The notes below the pieces were generated by a model. That model was not told where the DNA came from. It did not search any database and worked only from the letters and a program-made list of their open reading frames with translations. A DNA stretch of 63,995 nucleotides, filler included, from Licmophora abbreviata (lineage: Eukaryota): NCBI GenBank assembly GCA_900291995.1. It is 13 parts of 13 records of this genome, joined end to end, with 100 filler letters (N's around TTAATTAATTAA, not from the genome) between each part and the next. Parts side by side here need not be neighbours in the genome. Positions count along the whole stretch, not along the records: positions 21,536 to 26,129 come from OLMU01006132.1; positions 26,230 to 27,449 come from OLMU01006133.1; 11 more parts are not named here. The stretch is one strand, 5' to 3'. The translations under genes were made by a program, and so were the position numbers. This document shows positions 1-63,995 of the stretch, one piece after another (within the stretch, counting starts at the first letter, position 1; each line of letters opens with the position of its first letter).

Positions 1-758
1 ATCCTGATCGCGACCGGTCGATCGGCCTCGACCTCGATGCTGGACATGATGAATGCTCTTCCTGGAGTCAGACTTTCGGGGGAGAATAGCAACTTGATCT
101 ACGGAGTACAGCAGATGCTCAAGTGGCCTTTGAAGGACCAAACAAACTTTATGACTAGACCACCAGGGACGGCGTGGGGCACAACCCGATACGCCAGAGC
201 GATCTCGCCTGTGGGGTTCAAACTGCAATGGAAATGTTCAATCCGCCGCCGCCAGAGACTCAAGAGGATGCACTCTTACTCGAGAGTGACATCCAGAAGA
301 CCATTGTTGGTTTCAAGACGATACGCTTTGATCAGGATTGGAAAAAATTAGATGACGCTGTGACGTTTGTTCGGGACCACTTTCCCTGCTCGAGAATCGT
401 TGTAAATCTCAATTCCGATGTGTCGTCTCAAGCGGAATCCATGAAGGCACTGGGCTGGACAAAGGATAATAAAAGTGCCATTGAAAAGGACCTGGCCGAG
501 AGGAATCGGCGACTTGAATCACTCGTGCAGAAGTTCGGAGAGGGTCAAGCTTTTCTCATGGACACTGCAGTGTTTTCCAGCGACCCTACTGACAGGGGTG
601 TCGCTCGAGTGAACGACCTGGTCCAATGGCTGGGTTTTAAGAACTGCAAGTTCCAACAGCTTCTTCATGCCAACAAGAACCATTCATTGCAAGCCGCGAC
701 TCAACATGTTCACCTGGGTCCAGACTGCCATTACGGAGGCGATTGGAACTCGGTGTAA
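1..758 (+). CDS. Sulfotransferase-like P-loop protein, 5' truncated, with a 1-nt frameshift near 176-179
   Basis: Frame 1 from base 1 reads ILIATGRSASTSMLDMMNALPGV, a PAPS-binding-like motif. It joins ORF 174..758 as W-G-H-N-P if one G is added to the G-run at 176-179. Confidence 0.55.
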
Positions 759-1199
759 TCTGTAGCTACTACGTCAGCAAGAGAAACTGCCTAGTGCGCT
801 GCTCGCGGAGCCGGTTGTTTTATAATAGTATATGTTCATACGAGTGCTCGTTATTTAGGCAATGCCAATCGTCAGCTACACGGCTTGCGAATACCGTATC
901 TCAGAACGGGAAGGGTCTGATCAGGTCTGGTGGGGCCAGGACGGCAAATCCACAGGTATCGCGGTACGGTATCCAAAGGTAAGCTGACTGTCGCGTCGAG
1001 GCGCGCCAAAAATCAAACACAGCAGAGCTGACTGACTCACATTATCTTTGTTCACCGCGGTTGATTCGTTCCGTTTGACTCTTCACTCTGTGTTTTGTGT
1101 TTCCCCCTTCTCTCGGGAACATATTCAATATACCGACAGTATCTGGTACATTCCGTAGCATATCATTGCACTGCAGACTACCAAAAGTAGCTTCTGAAT

Positions 1200-1898
1200 A
1201 TGATTCGACTACGATTGTGGACCTTTCCGTTCATGATATTCATCATGCTGGCACCCATAACAACGGAAGGACTGAGTAAATCATCGTCATCATCCTCATC
1301 CAAGACGTATCGTTACTTTGCCTTCGGGTCCAACGTAGTCCAATCCACCATGACGGCCTTGCGTGAGATTCAGCCTCTGGATGCTTCGGCAGCGGTCTTG
1401 TCAGGCTATCGATTGCGCTTCAACATTGGCGGAATCTTGGATGGGGCAGCAGCATCGGTCGAACGTGCATCACAGGACTGCTGCGTGCATGGTGTACTGT
1501 ACACTTTGACGTCCAGGGACTTTGCGAGAGTCGGCTTGACAGAAGGAGTGCCATTGGCGTATCGATGGGAAAAGTGTCGTGTGGTTCCGTACGTCGGAGA
1601 CGGAAACGATTCGGGAAGAAGGGCTCTTATGGAACAAGATCCATCGTTGGAGGCTTACACACTTGTGGCATCGTCTGCCTTCTTGACGACGACGACGACA
1701 AGGCAACAAGACTCCCGACCCAGTCGTTCGTATCTCGACTTGCTGATTCGGGGCGCCAAGGATTTCAGCATGGACCGGGAGTATGTCGATGTGTTGCAGG
1801 CGACACCGGTGGCCGAAAACTTGATCCCTCGAGACGGCTTCGCAGGCATACTCCTTCGACAAGCAGAGCTGCGTCAGCAGTGGCGTTCAAAGGCATAG
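1200..1898 (+). CDS. Gamma-glutamylcyclotransferase (GGCT/AIG2-like) family protein with signal peptide
   Basis: YFAFGSN motif, GYRLRF, VHGVLY, LTEGV (catalytic Glu position), PSRSYLDLLIRGA; hydrophobic N-terminus. Confidence 0.8.
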   Translation: MIRLRLWTFPFMIFIMLAPITTEGLSKSSSSSSSKTYRYFAFGSNVVQSTMTALREIQPLDASAAVLSGYRLRFNIGGILDGAAASVERASQDCCVHGVLYTLTSRDFARVGLTEGVPLAYRWEKCRVVPYVGDGNDSGRRALMEQDPSLEAYTLVASSAFLTTTTTRQQDSRPSRSYLDLLIRGAKDFSMDREYVDVLQATPVAENLIPRDGFAGILLRQAELRQQWRSKA

Positions 1899-2138
1899 TG
1901 ATAGAGAGACGATGGTCGCCCCCTTCGTTCGATCGGAGCTACCGGTGGATGGGCACAGGCTGTAGGAGAGTCTGAACGACAATGCTCTTCTTTACAAGGA
2001 GTGATTTACAAACCGTCACTTGGCTATATATATTCTGGAATAGAATCGAACATGAACTTAGCTCGGGTTATTGTCGTCATAACGTTAGATAGATTGCAAA
2101 GGCAATACGACACAGGCGAAATAGACGGCTCCCTCCCT

Positions 2139-5021
2139 CTAGATCTGCAATGCAGAAAAGGCCCGAGTCAACCGCAAAAGATCTGCAAAGATCCCTGCTG
2201 CAGCAAGGTCCGGGCCCGCCGCTGCGCCTTTGACAATAAGAGGAGACGACGTGTAGCGGTCCGTTTCGAAAGCGACAAGGTTTTCGTTCGCCCTCAGACG
2301 GTACAACGGATCCGTCCTCGGGACTGCCTCGAGAGAGCACTTGCATTTTCCAGACTCCTTTTCGATCACAAACTTGTAGCGGAGCACCGTATCATCTGCT
2401 TCAGCCGCTCGCAAGCGTTCCAACATTGGCTCGTCCAGGCTCTTAATATCCGCGAGCAGCTGCTCTTTCAAAGTTGCGCGATCTTCCGAATATTCTTTCT
2501 CCACAAGGTCTTTGGAGATTAAGGAATCGACTTCCACGTCTTCGACTTCGACTTCTAGCCCAATTTGTCGCGCGAGGATTACAACCTTGCGTGCCATGTC
2601 CAGACCGCTAAGGTCCTCGCGAAAGTCATTTTCAGCGAATCCCTGATCGACAGCCTGGCGCACTGCCTCCGAAAAAGGATTCGACTCCGAAAAGGAACTC
2701 AGAACGTATGCCATTGTACCGCTGACAGATCCCTTGATTGTTTTGATCTTGTCCCCCGTTTCTTGCAAGTCTCGCATTGTGGTAAGGACAGGAAGAGCGG
2801 CTCCAACACCGCTTTCGAACTGCCAGTTTGCTGCGTTCTCACGTTGTGCCTCGCAAACGTCGCGATAGCAAGCCAACGGGCCAGCGGCGACCTTCCGGTT
2901 AGGACTGATGATATTGATTCCAGAGGAAAGCCAGCGAGAGTAGAAGTCGCGGACCTGTACACTATTGGTACAGTCGATGATGACTCGATGCGGGTTGACG
3001 TCAGCTTCCATGAGTTCTGTGACGGCCTCCAAATCGAAGTCACGAGCCTCTGATCCATCCAGCAGATCAGACAAGACGTCAGGGTCAATATCCAAGCCTT
3101 TGGAATCCTCCCCAAACACCATCTTCGCGGAGCATGCGGCAGCGTTCACCCGCATTTCCACTCCGAGATCGTCCGCAAGCATTTGCGTCTGCCCCTGCAG
3201 TTGCTGTACAAGAGCCGAGCCCACATGGCCTGTAACGCCGAGAATCGCCAGACTTGTGGTTGTCTCGGAGAGTGTAAAGGCCATGTGCGCAGCTCGAAGT
3301 GCACGTGAAGTATCATCTCCATTCACCACCACAGCGATCTGTCGCTCGGACGATCCTTGCGCTATGAGGCGAATATTGACGTTTGCCCTGGAAAGGGAGC
3401 TCATGAAGGTGGCTGATACGCCACTGTTCATCGCCATTCCTTCCCCGACAATCGCGACAATGGCCATACCAGAAATCAACGACAACGAGTTGACTCTTGA
3501 GCGTGCAAGCTCTAACTCGAACGCGTTCTGGAGGGCCTGCAGAGCAGCTTCGCCTTCATTTTCCGGTACGGCAACACAAATGGACGATTCGCTACTCGCT
3601 TGGGTAATGATGAGGACATTGATACCACTATCGGCCATCGCTCCCATGAATCGCTCGGCGACACTGGCCCCACCGATGACAGACGCACCCTCAAGGGTGA
3701 CAAGAGCAATCTTGTCCACGGATGTGATGCCCTTGATAGGGATTTCACCCGTCCTCGAACGCCAATGCTTCACCTTCGATCCGCTGTCTACTTCCTTGAG
3801 AGACGGACTGCGCCCCTGAATTACAGTACCCTCAAATTCAGGATTGAATATGTTGCGTACATAGACTGGGATAGAATCATCAATACACGGTACCATGGCC
3901 GAGGGGTGCAGTACCTGTGCTCCAAAGTATGCGAGCTCCATGGCTTCATCGTATTTTAAGGATTTCATGGGAAAGGCTTCGGGCACACGCCGAGGGTCCG
4001 CAGTGTAGACTCCATCTGTATTCTTCCACATGGTGACCCGTCCCGCACCCACGAGCTTGGCAAAGACTGTAGCCGAGTAATCTGAGCCCGACCGCTTGAG
4101 CGTCGTGGGCACACCTTCCAATGTACTTGCCACAAAACCCGTCACGACAAGGATTGGAGAGGACTTGGTGTAGTCGAGATCCAGAAAGCCCGCATCTTTT
4201 CCCACGCTATTCCACCACTTGTACATGCGTGACGCTGTCTCGGCCCAAAGAGGAGTCACTCCACCGGTGGACGCCTCACCTTTCTCACCGAGTCCTGCAC
4301 TGTCTGACTTGACGACGAGTACTTCCCTGGCATCGATCCAATCGCAGGGAACGCCCTTGGTCTGTAAATAGACATGCAAGGTTTGCGCACTCCAGATTTC
4401 ACCAAAGCCAGTGACAACTTCCATAGTGACAGCTGGAACACTCTTGATCATCTTTAGCGACTGTACCACACTGAGAATATCCTTGGCGTCGTTCCGAAGA
4501 CGAGCTTCTACCGGATCTGTAATTTCCCGTGGAGCCAGCTCCCGGAGCAGCCCAATCTGTCCTTCAACAGCCTCCTCGAGAATATCATGTGCCATATCGA
4601 AGTCAACTACAGCCGAGTCCACTACTTTCACCAGCATATCCGTCATGCCTCCTCTCGCCGAAACAATGGCCATGGTAGGAATGGAACCACCGCCATCACG
4701 CCCCCCTGCTTCCTGAATAAGCAAGTCTCCAACTCGCTTGTAGAGTTCAGCAGTAGCAAGAGACGCCCCTCCAAACTTGTGAACTTCCCAAGCATTCGAA
4801 GATCCCTTGGGAGAAGTTATGCTTTCCAAATCCTCCTCCGACACGACATCCGCCGGTGTCGTCGCGAATGTTGGCACCAAACTTTTTCTCGCTACAAACG
4901 GGTGACCAACGACGACCCCTGTTGCGGAGAACGCATTCGTAGTCTGCTTCAAGCCCAGTACACAGAGGACAGTGACGAAGAAAGACCCGCGAGGCATTCT
5001 GGTTGCCGTCCTTGTCATCAT
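2139..5021 (-). CDS. AK-HSDH: Bifunctional aspartokinase/homoserine dehydrogenase, probably plastid-targeted
   Basis: VHKFGGASL, TTLKRSGSDYSA, DGVYTADPR, ELAYFGAQVLHP, two ACT repeats, GVTGHVG, ESGVGAALPV, DLSGLDMARK. Signal peptide followed by TNAFSA. Start likely at 5021, 5018 or 4997 rather than 5204. Confidence 0.95.
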   Translation of the reverse strand: MMTRTATRMPRGSFFVTVLCVLGLKQTTNAFSATGVVVGHPFVARKSLVPTFATTPADVVSEEDLESITSPKGSSNAWEVHKFGGASLATAELYKRVGDLLIQEAGGRDGGGSIPTMAIVSARGGMTDMLVKVVDSAVVDFDMAHDILEEAVEGQIGLLRELAPREITDPVEARLRNDAKDILSVVQSLKMIKSVPAVTMEVVTGFGEIWSAQTLHVYLQTKGVPCDWIDAREVLVVKSDSAGLGEKGEASTGGVTPLWAETASRMYKWWNSVGKDAGFLDLDYTKSSPILVVTGFVASTLEGVPTTLKRSGSDYSATVFAKLVGAGRVTMWKNTDGVYTADPRRVPEAFPMKSLKYDEAMELAYFGAQVLHPSAMVPCIDDSIPVYVRNIFNPEFEGTVIQGRSPSLKEVDSGSKVKHWRSRTGEIPIKGITSVDKIALVTLEGASVIGGASVAERFMGAMADSGINVLIITQASSESSICVAVPENEGEAALQALQNAFELELARSRVNSLSLISGMAIVAIVGEGMAMNSGVSATFMSSLSRANVNIRLIAQGSSERQIAVVVNGDDTSRALRAAHMAFTLSETTTSLAILGVTGHVGSALVQQLQGQTQMLADDLGVEMRVNAAACSAKMVFGEDSKGLDIDPDVLSDLLDGSEARDFDLEAVTELMEADVNPHRVIIDCTNSVQVRDFYSRWLSSGINIISPNRKVAAGPLACYRDVCEAQRENAANWQFESGVGAALPVLTTMRDLQETGDKIKTIKGSVSGTMAYVLSSFSESNPFSEAVRQAVDQGFAENDFREDLSGLDMARKVVILARQIGLEVEVEDVEVDSLISKDLVEKEYSEDRATLKEQLLADIKSLDEPMLERLRAAEADDTVLRYKFVIEKESGKCKCSLEAVPRTDPLYRLRANENLVAFETDRYTSSPLIVKGAAAGPDLAAAGIFADLLRLTRAFSALQI

Positions 5022-5599
5022 GGTACACAACGTGAGTGGTAGTGTGTGTTTTTGTTTTTTGGTGGTTGGTGGGCACCAAAATTGCGCGAGGGTGCAACCA
5101 ACGTACGCGTTTGTATCATATCTTACGGGACTGGAAGGCGTGACTCGACTGGACTCGAAGGATTCGTGACTGAGTCGAAGCACTGTTTCGAAACTGGGAC
5201 GCACTCATTCCTATCATCATATTGTTGCCTTATTAATGGACCTAGTCAAGGGCAGAAAGCCAATGCGGGATACAGTAGTAGGTAGCATGAGATCACCGAT
5301 CACCACACGTTCAACGTTCGAATCAATCCATTGTACCTCCGTCGTGATGATGTGAGAGCTAAAACAGCCGATATTAGTTCATCGTGGACCGCGTAGGTAC
5401 TGTGTGTGATCGTCCTGCCTTTGTACGGCGTGCAAAGATTTTAAGATTTTGGCTGGCACCGGATTTTCTGATTTTCTGCTTCAACACAAATCTGAAATTC
5501 CAAACATTGGAGATGAAAGAGCACTGATGTCTCATTGAAATGAACCTTGCCGCAAGGAAAACTCTCTTGTGATTCTCTTTCTCGGCCATTGCGGAAAGC

Positions 5600-8500
5600 A
5601 TGACTCCTACTGTGCAGAGTCGAATACGGCGACGACGACCCTTCCGCTGTTGCGCCAGTCTTTCTGTGTCAGCCTTCCTGCTGTTCTCGCTAGTTCTCCT
5701 GATAGTGTCCGCTGCCGCAGCTGTTACGATTCAGGAGCGTAAAATTCCATCGAACGAAGACTCTGGGATACAGATCGTGCGGAAGAAGAACAGTCCTGAT
5801 GCGGAGGAAGGCGACAATGAGGTTCTGGATCTCGATGACGACAACGGCAGCTCCTCCACGAGTAGTAGTACTATTGCGAAACGGTACAGCACGGATACTT
5901 CCCTACAAACTACTGCAACCACCGATCTAGAACTCCTCGAACAGCTCGTCGAACAACGACTGGGGAGTGACGATACGACAGAAGATGGCATCTTTGATCC
6001 ACTCTCGGCCGACCCTAGCTGTAGGGACGGCGACGATGGGGGCAATCAAGACGAATGCTGGGAACCACCGACATCGACCATGGAACAAATTACGATTGAT
6101 GCCACGTGCTTGAAGGGAGGAGAGGATCCCTCCGAAGAACAGTGTATTCCAGGAAGCAAACAGAATCTTTTTGTCGATAAGCATTGGGGGTCCGACACCA
6201 CCATACTGCAGATGCGCGATCGCCTTCGCTCTGCTGGCAGTGGTAAGACCAAGCAGAACAATCGCCCGCCGGTCTTCTTAATGCCGGGACTGGCGTCGAC
6301 GAGATTGGTGTCGTGGCGACACAAGTCGTGTCCGCAGCATCCCTTGTTGAGTGATATCAAGGTACAAGATTACGTGTGGCTAAATATCAATCTGGTCATT
6401 CAGATGGGAGCGGTCCATGTCGATTGTATGAAGGAATGTATGCGACTTGGTCTCAATCAGACGGACAACGATGATTTGAGTATTGGGTGCAAGTTACGAC
6501 CCGACGAAGGCTTGGATGCAATAAGTTCATTGGCGCCTGGTGGGATCGGTAGTCAGTTGCTAGTCGGAGGCACCAACACAGTGTATGCATGGCTCATTCA
6601 GTGGCTTGCCGACAATCTGGGATACGATGTCGGCAACATCATTGGACTGCCCTATGACTGGCGACTATCCCCGGATATCATGGAGAGTCGCGACGGATAC
6701 TTGACACTCACGCGTCGAAGAATCGAGGCGGCTGTCAAGTCCAATGGCGAACCTGGAATCATGGTGGCACACAGCATGGGCAATACCATCTTTCGATACT
6801 TCTTGGCGTGGCTGCGACAAGAAATGCGCGATGAGGCATATCAGAGATATGTCAAGCAGGCACAGAAGCGAAACAAGGCGCGTATGCACAGCGCATATGG
6901 ACTGTCGGAAGATGCTGCTTCTCCTAGCGAATCGTTCTTGCCTGGATGGATGTCGGGCGCCTTTTCGTCCTTTGATGAGTGGTGGAATGTATACTTTGCG
7001 GCGAACCAATTGGAACAACAACAGAACGATGAAATGAGCAAGGAAAAGTTTGCCCAATTGTGGGAACTCGCGCAGATTGAGGGAGATGCGAACTACATCG
7101 AATGGTTGGAAGCGCACATTTGGACATACGTCGGTCTGTCGGCGCCGTTGCTGGGAGCGGTGAACCCTCTTCGAGCAGTTATTAGCGGTGAAAATATGGG
7201 ACTGCCCATTACCGACGAGGCTGCTCGAGTTATGGAGCTAAGTAAGTCATGTTTGTGTCCCTGGATTCTGGATGGAGGGACCGCGCCTCATGTTCGCTGT
7301 CTTCCTATTCTTGTTCGGATCCATTTCAGCGTTCGGATCGACTCATACGGTTAATCCCATATCATCCAAGCTGGCCTTCTGCGATCAATGGGAGGCGGAC
7401 GATTGGGGAGAAGAGCCATCTCCAGAGGAGGCCAAGACTCGCCAGGACTTGTTTTGCTTGGACGATCTCATGAATGAGATTGAGAATAGTCAACCAGGTC
7501 GGGATCCCTGGGAGAGCTTTCCAGTGCTGAAGATGCTTCTGAAGGATCGAGCCGACTGGGACACAGCCTTCCCCATGATACAGATTATCGAGGAGACTTG
7601 CGAGATTAAAGAAAAGCCTCCGTGTGCTTCCAATGTAACCACCAATATGGGCCCCCGAGAGGCCCAGACCGGGGAGCTCTTCAAGAAGTTCACCAGTATC
7701 TGGAAAGAAAGGGATGAGCCGTTGGCGGTCAAGTTTGAGCAGCTACGCGAGTCATTCTGGGATACAAATGTACCGAATATTTTGGCTCAAACATGGGAGT
7801 AAGTTGTTAGTGTCTGATGCAGCACCATCTCTCCGTATGCGATATCAGACCCATTAGAGTTGACTCTCATCCTATTTGAACTTTCCTTCACATTTCAGCC
7901 GACCTCACATAAAGCACGTTATAATGGCATACGGAGTCGATGTACCGACTGAAGTGGGATACGTGTATCGGAAACGTGACATCGTAGACGAAGGCGCGAA
8001 GGTGAAGAAAGCGGATGAGTACGACGGTGTTCCCAATCTTGAAAGAGTAATTTGGGAGGACACTCACGGCGACCTAACGGTAGAGCGCTTGGATGCTGTC
8101 CGAGGAAAGTCCATCACCGAATCCATTGTGAGAAGAAAGGTCAAACGTGAGGCGCTGAAAACCGATAGGCGGTTGCAGCACAGCGGCGACGGAACCATCC
8201 CGTACTTATCGCTTTCTTGGGCTCATACGTGGCTTCTTCACGGGATTCGAGCACGTCGCTATTCTGAAGGAGAGCAACCAGGCGCGAATGCACTTGATCA
8301 TATCGAGGTCAGCCATCGTCCAACAGGCGAGCTTGAGTGGGTGCAAGGCCCACCGCCCAACATCACAATTGTCGACGACAGAAAGAAAAGCCCGGAAGAC
8401 GGTGATACGGGGACATCACACCCCCACGGAACCAAGTACAAACCAGAAATGGTGAGATTTCACAATATGGGAAAGTCTCGCAAGACCGGTATGGAGTACT

Positions 8501-8713
8501 CAACCACAGTTATTGAGGCTATCGGGGTTGAACACAAAGAAACGACAAGGTATGTTTGACTGCTCGTGGTTTGTGTCGGTATGGTCTCGCCACTACAGGA
8601 ATTGACAGCTGAACTGTTTTCGCCCCCACGTTGTACACAGAAACTACGATATACTTGCTGCCGTCTTCACGGATGTACTGAAACACATGCATGCCGATTT
8701 CGGGCTTGTATAG
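5600..8713 (+). CDS. LCAT/PDAT-family acyltransferase, 4 exons
   Basis: PVFLMPGLASTRL, PYDWRL, AHSMG (Ser), GDGTIPYLSL (Asp), EHKE (His). GT-AG introns 7242-7329, 7799-7898 and 8550-8640 restore one frame ending in TAG at 8711-8713. Confidence 0.85.
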
Positions 8714-8825
8714 CTTATGCTAATGGTAGATACTGCTTAAATATGATATTGTTTTAGCAGGCACGTGTGCTGCACCACCTGGTCATGAAAGGCAACTGGT
8801 AAACATGTAGTAGGCATGTCGTGGC

Positions 8826-11800
8826 TTAATCGCGTTCATAATTGAGAATTGGAGAAAGCCAACGTTCCATAACTGAAAGCTCCATGCTCTTCCGCGAAGC
8901 GTAACTCTCGACCTGATCCTTGCCAACCTGTCCAACGGCGAAGTACTGGGACTCTGGGTGAGCGAACACAAGGGCACTGACGGAGCTCGCCGGCATCATA
9001 CTGAGACTTTCGCTCAACTCCATTCCTGCAAGCTCCTTAGCCTTGATCAAGTCCCACATGGCACGCTTCTCCGTGTGGTCGGGCTGCGATGGATAGCCAG
9101 GGGCGGGGCGAATCCCATCGTACTTAATCTTCAGAAGGTCGGCTTCGTCGAGCTGCTCGTCTGGAGCGTAGCCCCACATATCTGTCCGGATTTCGCGATG
9201 GAGATATTCTGCAAAAGCCTCAACGAAACGGTCGGCAAGGGCTTGTGCCATGATCTTCGAGTAGTCGTCATGTTGACTCTCATACTTGGACACAAGATCA
9301 TCACACCCAAAGCAAGCGACAGCGAACATTCCCAGATGGTCTTTGTACCCGGCAGGTGCAATGAAGTCAGCCTGGCTCAAGTACGGATCGTCAGACTCCT
9401 TTTCTGCCTGCTGCCGGAGCATGCAGAACGTCGCCGTTGGACTGCCCGAAGCGCGGGCCTCCTCTGTCTCATAAATGTTGACATCCTCCCCGTCTCCGCT
9501 GCGATTGGCAGGAAAGAGGCCAACAACGCCCTTGAGAGTCATGCTCCCGTTCGCAACGACCTCATTCAGCATTGTCTGGGCATCATCAAACAATTTCTTT
9601 GCCTCGGAACCAACTGTGTCATCGTTAAAGATCTTAGGATAACCTCTGTTCGGGTAGCGGCCTCTCAATTCCCAAGTCTGGAAGAAAGGATTCTGTCGGG
9701 AAGGTAAGGCGAAGAGGGTGAGGGTGCGAATCTGCAATATCTGAAGACGAACAATAGATAGATAGATCATCCTTACCCAGTCAATGTATGGAATGACGTC
9801 CGAGATCTGGACACTGTCGATGACAGAAATGCCCACTTTATTCGGCGCAGGAGCAGGAGGCGTTGAGTCAAAATCGATCTTGAGACTCTGGTTCTTAGCT
9901 TGCTCAAACGTCAAGAAGTATCTGTCTTCCAGCCCGGCATAGTAGTCTTCGCGCATTTCATCGTACTCTTCCATAATGTCCTCCACAAATTCTTCTTTGT
10001 TCTCGCCCAGTAGAGACGACACAACTGTTACAGAACGAGAAGCGTCGAGAACATGGATGACTGGATGCTCGAGTGTGAAATAGTTTGGCGTGATCTTGAC
10101 GGCGGTGTGCATCTTCGAGGTTGTAGCGCCGCCAATCAACAGAGGCTGTGTGAAGCCTGCTTTCGACATTTCTTTGGCGACAACGACCATCTCGTCCAAC
10201 GATGGTGTGATCAATCCAGAAAGACCGATGACATCCACGTCATACTCTTTGGCTTTCTCAAGAATTTTCTCGCATGAGCACATGACTCCGATATCATACA
10301 CTTTGAAGTTGTTACAGCCCAAGACAACAGCAACGATATTTTTCCCAATGTCATGAACGTCTCCCTTCACAGTTGCCATTAGTACTTTTCCTGTTTCCCA
10401 GAGCGCAAGACTGGTAAGGTTTCGGGGTAAAAACAAAACAAATCCATACACACGAATCGTACCTGCGTAATTGGAATCATCGTTCTCGTTAAAGTCCTCA
10501 GGATTTAATCCCTTGGCAATCATCGCCTCCTTTTTTTCTTCTTCCATGAACGGCAGCAAATAGGCCACAGCCTTCTTCATCACTCGAGCACTCTTGATGA
10601 CTTGAGGAAGAAACATCTTCCCGGCACCAAAGAGATCTCCAACAACGTTCATGCCATCCATGAGCGGTCCTTCAATTACTTCAAGTGGCTTGCTGCACAT
10701 CAGACGTGCTTCCTCGACATCCTTGACAACAAACTCGGAAATTCCGTTGACCAACGCGTGCTCCAAGCGCTTCTTAGCTTCCAGATCCCGCCATGACTTC
10801 TCCTTGATCTTAGTGGCACCACCGCCCTTCTTTCGCGCTTCGATTGCTTGGCGTTCTTTCTGAGTCAATTCCAACATGGCATCCGTCGCGTCCGACGACT
10901 TGTTAAAAACAAGGTCGTCGCAGGCTTTAAGTAGCTCTGGTTCGACCTCGCTAAGCATCAACATTTCCTTAGCGTTGACAATACCAACGTCCATGCCGGA
11001 CTCCAGAATTGCGTGGTGCAAGAACACCGCATGAATCGATTCGCGGATCTTCGTGACACCACGGAAGCCGAACGACAAGTTTGATATGCCCCCACTGATC
11101 TTCACATAAGGACACTCCTCCTTGATCGTCTTGCACGCATTGATGAAGTCCACGCCGTAGTTCGCGTGCTCTTCCATGCCCGTTCCGATAGTCAGAACGT
11201 TCGGGTCGAACACAATGTCCTCAGGCGGAAAGCCGACTTCTTGGACCAGAATGTCGTACGAACGCTTGCAAATGCGCACCTTCTCCGACTCAGTCGCCGC
11301 CTGGCCTTCTTCATCGAAAGCCATCACGACAACTGCCGCACCGTGCTTTTTCAGCAAAGTCGCTTGCTCCTTGAACAGCTCCTCACCGACCTTCAGAGAA
11401 ATCGAGTTCACGATACTCTTGCCCTGGCACCACTTCAAACCAGCAAGCACAATCTCAAACTTAGACGCGTCGAGCATGAACGGAACCTTGGAGACCTCTG
11501 GCTCCGTCACAGCGATCTTCACAAACTTCTGCATCGCGGCAAGCCCATCAAGCATGCCGTCGTCAACATTGATATCGATCACGTGGGCGCCGTCTTCGAC
11601 CTGCTGCTTCGCAATGTCCATCGCCGTCGCGTAGTCACCGGCCATCATTAGCTTCTTGAACTTCAGAGAGCCCGAGATATTGCATCGCTCGCCAACATTC
11701 AAGAAAGGCAAGCCCAGGTGGTTGTGCACGTCGTCCACCACCAAATCTTCCAGACCTGACAGCCACATCTTCGGGCGCCCGATGTCCGGGAGTTTGCGTG

Positions 11801-13070
11801 GCGAGTACTTCTCTGACATTTCACGAATAGCCTTGATGTGTGGAGGCGTCGACCCGCAGCATCCGCCCACCATGTTCAGCCAGCCGTTCTCAAAGAAGAC
11901 CTTGTTGTTTTCAGCCATGTCTGCAGGCGTCTCGTCGTACCCACCCATCGCATTTGGAAGACCAGCATTCGAGTACACGTGCATGAAACACTCCACACAC
12001 TTGGCAAGCCGCTCCACGAACGGTGTCATGTGCTGCGCTCCCAAGGCGCAGTTCAGCCCCACACACATCGGCCTCGCGTGACGGATCGACGCGTAGAATG
12101 CTTCACCCGTCTGTCCAGAGAGAGTCCGGCCCGACTGGTCAACAAGCGTACCCGACACAAACACAGGAATGTCCAGACCACTAAACTCCAGGTACTCTCC
12201 CACAGCGTACAAAGCTGCCTTGGCGTTCAGAGTGTCGAAGATCGTCTCCACCATGAGAATATCCGAGCCACCATCGACCAGGCCCACCACCTGCTCAAAG
12301 TAAGTCTCCACCAGCTCATCAAAGGTCACGTTACGCGCCGACGGGTCCTCCACAGACGGAGAAATTGACCCCGTACGGTTCGTCGGTCCGATAGCACCCA
12401 CCACGAACCGCGGCTTCGTCGGGTCCTTGGCCGTCACCTTGTCACATGCCTCGCGAGCCAGACGAGCACCCTCGTAGTTCAGCTCGTACGCGTAAGACTC
12501 CATGTTGTAATCAGCCATGGCGATGGTCGTGGACGAGAACGTGTTGGTCCCGATAAGGTTCGACCCGCCCTCTTCCAAATACTGTGTGTAGATACCGCTG
12601 ATGATGTGAGGCTGGGAAATGCTCAACATGTCGTTGTTGCCCTTCACATTGCAGTCCCAGTCCTTGAAGCGGTCACCGCGGTACTCTTCTTCTTCCAGCT
12701 TGTTCTTCTTGGCGTAATTCTGAATCATCGTGCCCATAGCTCCGTCATAAATAGCAATCTGAGACGTAAACAAAGACGTAATGTACTCGCGAAGACTATC
12801 GCGGCCGCGCACAAAGTGAGGGAACGACTCGGGATACAGACCAGTGGGCTGGGCGTAGTCGAGGTTGATATCTTTGCCTGCGGTTGTCGCCTTGGCCCGA
12901 ATGGCCTGGATCTTTTCATGTGCCAGCTTGGTGTTCAGGTAGGGGTTGGGGACGTGATTCCGCGCGACCTCCGACGTTGGAAGAGGGGGCTCCGTTGCCG
13001 GCTTTGGTTCCACGTCGTCGTACGGGAATTTCATCCGGGGATAGAGCTTCTCTGGTGTCTTCGGCGACAT
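8826..13070 (-). CDS. METH: Cobalamin-dependent methionine synthase
   Basis: [44 protein letters not shown] (B12-binding DxHxxG), GIRPAPGYP. Two stop-free in-frame introns, 10391-10462 (72 nt) and 9693-9776 (84 nt), explain the inserts in the ORF track. Confidence 0.97.
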
Positions 13071-14071
13071 GATGATTGTCTCTTGTAGTTATAAAAAGCT
13101 GCGACCTGGAATGTTGGCAGCAAGGATACGAGGTCTGTTAGTGTCACACCATCAGAGAACAAAATTGAGATAGCCAAGCCTGTACACAGCACCAAGGAGC
13201 CCCTGACAAACTGAAAAGCATCTGCAAGCGAGGCACCTTCTTCCGTAGCGTGTTCGTGGCCGTTCAGTGTACCGTCGAAACTAGAAGATACAAAGCCGAA
13301 ACGCTGGCCGCATCACCCGGCACCAGCGAAATCAAGGCAGTTCCGTATTGGCCACTCCAGGACACGGCGTCGATTGAAGTTTCGGAAAATACAATATCCT
13401 TCACTTATGCGCAGTCTGTAGTCTCTCGAGAGTCGAAGACCCACCGTCTTCAAATGAAAAATCAGGTAGACTATCGAGCCAAATGCGACACGCTCGTTCC
13501 GTGAATGCCCAAGCACCTCAATCGGCTCCGTTTTCGAAAACCAGAGGCGCGATCCTCTCACTTTTCGATCGACTTACTCGTCCTTGGCACAAAAGGCTCC
13601 TCTGTCTGCTGTTTCGTTGTCAACAGCTTCTTTCTTTTTCAATTTCAATGACTTTTCTCACTGTCTCGTGTGGTCACGAGAGCAATGCCGACGAAACATT
13701 AACTTTCTTCGCGCGCTTCTCTCGGCTTGAAGTGCGTATCATACTCAGGTGCGTACCTCAGTACTGGAACGTTCTGGTACATTCTCTACTTGCGACCTCG
13801 GAGAGCCGCACGTTCCAACGGAGCGAAGGAAGGACGACGAGGTCCCAAATCGTGTCGATTTTCTCACGAGCTTTTCGCAGACTTGACTACCTGTAGAGCT
13901 CGTACCAGGTTTCGGTCATGGTCACAACACTTGGGGCTTGGGTTCGATTGACATTATACGGGTCATTTCTCCATCTTGTTTCAAACTAAGTTCACAATTT
14001 GCCAAGAAGCAATTATGCCCCACCAACATTATTTATGCAACGAGTTTCACATCCTTGGGCCTTCGTGAGAC

Positions 14072-17000
14072 ATGACAAGACAACGCACCTACTCCTTTGG
14101 CACCATGGTAGCTGCGATCCTTCCCCTGCTCTTTGTAGCATCTCTGCTTGTAGGCCAAGCGGACAGCGTCGACAGCACCGAGTCGCATCAGTTCGGTGTG
14201 CATGACCTTACTCTTGACCATGCCTGCGGCTCGACTCATCCTTCCCTGACAGAAATGACTGCTGACGTGACCAAGATGCAAGACTTCGATGAGTTCAAGC
14301 AATCCTCAAACGGCGTTTTACATTTTGTGGCACAAGGATATACGTTCGAAAACCAAGGATTCTGTCGACAGTGTATAACCGTGCCCGTCTTTTGGCACGT
14401 AGTGACCAACACCATCGGCAGTCAAGGAGTGCTACACAACGAAGAAGTCGTTGGTCAGATTCGAGTATTAAACCAGGCTTACCAAAGCTCATCATTTTAT
14501 TTTGACTTGGTGGATATCATTCAAGTTGAAAATTCAACGTTGTTTTACTCTGGTTTGCACCCCAGCCATGTGGCGCATCAAAGTGAACTCGGCAAGCACC
14601 TACGGAAGGGAGATATAAAGACTCTCAACATTTACTCCATACAAAGCATATACAACTCCTTGGGGACTGCCACGTTTCCGTCAGGATTCAACGGAGAAAA
14701 AGATGGTGTTTTCATTGACTACTGCACCGTGCCTGATTCGGCATGTCACATGCCCTTCAGTCTGAACAGTGGAAAAGTTCTAGTTCATGAAGTTGGTCAC
14801 TGGCTGGGGCTTTTGCATACTTTCAGTGGTGGGTGCGACGATGACTATGGCGACTACGTGACCGATACAAATGCCCAAGACTTCACTTCTGCTTTGTTTG
14901 ATTGCGTGAACCCTCCTGGCAACTCATGTCCCAACAACGATGGTCTCGACCCACTCGACAACTTCATGGGTTATAGTTTCGATTGTATGGAAACGTTTAC
15001 CCAAGGTCAAATGGAACGAATGTATGCTCAGTGGATAATTTATCGAGCAAACCAAGGCTGTCCCTTGGACGAAGGTGCCTTGAATGTAGAACTCAAGCTT
15101 GACGATCACCCGGAGGAGAACGCTTGGTCCTTGTACCATTCTAATGGCCAGATGATAACCGTCGCTCAGTTTGGCGAGCCCGACGAAGGTATGATACAGA
15201 ATGGACAGCTTTGTTTGAAGTACGACACTCCATATTACTTTGGCCTATCCGACCAGGCGGGTAATGGCTTGAATGCGACGGAGGCGTACTATCGAATGAG
15301 TTTTGATGGTAAAGAACTCAAAAATGACAAAACATTTGGCTACTGGGGCGGAGTGGCATTCACCATGGTTGACCCCGATATAGGTTGCGCGTGGCATGAA
15401 AGTTTGGTGCAAATCAGTCTGTACCTGGACGCCAGGCCAGACGAAACGCAATGGAAAGTCGTAGACGTGTCTGACGGAACCATCGTGTACGCGGAGGATC
15501 TGTACACGTTAAGAGGCTACGCTCAATACTATATGTATGCCTCGATCTGGCGAGAGTTTTGTCTACCGGAGGGCACTTACGACTTCATCATCGAAGACAC
15601 CGCAGGGGACGGCTTCTCCGACAACACGCAAGAGGAAAACCCATTCTTTAGCGTGACCGTCGACGGTGTCTTACTTCGCAAGGAGAACCATTTTTCTACT
15701 CAGACCGACAATGAACAGTTCACAATACCGCTGCCCTCTGAGAATCCCAGCGATAGTCCTTCTGGAGCGTCCGCGATGCCCAGTACATCTCCGACGCATG
15801 CGCCCAGTAGGTCACCCACTGGTACCCCTAGTCGCAGCCCTACCGAAACACCAAGTGCCACCCCGAGCAGCTCTCCCAGTGTGGATCCGAGCTCATACCC
15901 AAGCGGCACCCCAAGTGTGAACGGAAGCACACGCCCGAGCAGTAGTCCTTCCTCAGTGGACAGCGTGTATCCGAGCTTGGTGCCTAGCAGAACTCCGAGC
16001 GTCATCGCAAGCGCACTTCCAAGCGGCAGTCCTACCATTGTGGTGAGCGCTTCTCCGAGCAGCTCTCCCAGTATGGATCCGAGCTCACACCCAAGCAGCA
16101 CCCCGAGTTTGATCGGAAGCACACGCCCGAGTAGCAATCCTTCCGCGAAGGACAGCGTGTATCCGAGTATCGTGCCTAGTAGTACCCCAGCTGTCATCGG
16201 AAGCGCACTTCCAAGCGGCAGTCCTACCACTGTGGTGAGCGCTTCTCCGAGCTCCGATCCCGGTAGTGCGCCTAGCACCATGGTAGCGAAGGGAACAGGC
16301 ACTGACCAGTTCGCAACAATGGACCTAGATTTGCTTGGATCGAGTTCGGATACACTAACGATCGCAGAAGCCCAAAAGTTTGGACGCGACCTGCAAGCGA
16401 AAGACTGCATATCTCTCCTGATGAGATTGGACGACGTGAGGGAAACGCAGCAAGCAGTCACCAACGAATTGTTCCTACAGGACCTTCCTTTCTGGGGGAC
16501 ATCTTCTCCCTTCCTGTTTTACGAGGCCTTGGAGTTTGCATGGTACGAAAAAATGGCAATATACCGCGTTGAGAGCGATCAGGAATGCCAAAAAGTCGAG
16601 GTCGCCAGCTGCAAATACCACCTAGCCAACGCCACGGAGTATGGTCAGCGCCTGTTCCGAAGTAGGGTGCCGAATGTGGAAGACGTGATGTTTCACTATG
16701 TCGCGCAGTCGCCGGAAATATTAGTGCGATTGCAGGGTTTGGGGTTTCAGTTGCCCATTGATACACGAGAGATGGCTTCAAGGGATGATTGTGACGCCTT
16801 CCTGACTTCGACGACGAGCGTTCCACCATGGTTCGCCCCATTCACCGGCACTCTGCCTCTGGATTTACCTCCAGAACAGGCCATTCGAGCCTGGGCGCTG
16901 TTTACCGAACTTCAAGGCGGCGAGTGCATTGCGACATCGAGCCGGCTCCAACAAACTCACGACAGCAGGCAACAAATTGTGGACGAGATTGTGAACCGAA

Positions 17001-17350
17001 TCATTAATGCACCTTCTGGGCTTCCTCCTGCTTCGCTCGAAGTAGTGGCGTTCTATCAGAACCTGCAGGTGCAAATAGAGGCAAAAGCGGTATTGATAAA
17101 GAACCGAACGGCTTTCGTATGTCAGCAAGCCGAGTATGGAACCTGCCAGCTGGAGCTAGCGAGGGCAACAAGAGACGGGGATCTCCTCTTTCGACGCAAA
17201 CGTATAGAGTCGACCATGGCAGGTGGGATCGGTACAGATGCGTACGATTATCGGGTACAATTACCATCCGAGATGATGGAGCCTCTTTTTGCAGAAGGAT
17301 TCGAGCTGCTTACATCGTGCACTGCCACTTATGGTCTGACGAGCTGTCTT
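14072..17350 (+). CDS. Secreted M43 (pappalysin/ulilysin-like) zinc metalloprotease with Ser/Pro stalk and duplicated C-terminal domain
   Basis: Signal peptide, HEVGHWLGLLHTF zinc motif, NFMGY Met-turn, two D-x-P-x-E-x-x-W...D-x-x-G-D/N-G modules, PSSSPS stalk. The ORF runs to 17665, but its last ~100 codons overlap an antisense gene, so the true end is probably near 17350 (approximate). Confidence 0.8.
15865..16250 (+). repeat. Tandem 192-bp duplication within the Ser/Pro stalk
   Basis: gagcagctctcccagtRtggatccgagctca begins at 15865 and again at 16057, and similarity continues through the unit. Confidence 0.8.
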
Positions 17351-17428
17351 AGAAATGTAGCCTGCGAGAATAGCATAAAAGTAGATTTGGGGAAACCTCA
17401 AACGAAGTTACTCTTTCCTAGTTTGCAC

Positions 17429-18331
17429 CTATTTTGTTGTTGCACCCGCGGCTTCTTGCCGCTTCATCATTCTCCAAGCGCCCGTGTTGGGATCCTGCAA
17501 GAGAAAGCGTGTCGAAAGTCCTTCGTTCTTCATCGCCAACATGTTATGGACGACACGATGCTCGGCCGCCTCCTGGCAGTCGGCATGAAGACTCGATACA
17601 CCGGCAACTTTGGCTCGCCACGCTTGGTTCCTAGGGTGAAATTCAAGAAAGCGATTGAAGGATAACAAAAACTCAGCATCGAATCGAGTCCCTATGAGAA
17701 TGTCGTGACGTCGGGAAGGTAGTGGGGTGGTCACCGATGGCAAGCCCCCGCTCGTTCAAAGTAGGAGGTTCAGGAAACGGTCGGAGGAAGACATCGCCGC
17801 TCTTGATCGTCCTGGCCGTATCGGTCTGCTCAATGTACATCCAAAATGCGTATACAATCACGCACACGAATCCATGGGTCAGTACGAATCGTTTCCAAAA
17901 GGACCGTCCATCCACTAGCAAAGACACGACCAATCCAACCAGAAGCGCCGCCGTGTATACTTTGACAACCACGAGCCTCCAAATGTCCATGGTTTCCGGA
18001 ATAAACTCTTCCCATTGTTCCGCAGACGAACGAAGCTCTATCGGAAGCTTTAGGCGCTTCTCCCACAATCTCGTCTTAAAATCTTGCAATTCGAAGTCGT
18101 CGTGAAAGTCATCAGCATTTTGCAATTTGTTGGGCAAATTGCTCAATCCATAGTATTCCATTATTCCGAGCTGTTGGCACGTACAATCCTAGAGCTCGCA
18201 ACGCACTCCAGAGCTGAATCATGGCCGTGCCCGCATCCTTTAGGTATTCAAACTTCGCTGCCCACATACCCCATCGCTGAAAATAGTAGGTCCCCAGTCC
18301 TTGTCGACGTCGATATTCACCTGGTGCGTGC
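17429..18331 (-). CDS. Two-TM protein with DUF6824-like C-terminal domain, frameshifted, 5' end in gap
   Basis: ORF 17673..18161 (two TM helices) joins ORF 17429..17743 if one base is removed from the run at 17745-17749. The C-terminal part has the D-I-L-x-G...H-P-x-N...RFL...W pattern. Confidence 0.5.
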
Positions 18332-18431
18332 NNNNNNNNNNNNNNNNNNNNNNNNNNNNNNNNNNNNNNNNNNNNTTAATTAATTAANNNNNNNNNNNNN
18401 NNNNNNNNNNNNNNNNNNNNNNNNNNNNNNN
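18332..18431. other. Artificial contig linker, first of 12
   Basis: 100-nt N-TTAATTAATTAA-N spacer. Others start at 19637, 21436, 26130, 27450, 38710, 41829, 47835, 54782, 56509, 59287 and 62557. Confidence 0.98.
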
Positions 18432-18974
18432 ATCGCTTTCACGCAAGATGGTTTTGTCGACACCGGCTCCTCAATACACCTACCGTGCTCAACCACGGAA
18501 ACGAAACTTCATATATTTCAAATGACGAATGTACGAGCTTGTCATCTTGCGAGTGATGGAAACAGATCTTGAGCCTCGGGTGAAGAGTGTGGAAGTGGCT
18601 TAGCGGTAGAGATAGCGCCGTCGATAGAGTGGACCGAAGGATCCATTCTGAGAACGACACACAATTCAGTTGACTGACCCAGCCCACACGCGAGAGTTGT
18701 CTACAATCACGAGGGAACAGACTGAAAGGGATGGCGAGTGAGCTCTTTGGCACACGCCGTTCGTCGACAATTCGACGAGTATCATCACTTCCGGCGGCCT
18801 ATGTTATTTCGTATGGCGTACTCTTTATCAGAAGACAAAGTAGTGTCGACTGCTATTGTACGCATGACGTGCAGCTGGTCTTCTATCTTCGTGTCGTCTT
18901 TCCAATGTCGATCGAACGAACGAAGGGGCGAACGTTGCAACCACGGGAGAAAGGCCAGCAGTGACTGACTCATT

Positions 18975-19300
18975 AAAGTCGATACAGTACTCCAAGACTT
19001 GCGCGCCGAACAAGCGGACTGTCTGACGACGGTAGGTCACTCGGAGCTACACTCACGCTCGGAGACGAGCTCGGAGCGATACTCAACCGCTTGGCATCGA
19101 CGTAGGCAACGCGCTGGGGGCTACACTGCCGCTGGGTCGGCTGCTCGGAGCTGCGCTCGAGACCGAACTTACGCTCGGACTCGAGCTGGGAGCTAAACTC
19201 GGCGCTCCGCTCACGCTCGGGGCGTCACTCGGCATCGAGCTAGGGCCCGAGCTGTCGCTGGGGGCCGCGCTTGGGACGGCGCTTGGCGAAAGGGATACCC
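18975..19300 (-). pseudogene. Degenerate fragment of a Ser/Pro-repeat (PSAAPS/PSSSPS) surface protein gene
   Basis: Repeats continue across a frameshift and stop near 19083; no intact start or downstream domain found. Confidence 0.4.
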
Positions 19301-20173
19301 CATCGCATCGGCTCCGTTGTATGTTTCCGTTCTTCGCTACATGGTGATGTCGTGTCAGGATCCTGTTGTGGTGCAGTACTTTCGTCGACACTAGTGAGTA
19401 TCGGGGCTCCCGCGGATCGCTAGACAACGGAGATGAGGTCAATCAACACTGCTGCAGGCTACGATCATGTTCTTGGTAGGAACACAAAAGAGGCGGGAAA
19501 CCAGGGTACTTAGGCACGCCGAGTGTCGCACCGCGACGCTCCTGATCTTATCCTTCAAAAGCTAATACGAAAAATGCGGCCACCATATCCTTATTCAAAA
19601 GTTTCTGTACAGTACAAGTCATCCTAAAAAAAAACTNNNNNNNNNNNNNNNNNNNNNNNNNNNNNNNNNNNNNNNNNNNNTTAATTAATTAANNNNNNNN
19701 NNNNNNNNNNNNNNNNNNNNNNNNNNNNNNNNNNNNGTACAAGTCATCCTATCTAGAACACCGGACGACCGTAAAAGGAGAGGAATCCCCGGTAGATCGA
19801 CTATTCTCGAGCAGCAATTCTTTCCATACACCGACACGTTTCAATATTCTTTAAAAACTACTACGATACGCGCGGCACCGACACCAGCGTGTGGCATACT
19901 TTCGTCACATCCAGTAGGTACGCACCAGCATACCAGTACACAGTGCCTTCTCGCTCAACACTCTCTCATTTTCGTTTTTCTCATTCTGATTTTTCTCGGT
20001 TCATCCAAACTAAAACATTCATTGATCCTAAATGTGCCTCCGAAGCGAAGGAAGAGATAATTAAAAGGTGGACATATCACATCCTCCTTCGTCGCAATAA
20101 ACACCACACATTGCTTCTTTCGTCCGAACCACCCTCTCTTTTTCTTGGGCGTCTCAACGAGAATCTGCTGATG

Positions 20174-23100
20174 CTATGCCTTTCGTTGATCGCCTATCGA
20201 AGGAAAAGACTGCTTTACTTGCCCCTGATAATGTGCCTCATACTCCTTCTTGACCCATTTGATGTTCCCGTTTTCTTGCACAGGAACGACTTGACAGCGC
20301 CACGCCAGGCTTGTCATCGCCTTCTCCGCCACCAGCTCAAAAGCCTGGCCGTCGAGATATTGAGCATCCTCTCGTGAAATCTGATTCAGTCGAGCACGCT
20401 GAATAATGGCCTTGTCCGAGATGGGCAATTCCTTCATGAGTTCGTCGTCCATTGCCTGAATGTCATCCGGCCCGAAAGGAACGCCCAAGCCATACACTGA
20501 CCCCGCTGCCTTCACCAGAATCAAGCTCAGAGCGAGTGCCGGCGCAATCGTGGAAACCCAGTCCTTGCTGACGCGAATCTTGATGGGAGGATTCACGACT
20601 TGGTTGCTGTGTGCGCACACAAAGTACAAATGGAGTTTCTGGCGAATAGTAGAGCGGAGCCAGTGGCGAGGGTGGCGGAACCCGTTCATCCGGTCGGCTT
20701 CCACCAAGAGGAAGAGCCTTGGACACTTTGAGGAAAGACCTGCACTCAGAGTCGTGAGCATCTGCAGTGTATGGTCCAACCACTGGTGTGTCTTTGAGTG
20801 CAATTTAATATTTTCGGTGCGCATTGCCTGTAACATATTCATAATACATCGATTTGAAACAAAGTGTTCCCATGTACTGCTGCGGACAAAGCCCCGGAGC
20901 ACGTGGTCTGCGAATGGGATACTTCCACATCCAGCAAAAGCACAGGTAACTTCCGCCATGCCCAGCCGGCTTAGCACGTGGGCCGATGTGCACTCCTGAC
21001 AATGCCAGTGTCGACTGACACCCTTGCAGCCAAGGCATGGCACATTTTTTGCGGTGCAGGAGCGACAGGAGGTTATTGCTGTCGCAGACGAAAGATTCAC
21101 GTCCTGTTCTGCCATGGCTTGTGGTGCTGTATTGTCGGGGCTCCGTTGCTCTATCTTGTACCGTTCCCGGATGTCTTTTAGAGTTGAGAGGATTTTTTCA
21201 TCGGTTGGACGATCATCGATATCCTCAGACATGCATTCGACCGCCAGATCCGCGAAGTCTTGAAATGCTTGGGAAGTCTTGCACTCTTCTTCCAATGCAT
21301 CATCAATGTCACTAAGAACTGACATTTTCTGTCGAACAAACTTACGGTAGAAGTTTACGGCCCTGCCATTCTTGATGTGGTTCTGGATCCGTCCTGTGAT
21401 GAACTCCATGAGCGTCACTCCATAGGAGAATGTGTNNNNNNNNNNNNNNNNNNNNNNNNNNNNNNNNNNNNNNNNNNNNTTAATTAATTAANNNNNNNNN
21501 NNNNNNNNNNNNNNNNNNNNNNNNNNNNNNNNNNNATCCGTCCTGTGATGAACTCCATGAGCGTCACTCCATAGGAGAATGTGTCGCATGCTGTTTCGAA
21601 TGTAGGAACCGAACCATCCTGGTACATTGGGCAAATGTATCCAATTGTTCCAGCCTTTTTGCTACCAGAGGAGTTCTGGACCGTCGCTGCTTCTTCTTTG
21701 GGCACTAGTTTGGCGAGTCCGCAGTCAATCAGCTGGACCGAAAGATCATTCTTCAGGCAGATATTGGCAGACTTGATGTCACAGTGAAAGCATGTTTTCA
21801 CAGTCTCGCCGCCACGATGAAGGTAGCTCAAGGCCCTCATGACCTGCTCCGCAATACCTAGACGAATCTTGAAGGAGCCTAGACGCTCTCGTCCTACATC
21901 ACTCGCCCAAAACTTATCGAGGGAGCCCTTGTGTGCGAGCTCAAACACAAGATACTGATGACCACGAAGATCTTTCGAAAGGTGATAACCGTAGAGACAT
22001 GCAATGTTCGGGTGGTTGAACTGGAGAAGCGTCTGTTAAGATAGAAGATACGTTCGTTTTTGGAAAAAAGAGTGTGTTTTCCCTATTGTGGTCACAAAAG
22101 AGAAGAGTTTACGCACCTGCAGCTCCGTACGAAAGGTTTCCCGGGCTCTTTGAACATCCGCAGAAATTCCATGCCGGACGAGGTCTTCGTGAATCTGCTT
22201 AATAGCAAACTCATGTTTCAGCTCCAGATCATAGCCGCGATAGACAGTGCCAAAGAAGCCCTTGCCAAGTTCCGGTTCAGAAATCTTGATGGATTCAACG
22301 TAGGCAACAGGAAGCTCCAAGGGCTCATCGCGGACCCTGTTCTCAATGAGAGCCTTGAGATTCTCCTGCAACCTTGTAATCTGTAATTGCTGTTGACGTT
22401 CTTGATTCTGTCGTGCTTGCTCCATCGCCAATCGCTGTTGTTCGGCTTCCTGGGCAGCACGTTGGCGCTCTTGTTCGGCCGCCAATCGCTGCCTCTCGGC
22501 TTCCTGGGCGGCAATCTGTCGCCTCCGTTCTGCTTCCTCCCGAGCCGCCGCAAGCTGCCGCTCTTGTTCCGCCTCCTCCAAGGCAACAGTTTGTCGCCGC
22601 TTCGCTTCTTCTTCGTCCATCTGCTGTTTCTGTCGGAGCGCTTCTTCTTCTCGACGGCACCGGTCCGCTTCCTCCTGCTCCTCCAAATCCTGTCGCCGCT
22701 TCTTGTTGGCCCTTACCATTTCCTCAATCTGACTTGTCAAAGATGTGGACATAAAATTGTCGAAGAGAAAAAGCTCTGTCAATGTTGTATTCTTCTCGAG
22801 CGCACCCGCAATGGCCCTGGCACCGTCATCGCTAATCGAATTGTCGCCGAGATCAAGCTCTGTCAATGTTGTATTCTTCTCGAGCGCACCTGCAATGGCC
22901 CTGGCACCGGGATCTTCAATGCCATTGGAGTTGAGATCAAGCTCTGTCAATGTTGTATTCTTCTCGAGCGCACTCGCAATGGCCCTGGCACCGGGATCTT
23001 CAATGGAATTGCCGTTGAGATCAAGCGTCGTCAATGTTGTGTTCTTCTCGAGTGCACCCGCAATGGCCCTGGCACCTTCTTCTTCAATGGAACTGCAGTG

Positions 23101-23487
23101 GAGATCAAGCTTCGTCAATGTTGTGTTCATCTCGAGCGCACCCGCAATGGCCCTGGCACCGTCATCGCTAATCGAATTGTCGCCGAGATCAAGCTCTGTC
23201 AATGTTGTATTCTTCTTGAGCGCACCCGCAATGGCCCTGGCACCGTTAGACCCAATGGAATTGTGGCTGAGATCAAGCTCTGTCAATGTTGTATTCTTCT
23301 CGAGCGCACCCGCAATGGCCCTGGCACCGCCATCTCCAATGGAATCGTTCCAGAGATTAAGCTCTGTCAAAGACGGATCGTTGTTCTTGAGGCGTCGAAC
23401 AGCCTCCTGCAAATCCGAATCAAGCTCCGTCAAAGACGGATCGTTGTTCTTGAGGCGTCGAACAGCCTCTTTCAAAGCCGAAAGCAT
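20174..23487 (-). CDS. LRR (28-aa, RI/NLRC3-like) - coiled coil - non-RD protein kinase - RING-like finger - C-terminal domain protein
   Basis: LRR array, E/Q/R-rich coil, LGKGFFGTVY, FAIK, intron 22033-22116, HPNI, HCDIKSANI, DCGLAK, GTIGY, DTFSYGV. Contigs overlap across the gap (21387-21435 = 21536-21584), so the three ORFs form one gene. Confidence 0.85.
22771..23358 (-). repeat. Seven tandem 84-bp coding repeats (LRR units)
   Basis: aagctctgtcaatgttgtattcttctcgagcgcacccgcaatggccctggcacc recurs every 84 bp, followed by a variable ~24-nt segment. A separate 63-bp duplication (EAVRRLKNNDPSLTEL x2) lies at ~23359-23470. Confidence 0.95.
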
Positions 23488-23555
23488 GTTGAGAGAGAGA
23501 GAGAGAGATTCAGCAAAGCTCCAACTTTTGCAGTAGTCTACAGAAACGATTCCTA

Positions 23556-23702
23556 CTACGAATTCGCTAACAATTGATAATTTTTAAAAACGAAGTTCTC
23601 TGAAGTTATTTGAAGTTATCTGAAGGAAATATTACGGAACTCGCTTTTTTTGTACCAGCGGCTACACAAAACGCCGTAGAAACGAGAAGTCGTCATTGGC
23701 GC
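23556..23702 (+). repeat. Left terminal inverted repeat (147 bp)
   Basis: Near-perfect reverse complement of 26686-26841; contains TGAAGTTAT-like subrepeats. Confidence 0.95.
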
Positions 23703-23735
23703 ATTGACATCACACATTCAACATCATGAAAGACC

Positions 23736-24869
23736 ATGAACGACGACCCTGCAGACACCCGTGCCAAAGCGAGAAGAGACCTTGGACTCTCTCGAGAGCT
23801 TCAGCAGACGCGCGCTGAACTGGATGATCCGAGCGTGGGTGGAGCTCGCGGATATCCTCTCTGGTTTCGTCGGGAAGAGCTGCAGCGGGCAGACAACAAC
23901 GAGCCGACCAAGGCGTCGGTCACTTCTCTCTACCGATGGCGTCAACGGATTGAGCCGCACCGAATGACAGGAAACAAGGTGCTGGATCAGATCGTGGGAT
24001 ATGACCAGTTTCTTATGAGCTTCTATCTGCAAGTGTATCCAGACGCTGAGTCGGACGAAATTGCCGCCTTCATTTACAACGCCGACGGCGGGCTGTACAG
24101 TCGACGCGCCATCTGCAATCGAATGAAAGACCTGGATATTTCAAGAAAAGCTGCATCGACAGAAGCGTACCAAGCATTTTTACCGCACAATGTTCTACGG
24201 AAGCAGCTGTTCTGGACCCAGCCACCACCGCTTGGAGTTCATGACATCCAACGCCGTCGACTCCTGGACATCGATGAGTTTGGTGTTGCTGTCGAGCGAA
24301 CCAATCGAACACATGGGTACTCCCCCACATGTTTACGGATCCGCAAGCCTGGACACTATTGTAGAAACACGAAGCTCACAGTGATCTTTGGCATCGAACC
24401 CGGCGTTCCTGGATTGCCGCCGAACGTGGACGGCAGCACCGTGAAGCCACGTCGATGGATCAGGGTTTATCGAGCCGCAGGCATTTCCAGCTTTGATTTT
24501 GCTGACTTCTGTGAACACGTCTGTTCTTCAATTGAAAACACAATGATCCCAGGCAACGACGATCATCGATATATCCTGTGGGACAACCTCAACCAACACC
24601 GGTCCCCGGTTGTGTACCAAACAGTTGAAGGCCGAAACGGCCCCTGCCAGTTCAGCATTGTCCCGCGTCCTCCATACCAGCCCAAGTACGGTCCAATTGA
24701 ATACAAGATTTGTGATCTCGTATCTGCACTTCGACAAAATTCTCAGAGTGACTGGAACACCAACCGTTTGGAGCAAGAAATCTACCGTGTTGCTGCAAAC
24801 CTTGGAATGAATGGAGGGTTCGACAACGCGTTCGAACATTGTGGGTACACCGACCAGCATGGACCCTAG
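23736..24869 (+). CDS. IS630-like DDE transposase (DD38E)
   Basis: HTH-like YSRRAICNRMKDLDISRK, LLDIDEFG (D1), YILWDNLNQH (D2), PPYQPKYGPIE (E); 38 residues between D2 and E; intact 377-aa ORF. Confidence 0.88.
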   Translation: MNDDPADTRAKARRDLGLSRELQQTRAELDDPSVGGARGYPLWFRREELQRADNNEPTKASVTSLYRWRQRIEPHRMTGNKVLDQIVGYDQFLMSFYLQVYPDAESDEIAAFIYNADGGLYSRRAICNRMKDLDISRKAASTEAYQAFLPHNVLRKQLFWTQPPPLGVHDIQRRRLLDIDEFGVAVERTNRTHGYSPTCLRIRKPGHYCRNTKLTVIFGIEPGVPGLPPNVDGSTVKPRRWIRVYRAAGISSFDFADFCEHVCSSIENTMIPGNDDHRYILWDNLNQHRSPVVYQTVEGRNGPCQFSIVPRPPYQPKYGPIEYKICDLVSALRQNSQSDWNTNRLEQEIYRVAANLGMNGGFDNAFEHCGYTDQHGP

Positions 24870-25048
24870 CTACTGGTAGTTAGACAATCAATTCTGATAT
24901 AAATATTACTTCTACTGTTGTAGGAGCTATACTTGTTCCATGTTCTGATATAGATGATCTGGCTGCGCGACGTTCCCGTTGCGACGCACAGCAGTCGTCA
25001 GTCTGTTATTCATTGTTCTTTGTCTCCCTTCTTGTTTCTAGAGTAGTA

Positions 25049-26679
25049 CTAATCATCCTCCTCAAGGATAGCCTGAAAGATGTTCTTGGCTTCCGGTGTG
25101 CTCAAGTTTCCAGCTATCGAGTCTTTTGCAATCTTGTCCACGCTCTTTGAAGGGGTATCGTTGAGGAGACGTCTCTGCAAATATTTCATGCGCTTCAACG
25201 CTCCCTTGTCCGGATTTTCCTTGTTCGATTCGGCAAGCATGTCACCCTGAACCAAAAGGCGGACACTTGCGATGCGATTCTGGATTGCTTGATCTTCTCT
25301 TGTTGCTGTTACAGGCGTGGAGAACACAGGTGGAGACACTTCCTGTACCTCCTCTGTTGAACGTGTGAAAGCCAAAGGGGCCGTAGCTAGGGCGTAAGCG
25401 AGTCAGAATACACGCACGACATCAAGCACGCCAACGACCAAGGGACTGTTGTACTTACGGGCGTCGAAGCTCTCATATGAAGGAAGTCTCGCAGCAGCAT
25501 TCAGCGGCAGTAGGATCCGACTACTCTCACTACGAGGATCCATTCGAGTGTGCGATAGTTTGTTGTAGGTGAATCGAGCTTCTTGGCTTGCTTTGGCCGT
25601 GATGGCCGGAGCGTACGCAAGCACAGGGGCAGTAGCTCCCGCTTGTTTACGCTTCTTGTCCTGCTTACTAAGGCGCAACTGAGCAATAGATACTCCATCC
25701 TTTGTCATCGTCACCTTCTCTCCCATCGCCGCCTGCATCTTTGTACGCATGGATGCGTTTGCAAGTAGAGGATCAAGCAAAATGTTGGACGATGCGATGG
25801 ACATGGCATTTTGTGCCCACACCGATGTATCCGAGGTTTCTGCCTGCGCAAGGATCTTTGCATTTTCCAAGTACCCACCGATGATTTGACTTGCACCAGA
25901 AATGTTGTTTTCGACATCTGCTTTCATACCAGTAAGACGGAGCTGGGTGAGCCAACAGGAACAACGACGACAGGAGCGACGACGAGGAACAAGAACTTAC
26001 CCTGCATGGAGTTGGGATTCTTTGCAAGATATGTGTCCATTGCAATCTTTCTACGATCGTGTCGCCGGAAGAGAACATCGCACGGACAAGAGCAGATCTT
26101 GCAGGTGCATATGAGGTCGGATCCTGTGCNNNNNNNNNNNNNNNNNNNNNNNNNNNNNNNNNNNNNNNNNNNNTTAATTAATTAANNNNNNNNNNNNNNN
26201 NNNNNNNNNNNNNNNNNNNNNNNNNNNNNACTGGAACGACGAGTATGCTCCTGCTGCGCCCTCTGTGCCAGACGGTAGAGTCGAGTGGTCATGTCGGCGA
26301 CGTACTTGGCATTCCACTTGTTCTGACCGCTTGTGGTTTGTCCCGATTCGGAAACGCTTCGAAGAGTGTCTTTTACTTCAGGATGGTCCTTCAAGAAAGC
26401 ATTGACGAAGAGATCCTTTGGTGCGACCTTGACAAAGGCAGCCAAGACCTGCTTCTTCTGTGGGAGCTTAGCGTACGACTTCTTCGACAGCGCTTTCCAC
26501 AGGAGATCTTTCTCGATCTCGGCTTGATCGTACCAAGGAGCCTCAAGCTCGTCTATAGGAGCAGTCACGAGGTCAATGGCGACCGGAGAGGTAGCAGAAG
26601 GGGCAGGAATCCCCGCAGCAGGGCTGGATGGTTCCGCCATGGTCGGTCGCAAAGATCGCAGCAATCCAATGACAGTCAT
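25049..26679 (-). CDS. Transposon-encoded second gene, Cys-rich, at least two introns, function unknown
   Basis: GT-AG introns 25918-26000 and 25387-25458 join three segments in frame (...NSMQ-D-VENN... and ...FDA-P-TAPLAFTRS...). Exon 26001-26129 encodes TGSDLICTCKICSCPCDVLFRR. The 5' part (ATG 26679 or 26640) is separated by an assembly gap. Confidence 0.72.
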
Positions 26680-26685
26680 GATGGC

Positions 26686-26841
26686 GCGCCAATGACGACT
26701 TCTCGTTTCTACGGCGTTTTGTGTAGACGGCGGTACAAAAAAGCGAGTTCCGTAATGTTTCCTTCAGATATCTTCAGATAACTTCAAATAACTTCAGAGA
26801 ACTTCGTTTTTAAAAATTATCAATTGTTAGCGAATTCGTAG
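26686..26841 (-). repeat. Right terminal inverted repeat (156 bp)
   Basis: Reverse complement of the left TIR with one extra TGAAGATAT-type subrepeat and a few substitutions. Confidence 0.95.
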
Positions 26842-27549
26842 TAAGAACCGAGGTTACTATTTTCATCGCGCCACTGGACTGTCAGACGTTGGTAGTCTGG
26901 CCGTTTGCCCTCAAATTTGCAAAAGTGTTTTGCGGTCAGGTGCGCCAAAAGGCAGCCGACACTGTCTCGGTGAGGACGTCGACCGTCATTGCACGCTCTA
27001 CATTAGTCCTCATGTAACGATACTTCGCAGGCTTGTCAACCACACTACAAAGTGTCTATTTCGTCCTCGTCGCATTGAAAATGACTTCTGAGTCGTCGAG
27101 AAAGCACTCTCGAAGTGAGGGACACGAATTCCAGTCTGTTGCCCGGCGCTCCACAGGAAATGACGAAGTAGACAGTCTTCCGGCTATGTGGACGTGCCCT
27201 TCTTGCAATGATCACTTTGTACGTGCATCGGCGACGTATTTTGCCCTTGGTTGTCGGCTAGGCTGTAAAATATGTGCCAACTGGGGTCGTTACACGGGGT
27301 CACTTTTGTCTGAAGTATCTGTCTGTTCTGAATATTTTGGCGGACAGCCTGACGCTGAGGGTGCTGCGAAGGCACGGCCGGGACAACGCTTGGCTGCAGG
27401 CTAGCTACTAACTAGTAGTCACCATCTGAGTACTGGTTGAGAGCAATTGNNNNNNNNNNNNNNNNNNNNNNNNNNNNNNNNNNNNNNNNNNNNTTAATTA
27501 ATTAANNNNNNNNNNNNNNNNNNNNNNNNNNNNNNNNNNNNNNNNNNNN

Positions 27550-28325
27550 ATTGTGTTGGCAATCACAGACGGGTCCGAACCAGTTTCAAAGAGCTTCAAG
27601 AAGCTGGCAAGCATCTTCTTCGCTCTGGTTTCATAGGGTTCGCCCTTACTGCGCTTGAGCAGAGGTGGTCCCATCACATCGGGAAAGTCAGTCTTGATGA
27701 TTCCAGGTTCGACAATGACAACTTTGATGCCAACATCATCGAGCTCGAGTCGAAGACAGTCGCTGTAACACTCCAGTGCATGTTTGGTAGCATAATACCA
27801 GCCACCAAACAGGCCGTGCACTTTGCCGCCTATACTGCTGACATTGACAATGGTCCCAGATCGAGCCTTTCGCATGTGAGGGATGACTTCTTGCGTGATT
27901 CTCGCCAGACCAAAGAGATTGACGTCAAACTGACGACGTGCCTCCTCCATTGGTACCTCTTCTAACGCCCCGTAGACTCCATAGCCCGCATTGTTGATCA
28001 AGGCATCAATTCGACCGTGTGTTTGGATAATTTGTGCAACGGCCTCGACAATTTGAGTTTCGCTCACTACATCGAGAGCAATCGCGTGCCCACCGGCCTT
28101 GACGATTTCCTTCATGCGATCGACTCTCCTCGCTGCTCCATATACAATGTGTCCTTCTTGAAGAAGTTTAAGGGCCGTCGACAGTCCAATTCCAGAACTG
28201 GCGCCTGTAATCAAGACGACCTGAGGACCTTGCTTGCGTTTCGGAGGCATGGCCTTCTTCAAGAGAAAGTACGCCGACGACAAGGCGACGCCGGCCATTA
28301 TGTAAAGATGCGTGGGGCTGTCCAT
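27550..28325 (-). CDS. Classical short-chain dehydrogenase/reductase, 3' end in gap
   Basis: ITGASSGIG, NNAG, NVSS, YYATK (YxxxK), VEPG. Confidence 0.93.
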
Positions 28326-28699
28326 TGTACTTCTACTTGATAGTGCTCTGTGTGATTATGATATCTTCAGTCGTCTTCGGCCGTCGTTTCTTCGACTGTT
28401 CGTATTTGCTCATCACTGACTCACAACACTCTTGTTGGAACTTTGTTCCCCAGAAGTCGTCGTCATTGGTGGCAGTTTTGGCATGCGCGTTCATCATACG
28501 TCATCATCGCGCGAAATGCGAGCGGCGACAAACGACTTCCTCGACCCAAATTGGAAAAAATGAGAATGAGAATCGAAATCGAATCTTCTGTCGAAAGTTG
28601 TCAAAGATCTTGTTGTGGGAATGGTCGAGATAGTCTATGATGATAGGATTGACACGATCGGTTTCTCATTCACAAAGAAAAGTTCTGCTGTTTTCGGTC

Positions 28700-29557
28700 A
28701 TGAGGAAGAATAGCTTGGTCTATGTGTTTCTACTTTCGTGCTTGTCGCTGGCTGCACGTGCTCAAGACTGCACTCCTCAAGCTACATCGATCTCGAATTG
28801 CTTTCAAGACAATCTGAATGCATGTTCGTCGTGTTCCTCGGTCACACCTGGTGCGCCAACCGACCTGACCTGCAATGGTCTGGTTGGTTTCTTTTGTGAC
28901 TTCATCGACGATTGCTGTGACGAATGTCGCTCGGAGCTGATTGATTTCTACGAGTGCACATTCTTTCTCCCTACTGATCCCGACTGCTCTTTGAATCAGT
29001 GCTCGGGCGTACCCACGGATCCTACACCCTCCGGCGGAGGCATTACCCCAGCTCCTGTCATTGCACCGGTCATGCCCTCCGTCACGCCTGCACCCGTCAC
29101 TCCGCCAGATACCCCAGCTCCTGTTTCGGCACCTGTCGTCATGCCATCAGCCACCCCTGCTCCCGTCACGCCGCCTGATACTCCGGCACCGGTGACTCAA
29201 GACTGCACTCCTCAAGCTACAACGATCACGAATTGCTTTCAAGACAATCTGAACGCATGTTCGTCGTGTTCCTCGGTCACACCTGGTACGCCAACCGACC
29301 TGACCTGCAACGGTCTGGTTGGTTTCTTTTGTGACTTCATCGTCGATTGCTGTGACGAATGTCGCTCGGAGCTGATTGATTTCTACGAGTGCACATTCTT
29401 TCTCCCTACTGATCCCGACTGCTCTTTGAATCAGTGCTCGGGCGTACCCACGGATCCCACAGCTCCTCCCACCAGTGGAACGGAAAAACAGCGTCTTGTC
29501 CGCAGTGCTGTACTCGTGGTGACGTTTCTGTCGCTATTGCTGTCGCTGGATCAGTAG
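28700..29557 (+). CDS. Secreted, possibly GPI-anchored protein with two 12-Cys acidic domains and a Pro/Thr linker
   Basis: Signal peptide ending AARA/QD, duplicated domain, TPAPV repeats, hydrophobic C-terminal tail. Confidence 0.8.
   Translation: MRKNSLVYVFLLSCLSLAARAQDCTPQATSISNCFQDNLNACSSCSSVTPGAPTDLTCNGLVGFFCDFIDDCCDECRSELIDFYECTFFLPTDPDCSLNQCSGVPTDPTPSGGGITPAPVIAPVMPSVTPAPVTPPDTPAPVSAPVVMPSATPAPVTPPDTPAPVTQDCTPQATTITNCFQDNLNACSSCSSVTPGTPTDLTCNGLVGFFCDFIVDCCDECRSELIDFYECTFFLPTDPDCSLNQCSGVPTDPTAPPTSGTEKQRLVRSAVLVVTFLSLLLSLDQ
28761..29457 (+). repeat. 262-bp direct repeat pair (28761-29022 and 29196-29457)
   Basis: Read base by base: 6 substitutions between the copies. Confidence 0.9.
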
Positions 29558-29786
29558 TGGCATCAAGAGGCGCGCGGCGGAGTGATATCGGGATGGTGTG
29601 TCAGTCGACGAGAGTAAAACGGGACGGAATATCCACTGTGTGTCTCTTTGAAACGAACGAATGAATCTCGTCGTCGATGTTGAAAATGTGTGTATGAATT
29701 CACGAAAGTGCATGTGACTGCGTGCGTTTCGAAGTGTGACGCCAAGTATAGATATATAGCCTTACAATAAGCCAGCTAGAGGTCAA

Positions 29787-30881
29787 TCAACTACCACCGC
29801 CGACATAGGCTTCGTCGAGTGGTCCAGACTCGGCAGCCGCCAGCTTGGCACCGTCAGCTGCTCCAAACAGATTCGAATAGTACGGCAAGAGCGCCGAATA
29901 GGCATTTTGCCGAAATTTGGCGTCGTAGACATATTGCGTATTGACGGGTGCTCCTGGGCGGTGGTCGTGCTGTCCATTCTGAACTGCAGCCCATTCGATC
30001 CAGGCCTTGGCGACAGCGTCTCGCGCGTTTGCAACCTTGTCAACATTACCAGGCGTGTTTGGCATTTGGACGGCGAGGGCCAGAGGACCACCCGTCAGGA
30101 GGTCAAGTTCTGATTGCGACAGTGGTGAGGCTCCTTCGAACTGAGCTGGATCTAGCGCACTCTTCAATTCGTCGGTTCCAAACTTGCTGAAGAAGTCATT
30201 ACGCGCGCCGCTGTACTCGAAGGCCTTCCGACCCAAGGTATCGGGTCCCGGGTAGTTTCCAGCGTCATCTTTCAGCTCGTACGCACCGTACGCTCGAGGC
30301 CGAATGTCAATGCAGACTTCCAGTTCATTGTTACTATTCACGACGCATCGACTCAGTATGTGAGGGACATCCGTCAAGGGACCATTGAAGATTGTGAGCG
30401 AGGAGAGCTTGTTGTCGATGGTCGCGCTGGCCAACCAAGCGACGTTGGACTGACCGGGAGCATCGCGGGCATCCAGGGTAGCGGGGCTATCAGCGACGGT
30501 TTCCGACGTCCAAGACAGATCCGATTTCACTGCCAGATCGGATATGGACGAAGCAATTGTATCGACAAGCGCTTGTTGCATCTGAGCGATGGCAGCAATT
30601 GGATTTCCACCAGCTGCTGCCGTTGTCGCTGAGACAGATGCAGGAGCGGGGGCTGGTGCAGGATCTGAAACTGCAGCAGCTGCAGGCTGTCCCCACGATG
30701 AAAAGTCTGGCCCTGCTGGCGGAGCCGGAGCGGCAGGCTGACCCCAGCTTCCAAACGGAGGAGGGTTCCCATCGCCTGCGTACAGCGCGTCTCTGTGTCC
30801 TCCATTGCTACTGCGCCTTACGGGCGGCGTAAAAGAGACACCGCGACCCACTAGAATCAAAGCGACGACGAATGGTTTCAT
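29787..30881 (-). CDS. Red chlorophyll catabolite reductase-like (ferredoxin-dependent bilin reductase fold), probably plastid-targeted
   Basis: Signal + GVSFTPP. LTIFNGPLTDVPH, IDIRPR, GPLAL, AWIEW and YDAKFR...LFG align by eye with the plant RCCR pattern. Confidence 0.68.
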   Translation of the reverse strand: MKPFVVALILVGRGVSFTPPVRRSSNGGHRDALYAGDGNPPPFGSWGQPAAPAPPAGPDFSSWGQPAAAAVSDPAPAPAPASVSATTAAAGGNPIAAIAQMQQALVDTIASSISDLAVKSDLSWTSETVADSPATLDARDAPGQSNVAWLASATIDNKLSSLTIFNGPLTDVPHILSRCVVNSNNELEVCIDIRPRAYGAYELKDDAGNYPGPDTLGRKAFEYSGARNDFFSKFGTDELKSALDPAQFEGASPLSQSELDLLTGGPLALAVQMPNTPGNVDKVANARDAVAKAWIEWAAVQNGQHDHRPGAPVNTQYVYDAKFRQNAYSALLPYYSNLFGAADGAKLAAAESGPLDEAYVGGGS

Positions 30882-31131
30882 GGTGCTGACTTATCGTACC
30901 GGTATGCATACGCTACTGTTACACCCCCTTTTCTGTCATGGTCGCGAAGACAGATTTTTCAGACCGATGACGTACGCGCGCGATCAAGAAACCGACTACT
31001 CGAGTAGTCGTGATATAGGGATCGAGTTATCCGTTCTACGTAGATGCCGGTATGAATGTTTACTCAAATTCAAGGTAGAGCATTCAAATTCTGGAAGACC
31101 AAAAAAGCAACAACAGATTTCAGATTTGACC

Positions 31132-31725
31132 ATGACGCCGGTGCAGCGTCATCATCCCGCTCCGTCGTTTCCTACGGCTTCTTCTCCACACCCTCCACAG
31201 CATCTGTATACTACGGCTGCAGTTTCAGCACACCATGCGTCGATCGGCACTTCATCTCAAGAAACAGAATTATCGCCTAATTCCGGCTTGACGCCGTGGT
31301 CTCATGTAGTCTGGAACAATCTCGAGGAACTTTCGCTGGACGGCGAGAGTCAGCAGAGGAGTGGAAATGCAACGTTTGCTAGTAGCTGGCAAGAAGAGGC
31401 ACACTGGATGTCCTTTCGGCATGCGGTGCAGCATTTTGCGGCCTTGAAATTAGTCAATACTACTACTGTGCTACTGGAAGAACAACAGGATGAAGGGCGA
31501 GACGGGGCTTCGTCGTTGCGGGATGCAACAAATTCGTCAGGAACGACGCAAAATAAGAAACGACCGAAATCGTCTACGCTAGAAGCTGATTTGGCCGAAA
31601 CCAAGATGCGACTCGCACTGGCGCAGGCCGAGCGAGACGAGCTTGAGTATGCGCTGCTGCAGCGGGGTTCTACAAGCAGTGCCGGGGGCTCTCCGGCTAC
31701 TGGTGCTGGTACTAGTGCGATATAG
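31132..31725 (+). CDS. Hypothetical protein with short C-terminal coiled coil
   Basis: LEADLAETKMRLALAQAERDELE; start position uncertain. Confidence 0.5.
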   Translation: MTPVQRHHPAPSFPTASSPHPPQHLYTTAAVSAHHASIGTSSQETELSPNSGLTPWSHVVWNNLEELSLDGESQQRSGNATFASSWQEEAHWMSFRHAVQHFAALKLVNTTTVLLEEQQDEGRDGASSLRDATNSSGTTQNKKRPKSSTLEADLAETKMRLALAQAERDELEYALLQRGSTSSAGGSPATGAGTSAI

Positions 31726-31920
31726 CCACAACGATTGAACTTTGTGTACATGAAGGACACTAGGCGTTTAACTGATAAGCATATGCTGCTTAGTGTATCC
31801 ATGATAGCTCGACACCTATAGCCGAATATGTTTCAGAGTATGATACCAGTACCCTCTACATACCGTAGATGGCAATCAATCCCCATTCGGTTGGAAGTTA
31901 GCCCCATTGTAGCCAGTCAC

Positions 31921-34900
31921 CTAGTCCACGTAGGAGCAAGTGCAGTTAGAAAGATCCAACACTGCCGCCTTCAACAATGCTCGTTGGAGAATGCTATCCA
32001 ATTGCCCATTCTCTGCTCGCAACAGAGCCATTTGCGATCTGGTGAACTTGGCGACGACAGTTCCATCTTGTGACGCTACCATTCTCACATTCCTTGGGCG
32101 CTCCAACAAAAAGTCGACAAAACCAAAGATTCCACCGACGAGATGAAAAGAACTCAGCTTGCCCATGTCTAGAACAGTCGGATCTTCCAACAAGCGCGAC
32201 GATGTAGTCAGCGTTCGTACAGGTCCTGCTCCAGATACAATAGTTCGATTGCTCCCATGTGATTCATGCAAGCCGTCGTCTTGGGTTTGAGCGACGGCAA
32301 CGGCACCCTGCAGCACCATATAAAAGGCACCAGCATGAGTGTTTTCATTGTACACTACAGTGCCGGCATGAAACGTCTGTTTCGTGTGATACCGCTCCCC
32401 CTCGAGCGCCTCGACGATCTGTCGTTCGTCCTCTGTCAATCCCAAGATGTGGGAAATGACATGGGAAATCGACGAAGTCACGTCGTCGCCAAACTGATCC
32501 AATCGAATGAACGAGGGAGTCTTCCTGTTGAGCTTGTTGGCAGATAAGTCCCGAATCAACGCGTTCTCGCTAAACTCCAAGGCTTCATGAAGCGTCAAGA
32601 AAAGCAGCACGCGTTCGCACTGTCCATCGGCGTGGCTCTCGAGCATTGATGATGGCGATAGAGAATGAAGCCGAGATGCCTGCAAGTGAGCCTTGACGCG
32701 GTCTTCTTCTTCCACAGAGTAAGCAACATCATGAGATCGAAGCATCCAATTGACTCGGGGACTCGCCCCTGCGGCACACACCACCATGCCACGTTTGGCG
32801 CAGAGCTTGGCCAGCTGCAAGAAACATCCGCGAGACGCCGACGCGTCCAAGCTGGGGACCTGCGTCAAGTCGAGAACAATAAATTTCGGTGGACGGCGCT
32901 GCAGTAGGGGGGTCTCGTCAGTCAGTTTCTTAGCTAGAGACGATTGTCTGCGGGGGACACCATCCATCAAAAGACGAGCAGACTGGTGAGGGCTCCGTAT
33001 CAGCATTTCCTTGCCGTCCTCGTCCTCGTCCAGATCCAAACCGATTTCCTGTGACAACCGTTCAAGAAGCAGCAGTGAGGACCCAAAGAACACGGTTCCG
33101 ATAATCTCTAGAGTGACTATCTTGGGACAGGACGGGTGGTAGCCATGTTCGTGCAGTAACTTATAGTCACTGGGTGTCCACACGGCACGCGACTGCTTCG
33201 ATACTCGTTTCACCGACGAAGTCTGCGCTGTCGATACGGCGTGTTCCACAATTGACACGAGGACGCCTAGAATGATTCCTGCGTCTATCCCCACGACTTG
33301 AATGGCGATGAATGTCGCCCACACAATAGCGTACTCGGAAAGAAAGATCTTAAAGGAAGAGCGGAGGATCAGTTGGACCAGCGGGTGAGCTATCACTGAC
33401 ACTACCATATCCAAAAGAAACAGGAACAGTGATTGATTCAGACATTGTACCTTGTGTCGGATCTCAATGAGCTGTGCATGAAACGAGTAGTTGAGTGTTA
33501 TGCGAAGTAAGTTAGTTGCCGTAGACTGACCTCACTAGTCGCGCCGTCTCACTATTTATGCCTCCCAAACGTACTTACCCATTCGTACAATAGGTCATAC
33601 CCGATGAAAATTAGCGTACTCCCAAGAAAGAACAATGGAGCAACCTGTAAAATGTTTATAGGCGACGCCACCACGTACATAAAGACGCACATGATCATGA
33701 ATCCAATCCATTTGGAATGTACGCCGGTTCGATACGTGAAGATGGTCTGCGAGAAAATGTAAGACCCTGTAAATCCAAATGTCAATCCCGACATGACTGT
33801 GTGCGAGTACATGGCGGCAGTTAGTGTTTTGGCTGACGTGACTCGAGCAAACCAGCCTCTCCAAACTTACAGTTACAAATCCCTACGGTCGTTAGCTCTT
33901 TGTTCGTATCCAAGGCCTCACCCATATCCATACTGATGGCTGCCACGTCCAAGCAACTCGCAAACGAAACGACAAAGACCATGCCCGTCCACGTTGATAG
34001 TATCTCTAGAATAAGATCCCATCGTACCAGCGTGAAGTCGACCAACTGAATCAGATCGGAGAATGGCACGGGAGGGGCAGTTTCGCCAACCCAGCCACCG
34101 TTTCTCGCTCCCGCGATACCAAGACCCGAGCCAAATATCCCAATGTAGAACACCGCCGGTATTAAACACATGACGACTGGAAGTGCCACATCGTTTTCGA
34201 CATTGCGAGAGACATAAGTCAAGAGCATACCAGCCAGCAAGCCGGGTATTGCTAGCAACAGTAGCTCGGGATCGGCCAGATAGCCCCAATCCAGTATGGA
34301 CATCATACTTTCGGATATACACAAGCCTGTACCCGCTTGGAGACAGAAGTACCCGATAAATGCAAGATAACCCCCAACAACTGGCATGGGTAAATAGGAA
34401 ACTGCGTTCGCAAGATTCAGTTTTCCCATGACAATCAAGACTAACCCGAGCATGGCTGTGCCCAAGGACAGTAACACCAGCGTCGTGCTGACGACTTGCT
34501 CTTCGGTACCACCGTCATCAAGTATCGTATTGGCAATCTTGTTGCTCATACTGCTGAGAAAGATCAATCCGGCATCCTGCACTGTTCCAATGGCAAACGG
34601 CAATGAGCTGAACAACAAGAATCCGAGCTGGTGTATCAGGGACGAGAAGATTACAAGTTTTGAAAGAGCATTCATATGATTCTGAAAGATGGGGTGATTG
34701 AAAATCACGGCAGCATATCCATACAAACCGGGAAGACTGATGATAACATTGACAAGCGCATAAATGACATAGTAGAACAGCCCTGATGAAGGTGTGAGTG
34801 TGTGTGTTGACAGACAAAGTTTTGTGATTAGAGCGAGGCAGATAACCTCGACAGCCCAGATTGCGGAATCACGTACCTCCCTTCCGCCTGAAACTCGATC

Positions 34901-35258
34901 CCAGCTGCTTCTTTGCTTCTCGCTGCGAGCGTAGTTTCCTTAGATCATTCGCATTACGAGGTGAAGATTTGGTGACACCTCCAGTCTCGCTTATCGGTAG
35001 CGACGAGTGCTTCGTGTAGCTCTGTCGACCATGCGTGTCGGTACTCGGCGGGCCAGGGACATCTAGTTGAGGCGAAGGATGTAAATAATTCCCTACGATT
35101 GGAGTCGTATCGTGCAGAGACCAGGATCGATTGCGTCGATGCGGTACCTCTTCGTCATAATGGCGATGTTCTGACGTGCGACTCACCGCACCGTATGTAG
35201 TGCTTGAGTTCCTGGCATCATTGATCGTCCCCAACAACGATTGCTTCTGCTCAGACAT
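31921..35258 (-). CDS. SulP/SLC26-family transporter with STAS and cyclic-nucleotide-binding-like domains, multi-exon
   Basis: YLPMPVVGGYLAFIG, DTNKELTTVG, GFTGSYIFSQT, GTVFFGS and VLDLTQVPSLDASA (STAS), FYMVLQGAV...GGIFG (cNMP-like); GT-AG introns, e.g. 34783-34876. Confidence 0.88.
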
Positions 35259-35930
35259 ATCAATTGAGAAACTGATGAGAGGATAGACTCTCCAGAAGGC
35301 TCGGAGCGTATCGGTTGAGACCAAGATCGTCGCTGCTTGTTGTCGAAAACTTTGAGGCTTGATGTGATGTTTTGAGTTTGGAATTTCAAATTGTGTGGCG
35401 TGTGGAACTACAACCCGGAGTAACAAGTTTGATTCCAGTCCATCTTCAACTTCAAATTCGGTTTCCCGCCAAACTTCCGTTGCCAGCATTCTTGCAATGG
35501 TACAATTACGAGAAGACCTTTGACGATTCATTGGGGTAGCCTTATCGCAGGGCAAAGAACCAGTGAGCTGCATGGATAGGCTTTTTTCAAGAAGTCATGC
35601 TTGCCACCCTGTAGATGTAGTTTCTGAAGAGTTCGCACACCTGGAAAAGGTACGATTACTTGGATACCAGTACTACTAAGAAGCCGTATGCACACACTAG
35701 ATGTCGGTCATGATTCTTTTCCTTGCTCTCAACAACATTATTTGCTACTTCATATGTCCAAGGAAAGCGAATGCGTTTGTGCGTTCTATTTCTATGTTCG
35801 CATGTCGACAACGCACTCGCGGATCCCAAGCGAGCTTTGATACCAGGTACCTGGTAAGCCATCTCCCGTTTGTACAAGCACTTCCCCCTGCCATCCAGAT
35901 TGGGAAGCATTTTTCGTTCGTTTAGAACGT

Positions 35931-38630
35931 TCACCACTTCGTATTCAATTTCACTGCCGAGGTCGGCTTGTCATCCATGCGACTCGAGGCCGTACTAAAG
36001 CTCCCGACTGTGTCTATGATTCCCGGTCGCTCGGCCGAGTTTCCTTTTGCTAGAAGGCTGTTGAAGCGGCGTCCGTTGGAAACCAACTTCGCAGCAGCCT
36101 TGACCTGCACGTCGTTCTGGATCGATCGCTCGATGAGCATACTTTCGGGCAAGTACCGCGCCAGTATGCTCTGTTGCAAATCTTCCTTGATGTCCGATCG
36201 GTACTTGTCGAAGTCCTTCTGGATCTCTCGAACAAGGCTGTTTTGCAGTGATTCTAGTTCGCGCCCCGAACCCTTGTAGCCGCTCGCCTTCAGAGCTTTC
36301 TTCAAGTCATCAATTGCGCCACTGTACAGCGCTTCCAACTTGATATCGCCATCCTTTTGCTTCTCGCTTACAAACGTTTGGAACTGACGGTAGGTCTCGT
36401 TGTCGATATCAAACTTGTTGGTAAGTTGGTGCTCACGGCTCCATTTGGCGGCGAAGTCCGAAAAGACACCAGATCGCACCAGAGTGACTTCGAGTGCGGA
36501 CGCCTTGGGCGCGTCCACCTTGAAGTCAGCCTCGACACCGCCCCCGTCCTTGACTTCTCGACCCAGTCTCGTGTAGAATGTCGAACGATCCTTCTTGGCA
36601 ACTTTGCTAGCCTTGTACCTTCCACCGTCCTCAGAGTCGCCCTCGGAGTAGTTAATGCCCTGAATGCAACGTCCACTCGGGGTGTAGTACTTGGCGACGG
36701 TGTACTTGAGAGCAGTGTCAAACGGCAAGTCCTCGACGTTCTGCACAAGGCCTTTCCCGAAAGTTCTTCCGCTGCCAACAATAACTCCAACGTCCAGGTC
36801 CTGGACCGCTCCCGAAACGATTTCGGCAGCCGAGGCAGTTCCTTCATTGACGAGCACAGCGAGCTTAGTTTTCTGGTCAAGAATAGGATCAACACGACTG
36901 CGATATAGAATCCCTGGAAAGCCGCGACCCTTGGCCGACACAATGTCACTTCCCTTGGGAACGAGCAGGGAGGTAACATCGACTGCCGATGTTAGCAGAC
37001 CACCTGGGTTATCACGAAGATCCAAGACGAGACCCTGTAATGACGCATCACCATTCGACGTTTCCTCTGCAGCCCGCTGCAATGCGATTATGGCAGTTCG
37101 CAGTTCGCGACCAGCATCGGCTGCAAAGCCCGTCAACTGAATGTATCCAATGCCATCTTTAGGATCTCCCAGAAGGGTAGCCAGCTTGACGTCGCGGATC
37201 TTCACCACTGTCCGTGGCATGGTGACACTCTGTATGCCGTCTACGCCTTCACGCTCAAACGAAATGGTCACCTCGGTTCCCGGTTCACCTCTGAGAAAGT
37301 TTCGGACTTGCTCCACGCTGGTTCCGGATTCAATGGACTTGTCGTCGATGGCCAATAGTTTATCACCGACTCGCATCCCATAGTCAAAGGCATACCCCTC
37401 AAAAGCCGACACCACACGAATACCACGGTCCTTGACACGTTCCATCGCACGACGCTGGTAAAGACGGTCCTGTGAAGACAGCAAGTCTTCATCGTCCTCG
37501 TCCTCATCCATCGCAAGCGAGTTGGTCGGAGGTGACGTGTCCGACGATGTAATGTCTTCACTCTCTCGCAACTGGCTGTTCTCCTCTTTAGCATCTTCGG
37601 GCAAGAAGGGACTGTTTTTGAGTGTCTCACCGGGAGACGAAGGCTTTGCTATATTGTCGTTGCTGCTACTACTCGCTGATTTGAGCATAGCCAAGTCTTT
37701 CGGGGTCGCTCCACTTATCACAAGCCCGACCCCTCCATACCTGCCTCCAATTGTCTCACTCAAGTCTTGCGCTTGCTGTTTGCCCTCAAACTCCGTATAG
37801 GGATCGAGGGATCGCAGCATTGCACTCACGCCCGTTTCGAAAAGTTTTTGTGTATCGACTTGATCGACATACCGCTGGTCAAGATCCCCAAGGATCGTTT
37901 CGAACAAAGTCACTGGTTCGGCCAAAGTTTCGACTTGACTGTAGACAGGCACCAGGATAGCGGCAATGGTAATGACAATGCCAGCGACGAAACTCAATAG
38001 GGCGGTGCGGACAGCAGGAAAGAGTTGACTAGCCTTGTCCATAATGATCTCTATGAGTTCGATCAGTCGGGAGGAATCCTGGCCATAATGTCAGCCTTGA
38101 GCTGCGCGAGTCTCGGCGGTAGAGACTCTTTCGGGTCGTCGTCATTGCCACGAGCAGACAGCGTCGTCGAGGTAGTTAAGTGACGTTGGTTGAGAAGTGA
38201 CGACGTTGACCCCCGTCTCTTGCGAACCCTGTGGGTGAGAGATCGGAGGGGGTAACAAGAGACGATTGCGCTGTGAGAAACAGTGCACCCGGCCAGGAAA
38301 CGTCGCGCACAGCACTTGTTCAGCTTTCTCAGTTTCGAATCCTGGAGATTCCAGAATTTCAACCGAATTCACTCAATTTTCCCGAATTCCGACTTACTTG
38401 TCTCCGTTTTGACGATCGGATGGTCCATGTTTGCAAGAGGACATTGCATACATCGACAGACGCAAGGGATCAGCCAAAGAAGAGCCCGCAGTGTCCCGCG
38501 CCGTCGAGCCTGATGACGGGCAAGGACCCACAGATCTGTACGAATTTCGGGAGGGCGGAGCAAATGCATGGCTTCCAGACGCCCACAGGCTAATCAGGAC
38601 TACTCCCAGTACAGGTATTCTCCGTTGCAT
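35931..38630 (-). CDS. S41 carboxyl-terminal processing protease (CtpA/Prc-like) with PDZ domain, plastid-targeted
   Basis: LDPYT, YGGVGL, IGYIQL, LDLRDNPGG, TASAAE, TFGKG. Exon 1 (ATG 38630) is MQRRIPVLGVVLISLWASGSHAFAPP, donor at 38397, acceptor at 38271 or 38229. A 1-nt frameshift near 38066 is needed to join the main ORF. Confidence 0.85.
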
Positions 38631-39216
38631 GTTCAAGTAAGCTCCCATCATGGTCGAATTCTGTGTCAATCTGGCGCCGACAACGGTGGTGGCTCAGTGA
38701 GAAAGAAAANNNNNNNNNNNNNNNNNNNNNNNNNNNNNNNNNNNNNNNNNNNNTTAATTAATTAANNNNNNNNNNNNNNNNNNNNNNNNNNNNNNNNNNN
38801 NNNNNNNNNATGCAGAACGCGGCATCCGTCATCCGTGGCAGCACCACCAAGCTGTTTCAATCACGGCTGGTACTGTTGACACGTAGATTCTACATGAATT
38901 CTGAGAATTCAGTAGCAGACGTCAGATCCGGGTTTGTGTACCTGGTATGAATGCTAGTCTACCGGTATTACTAGTAGAAGGCTTCATCCCAAGTCTGGCC
39001 TCCATCCCCTGTCGACTTGAGGCGTGACGGATAGGTATGATAGCTTCACTGCCCTCTTTACTATTCAAAGTACAATGCTTGATACTTAGCTATCACGTAG
39101 CCCAGGCACCGATGTACACTCAGACTATCAAGTTCAAAGTATTTAGTTTACTACACCGTTTCTTTCTGTACATGTCGCACATACATACGAGCCTCAAAAA
39201 CACACTCGAGTTCAAA

Positions 39217-40325
39217 TTACGCCGACTGCTCTCGTCCAGGCCTTTCGCTGTACTGATGATACAACTCGTCTACATAGTTCTCCCAGGTGAGAGTCGTGGC
39301 TGACGAATACGATCTTGCCCCGCTTCCTGTCAAAGCAGCCTCCTGGTCGTCGGCGGCGCTTCCGTCGATGAGATCCAATAAGCTCGGAGACGACGACCTC
39401 GATTCGTCATAGTGACCCAATGATTGACCAAGCTCGCCTCGTTCGCCGTCTTTGGGGCTGTCGAGTCGTAAAAAGGTCAAGGCAGACCGTGTCGTACTCA
39501 TGCTCACGTTTCGATCCACACCGTATCCCCTTCGCCTTCGCCGATCAGCATCTCGACGAGTCTCGTGTGAAGACTGCGAGTCAGTCTTATACTCATTGTA
39601 CAATTCTTCCGTTAGCTGGTAAGTCTCCAGCACGGTCGCTTCTGTCTGTAGCTTGCTCAGATCGGGGGCATACTTCCGCTGAAGCGTTCGCTCAAAGGTA
39701 TCACTGCCTGGTGCTCTATGCGCACAACTGCTCATCCCCACGCGCTTCTGCGGCATGTGCCCTCGAATCATAGAAGTAAAGCTTCTTCCACAACATCGAA
39801 GCAATGTGTATCGGCTGTGTCGAGAGCATGCTCCCGCAGCACACTGTGCTGAAAGGCGAGCGAGCTGCGATGCTGCTCAAATTCAGTCATGTTGCGTAGC
39901 TTGCTCCACGACGTAGCAGTACACTGATGCACGATCTGCTCGGCGAGTGTGTGCAGAGTCGTACAAGTGCATGCTTTCAACAAGGGGCGAGGAGGTTTCT
40001 TGGTAGTCGTACTGCTGTTGGTGCCCGTGATGATAGGCTGGAGCTTGTCGTCCGTGACAATCGTCTTGGCATGGTACTGAATTTGGACCAAATTGTGATT
40101 CTCGTCAACACTACTTTCGAACCGTACTACGCACCCACAATTGGGTGAGCACTGCTGCCCCCAGGCTCGCATGGAGGTCGACGAAGAGGACGTCGACGAG
40201 GAATTCGTGAGTTTCTCGGTGGCCGAGTCGGCGGAATTCTTCGTTTCGATGGTTGCCTTCTTTTTCCCAAGTTTCGTCGACTTGACTTGCCGAGGAAGTC
40301 TCTTGGCGTGCAGCAGAAATCTCAT
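39217..40325 (-). CDS. Hypothetical protein with a divergent IscU/NifU_N-like Cys pattern, frameshifted at 39778-39780
   Basis: SPNCGCVVRFE ... CTCTTL ... HCFDVVEEA; adding one T joins the two ORFs as EEAFTSMIRGHMP. Confidence 0.5.
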
Positions 40326-40713
40326 CGTGACTCAGGAGCAATTCAGTACGTAGATTTCATCCAAAACATCCATCAAGCAACGATCCTGTGCGATTCGTTT
40401 CTCCTATTCTCCTAGTGAGAAAGAACATCATGTTCCAAGCAATGCTGTGTTGTCACAGAATTTGACACGCGGGTCGATGTGGCGCGCGCCGAGACGTGCG
40501 TCATTTCAAATTTCGTCTGACCTTCCGGCGTTTCTTTGGTTGATGAAAGAGCTCGAAAGCTCGCACCTCTAGCAAAATCGTAAAGATCTTCAACTTGTGA
40601 GAAATCCATCACGGCGTCTGTCGCACAAACATTGCATGGCGGACGACGACCGGCATTGTGTTGGATCGTTATTAGTCTTTTGTGGGTCTTGACGATCCAT
40701 CAGACGTTTCAAT

Positions 40714-42464
40714 ATGCGTGCTATTGAAGTATGTGTGATCCTGGGGAGTCTGACTTCGCAAATTGTACTAGGATTTACGATTTCCCGAGAGTCCCGGCCA
40801 GTTCTTTCCAAATCTGCAAGTTTGACTTCATCTCGGCGCTATCCCGTGTCACGATCGGCCCAGAACGACGGTGACGACGATGAAAGCCAAGCTGCCTCTC
40901 CGTCAGCAGCGGTCGTTCTGCAAAGCGACTCAGCAAAGTCGAAACTGGCGTCGGCATTTACGGCGCTCTCCGAAAACGATCAATACGATGCGGTACTGAC
41001 TGGCCTGTGTGCCAAGATACTAGATGACCAACTATCGAAAGAAGAGGCTTCCGCAGCGTTACAAGACCCGATGTCTTTATTAACAGAAATGAATGGTCGT
41101 AAAGTAAAAGCCTCGGGGCGGAGTCTCATGTCGCTGATTGATGTGAGTACATGTGATGGAGGATGAATGCGATGCACCGGCTTATCAGTCGATCGCGATT
41201 GCCGTGTCGCTTACTAAGCCATACCTGTCCATCTCCTATCATTTGTTTGACTCATCGCAGGCCACAGTTCAGACGCAGGATGTCTATGCAATGACGGGAA
41301 CCCTATCGTTGGGACTGCAGAATGGAGGAATCACCCAATTCGGAACGTTACAGAATGAACTTACACTGCTCCCATCCAACCCCAATACCAAGGTGGCGCT
41401 AGTGGATGGCAGCAGGAAGACGCGTCAAGAGCGGCTCGCTGACCTGCCCGATGTGCCCGTGGACGATCGTGCCAGTGAATTGTCGAGTGCCCTGGCGGCG
41501 AGTGGAGTGGTGGGATTCTGTATCGCGTGCAATGTACTGGGCTTTGATGATGTCACGCCGATCACGAATCTCCTTCTGTCGTTCATCATTGGGGTTGGGG
41601 TGGTAGACAACTTCTACGATGTCATCAAATTTGGAGTCCGTGTCGCGTCGGAGAAAGCAAAGTCCTCGGAAGAGGACGAAGGTGTCAAATTACCAGAAAA
41701 GTCGTCGCTGCCACTCGACTTGGGCTCGGGCAAGCTGACGGGGACAGTTTTGCGGGGATTGACGCGCCTGCTCAGTGTTGATACGGAGCGCGAATGCGAA
41801 TGTGAGGCAGCAGGCTTCTTTGCAGCCTNNNNNNNNNNNNNNNNNNNNNNNNNNNNNNNNNNNNNNNNNNNNTTAATTAATTAANNNNNNNNNNNNNNNN
41901 NNNNNNNNNNNNNNNNNNNNNNNNNNNNACTCGATGGGGTTGCCATGTTTTGCGTTTCGGCCGAATGCACTGGAGGTACGAGTAGCGTGCGAGCATGATT
42001 GTGTGTCCATGCGGTGCCCCGATTGAGCTAAAATGCACTCTTGACGTTCATCCTCGTAGGCCGCCGTGTTGGTCGTGGAGTCGATGAAACCTGCGGAGCA
42101 ACGGGAAGCTTCCAAGGCTTCCTTAGACCCTCTATTATCGGATGCCGGAATCCTGAAGATGCTGGTGTGGCTCATGGCCCCTGTCGCGATGGAATCAAGC
42201 AAGCATGCACAATTGATTGTATCGGACCCAAGAGAATCCGCCGGACTGCTGCAACGATTGGAGGATCGGGCAGAGTTGTTGGGAGAGGACGTTGTTTGGT
42301 GGGTGGGCGATGAAGAGGAGCGAACAGATCTGTTGAAATGGGCCTACGCGGAGTCGGACTTGTTGTTGCGACAAAACAAAGAGGTCGTCAGGGAGCTAAC
42401 GGAACGATTGGCGGGGGGCGCCGCGACTGTAGGCGATTGTGTTGCTGTCATGGAGAGCTGGTGA
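40714..42464 (+). CDS. Probably plastid-targeted membrane protein with a degenerate peptidase M41-like domain, spans a gap
   Basis: Signal + VLGFTI, two TM helices, ERECECEAAGFFAA...GLPCFAF, C-terminal ATVGDCVAVMESW; introns near 41144-41260 and 41976-42059. Confidence 0.55.
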
Positions 42465-42771
42465 GGATGTCTGCCGTCTGTAGGAGCCAGTGGTGACGAG
42501 AAATCTATATTATTCAGGCCTCTTCTCTATTTCGCGTGACAATTTGTCAACTGTTCGACTGAGACCATCTAGCTACAGTTATTAAGGCCCCGTATGGCTT
42601 GATGTCCTAGTGTGTCTAAGCGTTGTCTGGCACAAGGCTTGTCGACTCACTCAGCGAGCATGCCCTGTCTGGACCGGTTACGACATTTGCAAAGAATGTA
42701 GACGATTCTGGTGACCATGAGATGCCCGCAGGCCTCGATCCACCGACCGGTGCAACCTGCAAAAGAAAGTC

Positions 42772-42856
42772 TGCGAACACTGGGGTTCGAACCCAGGCGA
42801 GCTTAGAGCTCAGTGCATCTTAAGTGCACCCCGTTAGACCACTCCGGCATATTCGC
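42772..42856 (-). tRNA. tRNA-Leu(TAA): tRNA-Leu (anticodon UAA), intronless, long variable arm
   Basis: GCGAATA/TGTTCGC acceptor stem, GAGTGGTCTAA D-loop, GTGCA-CTTAAGA-TGCAC anticodon arm, GAGC..GCTC variable stem, CTGGG-TTCGAAC-CCCAG T-arm, discriminator A, downstream TTTCTTTT. Confidence 0.95.
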
Positions 42857-43300
42857 GATGACATCACAGCTGGGAGCACTTTTTGGGTTTATAATCTCTT
42901 CTTTAGGGAATTGAACGTTGTCGAATTCGTTGTTGCAACTATCTTCGAATTACCGAAACGTCGAACTGAGCCGGATTCATTCTTTGGCAGATTATGCAGT
43001 TTTGATTGGATACGATCCTGCACTGGTTTGTGCTGCATCAACAATGGACATTCCGTTTACCAGGTACGGTTGGCGCAATCTTCAAAGATTTCGTTTTCAG
43101 CTTTCCGTGCGCGCGCGCGGTTCGGTCATCCATAAGTAGCAAAGTATCACTCAACGCACGGCGCGCCAAAATTTCGAACATTCTTCTCACAATTCATTCA
43201 TTCACCAAGAGAAACACGATCCATGGCCAGAGCGACGGGACGCACACGGCTCAACTCGTGAAAATCAGCAACCACTCCGCCGAGGCTTGCCTAGCTGACC

Positions 43301-45833
43301 ATGACTCCGAGACCAGGCGCTCCTCCCAGCGAGAGGGAGTCTTTCACATTCAGTCTTCGGCCAGCACATTACGACGACGACGCTTCGATCGATGAATTCA
43401 GTATCCCGGCAAGCTTCAGCATGAACGATTCCGTCATAAGTTCTATCTCCAAGGAGGACGATACGCGGGCTACAGACTGCGCTCATGTTCCGAAACGGAA
43501 TGGTGACGTCGAGGGTGGCGTTCCCCTGGATACGTCGTCACCGTCGAAATTGGCTGATCTCCGAAAGCCTGACAACGATGAATTGTATCGACGTCGGCGC
43601 TATCTCATTATCGGCGGCCTCTTTCTTCTTTTGGCTTTGATTATTATTATTATTGTAGTGATCTTGGTAACAGGTGGAGATTCTGGCGGTGGAGGAACCT
43701 CTCGTGAGCAAGCCTTGTTGGGCTTACTTGAGAAAGTCTCAGACAGTGACTCTTTGGAAATGCCTGGGACACCGCAATATCGTGCAAAGGAGTGGCTCCT
43801 CTATTCCGATTCTCTAGGCTTGACACTCTCCAATTCTGTCTCTGAAGAAAGAATTATTCAACGATATGTCCTGGCTGTGTTTTACTATGCGACGGGCGGT
43901 CCTGAGTCGTGGCGGCCCAACAGCTGGATGGACGGTGAAGAGTGCTTCGGAGTCTTTTGGACAGGAATCAACTGTGACAATGATAACAATATTCGTGCGA
44001 TTGCATTCGGTAAGTAATATGAGCAGGTGGGATCATCTGGCGATTCTGGTACTTCCTATTCTTCTCGGTACATCGACACTGACTAGTCTCGATTGTCCCG
44101 TCCCGTTCTACTCGTTTGTGTCGACGCTGACTCAGACAACTTTGGTCTAAGCGGGCTTGTGCCATCCGAAGTCGGAGCATTGATCAACATGGAAAACTTT
44201 ATTCTAAAAAATAATGCGGGACTAGCCGGTCCCATTCCAGCCACTTTAGGTGGCCTTACAGTTCTGGGTCAACTTGGTTTGTACAATAACGCAATGACCG
44301 GTGGGATACCTCGTGAGCTGTATGATGCGACCAGTTTGAATTACATCAACTTGCAGAACAACAATTTCTACGGCCGATTAGACACACGCATTGAGCAACT
44401 GCAAAATCTGCAGCGCCTCGTGCTCTTCAACAACGATTTCGACGGCGGGATCCCGGTGGAGCAGCTCACGAGAACAAAAATCAAGTTTTTGGGCCTGAGC
44501 AACAACTCGTTCTCTGGGAATATCGACTCGAGAATTGGCGACTTGCCGAGCTTGGAGTACCTGTACTTGGATGGGAACGCATTTCGGGGGTATCTCCCGA
44601 GCACGATTGGCAGACTGAAAAGCTTGCGTGAGTATTGGGTCCTGTCGTCATCGTCTTGACAAGAGCCGTATGAATCTCTTCGTGAACTGACGTCATCTAC
44701 CCCGGTTGTGCTTCTAGGATCCCTCAATATAGACGACAATTCTTTTTCAGGGGAAATACCCAGTGAGATTGGTAGAGTAAGATCTCTTGAGTACGTATCC
44801 ATGATGAAGAACGGTCTATCGTCATCGATTCCGTGGCAAATAGGAAGGCTAACGAACTTAGGTGAGAACAGCGCCCAATGAACCTCCCGAGCATGGTCCA
44901 CATTGTGAGTGATCTCTGTGAGCCTTACAATTTCCTCGAATCGCCCTGCCGTTTTGTTGCAGAAACGCTCAATCTCGCGTCGAACGAGATTTCCGGGAGG
45001 CTTCCCGATCTGTCCAAAATGGATGAGCTCAAGACCCTCCATCTTTACAAGAACATGTTGGACGGCCCGTTGCCTACGACTATTTTTGGTGCCGCAAAGC
45101 TGAGTAAGTGACAGCGACAGCATGCTTCAACATTGTAAATACACATTCGATCACACAATTAATTCGCCAACTGTATCTTTTCAATTTCTTTGCCCGTTCC
45201 AACAGAGGTTTTGTTCCTCAGTTCGAACTTGTTTACTGGTGGCATCCCAGACGAGATCTCGCGCCTTGGGAAAACTCTTGAGGGTCTCTACCTTTCGGAC
45301 AATGACTTTGATGGCTCCATTCCAGATGCTGTGTGTGGACTTGACAGATTGAGTACGTTCCACCAACAGACCTGCGGCTACATGCGCCAATAATTCTGCA
45401 ATCTCACAATTGTAACTGCCACCCCCATTCGCTTTTCTGTCCTTAGAGGCGCTCTTTTTGGATGCGAACAAACTCACGGGCAACCTCCCTTACTGTTTGG
45501 GAGAGCTTTCCAGCATTCAGCAGCTCTATGTTTTCCAGAATAAGCTGGACGGACCGCTGCCATTGGAGCTAGAAGATCTGACCGCGCTTCGTAAGTGTCG
45601 GCAACGAGAAGGGTCCTGGCCGGTTGCATAATATGGTTTCTAACTTTTAATTTCTGCTCACATCAGGTGGACTTGGTCTGGAAGAAAATGATTTCATCGG
45701 GAACGTCCGAGACGGTCTATGCGAGCTCCGGGACTTGACACTCGCGGATCTATGGGCTGATTGCGGTGGCATCCAACCTGATATTGAGTGCACGTGCTGC
45801 ACTGTTTGCTGTCCCTCTGAAGAATGCGTATGA
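43301..45833 (+). CDS. Type II membrane LRR receptor-like protein (plant-type 24-aa LRRs), multi-exon
   Basis: Single TM (YLIIGG...VILV), PQYRAKEWL and QRYVLAVFYYATGG cap, LxxNxLxGxIP repeats, C-terminal ADCGG...ECTCCTVCC, stop at 45831-45833; several GT-AG introns. Confidence 0.85.
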
Positions 45834-46053
45834 TATACTATAAATTCACAAGGTATGAGAATCGGAAGTGGGACGGCAGTTTGAGTTTGCCAGCTATTTT
45901 TCGGCGAGCCTTTTGCAGCTGCGTGGCGATGTATATTTTGCAAGATTTTTTTTCTATCATAGCACTAGACGCTAATAAAACAAACTGTTGCAAACACAGA
46001 TTTCTATGTCTGCTAGTTCGAGAAATTCGGCAATCGCCGCTTTCTAACGCCTC

Positions 46054-47595
46054 CTACGCAACGACACGGTCACTCTCGGGCGGCATTGATCTTTCCCGTC
46101 TATGTCGCTCTTGTCGCAATCGCGCGATACGTTCCTGCATCATTGCCTTGCGATCATTTACCGACAAAACCTTCACGGAATCGCCAGATAAACCAATAGC
46201 GCCACCACGAGTCTTTGTATGTACATTTTTCGAAGCGTTCCAGTGACGACGGTACCAGCTAGAGCTTGACTTCGACGACACACACTGCAGAAGCTGTTCA
46301 TTTGAAAGTATTGAGTACCGCCCCTCGAGTATCTCCAAGAGACCCATTGCATGCCCTAGATTCGTGAACTCACGCGAAGCCAGCTGTTCCCGTAGATCGA
46401 TATGCTCTTGCACGTAGCGATGCAGCATCTTGAATAGGTGTCCCCGCACAATGTTAAACGAGCCTCCGACATGACCCAAGGCGCCGGGCGTTGGCGGGTA
46501 CTGTGCCGCCAGCGTGACATACTCTCTTGCCAGTCGTATTTGCTGATCCAGTAATGCCCGCGGTGACGATAAGTCCTCCGGCGCAAACAGATTGGGGGTC
46601 TCAAGAAGCGCTTCCGACGACATGGCGGCGGACGCGCCCGTATCGCGTACTACGTGCGCCACATCATCAAACGTCTGCATACCACCATTGGCAATCACTG
46701 GGAAGTCCTGAGGTGCCATCTCAATAGCTTGGCGAATCATGTCGACATGGCAAGCGGAAACTTTTGTCTTGTTTTCTTCAAGTGTTCGACCATGGATTGT
46801 CAAAAAGTCAATCTCCGCATTATGAATCAATTTGTCGAGTCTCTCTCGTAGTTCCTGGTGTTGTAGAGATACAGGAAGTCGTATTTTTGCAGACACCTTG
46901 ACGTTCGACGGCAATGACTCTCGTAAATTCAAGAGAATCTCGGTCACAAGATCCACATCTTGCTCCATAAGAAAGGCTCCGTAGCGGCCCTTGCGAGCAA
47001 TCCCTTGAGGGCAACCTAGATTGACATCGAATCCCTGTATTGTGTTGGGGCTACTTTCTTTCAGCAACAGCTGCGCTGCCTGTACCATGGTAGAAGGATC
47101 GTGTCCTGCCAGCTGTACGATGAGAGGTCCACATTCTCCTTCCGAAACCTGACGAGGCGGCGGCAACCCGTACTCTTGGGCTCCGATAATACAATTTTGC
47201 TGCGGGGATAGTAATTCAGGCAGTTCCTCTCCCTCAAGTTTCCCAAAATCCATATGGTTCCGTCGAAATATCGCATCATTCACGACATTGCGAGCATGCA
47301 GCATCTGGGTGAAGCAGAGGTCCGCATTATAGTGTCGAACGAGTCGGCGAAAGGCATAGTCAGAAGCTGCAACCATTGGAGCCATGACTGTTCGAATCGG
47401 TTGGTTATTGATGATAAGTTTGGTCTCATGCTGGTCATGGTGATCGGAGGCCTCGCTGTCTGTCCTGGTCGACACTGACGACATTCGAAAGACATGGCAC
47501 GAGTGCCGATTTCGGACTCTTGACGCTGGCCGCACTAATCTTGTCATTTCAAAGGAGGCACAATTGGATGCTGTTAGGAAAAGAGAAAGAGTCAT
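46054..47595 (-). CDS. tRNA-dihydrouridine synthase, DUS1-like, possibly organellar
   Basis: APMVAASDYAFR, VQLAG, DVNLGCPQGIARKGRYGAFL, KIR, IHGRT, ANGG; start uncertain (47595 or 47655). Confidence 0.9.
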   Translation of the reverse strand: MTLSLFLTASNCASFEMTRLVRPASRVRNRHSCHVFRMSSVSTRTDSEASDHHDQHETKLIINNQPIRTVMAPMVAASDYAFRRLVRHYNADLCFTQMLHARNVVNDAIFRRNHMDFGKLEGEELPELLSPQQNCIIGAQEYGLPPPRQVSEGECGPLIVQLAGHDPSTMVQAAQLLLKESSPNTIQGFDVNLGCPQGIARKGRYGAFLMEQDVDLVTEILLNLRESLPSNVKVSAKIRLPVSLQHQELRERLDKLIHNAEIDFLTIHGRTLEENKTKVSACHVDMIRQAIEMAPQDFPVIANGGMQTFDDVAHVVRDTGASAAMSSEALLETPNLFAPEDLSSPRALLDQQIRLAREYVTLAAQYPPTPGALGHVGGSFNIVRGHLFKMLHRYVQEHIDLREQLASREFTNLGHAMGLLEILEGRYSILSNEQLLQCVSSKSSSSWYRRHWNASKNVHTKTRGGAIGLSGDSVKVLSVNDRKAMMQERIARLRQERHRRERSMPPESDRVVA

Positions 47596-47934
47596 GTTCT
47601 TCCAGATGGTACGTTGATAACTCCGATGCAGTCTACGTCGGCTGTCCGATGGCATGCTCCGGCGATCGACAACGAGACGAAATCTGGTGTCCCTCAAAAT
47701 CTCGGAGGCTTATTTTCTTGGATGGAATCTACTGCACTAGTTTCTGATCATCAAATAAAATCAAACTGAGCATGGAAGTTATATGATAGACAGCAGCTTA
47801 TGCGAAGAAAACAGGAAACGCGCTAAATTCTAAANNNNNNNNNNNNNNNNNNNNNNNNNNNNNNNNNNNNNNNNNNNNTTAATTAATTAANNNNNNNNNN
47901 NNNNNNNNNNNNNNNNNNNNNNNNNNNNNNNNNN

Positions 47935-49476
47935 GAACTCTCCATACGAGCGGGTGAGCTCCCCGGATATACCGGCTGGTCACGACCGGAGCATACAATG
48001 GCACCACATCACAAACTTATTCAATACATGGACGGCATCCGAGCGGGAGACGAGTGGCGGGCTACTGTGTCGTGTTCCCACGATGAGTGTCGTCACGGCG
48101 GTGCACATTTCTATGTGCGAATCTACGGACCGGCCGTACTCACTGGCACTGTTCAAGACCACAGGAACGGAACATATACGATTCAGAGTTGGCCTATGGA
48201 TCCGGGATACTATACAGTCGAAATCGTCGTGACGTTTTCCTTTGCTCACAAGTGGAGTGACTATCCCTTGCCTCTGGATTGGAGCGAACCAGATTATGAG
48301 GGATACATGCTTCCCGATTTTCCTTTGGGTCTCAAAGTTGAACGCTCATCACGCCCATTGTATGATGAAGCGATCTGCTCGCTCGATTTCCTCATTGAAT
48401 CATTCGAAGATCCACCACGTCGAATACGGCGCTCTCGCTGGGTCGTTGTGGATAAGGTTGGACATCCAGACCACCGTACAATCGCCGAGGTCCCGAATGG
48501 CACCAAAAGAGTATCGCTACTAGGCTACCAGGAAGGAATTAACTCGCTCGGTATCTGGATGACATACATGTCTCGGGCTTGCTCGTTATTGCCATGGCCC
48601 GGATCGTATCAGGGGGGTGGTGACAACTGTCTACACAGTACAACCAGCAACAACACCAGGCCACTCCATGTCATTTTCGTTGGCGACTCGGTGATGAGTC
48701 TACAAAAGAATGTCTTTGACACACGTATCGCTAAAGGCACTGTGAAGACAACGCATGTCGATACAAGCACCGGGATTGTGCGTTCATTCTCGGCGGTAAC
48801 GGAAAACCTGATGGCCATTGCCCGGTCGAACCCCACCGACCGGCGGGTCGTACTCTTTAACTCTGGTCTGCACGACATTTCCAACCTATGCAACCACAAG
48901 TGGTCTGCAAAGCGTCTGCTTTACATGAATGTCTCCGACGAGACCTTTTCCTGTCCTATCGAGTATCACAGCCAGCTGAAACGACTCGTCGATTTTATAT
49001 CAGACTATCCCGCGGAGTTTCGAGTCTTTCAGTCCACCACGGCAGGTACGTTCACCATCCATGCACGAGTATTCGTCTCATCCAGATCGTATCTCTATAT
49101 ATTCACTCTTTCTTTACCAATATCATCGGACACTACGATAGGATGGCCAAAATATGGCAATTATGGATTCGCTTGGCCTCCTCGGGAACCTCAGCCCTTT
49201 CCGTCGTCACCAAACTTTGTCGCACATATGAACGACTTGGCTTTTGATGTTATTCAACAGCACAACAATAGGAAGCCAGGCAGGTTAAGGATTCTCGTCA
49301 TGGATGGGTATTGGATCACGCTTGCTCGACCAGACAATAGGGAGGTCAACGGGGAAAATGCTATCGGAAAGCACATGGTTCATCCCGGAAAAGAGGTGCT
49401 GCGCGCCATGGTGCGAATCTGGTGGATGATCTTACTTTATGGAGTGTCATCCGATTGCGTAGTCGATCCACAGTAA
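47935..49476 (+). CDS. NXPE/PC-esterase-like (Ig-like + SGNH-type) protein, 5' end probably in gap
   Basis: YVRIYGP...DHRNGTYTI, VIFVGDSVM, FNSGLHD, HMVHP; in-frame intron 49046-49141. Confidence 0.6.
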   Translation, partial: ELSIRAGELPGYTGWSRPEHTMAPHHKLIQYMDGIRAGDEWRATVSCSHDECRHGGAHFYVRIYGPAVLTGTVQDHRNGTYTIQSWPMDPGYYTVEIVVTFSFAHKWSDYPLPLDWSEPDYEGYMLPDFPLGLKVERSSRPLYDEAICSLDFLIESFEDPPRRIRRSRWVVVDKVGHPDHRTIAEVPNGTKRVSLLGYQEGINSLGIWMTYMSRACSLLPWPGSYQGGGDNCLHSTTSNNTRPLHVIFVGDSVMSLQKNVFDTRIAKGTVKTTHVDTSTGIVRSFSAVTENLMAIARSNPTDRRVVLFNSGLHDISNLCNHKWSAKRLLYMNVSDETFSCPIEYHSQLKRLVDFISDYPAEFRVFQSTTAGTFTIHARVFVSSRSYLYIFTLSLPISSDTTIGWPKYGNYGFAWPPREPQPFPSSPNFVAHMNDLAFDVIQQHNNRKPGRLRILVMDGYWITLARPDNREVNGENAIGKHMVHPGKEVLRAMVRIWWMILLYGVSSDCVVDPQ

Positions 49477-50031
49477 CAGTTACCACGAAGAGCCGCAGTA
49501 GCTTGGATGCAAAAGATAGGTTACGTATGGCGGCGAAGCTCGACGGCGCTTTCAAGTGGACAACAGAGAATCGTTGCGAACAAGTATGCGCCATGTAGCT
49601 AGCTACAATCATCGCTCATTTGACCTGGACAAGTGGGAGACCAAGATTGGGTTTCAAGCTAAGCCGCCTTATCTTTTTAATTAGACTACTCGTATCACGT
49701 GCCACTGAGAGATTGTGACACTTTATCGGGAGGGGCGACACTCCAATGTCAGATTTGCAAAAAAGGCACGACGGGAGGCTGAGCAGGGAATATCTCCTGG
49801 GACATGATAATTTATGCCCATGACCCTCAGTAGCCTCAGCCATAAATCCAAAATCTATCATTTAAGATTTATGTATGACTGGTTCCCGGGTGGGAAAGTT
49901 GCGCGCGCCACCCAGTTTTCCCGAAGTTTCACTTTGCACAGCGTGGTCCTGAGTTTCACGCTGAGTGTAGTACTCTTGTTGCTTTTGTAGGCTCCATCGT
50001 CTCTCGTTTGATCCAAAAAGCAGCTTGAATC

Positions 50032-52389
50032 ATGGTGGGTGATCGTTTGGAGGGAAGTGATGCACTGAATGAGCGAATGAACGCTGTTTTGGACTTGCTT
50101 GTCGCCGCTGGCACCGACACGGTAGACAACAGCATGCTGGAAAGGCAAGAAGGCCGATGTCGCCTGGATTTCGCCAAATCGATCCCCCTGCCGGAAGATC
50201 CACAGCCTTTCGACAAGAACGTGGAAAAACTTACGCAGGAGCTTCACGATTGTCGTCAAGAGACCCCGGAACGCCAGAAAGTGGATGATTTGGATCCGTC
50301 CGAACCGCGTCAGCTCACATCCTATAGCAACCACGGTGGGGGCGCTCGTCGAGCTAGTAAAGTGCCAAAGGAACCCAAAGCACCAAAGGAACCTAGACAG
50401 CAACAAGAGTCAGCTGCCGTGCCTGTTCCCGTGCCGGTTCCAGCCCCAGCGCCTCCGAAGGAAACCGGCGAGGTCGATCGACGCTCTGCGTTGGAGAGAG
50501 AGCTATCGGAGACATCATATCCGAAGATTGGACCGGGGTACTCGGACAGTATTTCGGTGGTTTCGGACCTTACTACTCCCACAGTGGTCACTGGCGTTCA
50601 TATTCCCGAGGAGGAGTACTACAAAAAAGGACCTCCCATGCAGATTGGTGTTACAACGACGAGCAAGCCTAGGAAAGAGCGGGACCGTGTATCGGCCAAC
50701 CGACGATCCAGTCGATCCATGAAACCGAATCACATTCAACAGCAGCCTCGCAAAGTGCAGCAGCGAGAGATGGTGGCTCCTTCGACATCCACTCAGCAAC
50801 AACCGCGACAGGAGCGCCATGCGTTGTCGCCACAGCAGCCGCAACAGCAGATGCCGGCACCGCCGACTCCGATGCAACAACAGCAGCTGCGGCGATCAGG
50901 CATAGAAGCAAAGGTTCCAGTGTCTGCGCCTCAAACGATGCCACAGTCGCCATTGCAGCGTCGGCGGACTGGCGGAGCTGCTGCCCAGCGTCGTCAGTCT
51001 CATATGGCGGTTCTTGCGCAGCTCAAGCAGACACAACCTGTCCCGAGCCACCCCATGCCAAAATCGCCGAGCGCCGCTGCTCGTTCCAGGTCTGTTCAGC
51101 CTGCCCATGCGTCGATGCCAACAGCCGAAACCGCTAGGCATCAAAGAGTCAGATCGCTGCAACCGTCTGTTCCGAAGAGTGTCAATGATTTTCCATCTCT
51201 CAATTCGAATACGGACCAGTTTGAGAATGATACGTCATACGGATCGGAAGGATATGGTCGACCGAAGACTAGCTCTGGTGGGAAGCGTCGATCACTATTG
51301 CGCATGTCCAACAAGTATGCACCGAGTGTCTCTACTGCTTCCTCTCGCATGCTACTGAACTCCTCACAGGCGAAGACTTCCAAGAATCGTCCTTACGGTC
51401 TCATGCGACGCCGCGGCACTGACGATACGAAGTCGTCGAAGGGGCGAAACAACCCAGGGACGGTATCGACCGAATCAACAAGCCGAGGCTATGGGAGTCT
51501 TCCGAGCTCCGGCAGCAACAACATTGACTTGGATGGTGTCTTGTCTACTATGGGAAAGGACATTGACTACATCTTTCGTGAACTGAACGCATTAGAAGAG
51601 TCTAGTCCCGATGCTCCTCCCTCTTCGCCTACTCGGCGCATGAAGTCAGCTGATATGCGAGTACTGCCAGCTTCCGAGAGCGGTGTCCACACAGTGAATG
51701 AGAGCAACTTGGGATCGACGGCTAAAATCAAGTACACGTTGGGGAGTGTTGGGCGGACGCTTCGTACGGACGAGGATATCGACAAGTCGACGGCCAACGG
51801 CGCGAATGGAATGGAACGAAGCGGGGTCGAGTTAAACGTTCCCATATCAGATCCTCTGTTGATCGACGAAGACGGATTCATTATTGCAGAAGAGACGGGC
51901 GTTTCGGACGACCCATTCTCTGCAGGCAAGGGTGACGGTACTCCCAAGAAGAAGGATGCATTCCACAGCGTATTCACACCCGGGCCGTCTGCGAATCGCA
52001 GAGAACGGAAGCCGAGCGTCGGCGTTGGGCGCCGCAACACCATGAACATGGCGAGCTCGTCGCATCCCGAAAGTAGGGTAGCTGCGCAGGAACGTCGTAG
52101 GTCATCGATGACGCACACCGCTAGACTACAAACGCCACAAACGGATCCTGCCAACAAGGAAGTTCGTATCGATGCGGTGGAGCTGGCAACAAAGAAACGA
52201 ATTGAAATGTTGCGAAAGCTCGTTCATCAGAGATCGGAGCGCTTCCCCATGGACGACCCGAGCTTGCGTAGAGGTGAAGATGCCCTGAACAACAAGCTAG
52301 ACTTTGTGGAGGCGGAAACCATGAAACAGATTGCGCGGTTGCGCACCCGACTGGGTGAAAGTCAACGCGGTGGATTGGCTAGGGCGTGA
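50032..52389 (+). CDS. Long low-complexity, probably disordered hypothetical protein
   Basis: 785-aa ORF rich in Q/S/P/R, with VSDLTTPTV and a helical C-terminus. Confidence 0.65.
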   Translation: MVGDRLEGSDALNERMNAVLDLLVAAGTDTVDNSMLERQEGRCRLDFAKSIPLPEDPQPFDKNVEKLTQELHDCRQETPERQKVDDLDPSEPRQLTSYSNHGGGARRASKVPKEPKAPKEPRQQQESAAVPVPVPVPAPAPPKETGEVDRRSALERELSETSYPKIGPGYSDSISVVSDLTTPTVVTGVHIPEEEYYKKGPPMQIGVTTTSKPRKERDRVSANRRSSRSMKPNHIQQQPRKVQQREMVAPSTSTQQQPRQERHALSPQQPQQQMPAPPTPMQQQQLRRSGIEAKVPVSAPQTMPQSPLQRRRTGGAAAQRRQSHMAVLAQLKQTQPVPSHPMPKSPSAAARSRSVQPAHASMPTAETARHQRVRSLQPSVPKSVNDFPSLNSNTDQFENDTSYGSEGYGRPKTSSGGKRRSLLRMSNKYAPSVSTASSRMLLNSSQAKTSKNRPYGLMRRRGTDDTKSSKGRNNPGTVSTESTSRGYGSLPSSGSNNIDLDGVLSTMGKDIDYIFRELNALEESSPDAPPSSPTRRMKSADMRVLPASESGVHTVNESNLGSTAKIKYTLGSVGRTLRTDEDIDKSTANGANGMERSGVELNVPISDPLLIDEDGFIIAEETGVSDDPFSAGKGDGTPKKKDAFHSVFTPGPSANRRERKPSVGVGRRNTMNMASSSHPESRVAAQERRRSSMTHTARLQTPQTDPANKEVRIDAVELATKKRIEMLRKLVHQRSERFPMDDPSLRRGEDALNNKLDFVEAETMKQIARLRTRLGESQRGGLARA

Positions 52390-52709
52390 ACCATCACCCT
52401 TGAGGTGCAATCCTGCCAGATACCTGGTACACCGGGAACCCAGAAAACGACCGAGAAGTCGACCGTTCCACGATTATTATTTGAAAACGCGGCTCAAACA
52501 CGTCTCCAACGGACGCAATCGCCGTTTGATGTCACTCGACAAGATTCATTGCACGTCGATAGGATCTCACTGGTTACGTCGTTTTTAGTTTTCGAGCGCC
52601 CTGCAGATTGCTTGCGCTGTCTTTGCCGTGCCTAGTCTCGAACATTACAAGTTCATTGTGCGTGGTGGTCTTCAACTGAGTGTTCGCGCCTGGGTATCGA
52701 TTGTCGATC

Positions 52710-53099
52710 ATGCGAAAGTACGAGCCAAGGAAGCGACGTCGAGGCTTCTTCTCGTTTCTGCGCTCGTGGTGGCGAAAGCGTCAGCAAGATGATCTCCGCC
52801 AGAACGTGACAGAAGAAGAGTCTGTTGCTTCGGAGGTTCCTTCCTACCTACCGCCTCCAACGCATCACGGAATCCTTCGGCATTATCAAGGCGGAGATGA
52901 CGAATCGGTGCAGTGCTCTCTAGAATCACTTGATTCACTTGTGAACTCGTATTGGGACCCAGATGATGGCAGCACGTTGATGATCGAGCATAACGAGCCA
53001 CCGGAGCTTGTCATGCAACAGCATATGTACTTTTTGGGGCAGGATCGTATGCCGAAGGAAGTGAGGCGTCGATCGCGTCCACAATCTCAGAATTTTTAG
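52710..53099 (+). CDS. Small hypothetical protein
   Basis: ATG at 52710 and plausible composition only. Confidence 0.4.
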   Translation: MRKYEPRKRRRGFFSFLRSWWRKRQQDDLRQNVTEEESVASEVPSYLPPPTHHGILRHYQGGDDESVQCSLESLDSLVNSYWDPDDGSTLMIEHNEPPELVMQQHMYFLGQDRMPKEVRRRSRPQSQNF

Positions 53100-53507
53100 G
53101 TTGCCCAGGTAGACTACCTGGTAGTATTTCCGAAAAGTCAAAAGAAGGCAATACGAGCTATTGAATTAAAAACGAAATATATCATCATATCGCTGCGTCA
53201 CCTGCTTTGCGTGTATCAATGTATGGGCTTAGGCTGTATTACGATAGAACTAAGCTCAACGAGCAGGCCTAGCACGCACAGACTCACTAACATATTTTCG
53301 GGGACCTTCCGAACGGCTCGAACAAGGAGTGGGATGGGCTGTTGCATGTCGTGCGAGGGATATCGCCTCCACACCGCCGTCAACTCTACTTTCCTGAAGT
53401 GAGCCTTGCAAGACGATAGTACATATGCACGGGCATAATACAGATACGGTCTTCGGCCTGTCAGAAAACAACCAGAAATACAATATTTTACACAGGTACT
53501 CGTCGTG

Positions 53508-54566
53508 TCAATGAAGAAGTCCTTCAAGCTCAGTGTTGGATAAGGCTGTCTTCACATCATTGTAGTTGCTGAGTGACACGTTGTGCGCTGGCAAGAATGT
53601 GGGCTTCAACGATTGTGCGCCTAGAAGCTTCGCGAACGTAAGCTCGTTCACGGGCCCACGTCCCAAAAACTCAAATACACGTTTCCACTCGGCCACTGCT
53701 GCACTCTCATTTCCGAATACGTTCCCGTACAGCTTTTCGTAGCTCACCAGTAAATGCGGAATTCCGTTCAACTCTAGGAACTCGTCAATCATATCGTCTT
53801 CTTGAATCATGGACCTCAACGTCTTATGAAGGAGAACCGTGCGAACATATATTCCAGACGAAGATTCTCGATATAACTTTAAGCAGTCTTCTTCCCCCTC
53901 CACGCAATGGGGAATACCAGCAAGCTCCGCATGCTGCTGATGCTTCTTACGAGAGATGAGCGTATCAAGATGGTTGCGACGTGATCGGATAATCTTAACC
54001 GGTAGGTCGCTGCTCGCTGCGATGAATCGGAAGGCTGCCGTGACGCCGGACCATCCGAGCATTTCTGGCTCGAGCTTCCACTTTATTCCAATGACTCCCG
54101 CCATCGGCAGTTGCTTTCTCTTCTGGCAAATTAAGTCGATCAGCCACTTTTCATTCTTGTGAGTCTTGAAGAACTCTCGGTTTTTGTCAAAGTTGCGTCC
54201 AGTGGCCTCCAACTCATCCTCCTCTGTGCTCTGTATCTCTTGACCAGTCAGATTGCTCATGATTCCGAACGTCGAAGCCGATCCTGACCGACCTCGGCAT
54301 ATCAGAATGACAGGAATGGGAAGTTGAGACGCATCGGTTTCGGGACAGCTCGAGGAGAATCTAGCCACCTCAACGGTCATGTCCAGAATCGTTGCATTGG
54401 TTACGGTACAAGGCGATGAGCATCTGGCCACCTCCTCAGTTGGGTCAAAATTAAGGATTGTGCGTCCCTCGCCGATCGCCTTGTACAGTCGCAGTACCGC
54501 CAGAGAAGGAGCGAGACAACCCAGCACGATCCTCAGACGACGATGGTATGCTTTGTTTTCCTTCAT
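53508..54566 (-). CDS. Sulfotransferase-like (Stf0-type) type II membrane protein
   Basis: N-terminal anchor, ICRGRSGSAS, GIKWK, RRNHLDTLIS, VSYEKL, LSNYNDV. Confidence 0.65.
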   Translation of the reverse strand: MKENKAYHRRLRIVLGCLAPSLAVLRLYKAIGEGRTILNFDPTEEVARCSSPCTVTNATILDMTVEVARFSSSCPETDASQLPIPVILICRGRSGSASTFGIMSNLTGQEIQSTEEDELEATGRNFDKNREFFKTHKNEKWLIDLICQKRKQLPMAGVIGIKWKLEPEMLGWSGVTAAFRFIAASSDLPVKIIRSRRNHLDTLISRKKHQQHAELAGIPHCVEGEEDCLKLYRESSSGIYVRTVLLHKTLRSMIQEDDMIDEFLELNGIPHLLVSYEKLYGNVFGNESAAVAEWKRVFEFLGRGPVNELTFAKLLGAQSLKPTFLPAHNVSLSNYNDVKTALSNTELEGLLH

Positions 54567-54883
54567 ACTCTCAAAGTACTCCTTCCTTGTCGGGCGGCCG
54601 CAGGCCGCCCTGTTTAGGTCACGTGTGTGTGCGTGATATTTTTGTCAAGTGTTCGTGTCATAATGGTCGACTCAGTCGCAACAATGACTTTCGACTTGCT
54701 CTCCCGTCTTGTTTACGAACAAAAGCTACCTGAACCTTCGTAGAGAATAAGTGCCAATCAGGCCCAAGAATAATTTAAACTNNNNNNNNNNNNNNNNNNN
54801 NNNNNNNNNNNNNNNNNNNNNNNNNTTAATTAATTAANNNNNNNNNNNNNNNNNNNNNNNNNNNNNNNNNNNNNNNNNNNNTT

Positions 54884-56071
54884 TTTACCATTCTGACGTT
54901 TGATCCGAATGACGACTCGAAAGTCATCGGCTCCAAGGACTTGTACACCGATTATCCGAAGATCTCCGTCAAGGAAGTCATCAAGTCCAACACCTTCTAC
55001 AACGAATGGATCTCTGAATCCTACATTACTGAGAACATGAACCTCACGTATCAGTTCCTCAAGAATCACTGCTCGGACGAGTTGGCCGACAAAGTGTTTG
55101 AGAAGTACGACGAGTACGACATGTCTGCGAAAGGTGGACCTCTGTTCTTTATCCTCATGATGAGGATTCTTCTCTCCAACACTGAAGCAGCAGCCTCGGC
55201 GCTTCAAAAGAGGATTGAGAACTTCAAGATCACCAATCTTCCGGGAGAAGATATCAGTCGTGCAATCAGCCTTTTGAAGGCTGCAATCTCGCGTCTCAAG
55301 CGCGTGAAGAGAGTTCCTGACACTCTCGTCAGTTCTCTTCTGAAGATCTTTCAGACCTCATCAGTTCCAGAGTTTAATTCTGTCTTCGAGCAGATGTCTC
55401 GTACAGAACTGATTAGTCGCTTCATCAATCAAGATAACGACGATACCGACGACGACTACGACAGTTCCACGAAAGCAGTACTTGAAAAGTCAAAGCAGAT
55501 TCTGGACATCGCAGGCGATCTCTTTCTCTCTCTGAAGGAGGAGACGAAGGGTGGATGGAAAGGAGCGAGTACTCCTGGCGACGCGTCGCAATTCAGCAAC
55601 AGCACTGGAGTTCTGTGCTGGAACTGCGGCAGCAGCGAGCACACCCTGCCTGACTGCAAGAAGCCTCACAATGAAACCCTCATCGCCGCGAATAAGAAGA
55701 AGTACTTCAACAGCAAAGGTGGCGGCGGCGGCAGTAAGTCGTCGACCGGCAAGAGCAAGTGGGCTCCCCCAACGTCGAAAGAGAAAAACAAACGAGTTAT
55801 CGACGGTACGCCTATGTGGTGGCATTCGAAGACCAAGCGCTGGGTCAAGGATCGCGAGAAGACACAAGCCAATGCGAGCCGCAAAGGCAAGAAGAAGTCA
55901 ACCACCAAGAACCAAGCCGACGACAAGGAAGAGACGTCAACTCAAGAAGATTCGAACTTGGATGAATCCGACTCGAAGAGTGGCGCCAAGGCTCTCTTGT
56001 TGCGTCTCGGCAATATTGAGAAGACTATGAGTGAACTCAAGACTCTCAAAGAGTCATTCGGTCTCGAATGA
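54884..56071 (+). CDS. gag: Copia Gag, 5' truncated by gap
   Basis: Frame open from the gap; GGPLFFILMM, PGEDIS, CWNCGSSEHTLPDC zinc knuckle. Confidence 0.85.
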   Translation, partial: FTILTFDPNDDSKVIGSKDLYTDYPKISVKEVIKSNTFYNEWISESYITENMNLTYQFLKNHCSDELADKVFEKYDEYDMSAKGGPLFFILMMRILLSNTEAAASALQKRIENFKITNLPGEDISRAISLLKAAISRLKRVKRVPDTLVSSLLKIFQTSSVPEFNSVFEQMSRTELISRFINQDNDDTDDDYDSSTKAVLEKSKQILDIAGDLFLSLKEETKGGWKGASTPGDASQFSNSTGVLCWNCGSSEHTLPDCKKPHNETLIAANKKKYFNSKGGGGGSKSSTGKSKWAPPTSKEKNKRVIDGTPMWWHSKTKRWVKDREKTQANASRKGKKKSTTKNQADDKEETSTQEDSNLDESDSKSGAKALLLRLGNIEKTMSELKTLKESFGLE

Positions 56072-56609
56072 CTCCTTGGCCGTGTGTTCGGTTCATACGA
56101 ACCGAGCTCAGGCCACCAAAGTACAACAACCAAAACAGCCCCCAATCCTGGGAGGGAGACCCAGGAGAACACCAGCCTTCATCGCCTTCGACTCTATCTA
56201 TTCAGAACCCTTTTGTGTTTTGGATTGCGGTGGGTTGTTTCCCTTCGGTGCTTCATCGAGATCTTCGAAAGCATCCGAGCACCGGCATCCTGGACTCTTC
56301 CGTCCTGGTTTTGCCGCAGAGTCTGTCCACGTCGCTCTCGCCACTATCATTTGTGGCGAAAGGCAATGTTCAACCGTCCAAAAGGAAAATATTACTTCGC
56401 GTCCGTTTCTATGTTGAAATTTTGGGAACGTCGATCTTATCGGTTGCGCGTGAGGCAGCAGCGTCCGTCTCGCTCGAAGACGAAACGCAAACATCCTTCT
56501 TCTGAGAANNNNNNNNNNNNNNNNNNNNNNNNNNNNNNNNNNNNNNNNNNNNTTAATTAATTAANNNNNNNNNNNNNNNNNNNNNNNNNNNNNNNNNNNN
56601 NNNNNNNNA

Positions 56610-59286
56610 CTTCCTATCGTCATTGATTCAGGAGCATCGGTCTCCTTAACTCCAAACCCGAAAGACTTCGACGGTCCTATACGACCATGTGAACTGGCCA
56701 ATTTAAAAGGCCTTACAGATGAGACGACAGTGGTTGGCGTCGGTACGGTCAGCTGGACCGTACGAGACATCTTTGGTACGGTCCGGACATTGCGTACGAC
56801 GGCTTATTATGTACCGTCTGCCACTATCCGCCTCTTCTCTCCTCAAACTTACTTTCAGGAAAATGCGAAGGGGAGCTGTCTGATGACGGCTCGACACACT
56901 CTGCTTACCTTGGCCGACGGCTCGGAGCTAGAGTTTCCCTACAACACCCACAGCAATATCCCGCTCATGCTTCCAGCAGAGCCGAAACTCGTGGGACTGT
57001 GCTTTGATGATGCAGCATTACTCGGCGATACTCCAACGATGGTATCTCTTATGTCCGTCGCAGCCGAGACGAACCAGAACCTTACTGGCACCCAGAAGGA
57101 GTTGCTCTTGTGGCATTGGCGTCTTGGCCATGCTAATATGCAGTGGGTTCAGACTCTGGCACGCAAGCCCAGAGATGACGCCAACACCCTACCACCCCTG
57201 AAGACGAAGAGTCCAACCGTATCAAGCTGCCATGCTCCGAAGTGTGCAGCCTGCCAGTTAGCGAAACAGCAACGGCGTCCAGATAAGGCGCGCCAAGTCC
57301 AGAATCTACCGGACAAGGAGAAGTTAATGAGCCATGGCATTCTCAAGCCAGGCCAACTTGTCTCCATCGATCAATACATGTCAGGTGTGCCTGGCCGTTT
57401 GCCGCACACTAAAGGCAAGGAGAAGAAGGAGTCCCAGTATTCTGGTGGAACTCTCTTTGTTGATCACGCAACTGGTTATATCTTTGTCCACCATCAGGTC
57501 TCCTTGCGTAGTGGTGAAACCGTCCATGCAAAGAAAGCATTCGAACATCATGCTAGTCAAAATGGAGTCAAGATCAAAGGCTATCGAGCCGACAACCATC
57601 CCCTTTGCGAGCGACGAGTTCAAGCAGCACATTGAGCTGAAAGGTCAAACGATTGACTACAGCGGCACTGGCGCTCATCATCAGAATGGCGCCGCGGAAC
57701 GTGCTATTGCTACAGTCACAAGCTGGGCGAGAGCCATGCTCTTGCACCAGATCATCCATTGGCCAGAGTCGGCCAACTTAGACCTATGGCCCTTCGCCTT
57801 AGACCATGCAGTCTATCTGTGGAACAATCTTCCGAAATCCAACGTGAAGAATTCCCCCATCGAGCTATTCACTAGCAGCATAGTGGGTGCTGATCACCTA
57901 CAACGCCTCCATGTGTGGGGCTGTCCAGTGTACGTCTTAGACCCGTCACTTCAAGACGGCAAGAAGCTCCCAAAATGGAAGCCAAGAGCTAGACGAGGAC
58001 AATACTTGGGTGTGTCGAAGAAACACTCGAGTAACATTGGTTTGATTCTAAATCTCAGGACGGGGCATGTTAGCCCACAGTTCCATGTCGTCCACGACGA
58101 CTTATTTACAACGGTTCCCAATGTGGAGACCGGAGGAATGTTTGAAGCGACTAGCTTTGATGCCAACTCATGGGCACGGCTTGTCGAAAGTGGAACTGAG
58201 CGTTACCTACTTCAGGAGGAGGACAAGAATGGAAATCCCATCCCACTACCCGAGATCAGCGAGGACTGGCTATCTGGCGACGAGCTTCGTTTGCGTCAAG
58301 AAGCAACCGCACGGCGTCGACGACGTCGTGAACCAGGGAGAGATCCGTTGCAGAGGGAGCCTGTGATACAGACACCTCAGACTCTTCATCCCTCCGACAT
58401 TCCAGCAGGCGATCCGCCACCAGAGACCCAACAGCAAGATGAGGCTCTGCAACCAGATGACGACGACCATGAGGTCGCGCAGGATGATAATGATGCTACT
58501 GAAGTGCCGAGTGACGATCAGGAAGATCTAGGTACCGAAGGCGCTCAGAGTGACGATCCGAGAGATCCAGGTACTCAAAGGCAACGGCGTAGAGCTCGAG
58601 ATCGAATGAATCCGAAGTACGGCGGCCCAGAGTGGTCAGCCAACTACGCTGGCATCGATCCATCACGTCGCAAAGTCCGAGTCAGTACGCTCAATGAGCA
58701 GTACCTGAGCTCGTTAGACTGGACGAAAGCAACCGAGTTGCTAAAATCACACGCTCTGAAAGCAATGCTGGCTGAACAAGAGAGTGATATTGACCCTGAT
58801 ACGGGCGAGATTGAGTGGATGCACCCGATGTTGTTTCATGCGAAAGCAAACACCGAGGATAACCCGAGTTGGGAAGAGGCCATGAATGGTCCAGACAAGG
58901 CAGGCTATTTGAAAGCCGCCGAGAAAGAAATCGAAACTTTACAGTCGAAAGGAGCTTGGGACGTTGTTGACCGAAAGCCATGGATGAATGTGCTTCCTTC
59001 AACGTGGGCAATGCGATGCAAGCGTTTCCCGTCAGGTTTAATCCGCAAGCTCAAGGCCAGATTCTGTGCCTGCGGCTATCGACAGCTTGAAGGCGTTGAC
59101 TTCTTTGATACCTTTGCACCAGTCGTCAGCTGGCCAACAGTTCGACTCATGCTCGTGTTGAGTGTGATCATGAACCTTGCTACGGCTCAAGTTGACTATA
59201 CTGCAGCATTCATTCAATCCCCAATAGACAAAGACCCCAACTGGGACTCCCTGTCTGATGAAGAGAAGGAGCGACGAGGCGTCTAT
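56610..59286 (+). CDS. pol: Copia Pol (PR-IN-RT), partial, with a frameshift at 57600-57603
   Basis: IVIDSGAS (protease), WHWRLGH...CAAC, VSIDQY, RADN, QNGAAER (integrase), KLKARFCACG, TFAPVV, QVDYTAAF (RT). Confidence 0.92.
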
Positions 59287-59678
59287 NNNNNNNNNNNNNN
59301 NNNNNNNNNNNNNNNNNNNNNNNNNNNNNNTTAATTAATTAANNNNNNNNNNNNNNNNNNNNNNNNNNNNNNNNNNNNNNNNNNNNTCTAAAATGATAAA
59401 GGTCGACGACCGCCGGATGAGGGTAAGTCGAGTCGAGTCCTCTGGGGCAAAGTCTATTCAAGTCGACGCTTCCGGCTAGCGGGCCTAGCTGCTTACTCCA
59501 CATGTACATTATATTTCTTCTACTACTATCGTTATTAACTCATAGATACGATTCGTCATCGTGCTCATCACGTGTGCCAAGGCTATAAAATTGTCTTCCG
59601 CTTCGATTCCACCCAACAAGCGTGTCAACACGCACGCTCCTCTTCCATGAACTCTTCTCTAGAGCGCGCAGGCTCTCT

Positions 59679-60698
59679 CTAGACGGCTTCCCACAAGCCC
59701 GTGTCCCACTTGTGCGCCAAGTCACACTCACTTGCGTAAATCACCTCCCTCGCCTTGGGATGATGGTGCTGCGACACACAGCGCCCATCCAACGGCTTCC
59801 ACTCAAACGGTTGTCCGTTCGGACGGAATCCCATCCACCTCTGACGCGGTTCTGCTTTGTCACACTTTTCCAGAGCCATGTAGCGTGCCTGCTTGCGTTC
59901 CATACACAAATTGGTATTGGCCACTTGCACCAAGTCACCCTGTTTGTTGTCGCGCTTGTAGATCTTGAACTTGGCATTGTTGCCACTGTTCTTACACTTT
60001 TGCAACCAAAACTGATCACCTTTTTCACACTTGCCGCTGGATCTAGCTTCACAGCCCTATGTGTGTTGCACGAGTGGATGATGGTGGATGACGTGAGCAA
60101 TTGGATGCGACGCATGTACGACAACACCCATCCTTGCAGCTGCAATAGTATGACTCACCTCTCCGAATCCACTGGCAGTTAGAGGAGTGCACTTGGCACA
60201 CTCCAGACACCACTGTTTTTCAAAGGATTCCTCCTGCCAGTAGTATCCCTTGCGCCAGTACAACTTCAACCGAAACGAGTAGTCCGGAGGGATCGGCGGT
60301 GCCGTCGGGTTTTTGGTAGGGGCGGGCGTAGGATTGGCCGTCGGCTTTTGAGTGGGGAAAGGAGTAGGGGCGGGCGACACCGTGGGTGCCGTCGTCGGCT
60401 CCTCTGTTGGTTTCAAGGTGGGACGCAAGGTGGGTTGGCCCGTAGGAAGGATTGACGGCATGCCGGTGGGGTACGACGAGGGTCGCAGGGAGGGAAAGCG
60501 AGAGATGGAGGGGCTCGGAGACGGCATCATGCTGACTGTCGGGTGAGAGGTTGCAAGGGGATCCACTCTAGGAGAGATGGCCAAGCTAGCTTGATCGTCC
60601 GAAGATGACTTGCCTCCAGCAATGAGACCGATCGCAAGTCCTACCGCGCCAATGATGACGAGCGCGGCGCCAATCGCCAAAAGTCGAGAGGGAGCCAT
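59679..60698 (-). CDS. Membrane-anchored protein with PTxxP stalk and ricin-B-like Cys domain
   Basis: N-terminal TM, Pro/Thr repeats, FRLKLYW...WCLEC, intron 60057-60158, TNLCM...CD...QRW. Confidence 0.65.
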
Positions 60699-61118
60699 CG
60701 TTTCTTGTCGTTGCTTTTAGAAAGACGAGACTTTCGTTCGGGGAAATATGAAAAGGTGCAACCTTCGCCTCCACAGATGCCTCTTTTGAAGAGTTGTGGG
60801 GCCTCCCACGTGTCTCACATCATCCCATTATCCTCTCTCATCTTTCAAATTTGTGTCGTGACGGGATTCTCAATTTGTTTGAATTTTGAATTTGAGTGGG
60901 CCGAAAATTTGGCATGGGCGTGTAGCATGGTGGTCATAATGGTAAACGTGAATGTATCTATATATACGATTGAAAATGTCTTTCGATAAGTAGCAAGCAT
61001 GAATCCGGGTCTCTTCTGAAATCATGGTCCGTCCCTCCACCCGCGTTCACAGAAGTCATTCTCGTTCTGAACAAGTCCGGCGCAACGCACCAAGAAACAC
61101 AACGATGCAGCCTCGACC

Positions 61119-62556
61119 ATGGCGCCAGATCCAGTCGTTTCTGGGTCCTTGGGAGGATTCTCCGGTGAATCTACCTTTTCGGATAGCAGCAGCAGTAGTA
61201 GTACTGCGCCTCAGATACTCTCGCGCTCTGCCTTTCCTCAATTGATTCAAAATTTGGACGCCGGCGATGTACTCGAGTGCTACCAGCTTACCCGACAAGC
61301 CAAACTGAATTTGCCCTTACAGTCGTCTTCAAATCGCAACGATACTCTGACCACTACGAAATTGGCCATTGGATTGCGTTATCAACCGAATAACTACAAT
61401 CCCAAGAGACCGTTGGAGTTTACGCTGGAATACGGCCCGACGAGGTTCGGCCTCCAACAAGATCGAGAGGCTGTCCCTCACATACTCAGTGAAAGTAGCT
61501 CGGAGGGATTCCTTACCTACGAAAACGAGGCCAATGTGTACTATACCATGTCGATTCACCCCGAGTACTATGATTCGGCGATTTTTATGGCATCACTGAC
61601 CGGGGCGGTACTTCCGTCACTGCTGGAGCAGGCATTGCGATATCCCATGAATCACCCGCGGTATCAGCCGTTTGCTGTCTATCAAGTATCTGATGAAAAG
61701 GAAATCGATGATGAAAATGGGCAAGGTGGAGACGGGGACGATCCAAGAGGACGACAGGAGGACGAGACGGCGGACGGGGATATGGATTCTGCTGCTGCTA
61801 CTTCCGCCGTTGCACCTCCCAAACTCGTATTGAAGTCCAGTGCCAGCAGCGACTTTTTGCAGCACCTCTGGCAGTTCTTGGCGAGAGTCAGGGTCGAACT
61901 AGAGCCCATCATTCCTCCCCCGGTCGATCAAGCGCGCTTGTATGTCTCCAATATTGAAAAGGTATCCGGTGTCGATGAAGCTACCCAGTCCTTGGTGTCG
62001 ACGCAGGCGTCCATCTTTTATTCCAAACTGCAGAAGTGTGTCCTGGCGCTTGCGACTTCAGATTACTCCGAGTACTTTCCCACCATGGCGCCCAGTCTTA
62101 CCATTGTTCCGACGACCGCCATGCCGAGCGCTACGAGCGGTTCTGGGGAGGCGGATGAGAACGATGATGGCGATGAAGATGCGAGCGAAGATAATACTGA
62201 CGATGGCAATGCTACGGCGACCTCAGCAGCTCCCACTGCGACACCGGACGGCAAAAATGACCGCCATAGAAGAACCGCACAAGGACGAACGAAACGCAAG
62301 CTACCACCACAAATAGAAGAGGGGGATGATTCTGGGGGAGACGATGAGTCGACAAGTGACGCTCAGACGATCGACGTGGACGGAGACTTCGCGGACAAGG
62401 ACGAGATCGCGTCATCGCTCGTTCCATCCATGACACCATCCGGGCCAACAAACGACGATGGAGCTGAAGTCATTGCTACAAACAACTCCTCGTTTTCGCC
62501 CATGCCGTCATCAGCCCCCTCGCCGTCCGATATCGACGAGGCAGCGCAGGCCCAAC
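61119..62556 (+). CDS. Hypothetical protein, 3' end in gap
   Basis: ORF of about 480 codons with a globular part followed by an acidic Ser/Pro-rich region. Confidence 0.65.
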
Positions 62557-62922
62557 NNNNNNNNNNNNNNNNNNNNNNNNNNNNNNNNNNNNNNNNNNNN
62601 TTAATTAATTAANNNNNNNNNNNNNNNNNNNNNNNNNNNNNNNNNNNNNNNNNNNNCGTGCGCGTGGTGAGTGTGAGAAGTGGCAACGCGGGTAAAATAC
62701 GCCACAGTCAGCAGGAAGGGGTCGTGTATCTCACAATCCTATTGTTGCCCGAGCAGATTCATTCGTTGACACAAGTTCACCTTGCCAATAGATTTTGCCG
62801 GGTATTGTACCTGATCTGAAGAAGAAGGGATTGATTCCTCGCTTGCTCACCTCTCTTTTTTAGCACCGTTCGGAGAATACGAAGTACAGTCTTGCAGTGC
62901 TTCTTCGTACTGTCTCTGCACC

Positions 62923-63995
62923 ATGTCATCAGGATGTGGGTTTCCAGCGCTAGTTCTGGTTTTTTTCTGCTCTCTACCGCTACTAGCTTCAGCTAATACT
63001 GCAAGGCTTTCAGTAGCCGGGGCCTCCTACAAAGGAAAAATTGCCAGGTTTGGAAATCCTATCGACGACGGCTTCTTGCGTTCGGGCATCTTGTTGCTCC
63101 CTGCCCAAGAGGACAAGGAGCTATGCAGTTTTCCAGAAACCCTGCTGAATGCGACTGTAGAATATCCTAATCCGGTGGCTCTCCTGGTCAGTCTCGGAGG
63201 CTGTAATCCGCGAGTCAAGGCTGAGGTAGCACTGTCCCTGAATCAGAACTTTTCCTCCCAAATCAAATACATTTTCATGTCCAACACGGACTCTCGAAAC
63301 TTTGATGGCGTGCCTCCCTTGCGACTGGAGAATACGGAGCTTGATCCAAGTCTGTTCGACGACATGACTTTTCTATCCCTGAGTACAGCAACAGGAGCAT
63401 CCATTCAAGCTGATATTTGGGATGAAGTTTCCAGCACCGGGGAGAGCCCATTCCTGTCGCCCGCTGGCATTGGCACCTGGGATATGTGGTTCGGTCTGCG
63501 ATCCACGCCTATCAATGATCCTCCGAGGGTGCCCAGAAATGCCGAAGATGACAGAGGTGTGACTTTCTTTTATTTAATACGGTTCGTCCTCTTTGGACTC
63601 TTCATTGTGGCACCATGTCTGCGTATGGCATACTTGTGGCGCGCTGGAGGAGGAACTATATCCTTGCGAAGGAACGAACAAGGGCGAATAAACGGGATAT
63701 TATATATACGACCAGAGGCGTACTGGTTTGTCAGCAGTGCTTCTCGGTCTCGACCAGATGAGCGGCATCAAGCAGAAGCAAGGAGTGGGCTTCTTACCGA
63801 AGAGCAAGTTTTGGCGCTTCCCGAAATATCCTTTCAAGAGCAGCCAGTTGACGAGGAAATGGCGACTAATGGTCGAGCAACGAGTAGCGCTCAATCCGAA
63901 CAATCACCAGAAGGCCATTCGGGATCATCTGCGCATGCGGGCGAGGAATGTACTTCTTCCTCTACGACTTGCTCCATTTGTATTGAAGACTTTGA
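62923..63995 (+). CDS. PA domain - TM - RING-H2 E3 ligase (RMR/RNF13-like), 3' truncated; absent from the ORF track
   Basis: Signal peptide from ATG 62923, ARFG, VALLVSLGGC...K (PA domain), TM FFYLIRFVLFGLFIVAPCL, LTEEQVLALP, and TTCSICIEDF at the window end. Confidence 0.85.
   Translation, partial: MSSGCGFPALVLVFFCSLPLLASANTARLSVAGASYKGKIARFGNPIDDGFLRSGILLLPAQEDKELCSFPETLLNATVEYPNPVALLVSLGGCNPRVKAEVALSLNQNFSSQIKYIFMSNTDSRNFDGVPPLRLENTELDPSLFDDMTFLSLSTATGASIQADIWDEVSSTGESPFLSPAGIGTWDMWFGLRSTPINDPPRVPRNAEDDRGVTFFYLIRFVLFGLFIVAPCLRMAYLWRAGGGTISLRRNEQGRINGILYIRPEAYWFVSSASRSRPDERHQAEARSGLLTEEQVLALPEISFQEQPVDEEMATNGRATSSAQSEQSPEGHSGSSAHAGEECTSSSTTCSICIEDF

What the first reader, a model, noticed from the sequence alone, without database searches (positions are those of the whole stretch)
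23554..26843. Two-gene IS630/Tc1/mariner transposon carrying a convergent, spliced, Cys-rich partner gene
Seen: TA target duplication, ~150-bp TIRs, an intact DD38E transposase, and a second gene on the opposite strand with two frame-restoring GT-AG introns and a CxCxxCxCxC motif. The two stop codons are ~180 bp apart. Known: most Tc1/mariner elements encode only a transposase; multi-gene exceptions include ciliate TBE and Tec elements and Fanzor-carrying elements. I see no RuvC or Myb/SANT motif in the visible part. Inference: a possibly undescribed two-component family whose second protein could be a zinc-binding cofactor, targeting factor or anti-silencing factor.
Basis: partly seen in the sequence, partly recalled or inferred. 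Interest (0 to 1): 0.78.

Follow-up and report, generated by a model that had tools for sequence, protein, structure and literature searches.

The report
Two-gene diatom IS630/Tc1/mariner transposon family
This cut-and-paste jumping gene carries, besides its transposase, a second spliced gene for a cysteine-rich protein of no catalogued family that has travelled with the transposase across many related elements, which is unusual for a class that normally has one gene.

Summary
Confirmed and extended. The element (23556-26841, TA-flanked, ~150-bp TIRs) has an intact DD38E transposase and a convergent second gene (ORF2). The gap hides ~160 codons: a second family in the same genome runs colinearly across it. 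ORF2 homologues lie convergently behind the transposase in 27 of 35 related loci with ≥1 kb downstream (22 of 29 lineages); all 55 hits have that layout. ORF2 shows purifying selection between lineages (dN/dS 0.13-0.37 in most pairs), co-diverges with the transposase (Spearman 0.79), and has 655 database clusters with no Pfam family. The intron matching intron 1 is spliced in a Skeletonema transcript. The TIRs share a conserved 23-bp end followed by lineage-specific 10-12-bp tandem units. Best guess (inferred, ~50%): ORF2 is a zinc-binding helper that binds these arrays, like CACTA TnpA or VANC. It is not a Fanzor. The scan noted what reads as the same family before in other diatom genomes (e1-7561845, e1-7504523). 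Repbase and the two-ORF L31 papers (recalled) could not be checked.

The parts
23554..23555 (.). left TA target-site duplication
   Evidence: 5 other termini found by DNA search are also preceded by TA at different flanks
23556..23702 (+). left TIR: conserved 23-bp end (CTACG-N8-AACAATTG) followed by three 10-bp tandem units at about 23600-23627
23736..24869 (+). intact 377-aa DD38E transposase (D180, D283, E322)
25049..25386 (-). ORF2 last exon (C-terminal helical segment and stop codon)
   Evidence: homologous to the sibling ORF2 C-terminus, E 2.5e-8
25387..25458 (-). ORF2 intron 2 (72 nt, GTAAGT...CTGAC...TAG, phase 1, holds an in-frame TGA); inferred from sequence only
25459..25917 (-). 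ORF2 exon 2
   Evidence: phmmer E 2.5e-13 to the sibling; library-built HMM E 5.4e-14
25918..26000 (-). ORF2 intron 1 (83 nt, GTAAGT...CAG, phase 1)
   Evidence: same place and phase as introns in the sibling, L031/L032 and L042; the L031 homologue is absent from Skeletonema transcript proteins
26001..26129 (-). ORF2 exon 1, 3' part: CxCxxCxCxC and the following helix
26130..26229 (.). assembly gap standing for about 490 bp (about 160 codons) of ORF2
   Evidence: comparison with sibling L016 and P0188
26230..26640 (-). ORF2 exon 1, 5' part (helical domain); ATG at 26640, another in-frame ATG at 26679
   Evidence: E 1e-17 to the sibling; 42% identity over 95 codons
26686..26841 (-). right TIR, with four 10-bp tandem units
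26842..26843 (.). right TA target-site duplication

Best explanation
A two-component ITm transposon of diatoms. SHOWN: TA-inserting ends, an intact DD38E transposase, and a second convergent spliced gene (about 600 aa: helical N-domain, central 12-Cys/1-His domain, helical C-half) that has been inherited with the transposase under purifying selection (about 95% sure). INFERRED: the near-identical TIRs act as twin promoters, since each ends 33-46 bp before a start codon. The transposase cuts at the conserved 23-bp end. The faster-evolving ORF2 protein uses its zinc-held domain to bind the lineage-specific 10-12-bp (one helical turn) tandem arrays just inside each end, and so helps to pair the ends or keeps them open and unsilenced, as CACTA TnpA and MULE VANC are recalled to do. 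It can act in trans, so copies that lose ORF2 can still be moved.
For: Co-occurrence: 27 of 35 loci with ≥1 kb downstream, 22 of 29 lineages; 55 of 55 hits among 3639 ORFs of both strands are convergent and downstream. Selection: dN/dS 0.20 for L087-L037 (430 codons, Fisher p 3e-37), 0.27 for L087-L035 (p 5e-5), 0.27 for window against sibling N-part (p 3e-5). Co-divergence: Spearman 0.79 over 120 pairs of 16 families, 0 of 2000 permutations as high; ORF2 identity 10-61% against transposase 30-86%. Family: 655 clusters at E ≤ 0.001; 13 Cys/His each conserved in 84-98% of covering rows; confident AlphaFold domain, pLDDT 93.8, pTM 0.85. Expression: complete Skeletonema marinoi transcriptome proteins lack exactly the 78-nt phase-1 intron of L031. 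End anatomy: 29 of 37 termini exceed the 95th percentile of shuffles for tandem units, all with period 10-12, the units differing by lineage behind a conserved end.
Against: No DNA binding is shown. The transposase has its own winged HTH (HTH_33 in 12 of 47 members) and could bind the arrays itself. Seven of 29 lineages have no detectable ORF2; L065 is a complete 1.58-kb one-gene element that keeps tandem units, though its transposase has 2 stops. Very close copies show dN/dS near 1 (L031-L032: 1.65 and 1.10, p 0.27). The inner Cys sub-cluster is missing in 4 of 72 scored homologues, including the expressed Skeletonema form. The sibling's ORF2 is only mildly basic (net charge per 40 residues -4 to +6).
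Confidence: 0.5

Rival explanations
1. ORF2 is an anti-silencing factor that works on host proteins (chromatin or small-RNA machinery) without binding the element's ends; the transposase alone reads the tandem arrays.
For: Fast divergence with a conserved Cys scaffold suits a conflict with the host; the transposase has its own HTH; ORF2-less elements exist.
Against: A general suppressor would be a shared good, and tight co-divergence with each transposase lineage and retention in 22 of 29 lineages suit an element-specific job better. Two divergent families in one genome each keep their own ORF2.
Confidence: 0.25
2. ORF2 is a targeting or assembly cofactor that tethers the transposase to host chromatin or promoters, in the manner recalled for the Harbinger Myb/SANT protein, without reading the arrays.
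For: Co-divergence with the transposase; this copy lies 67 bp upstream of a host ATG; the domain's weak structural neighbours are zinc ribbons of transcription factors and Cas12 (Z ≤ 3.9, rmsd 2.7, 46 aligned).
Against: One insertion near a promoter is no pattern; nine terminus flanks share nothing obvious beyond TA; the zinc-ribbon likeness is at background level.
Confidence: 0.15
3. ORF2 is a long-standing passenger that favours the element or host indirectly (for example a derived TnpB/Fanzor or an unknown enzyme).
For: Fanzor1 genes ride in Mariner elements (PMC3627910, passages); the top weak structural rows include Cas12/Fanzor zinc ribbons.
Against: 0 of 34 long ORF2 sequences match the published Fanzor motif; the Cys domain is central, not C-terminal; the first 300 residues are modelled as helices and short strands; no acidic residue is conserved above 65% there.
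Confidence: 0.08
4. ORF2 is one captured host gene decaying neutrally, or the two halves are mis-scaffolded.
For: The window's copy is interrupted by an assembly gap; no empty site was found.
Against: The sibling family is colinear across the gap; purifying selection; all 3 places in this genome that match the Cys domain are element-linked; 655 clusters.
Confidence: 0.02

Closest known systems
IS630/Tc1/mariner (ITm) superfamily, IS630-like side
   Same: DDE_3 and NF033545 hits in 46 of 47 transposases (below the NCBIfam cut-off), weak hits to Mos1 and SETMAR structures, TA duplication, TIRs
   Different: second conserved gene, DD38E spacing (37 of 47), 10-12-bp tandem arrays inside the TIRs
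TBE and Tec elements of ciliates (PMC7325037, passages)
   Same: multi-gene ITm elements; TBE has a zinc-finger ORF and shows purifying selection on its ORFs
   Different: they are DD34E, have three ORFs, ~80-bp or ~700-bp TIRs, are restricted to ciliates, and Tec carries a recombinase
L31 (DD37E) ITm group
   Same: recalled, not seen: later papers report an ORF2 in most full-length bivalve L31 elements
   Different: DD37E; the two host rows seen in the PMC7325037 supplement are a nematode and a bivalve; kinship of the ORF2 proteins could not be tested
Fanzor1-carrying Mariner elements (PMC3627910, passages)
   Same: TA-flanked Mariner elements with an extra Cys-bearing gene
   Different: ORF2 lacks the Fanzor motif (0 of 34)
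Intruder (DD38E) (PMC7731502, listing and start of abstract)
   Same: DD38E spacing
   Different: Intruder is described as a sibling of DD34E/Tc1 in animals; here the Tc1-type HTH_Tnp_Tc3_2 hits 1 of 47 (E 0.037) and a second gene is present
CACTA TnpA, MULE VANC, Harbinger Myb/SANT proteins (recalled)
   Same: working analogy: a second element-encoded protein beside the DDE enzyme; TnpA and VANC bind short tandem motifs of their own element
   Different: other superfamilies; no Pfam family is shared by ORF2 members

Membership tests
IS630/Tc1/mariner superfamily | DDE_3-type catalytic domain with DDxE/D triad | tested here: met
   D180/D283/E322; DDE_3 in 46 of 47 members
IS630/Tc1/mariner superfamily | TA target-site duplication | tested here: met
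   TA on both sides and at other termini; no empty site found
IS630/Tc1/mariner superfamily | terminal inverted repeats | tested here: met
IS630/Tc1/mariner superfamily | N-terminal HTH DNA-binding domain | tested here: inconclusive
   HTH_33 weak hits in 12 of 47 members, not in the window's own protein
Intruder (DD38E) | DD38E spacing | tested here: met
Intruder (DD38E) | sister group of DD34E/Tc1, in animals | not testable with these tools
   no reference transposases on hand for a tree; named relatives are diatoms
L31 (DD37E) | DD37E spacing | tested here: not met
   38 in 40 of 47 rows, 37 in 1 of 47
L31 (DD37E) | ORF2 homologous to the L31 ORF2 (recalled) | not testable with these tools
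   papers not held
TBE/Tec | DD34E and three ORFs | tested here: not met
   DD38E and two genes
Fanzor/TnpB | D-X(125,275)-[TS][TS]XX-C4 zinc finger-X(5,50)-RD motif | tested here: not met
   0 of 34 long ORF2 sequences
Tesmin/TSO1 CXC domain | profile match to TCR (PF03638) | tested here: not met
   hhalign probability 0.5% against 9 TCR domains of this genome; reversed control 1.1%; not among the 25 of 47 Pfam families shown
Zinc ribbon fold | two-knuckle zinc site | tested here: inconclusive
   Zn_ribbon_NrdR in 5 of 143 members (best E 0.012); VIA Z ≤ 3.9

The most novel reading that the evidence does not exclude
An undescribed two-component branch of the ITm superfamily in diatoms, in which a protein family with a new zinc-cluster fold is needed for, or licenses, transposition by reading lineage-specific, helically phased repeat arrays in the TIRs. 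That would be CACTA/VANC-like logic evolved independently in a normally one-gene superfamily, and a family of hundreds of natural sequence-specific DNA binders, each paired with its own readable target repeat.
Probability: 0.35. Interest if true: 0.85.

Novelty: new variant of a known kind. Interest (0 to 1): 0.66.

Why it matters
ITm elements are the model one-gene transposons and the source of Sleeping Beauty-type tools (own knowledge). A widespread clade that has kept a second gene under selection asks what a transposase cannot do alone in these hosts. The pairing of many diverged ORF2 proteins with many diverged TIR repeat units makes the binding idea directly testable by swaps. It also gives an identity to hundreds of orphan 'hypothetical' diatom proteins, and an intact native element is a candidate tool for diatom genetics.

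Tried and rejected
Fold searches gave no clear match: Foldseek PDB and viral 0 rows at E ≤ 0.001; VIA-align best Z 5.2 for the 300-residue model and 3.9 for the Cys domain. This does not show that the fold is new. ESM Atlas: no usable hit. Pfam: no family shared by ORF2 members. PDB sequence search with the Cys profile: best E 1.1. A single-sequence homologue search with the sibling ORF2 found none; profiles were needed. Transposase-ORF2 complex prediction: no verdict (score 0.21, mark 0.34, alignments not used). CXC/tesmin kinship rejected. My idea of a 4+9 ligand split is not supported, since short forms keep only CPxCxH, CxC and CxC. No RNA holder was listed for the window's own sequence; laid contigs showed no splice joint and did not reveal the gap's letters. 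No empty site: the right flank recurs elsewhere with different upstream DNA. No transposase relative in viral contigs or prokaryote genomes, and no ORF2 relative in phage records; these scans find close relatives only. The tree is the quick version, 50 rows, without named ITm references; loci with under 150 aligned residues or too little downstream DNA were left out. The reverse test (does every ORF2 have a transposase beside it) was done only in this genome. Literature: nine searches ran; none listed a paper describing this element, but subscription journals and Repbase are not covered.
Full report
Observation. The element runs from 23556 to 26841 between two TA dinucleotides. Its TIRs (23556-23702, 26686-26841) align at 90.6% over 159 columns. 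The plus strand holds an open 377-aa transposase with D180, D283 and E322; 37 of 47 aligned relatives have the same D-D-38-E triad. It hits Pfam DDE_3 and, below cut-off, NCBIfam IS630 (46 of 47 members). A 14-letter terminus pattern occurs 9 times in this 29-Mb genome at different flanks, so the family has moved repeatedly; several of these ends lie at contig edges or belong to deleted copies.

The gap. A second family in the same genome (L016; transposase 69% identical) has a convergent frame of 586 codons. Four separate window pieces match it in order: N-part E 1e-17, Cys motif E 7.8e-6, exon 2 E 2.5e-13, last exon E 2.5e-8. The halves therefore belong to one gene. About 160 codons are missing in the gap, and they are not assembled elsewhere: the sibling's Cys domain finds only 3 places in the genome, all element-linked.

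Introns. Intron 1 restores the frame only as 26000-25918 (83 nt); the spliced junction then aligns without a gap to the sibling after removal of its 87-nt intron. Phase-1 donors lie at this place in 5 of the 16 sequences examined in which the protein also turns non-homologous there (window, L016, L031, L032, L042); most others are intronless here. Complete transcriptome proteins of Skeletonema marinoi (P0333, P0335) match L031 at 94% and lack exactly its 78-nt GTAAGT...CAG intron. So a homologue is transcribed and spliced; the window's own copy has no RNA evidence. Intron 2 (25458-25387) has a canonical donor, branch motif and acceptor and removes an in-frame stop, but has no outside support. 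One contig of uncertain kind stops fitting exactly at its acceptor, which is only a hint.

Is ORF2 part of the element? A transposase profile gave 80 metagenome loci. Two HMMs built from database proteins (collected with a profile that included these loci, so not fully independent) were run on 3639 ORFs from both strands of those loci, the sibling and the whole window. All 55 hits in the metagenome loci lie on the minus strand behind the transposase. ORF2 is found in 35 of 48 loci with ≥600 bp downstream and 27 of 35 with ≥1 kb; collapsed at 90% identity, 22 of 29 lineages. Elements with both ends and a full ORF2 are 3.3-4.2 kb (L031, L032, L036, L038/L039, L055, L089). Among the negatives, L065, L075/L082, L105 and L106 show a right end and have broken transposases; L054, L081 and L093 have an unclassified convergent ORF and no right end in view; L080 runs into a host-like gene. 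Positives are spread over the whole quick tree and negatives are scattered, which suits repeated loss or missed divergence (unrooted, not tested further). Many positives also have broken transposases.

Selection and co-inheritance. For ORF2 pairs from different lineages with at least 50% identity, dN/dS is mostly 0.13-0.37 (two short pairs give 0.51 and 0.66), for example 0.20 over 430 codons (p 3e-37) and 0.27 at unsaturated dS 0.24 (p 5e-5). Near-identical copies give about 1 on few changes (L031-L032), as expected of copies after insertion. The window-sibling transposase pair gives 0.09, so ORF2 is less constrained. Pairwise identities of the two genes correlate across 16 families (Spearman 0.79, 0 of 2000 permutations); shared ancestry explains this, and it shows co-inheritance rather than physical contact.

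The protein. The ORF2 profile finds 655 clusters at E ≤ 0.001 and 304 at 1e-10 (best 150 seen). Of 30 representatives looked up, those with an organism name are diatoms: Pseudo-nitzschia multiseries (JGI code Psemu1, expanded from recall), a Bacillariaceae MAG and Skeletonema marinoi; named transposase relatives are from Mayamaea. Conserved positions are CPxCxH, CxCx4C, GxGCxxC and CxCxxCxCxC followed by F and a helix. AlphaFold gives a helical N-domain plus a compact Cys domain (pLDDT 91.5 for 300 residues; 93.8 and pTM 0.85 for the domain alone). Zinc binding is inferred from the Cys/His pattern. Four of 72 scored homologues lack the inner sub-cluster, so the domain is modular. No Pfam family is shared, and the Fanzor motif of PMC3627910 is absent from 34 of 34 long sequences.

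The ends. Across lineages whose transposases are as little as 30-40% identical, ends read TA|CTACG-N8-A[AT]CAATTG or close to it. Just inside lie tandem units: 29 of 37 termini exceed the 95th percentile of shuffled controls, all with period 10-12 bp, and the units differ between lineages (the 37 include near-duplicates and both ends of some elements). In the window the unit is about TGAAGTTATC, three on the left and four on the right. A conserved end with a conserved enzyme, and variable arrays with a variable second protein, is the pattern recalled for CACTA TnpA and VANC.

Comparison and novelty. The element is a member of the ITm superfamily. It fails the defining features of TBE/Tec, L31 (spacing) and Fanzor carriers; DD38E alone does not make it an Intruder. 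Multi-gene ITm elements are known (TBE and Tec in PMC7325037; Fanzor1 carriers in PMC3627910; L31 ORF2 from recall), so this is a new variant rather than a new category. Papers seen: PMC7325037 (passages, and one word search of its supplements, which held neither of two transposase motifs; long files may be cut), PMC3627910, PMC11544213 and 10.1101/656579 (passages), PMC7731502 (listing and start of abstract). Ten word searches listed no description of this element; Repbase and subscription journals are outside them. Earlier notes of this scan describe what reads as the same arrangement in other diatom genomes; sequence look-ups did not link them, and they are not used as support.

Noticed in passing
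window 22036-23487 (-): The element sits 67 bp upstream of the ATG of a gene with 28-residue leucine-rich repeats, a coiled coil and a kinase-like start (labels from recall of the motifs); it may affect that gene's promoter.
   Followed up: no
L062:882-1313, L063:1340-2026, L066:789-1139: A lineage carries a mini-ORF2 of about 145 aa in which the N-terminal start is fused in frame to the C-terminal end and the Cys domain is gone; the three copies are 95-98% identical.
   Followed up: partly
L031:2430-2726; P0165, P0174, P0175, P0196: Natural short forms lack the inner Cys sub-cluster and keep CPxCxH, CxC and CxC; the Skeletonema form is expressed.
   Followed up: partly
L065:1058-2638: A complete 1.58-kb one-gene element with an end almost the same as the window's; its transposase has two stops.
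   Followed up: partly
L081, L084, L093, L054 (downstream of the transposase, minus strand): Convergent ORFs that do not score with the ORF2 profiles; L081 and L084 share one. They may be very diverged ORF2 ends or a different partner gene.
   Followed up: no
L020:5184-5497 and L116 (G000 C858, C7376): Internally deleted derivatives of the sibling family; the L020 end has its own 10-bp tandem unit.
   Followed up: partly
window 26859-27283: The right flank recurs at 97% on another contig (L112) and in part on two more, so it is itself a repeated sequence.
   Followed up: partly
window 18332-18431 and 11 other places: All 12 gaps are 100 letters long with a central TTAATTAATTAA spacer, so the gap sizes are nominal.
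   Followed up: yes
window 27550-28355 (-): An ORF that looks like a short-chain dehydrogenase (recalled motif), cut by the next gap.
   Followed up: no
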